A stretch of 38,904 nt of DNA from a virus, in IMG/VR virus record IMGVR_UViG_3300009509_000054, one strand, 5' to 3'. The position numbers and the translations under genes were made by a program. Below are positions 1 through 38,904 of this stretch, one piece after another. The notes under the pieces were generated by a model. The model searched no databases. It was not told the origin of the DNA and worked only from the letters and a program-made list of their open reading frames with translations. Positions within the stretch are counted from its first letter, which is position 1. The number at the start of each line of letters is the position of its first letter.

Positions 1-355
1 ACACGTACTTCTTTACTCCGGCTTCATACGCAGAATGAGTACAATGCAAACCAATAAGCATATTATCATAAAACATCTTACCGGGATTGTCTCTATTCAA
101 CCCTATCCCGCCGACAAAAGCGGCCAGGTTAACAACAATATCTGGTTTTGTGTGTGACAACACATTTTTTATACTTTCAGTTTCCCTTAGATCTCTAGCC
201 AATACGTGTACGCCCAATCTATCTCGATGCCAATTCCCTGGCGTGCCTTCAGATTGGCCAACGGCGATGATGTCGCGACCATCATACCCACGCTCCAGCA
301 TCGTTCTAATTAGGGCTGTGCCCAGAAAACCTGTGCCGCCAAATATAACGATCAT
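1..355 (-). CDS. NAD-dependent sugar epimerase/reductase, GDP-L-fucose synthase (GMER)-like; partial, C-terminus runs off the window start
   Basis: The reverse translation from the ATG at 355-353 gives MIVIFGGTGFLGTALIRTML..., a Rossmann GxxGxxG motif. The later stretch VVNLAAFVGGIGLNRDNPGKMFYDNMLIGLHCTHSAYEAGVKK closely resembles the Fcl/WcaG core AAxVGGIxANxxxPAxFxYxNMMIxxNxIHAA. GGAGA lies 8 nt upstream of the ATG. The start overlaps the stop of the next gene as ATGA. Confidence 0.75.
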   Translation of the reverse strand, partial: MIVIFGGTGFLGTALIRTMLERGYDGRDIIAVGQSEGTPGNWHRDRLGVHVLARDLRETESIKNVLSHTKPDIVVNLAAFVGGIGLNRDNPGKMFYDNMLIGLHCTHSAYEAGVKKYV

Positions 356-1275
356 CGTACAGTCTCCAAGATCAGGTTTTTGACTGTTTCGATGGCGGGA
401 TTATTGAGAGAAATACTTGGCGCGTATCCGCACCCTTTCATACTAACGCTATTGGCTATGCCCAACTCGATAATCCTGGGCTGCGGGTTAGCTGCAGCTG
501 CTAGCATTGTGATGCCAGATCCCACCCCAACCACAGCTTTTGCCTTGCTGCATATAGCCGTAGATTGTCGCCACGTTATGCCGCGACAATCTATCGTCCC
601 CTGTATTAGCCCTTCGTGCGCTGCTGCGATGCTGACACATTTTATGCCATGGGTTCCAAGTTGACTGGCTAATTGGCTAAAATGGTTAGCTTGCCAGACT
701 GGCGGCTTTGAATAGCTATGATATTCGAAGACAACCACATTCCTAGCGTGTTTTTCTAGTATTCTATTGGCAAATGCCACATCATCTGGTGCCAATTTAG
801 CTTCAAGGGCTCTCCCGCCTAGCGGCTTTAGATCCCTAATGCCAGCATTGTGTAGGTATTGATCGGCAATTGTCTCGTAGCACCATTTGTTTTGTGGATA
901 TAGTTCACCAAATGGAAATATCGACGCAACGATTTTGATATCGATGCCTTTAGCGTTTTGGATTAGCGGCCACAATGCAAGTCGTTGCTGCGGGCTCGCA
1001 TTGTGGTCCGCTAAAAACAACCCATTAATGTGCGGGTTGTGCTCGTGAATGTTGTGATACCATTGGCCGACTACGAAAGCAATGGCAGCACCAGGATATT
1101 TCAAGCGATAGTGCCTGATCACTGGTGTGAGGTGCAGCGTATCGCCAAGATTCCGTATCTGTTTGATTAGAATTTTTGGCGATCCGTGATGCCTCTTCAG
1201 AAATGCAATCGCCTCTCCAACGGCTCTCCTACTTGCTTCCATATTTCTGTCGCTACTTTTTCTTCCTCTCTTCAA
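352..1275 (-). CDS. Glycosyltransferase family 9 (LPS heptosyltransferase-like)
   Basis: The N-terminus KILIKQIRNLGDTLHLTPVIRHYRLKYPGAAIAFVV matches the GT9 signature (ILIIRxxxxGDxxxxxPxxxxLxxxYPxAxI). The C-terminal GSGITMLAAAANPQPRIIELG resembles the GT9 GNDSGPMHLAA region. The annotated start at 1275 is a TTG; an in-frame ATG lies 11 codons downstream. Confidence 0.7.
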   Translation of the reverse strand: MKRGRKSSDRNMEASRRAVGEAIAFLKRHHGSPKILIKQIRNLGDTLHLTPVIRHYRLKYPGAAIAFVVGQWYHNIHEHNPHINGLFLADHNASPQQRLALWPLIQNAKGIDIKIVASIFPFGELYPQNKWCYETIADQYLHNAGIRDLKPLGGRALEAKLAPDDVAFANRILEKHARNVVVFEYHSYSKPPVWQANHFSQLASQLGTHGIKCVSIAAAHEGLIQGTIDCRGITWRQSTAICSKAKAVVGVGSGITMLAAAANPQPRIIELGIANSVSMKGCGYAPSISLNNPAIETVKNLILETVR

Positions 1276-1447
1276 GCAGGTCCTTCCTTATTTCGCTTGC
1301 CAGCTCGCGGATCCTCAGCATCTTCTTTCTAACCCTTGTGCCAGCCAGTTTCCCGCCACCGATGGCCTTGACATAATCGTCGCAAATCTCCTCGATTATG
1401 CCCTGCATCTCCCCGAGCTTAGTTCCCTGGATCTTTTCCTTTTCCAT
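1253..1447 (-). CDS. Small hypothetical protein (about 64 aa), start placed at the internal Met
   Basis: The ORF 1253-1510 contains MEKEKIQGTKLGEMQGIIEE... preceded by a strong SD: AGGAGGGTGG, a 3-nt spacer, then ATG at 1447. The composition is charged and Lys-rich and looks coding. Confidence 0.4.
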   Translation of the reverse strand: MEKEKIQGTKLGEMQGIIEEICDDYVKAIGGGKLAGTRVRKKMLRIRELASEIRKDLLEERKKK

Positions 1448-2114
1448 TTGCCACCCTCCTATTCCATTCTTCTTTGGTGTATAACTTGGCAGGATTGCCG
1501 ATAGCCACATGGGTGTCTGGAACGTCCTTTGTGACTACAGCACCCATCCCTACGACAACGTTGTGTCCAATGTCTAACTTTTCACGTATCTGTGCACCAG
1601 AACCAATATACGTGCCTTCCCCTATCCTAACCCACCCACCAATTGAGGCATTGGGTGACACCACAGCCAACGACCCTATTATTGCATCATGGCCTACGGT
1701 AGAATTGTAATTGATAAGCACATGTTCGCTAACTATCGAATGGGGCGATACTACTGCGCCAGGAGCAATTACGGAACCAATACCAACAGTCGCTAATGGG
1801 GATACAATAGAACGCGGGTGTATTAGTTTATAAAAATGCCCTACTACTTGCTTCAACATTTTGATTTTTATTTCTGGCTTCCCTGACCCAAGAATGGTGA
1901 CTGCCGATCTATCTAAGTTAACCTCCTCGTGATACTTGTTGATACCAATTGCATCAGAAGAATTGTCATCAACAAACACAATATTGTCTTGCGGAACATG
2001 CAATTCCCGGATGTAAGCTTTAATCTCTCTAGCGAATCCAGATGATCCCATGATATAATACTTGCGCTGAATTAGACTTCCTCCGGGCAACGCATTTGTC
2101 GGCTGTTCTGTCAT
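1419..2114 (-). CDS. Sugar N-acetyltransferase, NeuD/PglD/PseH-like left-handed beta-helix (hexapeptide repeat) family
   Basis: The N-terminal Rossmann-like YYIMGSSGFAREI is followed by a C-terminal run of hexapeptide repeats (VGHDAIIGSLAVVSPNASIGGWVRIGEGTYIGSGAQI...GHNVVVGMGAVV). This is the typical NeuD-family layout. Confidence 0.8.
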   Translation of the reverse strand: MTEQPTNALPGGSLIQRKYYIMGSSGFAREIKAYIRELHVPQDNIVFVDDNSSDAIGINKYHEEVNLDRSAVTILGSGKPEIKIKMLKQVVGHFYKLIHPRSIVSPLATVGIGSVIAPGAVVSPHSIVSEHVLINYNSTVGHDAIIGSLAVVSPNASIGGWVRIGEGTYIGSGAQIREKLDIGHNVVVGMGAVVTKDVPDTHVAIGNPAKLYTKEEWNRRVANGKGKDPGN

Positions 2115-2119
2115 TGTGA

Positions 2120-2148
2120 GTCTATCTACGTTCGAGCCAAACGTAGAT
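2120..2148. promoter_or_regulatory. Perfect 11-bp inverted repeat (CTATCTACGTT / AACGTAGATAG) with a 7-nt loop, in the divergent intergenic region
   Basis: Seen directly: arms at 2120-2130 and 2138-2148. It lies between the divergently oriented acetyltransferase start (2114, minus) and the plus-strand ORF start (2166). It could be an operator-like site or a 5' RNA hairpin. Confidence 0.3.
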
Positions 2149-2165
2149 AGTGATAAATTGGAGAT

Positions 2166-2516
2166 ATGCGAATGCTGTTATATGACCGCATCCTAAGCCA
2201 ATTAAAACCAGACGATTTAAGTCTTCTCAAAAATGAAAATTTGTGCCCGTTGGATCTATTAGAAGAAAACAATCCAACAGACTCGGATACTATCGGATGC
2301 CTGATAAGTAAATTAAGCTGTGTAACTATCCAAATGTGGAATAACCAAGATATTTTATATAGGGTACGATTCATGAGTGCAGAAGAATTTGATAAGATAT
2401 ACTGCAACAACTTGGCTGAACTACACGCGCTTATCAAAAGAGCGTGCGACCTTAATGTCCAGAGAGCGGTGTTGATGGATGCAATAGACAAAAAAGCCCT
2501 AGAAATGAGGCCATAG
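2166..2516 (+). CDS. Hypothetical protein (116 aa) in a reverse-oriented small cassette
   Basis: The plus-strand ORF has protein-like composition and sits between two minus-strand genes. The antisense minus ORF 2126-2572 is low-complexity S/L/R-rich and looks spurious. Confidence 0.4.
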   Translation: MRMLLYDRILSQLKPDDLSLLKNENLCPLDLLEENNPTDSDTIGCLISKLSCVTIQMWNNQDILYRVRFMSAEEFDKIYCNNLAELHALIKRACDLNVQRAVLMDAIDKKALEMRP

Positions 2517-2725
2517 TGGACACACCCGGCAATATCATAGACAAATTGATGACCGTCAATCTTAAGATCCATTACAACCTGCGAAGTGCTAACTACGGAA
2601 AACTCATAAATCTGAATTCACAACGAATTAGCCTTGAGAACGAAATAGATATTCTGATCAACCAAATCGCGAATGGAGCGATTCGAAAAGACGACATAAG
2701 CAGACCGCAGCACAAAACATATTAA
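2516..2725 (+). CDS. Hypothetical protein (69 aa); GTG start overlapping the stop of the preceding ORF. It may be the C-terminal part of the preceding ORF, joined through a -1 shift.
   Basis: The frame of this ORF is already open from 2456. An A6 run at 2490-2495 lies in the 59-nt two-frame overlap. Confidence 0.3.
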   Translation: MDTPGNIIDKLMTVNLKIHYNLRSANYGKLINLNSQRISLENEIDILINQIANGAIRKDDISRPQHKTY

Positions 2726-3057
2726 AATCCACGTCTTCTCAAATCATCGTTGAGTAATTTTAGAAAATTCTCAATTATCGAAAAGTCTCTAGTTGAAACT
2801 GCCGTGTACACCACAGAATTATCCTTCGCTGCTATTTCAAATTTTCTAAGCATTCTATCTAGTATTAACTCACCATCTAAATCAGGATTGAGAGGAGATG
2901 TGAACGACACCCATATCTTGATGTCAAAATCATCGATTTTGGTTACCCTGAATCCAGCGTTCTCGACCACATCGGCTAAGTGATCGAGGGCTACTCTGCT
3001 GGCTCTATATTCAATGTCAAATAGGTCTACTATTATTGGTTCTGGCAGTGGCATCAA
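2722..3057 (-). CDS. Hypothetical protein (111 aa)
   Basis: The ORF has a balanced acidic composition and overlaps the aminotransferase 3' end by 41 nt. No recognisable motif. Confidence 0.45.
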   Translation of the reverse strand: MMPLPEPIIVDLFDIEYRASRVALDHLADVVENAGFRVTKIDDFDIKIWVSFTSPLNPDLDGELILDRMLRKFEIAAKDNSVVYTAVSTRDFSIIENFLKLLNDDLRRRGF

Positions 3058-4132
3058 GCGCTCTTTTGATCTCGCTGCAAACGAAATTTATGTCCGAATT
3101 GCTAAGCAATGGCGACGACGGCAACATTAAACACCGCTCGGATAGCTCTTTAGATACTGGGGCAAACCTCCTATCCCTAAATGGAGGCATCTCGTTCAGC
3201 GGGTAGAACATTGGCCTTGTTTCTACGCCAGCCTCACTCAATGCCGCCGCAAGACTATCCGCTGGCATCTCAGTTTTTACTGTAATCATCCAGTTGCCGT
3301 GTATATGCCCTTCTAGCACTTTTTGCATTTTTATCCTGTTGTCGTTGGCTATGTGCTTGCTGTATTGCTCTGCGACTCTTGCTTTCTCTGCCAGAATTTC
3401 GTCTTTCCTGCAAAGCTGGGCGCACAAAATGGCAGCTTGAATATTCGTCATTCTATAATTATAGCCAATATCAAGATGCCAATATCTTCTATCAAAACTT
3501 TGTGCTTGCCCACGAAGCATCTTGGCATTGGTGGCTAGATCTTTACTTGTTGAAATAACGGCTCCTCCCTCGCCTGACGTAAATGTTTTATTTCCATAAA
3601 ACGAAAGCGCTGACAATCTGCCAAATGTGCCCGTCAGTTTACCATTGATTGTGGCTCCAATGCTCTCGCAAGCATCTTCAATTATAACAAACCCATATGC
3701 TTTGGATAAAGCATCCAATCGGTGCATATCAACGGGGTTTCCCAATAAATGAACCGGAATTACAAAATCAATCTCAGTAGCCTGGCATATTTTCTCTACT
3801 ATGTTGAGATCCATATTCCAAGTATCAGGATCTGAATCTACGAATTCAATTTGCGCCCCACAATAAGAAGGCGCAAATGCGGTGGCTGCATAAGTAGTTG
3901 AAGGAAGCAATACTTTAGCCCCAGGACGCATACCTGCCGCAAGACAGCACAAATGCAGAGCAGTGGTGCCATTGTTTGAGACAACCACGTGCGCGCCATA
4001 GAACTCTGATAAAGCTTCTTCGGCTTGCGCTATGAATTTGCCATTAGATGATATCCATGTAGAATCAATTGCTGACTTTGCATAGTCTTTTTCCAGATTG
4101 GTCAGCCATGGTTCATAAATTGGTATCTTCAC
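3017..4132 (-). CDS. PLP-dependent sugar aminotransferase, DegT/DnrJ/EryC1/StrS family
   Basis: The family PLP-lysine motif SALSFYGNKTFTSGEGG is present (compare SFHxxKxxxxGEGG). The length is about 370 aa, with an N-terminal IxxAL and a DACESIGA-type motif (IIEDACESIGA). Confidence 0.9.
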   Translation of the reverse strand: MKIPIYEPWLTNLEKDYAKSAIDSTWISSNGKFIAQAEEALSEFYGAHVVVSNNGTTALHLCCLAAGMRPGAKVLLPSTTYAATAFAPSYCGAQIEFVDSDPDTWNMDLNIVEKICQATEIDFVIPVHLLGNPVDMHRLDALSKAYGFVIIEDACESIGATINGKLTGTFGRLSALSFYGNKTFTSGEGGAVISTSKDLATNAKMLRGQAQSFDRRYWHLDIGYNYRMTNIQAAILCAQLCRKDEILAEKARVAEQYSKHIANDNRIKMQKVLEGHIHGNWMITVKTEMPADSLAAALSEAGVETRPMFYPLNEMPPFRDRRFAPVSKELSERCLMLPSSPLLSNSDINFVCSEIKRALDATARTNNSRPI

Positions 4133-4464
4133 TTCTCAGCCTTCTTATTCTCACCGCCCAGAATGACTTGTTCACCCTTTTTCTCTTTTTCCTTGGACTT
4201 TTTGGATTGTGTTCCCATACCAGGAGACATTACACGGTATTGTACACCACCAGCATCAGCAATATCCCCAGTGCTTGTCACATCTTCTGGTAGCAGTATT
4301 CTACTGCGCCTTGCTGACTGATGTGCCTGTACGCCATCTTCACCAGATAGTGTTACCATTCTATAGGTCGTTGGGCCTTCCTTAATCGCCCCACGCCACA
4401 CGTATTGGATGAAATCATACCCGAATGAATCCTCGTTGATTCCTTTGACTGCGAAGTATTCCAT
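4129..4464 (-). CDS. Hypothetical protein with a Lys-rich C-terminus
   Basis: The ORF has GAGGTG 5 nt upstream of the ATG and an ATGA overlap with the aminotransferase start. Confidence 0.45.
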   Translation of the reverse strand: MEYFAVKGINEDSFGYDFIQYVWRGAIKEGPTTYRMVTLSGEDGVQAHQSARRSRILLPEDVTSTGDIADAGGVQYRVMSPGMGTQSKKSKEKEKKGEQVILGGENKKAEK

Positions 4465-4502
4465 CTTGCACCTCAGATATGGCCTATGATAGGTTTGAGC
4501 GG

Positions 4503-5594
4503 CTATATAACTTGCTTCTCAGCCTCCGAAGGCGCAATAAATGCTAAGCGCGGCAATAATATTTTCCACTCTTTCGGTTGATCGAAGCAGAATATAATAT
4601 CCTTAAGCCTTTCACCCAACATCGTAATCAGCCGATTAATTCTACCAATACTATCCTCTGTTATTTCTTCAATTATAGCATCGAAGACGTATACCCTTTC
4701 AAATCTCATCGTGGAAAACATATTCAACAATTGTTCAAGAGTAAGCGGCTTCATCATTTTGAATCTATCTGAATTTGATTGAGGAATCCTAGTGATTGCG
4801 CCGTTCTCTATGGTTTCCTTAATGATAATCCACTCATTGGCTTTAGTCAGGCTTACACTTATCCATGGTTCATTGTGGTCAAACGCTTTGCCGTTCAGCG
4901 TGTCTTCTAGAGCGACAATATAAGAATTTCTATTCAGTAATACGGTTGATAGCTCCTTTGCTCTAGCGGCAATAGCAACAGAAGAGCCCTCGATTTCAGA
5001 GCCAATTTTGGCGAAGTCTGGATCAGATCTATAAACAATCCCATTCCATTTATTAATAATAAAATCAGTGAACGGACTAATATCAGGGACAACAGGTATG
5101 GCTCCAGATGCCATTAGTCTAAACATGGGCCTAAGCGAAATATCTTTATTCCCTGCGACTTTGCCAAATGGTGGTTTTTCATACTGCTTGATGCCCGTAG
5201 CATCTACCCAAGGCGCTATTTTATAAACAGGCCTGTTTATGTTTATCGCCTTAAGATAATTCGCGGCCCTATATGCGGTTCGGTGTCCAAAAGCAATAAA
5301 GCAATCATATAGATTGCCAGTAACGGCGATACCAGGATGCAAGTCGTCATTTATGAAACACACTATTCTGTTATCATCATGTATCGATTTTATTTCGTCA
5401 GATAACAAGTGTCTGAAAGCCAGTATGGTGAAACCACGAGCCTTAATTGGTGGCATTATTTTGGGGTTCTTTATATAATCTATCTCACCATCAGCTATCG
5501 ACGGCTCAATGAAGCCATCTAGTAGGCGATAATAATCTAGCGCCTGGTAATAAAATTCGCTCTTATCTGGTTTGGCGAGAATTAAGTAATTCAT
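4503..5594 (-). CDS. Hypothetical protein (363 aa), possibly glycan-related by context
   Basis: A long ORF with an ATGA overlap to the upstream gene. I do not recognise a family. Confidence 0.55.
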   Translation of the reverse strand: MNYLILAKPDKSEFYYQALDYYRLLDGFIEPSIADGEIDYIKNPKIMPPIKARGFTILAFRHLLSDEIKSIHDDNRIVCFINDDLHPGIAVTGNLYDCFIAFGHRTAYRAANYLKAININRPVYKIAPWVDATGIKQYEKPPFGKVAGNKDISLRPMFRLMASGAIPVVPDISPFTDFIINKWNGIVYRSDPDFAKIGSEIEGSSVAIAARAKELSTVLLNRNSYIVALEDTLNGKAFDHNEPWISVSLTKANEWIIIKETIENGAITRIPQSNSDRFKMMKPLTLEQLLNMFSTMRFERVYVFDAIIEEITEDSIGRINRLITMLGERLKDIIFCFDQPKEWKILLPRLAFIAPSEAEKQVI

Positions 5595-6205
5595 TTTTGA
5601 GCCATCTTCTTCCTGAATTGCTGTATTTCTTTGGCGCTGTCTGGTATCTGACTAACGATGTCAGAATATTTCTTTTGCAGGTACTCTATATAGGCTGTGT
5701 CACCTATCACGATATAATCAATAGGCACCTTGTCTATTAGAAATTCTTTGACTTTTTTAAGTAATCTATTGGTGTCATTGTCCACCAAGATCAATTTGTG
5801 TGGAAATGTCAGAACACTCGGCTTGTATGTCTTGAAGACGCCATGCCTATTCATGCCGCTTGGTGGTATCAGCTTTTGTTTTGGTCGTACGCGTTGTGCT
5901 TTGGGGGGAGGTTGATCGTCAAATTCAATTATATAAGGGAATCTCTTTCTTATAAAATCTTCAAAAGTATTCCCAAGTCCTTTTGAGTATAAATCGCGGT
6001 AGATCTGCAGCATCTTATCTTTTGCGTCTTTGCATCCGGTATTGGCTTTTAAGAAAGCCTGAAGATTTTTCAGGATATCCGGCGCTACCTCTCCTAGGAA
6101 TGTATGCCAATCTTGGTTTCTCGACAGACCACAGAAATTGCTAATTCGGAGCCGCATATGATTATTTATCTCCAGAAATGCTGCCAAAGGCATTGTATTT
6201 GACAT
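5591..6205 (-). CDS. Hypothetical protein (204 aa)
   Basis: An ORF in the same transcription direction as the module; it is the first gene of the leftward unit, divergent from the MVP gene. Confidence 0.5.
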   Translation of the reverse strand: MSNTMPLAAFLEINNHMRLRISNFCGLSRNQDWHTFLGEVAPDILKNLQAFLKANTGCKDAKDKMLQIYRDLYSKGLGNTFEDFIRKRFPYIIEFDDQPPPKAQRVRPKQKLIPPSGMNRHGVFKTYKPSVLTFPHKLILVDNDTNRLLKKVKEFLIDKVPIDYIVIGDTAYIEYLQKKYSDIVSQIPDSAKEIQQFRKKMAQK

Positions 6206-6241
6206 TTACCGCCCGATGTCAAGCAGTTAGGAGAATGCTAC

Positions 6242-13823: not shown

Positions 13824-15764
13824 CTATGAAACGTACTTTTTCAAAGCATACAATTTAACATTCGCGTAAACAGTTCTACTGAAGTTCACACGAATTCCAT
13901 TTATCGGTCCAGAGTTAGTCCTCCAGCGAAGACGGCAATCAAATCCCATATTGCGTACTTGATTTCCACCGGACGCCCCATATGTTTCCCAGTCCCATCT
14001 CGAATGACCTCCATAGCGATATGTTCTTTCTGTTTGAAAAAGGACATCGCCATGAAACCAACCCTGTTCATCCCAATTGTTCATTTCACCAATAACCATA
14101 CCGGCAACGTCATTAACTCCATGATACCAAGTGATCGTCGGGTCGATTCCTGTTTGATGCCGAAAAGAGTAGCCAGACGAAGATGTTGAATACCAAGTAG
14201 TGCCGATGCGAGGTTCAAGATAAACATAACCGGACGAACCAGATGCTGCGGAATATCCTTGTATCAAAATGAAAAGCGCTTCGAAGGTATCGCTATCAAC
14301 CCCAGTTACAAATTGCGCATACTGTGATGGGCTTAGGGTAATTTCTTCAATCAGATACCATGCTCCGTGTATGAATTGAAATTGTGATCCATCCCACACC
14401 AACGATTTATTCCGGTCACTTGTTCCAAGAGCCTGACTATAGATTGCATTGCCACGAATGTTGTAAACGCTTGTATCGATTCCGGCACCAGGTACCCCGG
14501 TCAAGGTACTGTTAGAATGACTATGCGTGTCATTGCCAACAACAGTCGCGCTCGGTGTTCCTGTGACGTCTCCTGCCAATGAAAATCCACTATCCAATAG
14601 CACAACTGAACTGCCGCCTACTCCGTCATAATATTTGAGCTTACCTGTGTCAGTCCGATAGAATATGTCCCCACCAACAAGTGATGATGGATCAGAACCA
14701 GCCCCACTAATAGAGATGCGATCGGCTTTTAATACTGTAGATGCCCCAGCACCTACCCATGTCTTTGCATAGATATAGTCTGGCCTATTGGCCCCAGAGG
14801 CTCCGATATTGCCACCGCCATCCGTATTCCATAGCAGATTCTTTGAAGAGCCAACAACAGTGATGCCCTCAGTGTACAATGGTCCTAGCACTGGGTCTCC
14901 GACTACCCCGCCCACAGCATCCCAGGTGGACCCATCGCCGCCCACTTGTAACAAATCATTTGTGGTGCGTATCGGGTTCAGTATTCCTGAGCTAGTGCTA
15001 AGTAGGGTGAAGGCCCCGCCAGCGGCTCCATCATAATATCTTAGCGCCCCGCTATCCGTCCTATACCAAATGTCGCCTGCGACTGGCAAAGATGGATCAG
15101 AACCAGCACCAGTAAACGAAATACGATCACTTCTAATGTAAACAGACGCCCCAACTTTTATACTACCCGTGCCAACGAGCTCGACATCTGGATTATCGAC
15201 GGCATTGCCGAGCCATATTTTCTTGGTGTTGGCGCTACCAATGTTGACATCGCCATTTTCCCCAGCACCCAACCCACCACTTATGCCTCCTGGGCCACCG
15301 TTAATATTAGCGTCACCGCCAGTACCACCTGGGTAAGCTAAACTTCCAGCACCACCCGCACCACCAGCAACTTGGCTATACCCACCCGTACCAGGAACTT
15401 CCCCAGGCCCTAAACCAGCCGCGCCAGCGTCACCGCCAGTTATAAGTAATGGGCCACCCTCACCACCAGCTAAACCGCCTCCGCCATCACCAGCCGGACC
15501 CCCAGAGATACTTAATTCATAGCCCGCAATGCCGCTGGAAGTTTGTTTAGCCTTGATGTCCATCTGTCCCTGTGGCTGTATATCAAGGCCGTCAGCAATA
15601 GTCAAATTAGCGCCGGAGATACTAACGCCATTAGATGCATTCACCGACCCAGATGCATCAATACCAGTGAAATATATTGTATCCGGAATGCGTCTATCAG
15701 ATAGGCCACCGAGATTGCGTTTCTCGCCAGCTACGTCATTTAAACAAACTACATGAACTGTCAT
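13824..15764 (-). CDS. Tail fibre protein with phage-tail-fibre repeats (Pfam Phage_fiber_2-like) and a Gly-rich region
   Basis: Two copies of a roughly 42-aa repeat are present: RSDRISFTGAGSDPSLPVAGDIWYRTDSGALRYYDGAAGGAFTLL and KADRISISGAGSDPSSLVGGDIFYRTDTGKLKYYDGVGGSSVVLL. There is also a long Gly-rich stretch, GGGGLAGGEGGPLLITGGDAGAAGLGPGEVPGTGG.... Confidence 0.75.
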   Translation of the reverse strand: MTVHVVCLNDVAGEKRNLGGLSDRRIPDTIYFTGIDASGSVNASNGVSISGANLTIADGLDIQPQGQMDIKAKQTSSGIAGYELSISGGPAGDGGGGLAGGEGGPLLITGGDAGAAGLGPGEVPGTGGYSQVAGGAGGAGSLAYPGGTGGDANINGGPGGISGGLGAGENGDVNIGSANTKKIWLGNAVDNPDVELVGTGSIKVGASVYIRSDRISFTGAGSDPSLPVAGDIWYRTDSGALRYYDGAAGGAFTLLSTSSGILNPIRTTNDLLQVGGDGSTWDAVGGVVGDPVLGPLYTEGITVVGSSKNLLWNTDGGGNIGASGANRPDYIYAKTWVGAGASTVLKADRISISGAGSDPSSLVGGDIFYRTDTGKLKYYDGVGGSSVVLLDSGFSLAGDVTGTPSATVVGNDTHSHSNSTLTGVPGAGIDTSVYNIRGNAIYSQALGTSDRNKSLVWDGSQFQFIHGAWYLIEEITLSPSQYAQFVTGVDSDTFEALFILIQGYSAASGSSGYVYLEPRIGTTWYSTSSSGYSFRHQTGIDPTITWYHGVNDVAGMVIGEMNNWDEQGWFHGDVLFQTERTYRYGGHSRWDWETYGASGGNQVRNMGFDCRLRWRTNSGPINGIRVNFSRTVYANVKLYALKKYVS

Positions 15765-16147
15765 TTATTCAGGCCCTTTTGAGCGGGCTCACGATACAGG
15801 AAAAACTCTCCGTTGCTTTCTTCCTTTATGACATCTTGTGGCCCGACTAACAAATGTCCAATATCAGCTTTCTTCTCAAAAGAAAGAGCATATCGCCTAA
15901 GCCTAGCAATTTCCTTATCTTTGGCGGCCAAATCCTGCGTTAATTTTGCATTATCTTCTCGCAAGGTAGCAATTTCATCATATAATGCGACATTGCTTTC
16001 TTTTAGACTAAATAGGCGCACTTTAAGTGCGTCCGTTTCCGAAAGTTTTTCTTTGTTCTGTGGCGCTTTAACTGCATCTATTTCGGGAAGTTTTTGTTCC
16101 GCTTCAAGCGCACTATCCGAGGCAAGTTTTCCCTTATTCTGTGTCAC
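15761..16147 (-). CDS. Coiled-coil protein (128 aa), possibly a fibre assembly or chaperone protein
   Basis: It has a heptad-rich KEIARLRR / LREDNAKLTQDLAAKDKE region and ATGA coupling on both sides. Confidence 0.45.
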   Translation of the reverse strand: MTQNKGKLASDSALEAEQKLPEIDAVKAPQNKEKLSETDALKVRLFSLKESNVALYDEIATLREDNAKLTQDLAAKDKEIARLRRYALSFEKKADIGHLLVGPQDVIKEESNGEFFLYREPAQKGLNK

Positions 16148-17922
16148 AACTTCACTCCTTCCACAAAGAGACTTATATCTGGAAATGTATCTATGGTTTC
16201 CTTGGTTATTTTATTGTTGCCGCTATCGCGAAATCTTCTCCTGGAGGCTTTAAACCCAACAGCCTCTAATTCGGAGCATATCATGTCGCGGTCATATGCC
16301 GACAAGTGGTTAGGAGCTATCAATGACCAAAACTTTTCTATTTGCGATGGTGCTGCATGGCATCCCTCATTAATTTCATCGAATTCACTTAATGCTCCTT
16401 CGTTGTACATTTGCATTAATTTCCTGGCGTCTGGGCATGACAATCGTAAAACTCCTCCTGGTTTTAAAACTCTATAGCACTCAGCAACGAATGCCCTTCC
16501 ATCGTCATATGTAAGATGTTCGATTAAATGGCTAGAAAAAATAATATCAACAACATTATCGTCATATGGCAAACCCTTGCGGACGTCGTGCTGCTTAAAT
16601 AAATATCCATAATTAGACGCAAAAGACGATAAATCATAAATATCGATGTTCGTCCACCCATAATAAAACATGACCGAAAAAGACCCCAAATTCAATTTCA
16701 CGGTGCCATCTGGTGGAGGAATAATAGGGCCTTGTTCCAAATCGTTTTTATGGATAACCTCATGGCTATGTGGCAATTTGCTAGCCCACCATCCCAACGG
16801 CTTCAATGTACAATGTGTTTTGTCAAATCCATCATCGTTATCGCCCGGATCTATTCCATGAAGACCCCTCTTTGATACTCTTGCCATCTCTTCTATCACG
16901 TTTTCTATCTCATTTTCTGGAATGTGTTCCAGAACTGCGCAACTAAAAATGAGATCAAATTGCTTATCCTTGATAGGCCATGGAATTTGTGTTATGTCCC
17001 ATACCTGAACCTCATCAGTTGCACGAGTCAAATAACAGTGTTTTGAAATATCGAGGCCACCAACGGTTACGCCATGATCACACAGACGCTTTAGAGTATA
17101 TCCCCTTGCGCAACCAATTTCCAACACACTTCCCGGATTACGCTCCATAATTTTCTCAAAAGTCTTGAAATGAGCAGGATAATCCCAATAACCTTCTCTC
17201 GCGTAACCACCCCAAACCCCACCGCCTTCAAAATATTTCCTATCGAACGCTATACATCTCTCGTTATGCGACAACAGTTTCCTATCATTTTTCTGCTCAA
17301 TTACCTTCCTCGGCTTAGAAAAAACCAATAATACCTCCTGTGGCCGAACAAAAGATGATAATTCAATGCTGAACAATAGTCCGGCATCATAGCCTAAACT
17401 AATCCACCACGATGGGTGCATAAATGTTTGGTGGCTAGGATCACCATATGGAACATTTTTATCGTCCAATGAGATTGGAACATTAATTAGTACATGACTT
17501 TTGGTGATGCGCGCCATTTCTTTAATAATAGATGGCATAAACTCAATTTCTACATGCTCAAGCGTCTGAGAAGAAAAGACACAATCAAATGATTCTGAAT
17601 CGTATGGAATGCCATCGCGTATATCCGCCATCTTCAATTTGCCAGCGACATTTTTGTCGCAATTTTCAATAGCCCATCGGCTTATATCACATCCTTCAGC
17701 ATTAATTCCACGTTCCATAAACGCCCGGCATGTAAAACCTAACGCGCAGCCAACATCGAGTACAGATGCGGGTTTGAGGTTTTGGGCAACAAAAGAGGCT
17801 AAACGGTTACAATTATCCTCCTCGTTCTCCCAGATAAATGGAAGTGCGTACCCACTCTTAGCGCCTGGCTTGAAGTAAGACTCGTCAAAATAATCAGCAG
17901 AGATCCGTTTTTCCATCACCAT
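16144..17922 (-). CDS. Multi-domain class I SAM-dependent methyltransferase (three tandem MTase-like domains)
   Basis: Three motif-I-like segments are present: VLDVGCALGFTCRAF...GCDIS, VLEIGCARGYTLKRL...GLDIS, and a third Methyltransf_11/23-like domain ending in LKPGGVLRLSCPD. Confidence 0.8.
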   Translation of the reverse strand: MVMEKRISADYFDESYFKPGAKSGYALPFIWENEEDNCNRLASFVAQNLKPASVLDVGCALGFTCRAFMERGINAEGCDISRWAIENCDKNVAGKLKMADIRDGIPYDSESFDCVFSSQTLEHVEIEFMPSIIKEMARITKSHVLINVPISLDDKNVPYGDPSHQTFMHPSWWISLGYDAGLLFSIELSSFVRPQEVLLVFSKPRKVIEQKNDRKLLSHNERCIAFDRKYFEGGGVWGGYAREGYWDYPAHFKTFEKIMERNPGSVLEIGCARGYTLKRLCDHGVTVGGLDISKHCYLTRATDEVQVWDITQIPWPIKDKQFDLIFSCAVLEHIPENEIENVIEEMARVSKRGLHGIDPGDNDDGFDKTHCTLKPLGWWASKLPHSHEVIHKNDLEQGPIIPPPDGTVKLNLGSFSVMFYYGWTNIDIYDLSSFASNYGYLFKQHDVRKGLPYDDNVVDIIFSSHLIEHLTYDDGRAFVAECYRVLKPGGVLRLSCPDARKLMQMYNEGALSEFDEINEGCHAAPSQIEKFWSLIAPNHLSAYDRDMICSELEAVGFKASRRRFRDSGNNKITKETIDTFPDISLFVEGVKL

Positions 17923-18953
17923 CCCCCCGTGTCAATCGCTTCGTATGCTAATTCTTCATAACGATCAATCATTTTGGCGACAGAAAATTGTGCTGCCCAT
18001 TCAATACAATCGGCAGCTTTAAGTGAAGCCACGGCATTAGATTTTATTAACTCTTCTACTTCCGTTTGCGTTTTAACTAAGAATCCAGTAACGCCTTGTT
18101 TTATGGTCTCACGCATAGCGCCATTGTCAAATGCTATTACTGGCATTCCGCACAGCTGGGCTTCAACCGGAGCCAATCCAAATGGCTCCCTGAACAAGAG
18201 ATTCATATGCAGCAGCGCTTTGTTTGTGGAAAAGAACTCAACGGCGCGCTCTCTGTTTACTCCACCCCAATATTTAATATTGTGCTGGGCTTGCATTTGC
18301 ATTCTCTGTGCTAATTGCGGCTCTCCAGTTAACTTATCGTCACCGACAAGATCAAGCCCTATGCGCAACTTTCTAGCTATATCGGTTGCTATCTGGGGGC
18401 CTTTAATACGACTGATACGAGCCAGAAATAAATATCGATCATTTCTTTTGACATCCTTGGCTTGTTTATAAAAATCAACGTCAACACCATTATATGCGGT
18501 CCTGGTAGGGACTCCCCATGCCTCCATCGCGCCAACGCCTTGATCATCAGAAATCGACACTATACATGGATGCAGTATTGGTGGTGCAGATTTATACATT
18601 GTGTCGGCGGGGGCATGAATAACCCCAAGAATAGGAGTTGCCAGACGCCCCTCGATTCTCAACATATACGACCATTTCTCCCACGAATTGTCTATAATCA
18701 CATCGAAATTTGGCAGTTTATCCCAATACCCAGAATAAGCTTGTTTCTCTGACTCATTCAATGTTGTTCCATGGAGCAACACACCATCTGGTGGCGTCGA
18801 ACCTCGCGGCGCAACGAGCAGCACGGTGTGCCCTCGCCTAGAAAGCCCGCGTGCTTGCTGCCATGCAACCATTTCTAAACCAGAGTATCCTGGCGGTGGG
18901 CAAGTAATCACAGTGGTAGAAATAATGCAGATTTTAAGCTTTTTTTTGTTCAT
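17916..18953 (-). CDS. Glycosyltransferase, GT4 (GT-B fold) family
   Basis: The C-terminal EPFGLAPVEAQLCGMPVIAFDNGAMRETI matches the GT4 E-x7-E / retaining GT-B donor-binding motif. The N-terminus KICIISTTVITCPPPGYSGLEMVAWQQARGLSRRGHTV is also typical of the family. Confidence 0.8.
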   Translation of the reverse strand: MNKKKLKICIISTTVITCPPPGYSGLEMVAWQQARGLSRRGHTVLLVAPRGSTPPDGVLLHGTTLNESEKQAYSGYWDKLPNFDVIIDNSWEKWSYMLRIEGRLATPILGVIHAPADTMYKSAPPILHPCIVSISDDQGVGAMEAWGVPTRTAYNGVDVDFYKQAKDVKRNDRYLFLARISRIKGPQIATDIARKLRIGLDLVGDDKLTGEPQLAQRMQMQAQHNIKYWGGVNRERAVEFFSTNKALLHMNLLFREPFGLAPVEAQLCGMPVIAFDNGAMRETIKQGVTGFLVKTQTEVEELIKSNAVASLKAADCIEWAAQFSVAKMIDRYEELAYEAIDTGGW

Positions 18954-19585
18954 GGCGATAACGGCGAAAGGCCCCTTTCGTCAGCAATAGAGAACCCAAG
19001 ATGCTGGCATCTAATCGAGGTGTCCACTACAATGTCAAATCCAGCTCTTCTCGCCTTCCTTGAAAAGGCGAAGTCTTCGCTGCACTTTTCTTCTTCTGGA
19101 ACATCATTACGATCCAGAAGCCACTCGAACCATGGTTTGGCGACAGTTTCCAATACTCTCCTGTTAATTAAAAGACACCCACTACCAACAAGATCAACCT
19201 TAACAAGGGTCCCAGGTGTGAATTGTGTCGCCCAAACAGGCCTTGGGCTGGCCTCTAACATCATAACTGGTACGATAGGTTCTGCGCGCCTATAATATAG
19301 ACCACTTACTATGTCGCGCTCATGCGCCATGAGACGAAGAATGGTGTCATGCGGAGCAACTACGTCGTCATCCAAAAAGAATAACCACCTAAATTCACCT
19401 GACAATGCTTTTTCAACACCTGTGTTCCTTGCGTGGTCAAATGGCATGCCAGACAGAAACATATAATTAGAACCTGGGGGCAATTGGATGTTCCTGAAAC
19501 TTTGTGCCCAGACAGATGGGACAGTGCCGCGAGTCAATATGACCATCAATACGTTGGGGGTCTGGAATTCCCACGCTCCTGGCAT
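18950..19585 (-). CDS. Probable GT2-like (GT-A fold) glycosyltransferase
   Basis: It has an FFLDDDVVAPHD DxD-type motif and a downstream acidic EDFAFSRKARRAGFDI segment. It is ATGA-coupled to the GT4 gene. Confidence 0.55.
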   Translation of the reverse strand: MPGAWEFQTPNVLMVILTRGTVPSVWAQSFRNIQLPPGSNYMFLSGMPFDHARNTGVEKALSGEFRWLFFLDDDVVAPHDTILRLMAHERDIVSGLYYRRAEPIVPVMMLEASPRPVWATQFTPGTLVKVDLVGSGCLLINRRVLETVAKPWFEWLLDRNDVPEEEKCSEDFAFSRKARRAGFDIVVDTSIRCQHLGFSIADERGLSPLSP

Positions 19586-19608
19586 AATATATATCTCTCA
19601 AATATGGA

Positions 19609-19642
19609 AAGAGGGGGATGCTAGGTGTAACATCCCCCTCTT
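19609..19642. terminator. 12-bp perfect stem (AAGAGGGGGATG / CATCCCCCTCTT) with a 10-nt loop, followed on the minus strand by a moderately U-rich stretch; intrinsic terminator or attenuator downstream of the fibre gene
   Basis: Seen directly. It lies between the fibre gene stop at 19654 and the start of the GT2-like gene at 19585. Confidence 0.55.
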
Positions 19643-19653
19643 ATATACAATCA

Positions 19654-20484
19654 CTAGACTATTGGAGCATTGCCATATATCTGGGTTTCCACATCTACTG
19701 CGATTTTTGTCACTCCTGCTACCATCCCCATCCATTGAATCCAAGTGCCGGACGCTGATGGTGATTGTACGGTCGGCCACCCGCCAGAGCCAACGAATAC
19801 TGTCTTTCTGACATCTCCAGTAAAATCATAAACAGCGGCAAGCTCAATAACCCCCTGTGTGTAGACAGCTCCAGCATCACCCGATGCAATGGTGGCATTT
19901 AGAAAGCCAATCGCTGGCATCCTATCTGGATCAAATGCATTGGCTGTAATAAGTTCGCCGTTAGAATTGATGCTGACACAATAGCCACCGCTTATTGGCT
20001 CGGCTGCCGTATAATTAGTATCATCAATGGTAGCGCGTGCAAATTCTACGGTTATCCCAGACGCCAGGTGGGCGCTGCCCACCTGTCCTGAAGCAATATT
20101 GCCAGATGATATGGCCCCCTCACCAATCTTGCCGGATGTGATGGCACCAGACGCGACATTGCCAGTATTAACTGATCCGTCGCCCAGTTTACCAGATACT
20201 ATGGCACCAGATGCTACATTGCCAGTATTAACTGATCCGTCGCCCATCTTGCCGGATGTGATGGCACCGGATGAGACATTGACCGTATTGACTGACCCAT
20301 CACCCAGCTTGCCAGAAACGATGGCTCCGGACGAGACATTGACCGTATTGACTGACCCATCGGCCAATTTACCAGATGCGACAGCGCCGGACGCCAGCAG
20401 TTTATCTGCAGCAGTAAACTCGCCAATCTGTTTGGCAAATTGGCCAGATTGAGGATAAAATTTAATACCATATGCGTCAGCCAT
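19654..20484 (-). CDS. Fibre/spike protein with five tandem 20-aa repeats (SGAIVSGKLGDGSVNTVNVS)
   Basis: The protein-level repeat occurs five times. It corresponds to the 60-nt tandem repeat seen directly in the DNA. Confidence 0.7.
   Translation of the reverse strand: MADAYGIKFYPQSGQFAKQIGEFTAADKLLASGAVASGKLADGSVNTVNVSSGAIVSGKLGDGSVNTVNVSSGAITSGKMGDGSVNTGNVASGAIVSGKLGDGSVNTGNVASGAITSGKIGEGAISSGNIASGQVGSAHLASGITVEFARATIDDTNYTAAEPISGGYCVSINSNGELITANAFDPDRMPAIGFLNATIASGDAGAVYTQGVIELAAVYDFTGDVRKTVFVGSGGWPTVQSPSASGTWIQWMGMVAGVTKIAVDVETQIYGNAPIV
20095..20400. repeat. About 5 tandem copies of a 60-nt unit (consensus approximately GCCAGTATTAACTGATCCGTCGCCCAGCTTGCCGGATGTGATGGCACCAGACGAGACATT) inside the fibre CDS
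   Basis: Seen directly: consecutive 60-nt blocks starting at 20161, 20221, 20281 and 20341 are near-identical. The blocks at 20101 and before are more diverged. Confidence 0.85.
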
Positions 20485-20492
20485 ATCTCCTC

Positions 20493-21005
20493 CTACTGTG
20501 TGGTTATTACTTCATCTATTTGCAGTATCAGTTCATCTGTATTTTTGGCTGTACCTATTGATTGTAACACTATTCCTGATCCGGACGGCATCGGAGTGAC
20601 TATACCGCCTGGGGTGGCTGGATCAACCCAGTATTTGGCCCCAGACACTAAACCACCCGTTTTCGCGATAAACCCGCTCACTTTGCCGACGTATCTGACA
20701 TACCATCCTCCGGCATCAACCTTCACAGCAAAGCCAATTATTGGCATTGTAGCCTGGCTGGTTGCGTCTGCACGATCGACGTGGTTGGTACTATCGACAT
20801 ATACAGCATCTAGTAATGCAACAGACGCACTAGAAGCAAATAATTCGTCACTTGTGGTGCCGCCACCAATCTTATCGTTGATTTCAGCGAGAACATTTTC
20901 GGTACTCTTTGGAGATGATGCGAACCTCTTGCCGCGATCGATAACTTTAATATCTTGCGCAGTTAATTTTTTTACTAGACGTGCTGCATTTGTTTCGTCG
21001 CCCAT
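20493..21005 (-). CDS. Hypothetical structural protein (170 aa)
   Basis: An ORF in the structural run, without motifs. Confidence 0.5.
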   Translation of the reverse strand: MGDETNAARLVKKLTAQDIKVIDRGKRFASSPKSTENVLAEINDKIGGGTTSDELFASSASVALLDAVYVDSTNHVDRADATSQATMPIIGFAVKVDAGGWYVRYVGKVSGFIAKTGGLVSGAKYWVDPATPGGIVTPMPSGSGIVLQSIGTAKNTDELILQIDEVITTQ

Positions 21006-21025
21006 ATGATATTTTTGTACCTGAT

Positions 21026-23416
21026 CTATGAACCAGACACCACACCGGCAATCAATATGGCGTTTGCGCCACCACTAAGAACACCCAATATATCATAATT
21101 GTTTGGTGCCGGGTAGAGTGGATCTGGGAATATTATAATAGTGATTTCTGCGCTGGTGCCATCTGCAGCCACATTATCCACTACGATATTCGCTGGGGTG
21201 TTTCCTATAGCCTCAAATGTCATCCCATCCTCAAATCCAGCACCATATGCTGTAGCTGGAGTTGGGATAAGCTCTGGAATAAGCGACGGATTAACCGCTG
21301 TAATCGAAAGTTCTGGAGTCGGTGTTGGAGTTGGCGATGGCCCTGTATTGGTCATGTTTACTTTAACACCAGGAATTGGGTCTGCTGGGTCAAACAGCGC
21401 TATCACATCAACATATACGATGCTATCTGGTAGAAGTTCCTCATTTGCTTGAATCCAAGCATACAATTTATCTATTGGGCCGTCGCCACCAAATACCAAA
21501 TAATTTGTTGAGGCTTCTCTTTTGTATGCTGCCACGACCGAATTCTTATCTTGTGGGTCGTAGTCTTGCGCTGGGAAAATCTTAGGACTAGTGAGCGCGC
21601 CGCCTACTTCTGACGAGAAGTACAAGCCTTCTTGCGTAGAATTAGAATCCGGACTAACAAAGAATGCAGAACTTCTTGTCCTATATGCCCCATCCGAGTA
21701 ACGTATTGCAAACGCTGCATTGGCTGGAAGCTGTGTAGATCCTTCCCATGTCAGAGCGCCAGAATAGACAATCTTTGGGCCTGGCGTTGGAGACGGAGGC
21801 GGAGGAGGCGGTGTCGGGGTAGGCGATGGCGCAGGAAGTGGAGTAGGTGTGAAACCTGGCCCTGGTGTTCCAGAACCACCAGGAACTGGCGTTGGCGTAG
21901 GCGACGGTATAGAATATGGCGGATTGGGAAATCTTGGCGTATCTCCAGGGTTTGGCCATGGCGTCGGAGTTCCATCGCCGCCGCCTCCACCACCATCGCC
22001 GCCATCGCCGTCGCCGCCATCTTCTCGGCAGTCATCGGGCGTTATGCCCAAACAGAACTCAATTGGAAGCTGCCACTCGCATTCTGCCAAATCCTGCGCC
22101 AAGCTGGCTAGAATTGTTCTTGCTTTAGCGTCTTTTTCTTCGATGAATGCCTTAACCTGTCTGTTGTAATCGGCATCTATTTCTTCTAGTCTTTCCCTAA
22201 AATGGGCTATAGTCTTATCAAGAAGATCGCTCAGATGAACAGAAACGAACTGCGTAACTTTGGTCCTATCTGCCGCCACAGCCTCATCCAAGATCTCGTA
22301 GCCGCCTGGATAAGCTGCAAGTTGTACGTCAGCATCATCTGTGTTCTTAACTTCAATTGGATCGTTTACGGGCTTTAAAAGCTTATATTCGAATTCATCG
22401 TCTGTCCACTCAAGCGACCTATTGATAGGCGATGCGATAACTTGATTGGCAGGATCGTCGTCGTCAGGTACCTTTAATTTGGCCTTTAGAACATGCAATT
22501 TACCAGCGTCGGCATCAAGTTCGACACCTATAATTGCAGTATCATATATGTCATCTGAATCAATGAATTTAATCCCAGTGAATTCATGGGCTATATCAGG
22601 GGCATCCTGGCCTGGGTCTCCCATCTCGCCTTGCGGGCCATCTCCAGTCCCATCGGCTCCTGTGTCGCCTTTTTCTCCTTTGTCTCCCCTCGGGCCTTTG
22701 CACGATCTCAATTCTATACAAAAACTGTCAAGGACTTTTTCGGCTACTTTGATATCAAGCCCTGGTGATTGCTTGCCGCCGTCGCAATCCTTGTAGTCCA
22801 ATCTGCAGTCTTTAGCGAAATTAATTGGATTACCATTGTTGTCAACGCATGTGATGTCAAGCGTGTCGCTTATGAGCTCGATATCCCCCATTATTACTCC
22901 ATTCTCATTCGCCTGGAGAGGATCGTATATGATGAATTCGTCGCCGTTGCGAGCTTCGCTAGCATCTCCTTGCAAGATAAACGATGTATCGTCGTTCGTA
23001 TAAATCAAGAAGGTGTCGCCATTTAGAGTGCCCTTCGTAAATCTCAGAAAATGCCCGTCATATAGCGACGGCCCATAAGGCTCACCGCGTCGCGGTTTAA
23101 TTCCATAGACTACTGAACCAGATTCATTCTTTACAGCGCCATATGTGATGTCTTTAAGCTTAGTTGGAATATCGTATGGGGCAACGCTAAGCAGCGGCTT
23201 GGCTACGATGCCGAAGTGGCCGCCTTTTTCTGGGATAGAGTCTAACAATTGCTTGAGGCGTCTGCTGAGAAGGCCATTCTGGATCTCAGATGCCATCGGC
23301 ACGTCTGTAACAGTACCAGATCTTCTCCAGCACTTGATTGACGCGTCATATATCCATTTCATTCTGTACGCGTCAATGAATTCTTGACCATCAAATGGCA
23401 CTAGCGGAAATGTCAT
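21026..23416 (-). CDS. Large structural protein (796 aa) with a collagen-like segment plus long Pro/Thr-rich and Gly/Asp-rich low-complexity linkers
   Basis: It carries GPRGDKGEKGDTGADGTGDGPQGEMGDPGQD (G-X-Y triplets). Low-complexity tracts include GGDGDGGDGGGGGGDG and PTPTPVPGGSGTPGPGFTPTPLPAPSPTPTPPPPPPSPTPGP. The C-terminal region shows a beta-rich pattern. Confidence 0.7.
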   Translation of the reverse strand: MTFPLVPFDGQEFIDAYRMKWIYDASIKCWRRSGTVTDVPMASEIQNGLLSRRLKQLLDSIPEKGGHFGIVAKPLLSVAPYDIPTKLKDITYGAVKNESGSVVYGIKPRRGEPYGPSLYDGHFLRFTKGTLNGDTFLIYTNDDTSFILQGDASEARNGDEFIIYDPLQANENGVIMGDIELISDTLDITCVDNNGNPINFAKDCRLDYKDCDGGKQSPGLDIKVAEKVLDSFCIELRSCKGPRGDKGEKGDTGADGTGDGPQGEMGDPGQDAPDIAHEFTGIKFIDSDDIYDTAIIGVELDADAGKLHVLKAKLKVPDDDDPANQVIASPINRSLEWTDDEFEYKLLKPVNDPIEVKNTDDADVQLAAYPGGYEILDEAVAADRTKVTQFVSVHLSDLLDKTIAHFRERLEEIDADYNRQVKAFIEEKDAKARTILASLAQDLAECEWQLPIEFCLGITPDDCREDGGDGDGGDGGGGGGDGTPTPWPNPGDTPRFPNPPYSIPSPTPTPVPGGSGTPGPGFTPTPLPAPSPTPTPPPPPPSPTPGPKIVYSGALTWEGSTQLPANAAFAIRYSDGAYRTRSSAFFVSPDSNSTQEGLYFSSEVGGALTSPKIFPAQDYDPQDKNSVVAAYKREASTNYLVFGGDGPIDKLYAWIQANEELLPDSIVYVDVIALFDPADPIPGVKVNMTNTGPSPTPTPTPELSITAVNPSLIPELIPTPATAYGAGFEDGMTFEAIGNTPANIVVDNVAADGTSAEITIIIFPDPLYPAPNNYDILGVLSGGANAILIAGVVSGS

Positions 23417-23470
23417 GGTATCTCTAGCCTACATACCTAAAATATATTTGATGTACTTTATCTACGTGGG

Positions 23471-24310
23471 CTAGGCTACCATGATTTTTGATATGTTGGC
23501 TAAAGCAACATCTTTGATATCAATCGGGCACCCTGCAATATCTATATAGATATCGCCTTGGGCTGCTTCCGCCAAGAAATAAATCATATGCTTTGTGTCG
23601 CCGACGCTCAGAGGCATGTGCATAGCCCTTCTTAAATTCATGCCTCTGTCTACAGCATCCTTTATCTCTTCTCGAATAATTTCGAACTCAGCGGTGGCAC
23701 ATATCTGCGATGTTATTTGGTCAGACAAGCTAGGTGAGAAACCATGTGGATCTTCAGTGATTTCTGAAGCAACTTGTGATATGCGATTCTCGTAAAAACG
23801 AACAGCTCCCCATAACCTCTTAGTTTCTTCGTGGCTTAAGCCAGCTTGCTGCGCTTGTTCTCTCTCCCAGCTAGTAGGCCATCCAGTCATGTATCGCCTA
23901 TAAACATATAATACCGGCCTATTCTGAATTATGTTGGGAATACCCTTCCTAATCGTTTGCCCAAACGCATGCGTGACACTCGGCGGCCTATCCATTTCAA
24001 CTGTATAACCACCGTCTTGTGCGAGTTTCTGGACCGTTCTTATAAATCTTTCAGCCGTTTCAGGGTCGTCCGGACCTATGGCTCTGAGCGCGCCTTTGTA
24101 TTCAAGTGAGGATAGTTCTTCGCGTGGTGCTCCAGCGCCAAAAAGTTCATAATCATCTATGCCTTCGCTGGCCAGCGACTCGGAGATTCGCTCACGTAAG
24201 CTAGCGTATTCCTGCTGCCTCTTGCGTTTCTCCTGTACCTCAGCCTTTCTTTTCTCTTCTTCGGGATCAATCTCTGATGGTACTCCATACCATTCTTCTT
24301 CGTATGGCAT
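23471..24310 (-). CDS. Hypothetical protein (279 aa) with an acidic/Lys-rich N-terminus
   Basis: An ORF without motifs. Confidence 0.5.
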   Translation of the reverse strand: MPYEEEWYGVPSEIDPEEEKRKAEVQEKRKRQQEYASLRERISESLASEGIDDYELFGAGAPREELSSLEYKGALRAIGPDDPETAERFIRTVQKLAQDGGYTVEMDRPPSVTHAFGQTIRKGIPNIIQNRPVLYVYRRYMTGWPTSWEREQAQQAGLSHEETKRLWGAVRFYENRISQVASEITEDPHGFSPSLSDQITSQICATAEFEIIREEIKDAVDRGMNLRRAMHMPLSVGDTKHMIYFLAEAAQGDIYIDIAGCPIDIKDVALANISKIMVA

Positions 24311-24333
24311 CTCTATTTCCTCATATGGACATT

Positions 24334-25041
24334 TTATATTTTACTAGCTAATATCTCTGATATGCCAGGTCTGGCAAACCATTTTTCGCTTTCTTCATTA
24401 AATTCTTTTCTAGTTATTCTGCCATCTAGCTTATCGTCTCCACTGACTTTGAGAATCCTAGTGGCACACCAGCGGTGTGGCACAAGAGTTTCAATGTCGC
24501 GAGCACCGACTAATTTCTCCCCATGGCGCAAAGCAGCTTGAGATACCATAACCCCAGAATCGAATAGCTGGCCACTCTTCTTCACCAGCGCAAAACTTGG
24601 CTTGCCGATTCTAAGAATGGTTGGATATTCGAACAACATACAAGCAGGGTGCAGGTAGTGTGGATCACGGAAATGCTCATAACCGACTGCGAAATTTTTG
24701 CCACGTTGGTTGTTAAGCTCTGATAACCACCCCTTTTGTGCGGCATAAGCGTCGGAGTCAATAGTGCAGACCAATCTAGTCTTTATTAGACCGCTCCTGT
24801 ACAACACTTGGTCAATGGCCCTGCCATGCTCCGATGCAGATTGTTTAACTTTACGAGATAGTAGGTGTATTTTGCTAGCTTTACCAAACGGAAGAAGATA
24901 TTCAAATGAGCCATCGGTGGAGCCGTTATCAACCACTATGAGTCTAAAGGGCATGTTTGTGTTACAGAATATGGATTTTACGCATAGCTCTATGAATGGC
25001 TTGGTATTATAGTTGACAGCTATAATTGTGACATCGGCCAT
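24334..25041 (-). CDS. Glycosyltransferase family 2 (GT-A fold)
   Basis: The N-terminus VTIIAVNYNTKPFIELCVKSI...RLIVVDNGSTDGS is the canonical GT2 start, including the DNGSTD motif. Confidence 0.8.
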   Translation of the reverse strand: MADVTIIAVNYNTKPFIELCVKSIFCNTNMPFRLIVVDNGSTDGSFEYLLPFGKASKIHLLSRKVKQSASEHGRAIDQVLYRSGLIKTRLVCTIDSDAYAAQKGWLSELNNQRGKNFAVGYEHFRDPHYLHPACMLFEYPTILRIGKPSFALVKKSGQLFDSGVMVSQAALRHGEKLVGARDIETLVPHRWCATRILKVSGDDKLDGRITRKEFNEESEKWFARPGISEILASKI

Positions 25042-25044
25042 ATC

Positions 25045-26772
25045 TTAGCCGACCCAGCTGTCCCCATTATAGAATTTGAGCCTGGTGCCGTCCCACCAGA
25101 AATCGCCGAAGGCTGGGTCACGTCCCAATAGAATCTTCAGTCTTGGCAGGACGTCATTTAGATAGTCATGATCGCTGCCGTCAGAATCGACAATTAGCCA
25201 AACAACCCTGTGTGTCAACGCCCCTGTCCACCCTATCGGCTCGATATCCGGGTTGTCTCTTCTATCAAGAGGGATTGATGCCTCTGTCCTGAAGTCATGA
25301 GATGTCCCAAGGCCCTGATCCGCCTCCACAACGTACTTGTTATCTTCATTCGGCGGATAATCTGGGAATCTGCTGCCTCTTAATGCTTCGAACATCCCGT
25401 ACGTTGGAATGTTCTCTGGAACACGGCTAATGCCGAACGACGACACGCGACCAGCAGTCTCAGTGAAGCCGATCTTAGGAGGCGTATCAATGATCGTTTT
25501 GAACAAGTCGAAGAAATCACTAATTTCAGATGACGTCGCGCTCCATTTCGATGACAACACAACATGCCCAAGGCCGAATCCTTGGTAAAATTCAGCGTTA
25601 GCCGAATATAGTGGCCATAGGTTGTCATTAGGCACTATTGGCAGAACTCTACCGTCCTGATAGCTTCTGTCGAGATCGAGCGTGGCAAATTCTATCGGAG
25701 TCGTTGATTTTGGATCTACCGCAAATGTTGAGAAGTAAAAACGGAGCTGTTCTGCAGCGGCATCAAGCCTCTCGATGCCGCTCAGCCAAACCGGGAAATA
25801 ATCGCCAGTTAAATCGCCAGTCGGTCTATCGGATGCCGGTGCTACTATGTTGAATTCCCTGAACATGGCAAATGGGACAATGATCGTGGGATGCGTGGCC
25901 GACTGCAGCGAAGCATCGACATCATAAGGATAATTGAAAGCGAGCAGCCACGTCTCGATGTCGGAATCCAATTGCGGGATTGGATTCCAAGCGCTCAGGG
26001 TCAATAATCCTGTTCCATGCACCATCGTTATTGTATCAAAGTCGTCAGTGCCGCCGGGTTGGCTGTCGACTACCTCATAGACAGTCGGATTTGGATATTC
26101 ACCACTGCTGTCTATTGTTCCGGTTGGCGGCGCTAGAAATTCAAAAAACTCAGCATACTCAGAGACAGCGGTGTCAAGAGTGCGGAAAGTAACCCATCCT
26201 GCAATCGTTTCTGATTCACCTGGATCGATTGGGTTGGACTCCTCAGTATTGGATGGTATGCTTACGGGCATTATCTGATAAGTGAGGTCGCTATCGATTT
26301 CGTAATCCACTTGGAATAACGAAACTTCTATCGCCGACCCTACCTGATTCCCAGTAAAAACAAGCCTAAGCTTGCCGGTGAATATCATCGAGCTTCCGAC
26401 AGATTCATTCTCTCCGCTTACTCTCTTTATCCTTGCTAGTCTGACGTTCTCCCATTTCTTCGGCATGGACGGATGCATATCCCAAATCCATCCAAGCGGA
26501 ACGTCAGTGACGGAGGTGCCGCTCGTAACCTGCGGCTGAATGACAAACGGGAATAATGCTTGGTGCCCAAGCCTCAAGTTTATGATGTCAAGCGTTTTGG
26601 CGAGAATCAACTGGCGCATGGCCAAATCGCCAGTTGGCCTGTTAAGAACGTCGAAATAAACAGGATCCTGAGCAACAAGCCAACGGATAGCCAAACTAGT
26701 ATCAGTGCTGAATCTAGAAAACAATGTTCCAGGAGCTATCGTTGGAACTAAATCAGGATTTATGACGGCCAT
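25045..26772 (-). CDS. Large hypothetical protein (575 aa), possibly a virion or morphogenesis protein
   Basis: A strong SD, GGAGGAG, lies 4 nt upstream of the ATG. I cannot assign a fold from sequence alone. Confidence 0.55.
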   Translation of the reverse strand: MAVINPDLVPTIAPGTLFSRFSTDTSLAIRWLVAQDPVYFDVLNRPTGDLAMRQLILAKTLDIINLRLGHQALFPFVIQPQVTSGTSVTDVPLGWIWDMHPSMPKKWENVRLARIKRVSGENESVGSSMIFTGKLRLVFTGNQVGSAIEVSLFQVDYEIDSDLTYQIMPVSIPSNTEESNPIDPGESETIAGWVTFRTLDTAVSEYAEFFEFLAPPTGTIDSSGEYPNPTVYEVVDSQPGGTDDFDTITMVHGTGLLTLSAWNPIPQLDSDIETWLLAFNYPYDVDASLQSATHPTIIVPFAMFREFNIVAPASDRPTGDLTGDYFPVWLSGIERLDAAAEQLRFYFSTFAVDPKSTTPIEFATLDLDRSYQDGRVLPIVPNDNLWPLYSANAEFYQGFGLGHVVLSSKWSATSSEISDFFDLFKTIIDTPPKIGFTETAGRVSSFGISRVPENIPTYGMFEALRGSRFPDYPPNEDNKYVVEADQGLGTSHDFRTEASIPLDRRDNPDIEPIGWTGALTHRVVWLIVDSDGSDHDYLNDVLPRLKILLGRDPAFGDFWWDGTRLKFYNGDSWVG

Positions 26773-26784
26773 TTGGCTCCTCCG

Positions 26785-27171
26785 TTATTTGCCCAAACCG
26801 GCAGCGCCAGTAGCTTTGCCACCGGCCTGCATGGCGGACATTATAGCTTGGTAATTGGATCCGCCCTCTTCGAATGTCTCTTTGAATTTCGTCAGATTCC
26901 CCATTAAATATTCAAGCCTGGTTTTGGCTTGCGCATTGGTCGCTATTACTGGTAGCTTCCCAAGATCCATCACTAATGCATCAATGGACTTCTTAAAATT
27001 AACGGTAATGGCGTCTATTTTCTTGTCGGCCTCATCCTGTGACATGCTCAGCTTGTCTTTAGCAACAGGCTGAGTACCAGTAGTTCCAGGCGCAGCTGTG
27101 GGCGTGGCCGGTGCGTCAGCACCAGTTGGAGCACCGTCAGCTTCCCTAAGATATAATCTAAATAATTTCAT
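26785..27171 (-). CDS. Hypothetical protein (128 aa) with an Ala/Pro/Thr-rich N-terminus
   Basis: An ORF whose N-terminal low-complexity linker is followed by a helical-looking domain. Confidence 0.45.
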   Translation of the reverse strand: MKLFRLYLREADGAPTGADAPATPTAAPGTTGTQPVAKDKLSMSQDEADKKIDAITVNFKKSIDALVMDLGKLPVIATNAQAKTRLEYLMGNLTKFKETFEEGGSNYQAIMSAMQAGGKATGAAGLGK

Positions 27172-27219
27172 ATATTTACTTGCCCACTTTGACTCTGTGG
27201 TATTTTTGATAAACCCAAT

Positions 27220-27411
27220 CTATATGCTGTCTAACTTTTCAAATTCTTTCTGAATTACCCCTAGCATTACTGCTATTTCGTCAAGACGCGCCATTATGGC
27301 ATTGCTGTCCGTCAACATAACATCCCCCAGCAATTTAAGCAACTTATCTTTCTCTTCAGTAAGTTGCCTTTGCTGTTCAACGAGGTATATTCTAAATTCA
27401 TTCGTCTTCAC
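27220..27411 (-). CDS. Small hypothetical coiled-coil protein (63 aa)
   Basis: An ORF only. Confidence 0.3.
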   Translation of the reverse strand: MKTNEFRIYLVEQQRQLTEEKDKLLKLLGDVMLTDSNAIMARLDEIAVMLGVIQKEFEKLDSI

Positions 27412-28855
27412 GCGGATCGAATTTCTCTTTTAATTTAAGGAGAATAGTTTCTTTATCTATTGCCGGATCGTCAAGTTGCAATTCTTTCGCGTACTTCTTC
27501 ATTGTCCCAATGGTAGGACCCTGCTTTATACCAAAAGCATCCATTATGTCTTTGCCGCTGATGATGTCTTTCTCTGTGGGTGCTTCTGTGGTGGCCATCA
27601 CCTCATATCTTCGACGTATCAAATTGAATACTGAAACATCAGCTCCTGGGTGCGCTTCGTGGTCTGCTTGCATTAAGTCTAATGCATCATCAAGCTCAAT
27701 CCCAAGCTCTTGGCATTTATTGCGGAATCTCCTGAGTGTCTTGTCTGTTATTTCTCCATTTCTTCCAGACCTTAAAGCCATATGTCTATCGATTAAAGCG
27801 ACCACAGCATTGACAATATCGTTGGGAAATTTCAGCCTCTTAAGAATTTTGCGGGCTTTGTCAGCCCCAGCAGTCTCGTGTCCAATAAATTCATAGTGTT
27901 TACGCGGGTGTGGCGTCCTCGTGTCCGGTTTGGCTATGTCATGCAATAATGCTGCAAGCCTTGTCGTAAGGCGCGGCGGGGTTTTGGATAACACATCCAT
28001 AGTATGACCAAACGCATCCTTATCGTGATATATCCCCTGTTCTAATCCAGCCAATTCTTTAAGCTCTGGAATCACATAATCAATCAAACCAGTCTGCATT
28101 AATAATTCAATAGATTCAACTGGTCTTTCTGATATCATCATTTTAGAAAACTCAGTTGCAATTCTTTCGGCAGAGATTGTTGACATCTTTTCAACGTTTT
28201 TCTGGATGCCGTCTAGAACAGAATCATCAATTTTATACCCCAATTTCGCAAAGAATCTAATAACTCTCAGCATTCTGAGCGGATCGCCAACTGGTGGATA
28301 GCCGAATGTTTCATCTGGGTCTATTGGTGTGCGAATGGCTCTATTCTTAATATCACGAATTCCCATACCAGTCGGATCAAGGATTTCGCCAGTAGTAACA
28401 TTCTTGTAAAGCGCATTAATTGTCAAATCTCTTCTTTTAGCGTCGTCTTCCATTGTTCCTTGGGCGGTAATTACATCTTTCCTGCTTTTACCTGTCGCAC
28501 TCTCATCCTTGCGTGGCTTCACGCATTCAATATCTAGTCCGGATAAATCATGGCCTATGTTGGAGATATGCCGGAATGTGAACATAGCAGTTCCAAATTT
28601 CGGATAAACTACTGGATTTGAATTCTCTTTGTATATCCCTAGTTTATTGCATATCCAGTTGGCAAACTTTATTCCGCCATCCTCTTCGTCAATCACTAAG
28701 TCGATGTCTTTTGATGGTTTCCCTAGCAACTCGTCTCTGACGAACCCTCCTGCGATATAAACTTTACCCTCATATGGTGTATCTTCGATGGTTTTCCGAA
28801 TAAGGTCTATGGCGGCTTCTTCCTTCGCGCCCTCAGATAGTACGTATAATTTCAT
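27398..28855 (-). CDS. cca: CCA-adding enzyme / tRNA nucleotidyltransferase (class II Pol-beta head) with a C-terminal HD phosphohydrolase domain
   Basis: GGFVRDELLGKPSKDIDLV gives the GGxVRD...DxD catalytic motif. RRDLTINALY gives the RRDxTxNA motif. HDIAKP gives the HD-domain motif. Confidence 0.9.
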   Translation of the reverse strand: MKLYVLSEGAKEEAAIDLIRKTIEDTPYEGKVYIAGGFVRDELLGKPSKDIDLVIDEEDGGIKFANWICNKLGIYKENSNPVVYPKFGTAMFTFRHISNIGHDLSGLDIECVKPRKDESATGKSRKDVITAQGTMEDDAKRRDLTINALYKNVTTGEILDPTGMGIRDIKNRAIRTPIDPDETFGYPPVGDPLRMLRVIRFFAKLGYKIDDSVLDGIQKNVEKMSTISAERIATEFSKMMISERPVESIELLMQTGLIDYVIPELKELAGLEQGIYHDKDAFGHTMDVLSKTPPRLTTRLAALLHDIAKPDTRTPHPRKHYEFIGHETAGADKARKILKRLKFPNDIVNAVVALIDRHMALRSGRNGEITDKTLRRFRNKCQELGIELDDALDLMQADHEAHPGADVSVFNLIRRRYEVMATTEAPTEKDIISGKDIMDAFGIKQGPTIGTMKKYAKELQLDDPAIDKETILLKLKEKFDPREDE

Positions 28856-28870
28856 AAAATATGTTTGCTA

Positions 28871-29146
28871 TTAATGCGGCTTAATGATTTGTCGGACCAT
28901 TGGCCGATGGGCTATTTGCTGGCTGCGCATTCTCATATTATTTGGGGGGAGCTCTGGTAGTTTATATGACCCACATTGCGGCTTTTCTGCATCTTGCCTG
29001 TCAATAGCCGCGCATATTCGCTGTATTTGCTCTGGGGTAGTCTTCGGATTATCATCACCTATAATTTTTGGGCCAGCCACGGAACCGACGCTTGCCTTAG
29101 CCCTTGGCCATGGTTTAGCTTCTGGTTTGATCCTGATGTTTTTCAA
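28871..29146 (-). CDS. Hypothetical protein (91 aa), TTG start
   Basis: AGAGGA lies 7 nt upstream of the TTG, and a TTGA overlap couples it to the upstream gene. The mirror plus-strand ORF 28884-29159 is hydrophobic and Cys-rich and looks like antisense noise. Confidence 0.35.
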   Translation of the reverse strand: MKNIRIKPEAKPWPRAKASVGSVAGPKIIGDDNPKTTPEQIQRICAAIDRQDAEKPQCGSYKLPELPPNNMRMRSQQIAHRPMVRQIIKPH

Positions 29147-29787
29147 ATTATTCCTCTAGACGATAGAAGCGCCAATATACTTATAGCAAGCGGCAGCAAA
29201 ATAGCTACAATTTTAATGCCTATTTCGAACCAAAATCTGAATGTCTTAACACGCTCACGTCCTTCTTCAGCCGATACTTGACGCCGCTCTTCCTCTTCCT
29301 CTATCCAAGATTCAAGATATTCTGCGCGATCTAACAATCCAGGTGCCCGCTCACCTGTTTCTTTGTCTATCCACCCGAAGATACGCTTTCTATTTTCTGA
29401 AACATGATCGCCAATCGTGCCCATGGTTTCACGTGTTTTTTCACCATTGAGCAGTGTTTTGCTTGTCATATCTATTCGGGTAGTCAGATCTTGGATTTTG
29501 GATACTAGTTCGTTGATATTGCGTTCGATAGGGGCAATTTTGCGATCGGTGAAACGCTCTAAAGCATCAGCGCGTGACTCTTCAACGTCATCTTGGCAGG
29601 ACTTATGATGCTCTGATATTAGGTCCTTGACTTTCGCCTCAGCTATTTGTTCCCTTAATTGTATCGTTTCTGTTGGCCTGCTGCGCAACAGACGAATAGC
29701 CTCTGCCATTTCTTTTTGCAACGCGCTCGCGCACTCTATCGAGTCTCTCAACGCACGCAGTGTTTCTGAGAGCAACTGATCGTCCAT
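29143..29787 (-). CDS. Coiled-coil protein with a single C-terminal transmembrane helix (tail-anchored topology)
   Basis: The N-terminal two-thirds is heptad-rich and charged. The C-terminus IGIKIVAILLPLAISILALLSS is an obvious TM segment. Confidence 0.55.
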   Translation of the reverse strand: MDDQLLSETLRALRDSIECASALQKEMAEAIRLLRSRPTETIQLREQIAEAKVKDLISEHHKSCQDDVEESRADALERFTDRKIAPIERNINELVSKIQDLTTRIDMTSKTLLNGEKTRETMGTIGDHVSENRKRIFGWIDKETGERAPGLLDRAEYLESWIEEEEERRQVSAEEGRERVKTFRFWFEIGIKIVAILLPLAISILALLSSRGII

Positions 29788-29887
29788 TCGTCCAAGCCCT
29801 CACCAAATCATCAAGCTCAACGACCAGGGCTTCCAGATCATGGTTGAGCCGGATAATGCCAGTTAATAGCTCGTCATCGCGGCTCAT
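29639..29887 (-). CDS. Hypothetical 82-aa ORF with an excellent SD; it overlaps the next gene by about 150 nt in another frame
   Basis: AGGAGG plus a 7-nt spacer precedes the ATG at 29887. The N-terminal half looks coding and helical. The C-terminal half reads like off-frame sequence of the overlapping gene. Confidence 0.4.
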   Translation of the reverse strand: MSRDDELLTGIIRLNHDLEALVVELDDLVRAWTNGRSVALRNTACVERLDRVRERVAKRNGRGYSSVAQQANRNDTIKGTNS

Positions 29888-29921
29888 TGATCAGCCTCCT
29901 ACGACACCCGTCGTTGCCCTC

Positions 29922-38904: not shown

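Follow-up and report, generated by a model that had tools for sequence, protein, structure and literature searches.

A phage gene block of nucleotide-sugar tailoring enzymes and glycosyltransferases, conserved across a diverged lineage

Giant-virus fibril glycosylation clusters combine viral nucleotide-sugar tailoring enzymes with several glycosyltransferases and methyltransferases. Phage carriage of sugar-tailoring gene sets is also already known: gmd, fcl and perosamine-synthetase (rfbE) AMGs have been found on viral contigs (PMC8226683), mycobacteriophages provide an example of virion glycosylation (cited in PMC12619734), and there is recent precedent for phage DNA as a sugar target (bioRxiv 10.1101/2023.12.21.572611; PMC13326640), including the arabinosyl-5hoC hypermodification of RB69/DLP3 (PMC13326640). 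The gene content reported for the 'Moraphages', aquatic metagenomic jumbo phages of Bacteroidota, includes a histone-H1-like protein (PF07432) and four core orthogroups of glycosyltransferases (PMC12619734). Huge phages and cyanophages likewise carry Fcl-like genes, in one case beside a DegT gene (LR756502).

The window analysed here is a 38,904-nucleotide stretch of viral DNA. A phage module for tailoring nucleotide sugars and transferring them occupies the minus strand of its positions 1–6205. Three tailoring enzymes, all intact, and two glycosyltransferases with a GT-B fold are encoded in this block, which is conserved across a diverged phage lineage.

Organization and conservation of the block

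The block contains the N-terminal 118 aa of an SDR reductase, a GT9-fold glycosyltransferase, a NeuD/PglB/VioB-type N-acetyltransferase and a DegT aminotransferase (Table 1). All of the genes named in the first-pass annotation are present at or near its coordinates on the minus strand, and its enzyme classes are correct; the catalytic residues are intact, and none of the module proteins contains a transmembrane segment. Two ORFs that it had listed as unknowns, encoding the 363-aa and 204-aa proteins, are both real and conserved; the first now has a GT-B fold, and family searches with the second returned nothing. The Hc1 gene, the 110-aa and 111-aa ORFs and both plus-strand DUF4254-like ORFs were missing from its listing.

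Table 1. Predicted genes at positions 1–6205 of the window.
Position	Strand	Product	Length (aa)	Basis or remark
1–355	-	SDR, GDP-L-fucose synthase (Fcl/GMER)-like		N-terminal 118 of 323 codons; remainder past left edge
352–1242	-	Divergent GT9-fold (GT-B) glycosyltransferase	296	Fold comparison and profile homology to GT9
1253–1447	-	Hc1 histone-H1-like protein (basic, DNA-binding family)	64	Pfam PF07432
1419–2114	-	Left-handed beta-helix N-acetyltransferase, NeuD/PglB/VioB/PerB type	231	TIGR03570
2172–2516	+	DUF4254-like ORF	114	Inverted relative to module; gene call on Logan contigs
2516–2725	+	Second DUF4254-like copy, abridged	69	Family C-terminal PQHKTY motif kept
2722–3054	-	Acidic conserved protein	110	Overlaps DegT 3′ end
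3017–4132	-	PLP-dependent sugar 4-aminotransferase, GDP-perosamine synthase/LegC clade	371	PF01041
4129–4464	-	Conserved protein, Lys-rich C-terminal tail	111	48–66% identity, five lineages
4503–5594	-	Divergent GT-B (GT4-like) glycosyltransferase	363	GT-B fold, residues about 1–235
5591–6205	-	Basic protein, pI about 9.5	204	47–71% identity, five lineages

Gene order is kept in relatives with 37–73% protein identity, and the core of the block is retained on contigs of 212 and 331 kb, that of the 331-kb contig consisting of the 363-aa GT-B, DegT, DUF4254 and GT9-like genes. Accessory genes in L015 include a pyruvyl transferase, a KdsA-like gene, a GT8 and a cupin, and L016 has a methyltransferase and lacks the acetyltransferase and SDR; such variation in accessory sugar genes is what a diversifying glycan would be expected to show.

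The Hc1 protein matches PF07432 at 46.4 bits (cut-off 23.5), and its gene shares 29 nt with the 3′ end of the acetyltransferase gene and is identically positioned in the relatives L009, L011 and L014 (pI 9.2–9.8). In the same three relatives a single 133-aa module-strand gene has 42–45% identity to the 114-aa DUF4254-like ORF, homologues of which in L015 and L016 exceed the PF14063 cut-off; BLASTP gave no direct match between the two copies in the window. The acidic 110-aa protein is found in all relatives (47–72% identity) with no matches in Pfam, NCBIfam or PHROG, and family searches with the 111-aa protein returned nothing. The gene for the 204-aa protein lies directly upstream of the GT-B gene in all five lineages, and its end overlaps the GT-B start (5591–5594), so the pair may be co-translated.

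Extension of the left edge through a 99.98%-identical contig bears out the prediction that the module continues there, the next 7 kb containing the remainder of the SDR gene, a pair of small ORFs, a thymidylate kinase and a dUTPase. Neither the 4,6-dehydratase nor the nucleotidyltransferase expected by the first-pass annotation is encoded in these 7 kb, and no GDP-mannose 4,6-dehydratase or mannose-1-phosphate guanylyltransferase gene was found in the 46 kb of window plus extension. One flank of the block is devoted to nucleotide metabolism. On the other flank, neither a fold nor a family could be recognised for the 598-, 724- and 646-aa proteins, and a structural neighbourhood is therefore not established there. 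The GT4, GT2 and triple-methyltransferase genes described further along the window are present.

Tailoring enzymes and predicted activated sugars

The 118-aa SDR segment within the window matches Pfam Epimerase (E=1.6e-17), as does the complete 323-aa protein (1.9e-55) recovered from contig L001, which is 99.977% identical to the window. All 18 of its top PDB matches are GDP-L-fucose synthases (best 7ll6, 220 bits). Residues T122, C124, Y151, K155 and H194, which lie outside the window on the L001-derived sequence, correspond to S107, C109, Y136, K140 and H179 of E. coli GMER. The aminotransferase (PF01041, 296 bits, E=4.6e-88) is closest among PDB entries to Caulobacter perosamine synthetase (3bn1, 266 bits), followed as the next functional class by WbpE (157 bits), and UDP/dTDP-sugar enzymes reach at most 157 bits; its K182, within SFYGNK, aligns with the Lys mutated in 3dr4. 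The acetyltransferase matches PglB-ATD (4m98, 89 bits), VioB (75) and PerB (70), with H142 (GHD) aligned to the 4m98 His. Both the PLP lysine and the acetyltransferase histidine, whose loss the first-pass annotation had considered, are therefore present. All three enzymes score below the NCBIfam equivalog cut-offs (267 of 500 bits for the GDP-L-fucose synthase model GDPFucSynFcl, 301 of 420 for LegC, TIGR04181, and 155.7 of 160.8 for NeuD/PglB/VioB, TIGR03570), and substrates are accordingly those of the nearest characterised relatives.

On this basis the activated sugars made are probably GDP-fucose and GDP-N-acetylperosamine. The nearest relatives of the SDR and the aminotransferase both use GDP-4-keto-6-deoxy-mannose, so a GDP-linked route fits better than the bacillosamine-, legionaminic- or fucosamine-like route first proposed, which is disfavoured by the restriction of the best SDR matches to GDP-L-fucose synthases and by the GDP-perosamine synthase match of the aminotransferase. 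GDP-4-keto-6-deoxy-D-mannose would come from a GDP-mannose 4,6-dehydratase, either the host's own or one whose gene lies in another part of the phage genome. In one branch the Fcl-like SDR would epimerise and reduce it to GDP-L-fucose; in the other, the perosamine-synthase-like PLP enzyme would aminate C4 and N-acetylation by the NeuD/PerB-like acetyltransferase would then give GDP-N-acetylperosamine or a closely related stereoisomer. A branch parallel to the amino-sugar pathway is a likelier role for the SDR than a step in it. A shared substrate also fits the GDP dependence of the LegC model and the presence of PerB among the top acetyltransferase matches; against GDP chemistry, the acetyltransferase is nearer to PglB-ATD and VioB, which are UDP/dTDP-sugar enzymes, than to PerB.

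Glycosyltransferases, acceptors and alternative readings

The GT9-like gene is the most conserved in the block, and its product (pI 9.2–9.7) is nearest in fold to 3tov, WaaF and WaaC. However, it is shorter than the GT9 heptosyltransferases (WaaC, WaaF, Veillonella 3tov) and the protein heptosyltransferase TibC (296 versus 320–380 aa), and its PF01075 score is below threshold. Its relatives form a separate clade, so far confined to metagenomic contigs of this phage group and without a match among 50,697 catalogued phage records. ADP-heptose is the normal donor of GT9 enzymes, so nothing connects this one with the amino sugars that it was earlier proposed to add. The 363-aa GT-B and GT9-like proteins are equally good candidates for the amino-sugar transferase. 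The former (pI 5.5–6.8) has an extra C-terminal domain of about 110 aa without assignment, and lacks the EX7E motif, so it may be catalytically non-standard.

The first-pass interpretation stands as far as a phage glycan module is concerned, and is unsupported or needs change on the sugar route, the left-hand partners, the GT9 donor link and serotype conversion. The preferred explanation, with a probability of roughly 0.45, is that an uncultivated jumbo phage builds glycans in the cytoplasm with a soluble enzyme module that has the predicted GDP-sugar branches and, as the favoured candidate acceptor, a phage structural protein. Acting together, the GT4-like 363-aa protein, the GT9-like one (perhaps with ADP-heptose from the host as donor) and the products of the GT4, GT2 and methyltransferase genes at 16–25 kb would build a small, methylated hetero-oligosaccharide on an acceptor in the cytoplasm, in the favoured case as virion self-glycosylation, a viable reading that the first-pass annotation also raised. 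A cytoplasmic acceptor is suggested by the lack of membrane helices in the module proteins and of flippase, polymerase or Gtr genes, which also makes classical serotype conversion unlikely. Neither it nor superinfection exclusion, both suggested earlier, is supported: no Wzx, Wzy, Gtr or priming transferase gene was found in the window, and no lysogeny genes were detected.

The setting of the block is phage, not host, and the host flank envisaged earlier is set aside. It is highly improbable that the region is bacterial chromosome, either as host flank or as a cargo island; its enzymes are bacterial in type, capsid, portal and terminase genes are unrecognised in the 38.9-kb window, and the family is absent from an IMG/VR search, but a pattern scan of 185,579 GTDB species genomes yielded no relative of the 363-aa family, and an MVP-like neighbour gene matches only huge-phage genomes (462–735 kb, 44–45% identity). 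Moreover, the ORFans of the window are densely packed on one strand with uniform GC content and accompanied by a tRNA, a CCA-adding enzyme and a homing endonuclease, and syntenic contigs carry a Tail_P2_I baseplate-like giant protein and beta-helix proteins. It is also distinctly unlikely that the product is a di-N-acetylated 2,4-diamino-2,4,6-trideoxyhexose of the bacillosamine or legionaminic-acid precursor type, made from a 4-keto-6-deoxy-HexNAc with the SDR as the pathway's reductase or epimerase. LegC is the top NCBIfam model for the aminotransferase, and the acetyltransferase belongs to the NeuD/PglB/VioB family with PglB-ATD nearest; however, LegC falls below its cut-off, and PseC (216 bits) and PglE-type enzymes (about 130 or less) score below perosamine synthase (266). 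The SDR matches LegB and other 4,6-dehydratases weakly (88–96 bits, versus 267 for Fcl) and retains the GMER Cys/His epimerase pair, and HexNAc 4,6-dehydratase, NeuB/LegI-type synthase and CMP-transferase genes are absent from the window and left extension.

An unlikely reading, though the strongest of the alternatives and the main idea of the first-pass annotation, is that the module sugars and the GT9-like and GT-B enzymes alter the LPS core, O-antigen or capsule of the infected host, blocking superinfection or keeping progeny from adsorbing to debris. The lipid A-Kdo inner core, at the cytoplasmic face, is the typical target of GT9 enzymes, which are soluble and basic, as is the GT9-like protein, whose nearest folds include WaaF and WaaC; a KdsA-like gene adjoins the GT9-like gene in one relative, and the usual reading of fcl, gmd and per genes on viral contigs, those of cyanophages included, is as host-surface AMGs. 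There is a slim chance, left aside in the first-pass annotation, that the GT-B enzymes place the module sugars on a hydroxylated or hydroxymethylated pyrimidine of phage DNA as an anti-restriction measure, which the nucleotide-metabolism flank and the Hc1 DNA-binding gene would fit equally well. However, a thymidylate-synthase homologue, a TET/JBP-type 5mYOX and a cytosine C5-methyltransferase were found neither in the window and its 7-kb left extension nor, on related contigs, in the 10 kb to each side of the block. Resemblance to BshA and T4 enzymes is expected of any GT4-like fold, the 363-aa protein is not basic, and the pyruvyl-transferase and multi-glycosyltransferase content of relatives looks more like a protein- or lipid-linked oligosaccharide.

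Comparison with described systems

The SDR shares with Fcl/GMER (E. coli 1bws/1e6u; 7ll6) the extended-SDR fold, the Rossmann motif GGTGFLG, the Thr/Tyr/Lys triad and the Cys and His epimerisation residues, scoring 187–220 bits against solved Fcl structures and having 37–41% identity to annotated phage fcl genes, including those of the cyanomyophages S-SKS1 and P-SSM2. It differs in an N-terminal insertion of ~15 residues (the Fcl alignment begins at residue 55) and has no neighbouring gmd gene, whereas P-SSM2-type clusters have one. The aminotransferase resembles Caulobacter crescentus Per (3bn1/3dr4/3dr7) in its DegT fold, the PLP lysine in SFxGNK and a full-length 266-bit alignment, and, like Per with PerB (4ea7), it is accompanied by a left-handed beta-helix acetyltransferase with the catalytic His. 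The acetyltransferase gene is two genes away, a distance that the duplicated DUF4254 gene raises to three in this window. However, this acetyltransferase is less close to PerB than to PglB-ATD and VioB, and the pair is not accompanied by O-antigen assembly genes.

As in giant-virus fibril, mycobacteriophage and cyanophage LPS-type AMG toolkits, the block provides its own aminotransferase, N-acetyltransferase and SDR together with several glycosyltransferases and methyltransferases, all soluble, although it belongs to another virus lineage and uses other glycosyltransferase families. It resembles DNA sugar-hypermodification clusters (Pyle et al., bioRxiv 10.1101/2023.12.21.572611) in its GT-B enzymes, which are similar to BshA and T4 glucosyltransferases, and in the adjacency of sugar-nucleotide and nucleotide-metabolism genes, but no 5mYOX, C5-methyltransferase or ThyA-homologue gene was found in the examined sequence. 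The moraphage paper makes no mention of sugar-nucleotide enzymes (PMC12619734), which the block encodes; by the published description, however, the two are alike in the PF07432 protein, the glycosyltransferases, a DnaJ on a related contig and contig sizes of 212–331 kb that fall within the moraphage range.

Gene organization and left extension

The minus-strand genes are tightly packed from the left edge of the window to position 6205, as judged from ORF listing and translation. Family searches confirm the four enzymes named in the first-pass annotation, which are a reductase (SDR) resembling GDP-L-fucose synthases (Fcl/GMER), a GT9-like protein, an acetyltransferase and a DegT aminotransferase; the GT4, GT2 and triple-methyltransferase genes that it placed further along are also real, and together constitute a second glycan-related cluster that probably works with the sugar module. 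The Hc1 gene, two conserved small ORFs and two plus-strand ORFs were absent from its list.

Features of the window, with coordinates in nucleotides
Feature	Coordinates	Strand	Remarks
SDR, first 118 codons	1-355	-	Pfam Epimerase
GT9-like protein, 296 aa	352-1242	-	PF01075 sub-threshold; N-terminal match to heptosyltransferase models
Hc1, 64 aa	1253-1447	-	PF07432; histone-H1-like
Hexapeptide-repeat acetyltransferase	1419-2114	-	TIGR03570 NeuD/PglB/VioB
Two ORFs	2172-2516 and 2516-2725	+
Two conserved small ORFs	2722-3054 and 4129-4464	-
DegT aminotransferase	3017-4132	-	PF01041, E=4.6e-88
Divergent GT-B protein, 363 aa	4503-5594	-
204-aa protein	5591-6205	-	Gene end overlaps start of 363-aa gene
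Major-vault-protein (MVP)-like protein, 830 aa	6242-8734	+	MVP_shoulder, 102 bits; Vault_3
tRNA-Met (CAT)	8788-8864	-	ARAGORN and Rfam, 76 bits
592-aa protein	16144-17922	-	Three tandem class-I SAM methyltransferase domains
GT4	17916-18953		3' end overlapped by 5' end of 592-aa gene (17916-17922)
GT2/Anp1-like, weak	18950-19585		Precedes GT4 gene
GT2, further	24334-25041
CCA-adding enzyme/poly(A) polymerase family, 485 aa	27398-28855	-	HD domain
Homing-endonuclease-like ORF, 199 aa	35802-36401	+	LAGLIDADG type

Contigs encoding the same DegT protein were found by exact-protein look-up. One of these, L001, is 99.977% identical to window positions 1-8849 and runs 7 kb further left, supplying the rest of the SDR for a total of 323 aa. 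Beyond the SDR are two small conserved ORFs, a thymidylate kinase gene (Tmk), a small membrane protein gene and a dUTPase gene, followed by an oppositely oriented block whose last protein has 1288 aa and homologues containing a Tail_P2_I baseplate domain. The module had been predicted to continue past the left edge, with 4,6-dehydratase and sugar nucleotidyltransferase partners; the SDR does continue there but is effectively the module end, and neither partner is present in the 7-kb extension. The small conserved membrane protein (L001 10832-11176, minus strand, roughly 2-2.3 kb beyond the left edge of the window) has a hydropathy peak of 2.72 and weak T2SSF_N similarity, and its gene, on the opposite strand, is always found between the thymidylate kinase and dUTPase genes. 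Promoter and terminator scans gave results at or near shuffle expectation and are uninformative. The window appears to be a complete metagenomic contig, as an identical GT9-like protein is on record for a contig of exactly 38,904 bp, and no terminal repeat was found between its two ends.

Sugar-nucleotide enzymes and glycosyltransferases

The SDR aligns from residue 55 with the GDP-L-fucose synthase equivalog NF047922 at 267.3 bits, below the cut-off of 500. Fcl is nonetheless its best NCBIfam model, with dehydratase and epimerase models at 96 bits or less, and the 18 top-scoring solved structures are GDP-L-fucose synthases without exception (7ll6, 220 bits; E. coli GMER, 187 bits). In the alignment to E. 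coli GMER, residues T122, C124, Y151, K155 and H194 match S107, C109, Y136, K140 and H179, corresponding to the reductase Ser/Thr-Tyr-Lys triad and the Cys/His epimerisation pair, and these motifs are kept in relatives.

Both of the catalytic residues on which the first-pass assignments of aminotransferase and acetyltransferase hinged are present. The aminotransferase matches PF01041 across residues 13-355 (296.3 bits; gathering cut-off 19.8), and K182 within SFYGNK falls on the 3bn1 Lys that the 3dr4 mutant replaces with Ala. The presence of this Schiff-base Lys, which all four relatives also have, marks the protein as an aminotransferase and not a ColD-type dehydratase. Its best PDB match is the Caulobacter GDP-perosamine synthase (266 bits, aligned end to end), with other specificities at 157 bits or less (WbpE 157, WecE and ArnB lower), and among NCBIfam models it scores highest against the GDP-dependent LegC TIGR04181 (301 bits, under the cut-off of 420). 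A ColD/ColC colitose pathway was considered and rejected, as the DegT enzyme keeps the Lys that is absent from ColD and matches ColD at 90 bits versus 266 for Per. The acetyltransferase aligns with model positions 2-202 of 202 of TIGR03570 and narrowly misses its cut-off (155.7 versus 160.8 bits). It contains a Hexapep domain (51.5 bits) and an N-terminal Rossmann-like domain with a weak PglD_N match (20.7 versus 23.4), its nearest structures are PglB-ATD (89 bits), VioB (75) and PerB (70), and H142 (GHD) in the LbH domain aligns with the catalytic His of PglB-ATD 4m98.

In the simplest reading of these alignments, the SDR and the aminotransferase would both draw on GDP-4-keto-6-deoxy-D-mannose, which would be supplied by a Gmd enzyme from either the host or another part of the large genome. 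The first branch would yield GDP-L-fucose, and the second would proceed through GDP-perosamine to its N-acetyl form.

The GT9-like protein scores 17.7 bits against PF01075, below the gathering cut-off of 22, and has a GT9-type GT-B fold together with profile-level homology to true members. Its G33-D34 pair is invariant in 56 homologues and aligns with the GD of 3tov; D34 is at the position of the N-terminal catalytic Asp, D13, of WaaC. The 363-aa protein has the two-Rossmann GT-B fold, and searches for membership of a sequence family (PF00534/PF13692) gave no Pfam or NCBIfam match. The EX7E motif is absent, with an invariant Arg (R159 in RLMA) at the position of its second Glu. The 204-aa protein always accompanies the 363-aa gene.

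Conservation of the block and phage lineage

A common gene order is shared by contigs that encode proteins with 37-73% identity to those of the window. It runs from the 204-aa protein gene through those for the 363-aa GT-B protein, a 111-aa protein, DegT, a 110-aa protein, a DUF4254-like protein, the acetyltransferase, Hc1, the GT9-like protein and the SDR, and then to two small ORFs, Tmk and, further along, dUTPase. The block on the 331-kb contig L016 retains a 382-aa homologue of the 363-aa protein (hhalign 98.7%), DegT, DUF4254, GT9-like and Tmk genes without the acetyltransferase or SDR, and has a Methyltransf_24 gene (region 9472-10035), whereas the 212-kb contig L015 has extra genes (region 5973-8506) for a pyruvyl transferase, a cupin, a KdsA-like DAHP_synth_1 protein and a GT8. 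The gene contents of these two contigs indicate that the core is stable and the accessory sugar genes vary. In another relative, L011, a 113-aa cupin (MannoseP_isomer) is encoded upstream; the L011 aminotransferase, at only 37% identity, is still perosamine-synthase-like (176 bits). A 360-aa protein of L015 was rejected as a homologue of the 363-aa protein (hhalign probability 0.3%).

Two embedded genes accompany the sugar enzymes. The Hc1 protein scores 46.4 bits against PF07432, above the gathering cut-off of 23.5, and its gene lies between those for the acetyltransferase and the GT9-like protein in every relative. The DUF4254-like gene is a single 133-aa gene on the module strand in the related contigs L009, L011 and L014, whereas in the window (region 2115-2725, plus strand) it is inverted and in two copies, one with a full N-terminal and middle part and the other abridged but keeping the C-terminal PQHKTY motif; it is also on the opposite strand in L015 and L016. 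No convincing inverted repeats flank the inverted segment. A perfect 11-bp hairpin (2122-2150) is situated at the junction with the acetyltransferase start.

The MVP-like protein matches only huge-phage genomes of 462-735 kb (LR756500, LR756501 and LR756503; 44-45% identity). Its gene is found at this site in no lineage but that of the window and L009, being missing from L011, L013 and L014, and thus appears to be an insertion adjoining the sugar block. A phage origin of the region is supported by this match, the baseplate and beta-helix proteins carried by syntenic contigs, the tRNA, CCA-adding and homing-endonuclease-like genes, the uniform composition throughout the window, and a GTDB genome scan for the 363-aa family that gave no match. 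Next after the MVP-like gene comes the tRNA-Met gene, which shares 10 nt with the 3' end of a 155-aa ORF (8855-9322); the Rfam scan detected only tRNA, with no intron at the homing-endonuclease-like ORF, which is one of the few plus-strand genes in an otherwise minus-strand window. The 485-aa CCA-adding-family gene is a typical translation-support gene of large phages.

This lineage is otherwise almost unrepresented in PHROGs, INPHARED and IMG/VR. Window positions 1-20000 have no nucleotide match among 50,697 phage records, querying IMG/VR with either the 363-aa protein or the alignment of it returned nothing, and PHROGs comparison of 20 window and neighbour proteins gave solely weak tail-fibre matches for a 796-aa protein. 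The GT9-like, 528-aa and 950-aa proteins are unmatched by tblastn against phages, and PDB sequence searches with the flanking 724-, 598- and 646-aa proteins gave nothing meaningful.

Acceptor of the sugars and relation to known systems

No transmembrane helix is predicted in the module proteins (maximum 19-residue hydropathy 1.73 or less), and the window has no Pfam match to a flippase, polymerase, Gtr or priming transferase. These negatives make classical O-antigen conversion unlikely, serotype conversion having been one of the roles suggested for the module, and they require an acceptor to which cytoplasmic enzymes have access. We favor glycosylation of virion proteins by a soluble, probably GDP-sugar-producing module, with a probability of about 0.45. 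Virion proteins are glycosylated in giant viruses and mycobacteriophages, TibC illustrates that a GT9 fold can modify proteins, and large ORFan proteins surround the further glycosyltransferase and methyltransferase genes. The canonical GT9 acceptor is the lipid A-core, here at the inner leaflet of the host envelope, and the GT9-like protein is suitably basic, but we regard this target as rather unlikely.

Transfer to phage DNA is considerably less probable than either, even though Tmk and dUTPase are neighbours of the block and Hc1 lies inside it, all of which would then belong to a single DNA-centred programme with the block as a DNA-hypermodification cluster. BshA/T4-like GT-B enzymes with partner sugar enzymes do act on DNA (bioRxiv 10.1101/2023.12.21.572611; PMC13326640). 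However, a generator of hydroxylated bases (a ThyA homologue, or a C5-MT plus 5mYOX/TET) was not found in the window (all ORFs of 110 aa or more), in its 7-kb left extension, or on six related contigs within 10 kb to either side of the block. There is only a slim chance that the two phage-specific GT-B enzymes decorate a modified pyrimidine of the phage genome with the GDP-derived 6-deoxy sugars fucose and/or N-acetylperosamine, neither of which, to our knowledge, has been reported on DNA.

By making their own glycans, viruses can mask their virions, change the host surface or shield their DNA, and all three strategies are now emerging in large phages; the acceptor would reveal which of these strategies is used by this barely sampled lineage of jumbo phages. 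The block is compact, conserved and experimentally tractable, with three sugar-nucleotide enzymes and two unusual glycosyltransferases, and identification of the acceptor would assign a function to two glycosyltransferase clades missed by standard annotation, one the phage-specific GT9-like group and the other the 363-aa GT-B family, of which only about 15 members are known.

The aquatic 'moraphages' of Bacteroidota are reported to encode a PF07432 histone-like protein and four core glycosyltransferase groups (2025; PMC12619734). The window group has in common with them PF07432, several glycosyltransferases and DnaJ (the last on a relative), and the window could plausibly belong to the moraphages. 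Among the auxiliary genes already catalogued from phages are fcl, gmd and perosamine-synthetase genes (PMC8226683). Cyanophages and huge phages commonly carry Fcl-like genes, one of which adjoins a DegT gene in the 642-kb LR756502. The module extends this known phenomenon and does not reveal a new one; its novelty lies in the lineage, in two glycosyltransferase clades that are poorly annotated, and in the constant linkage to Hc1 and DUF4254 genes.
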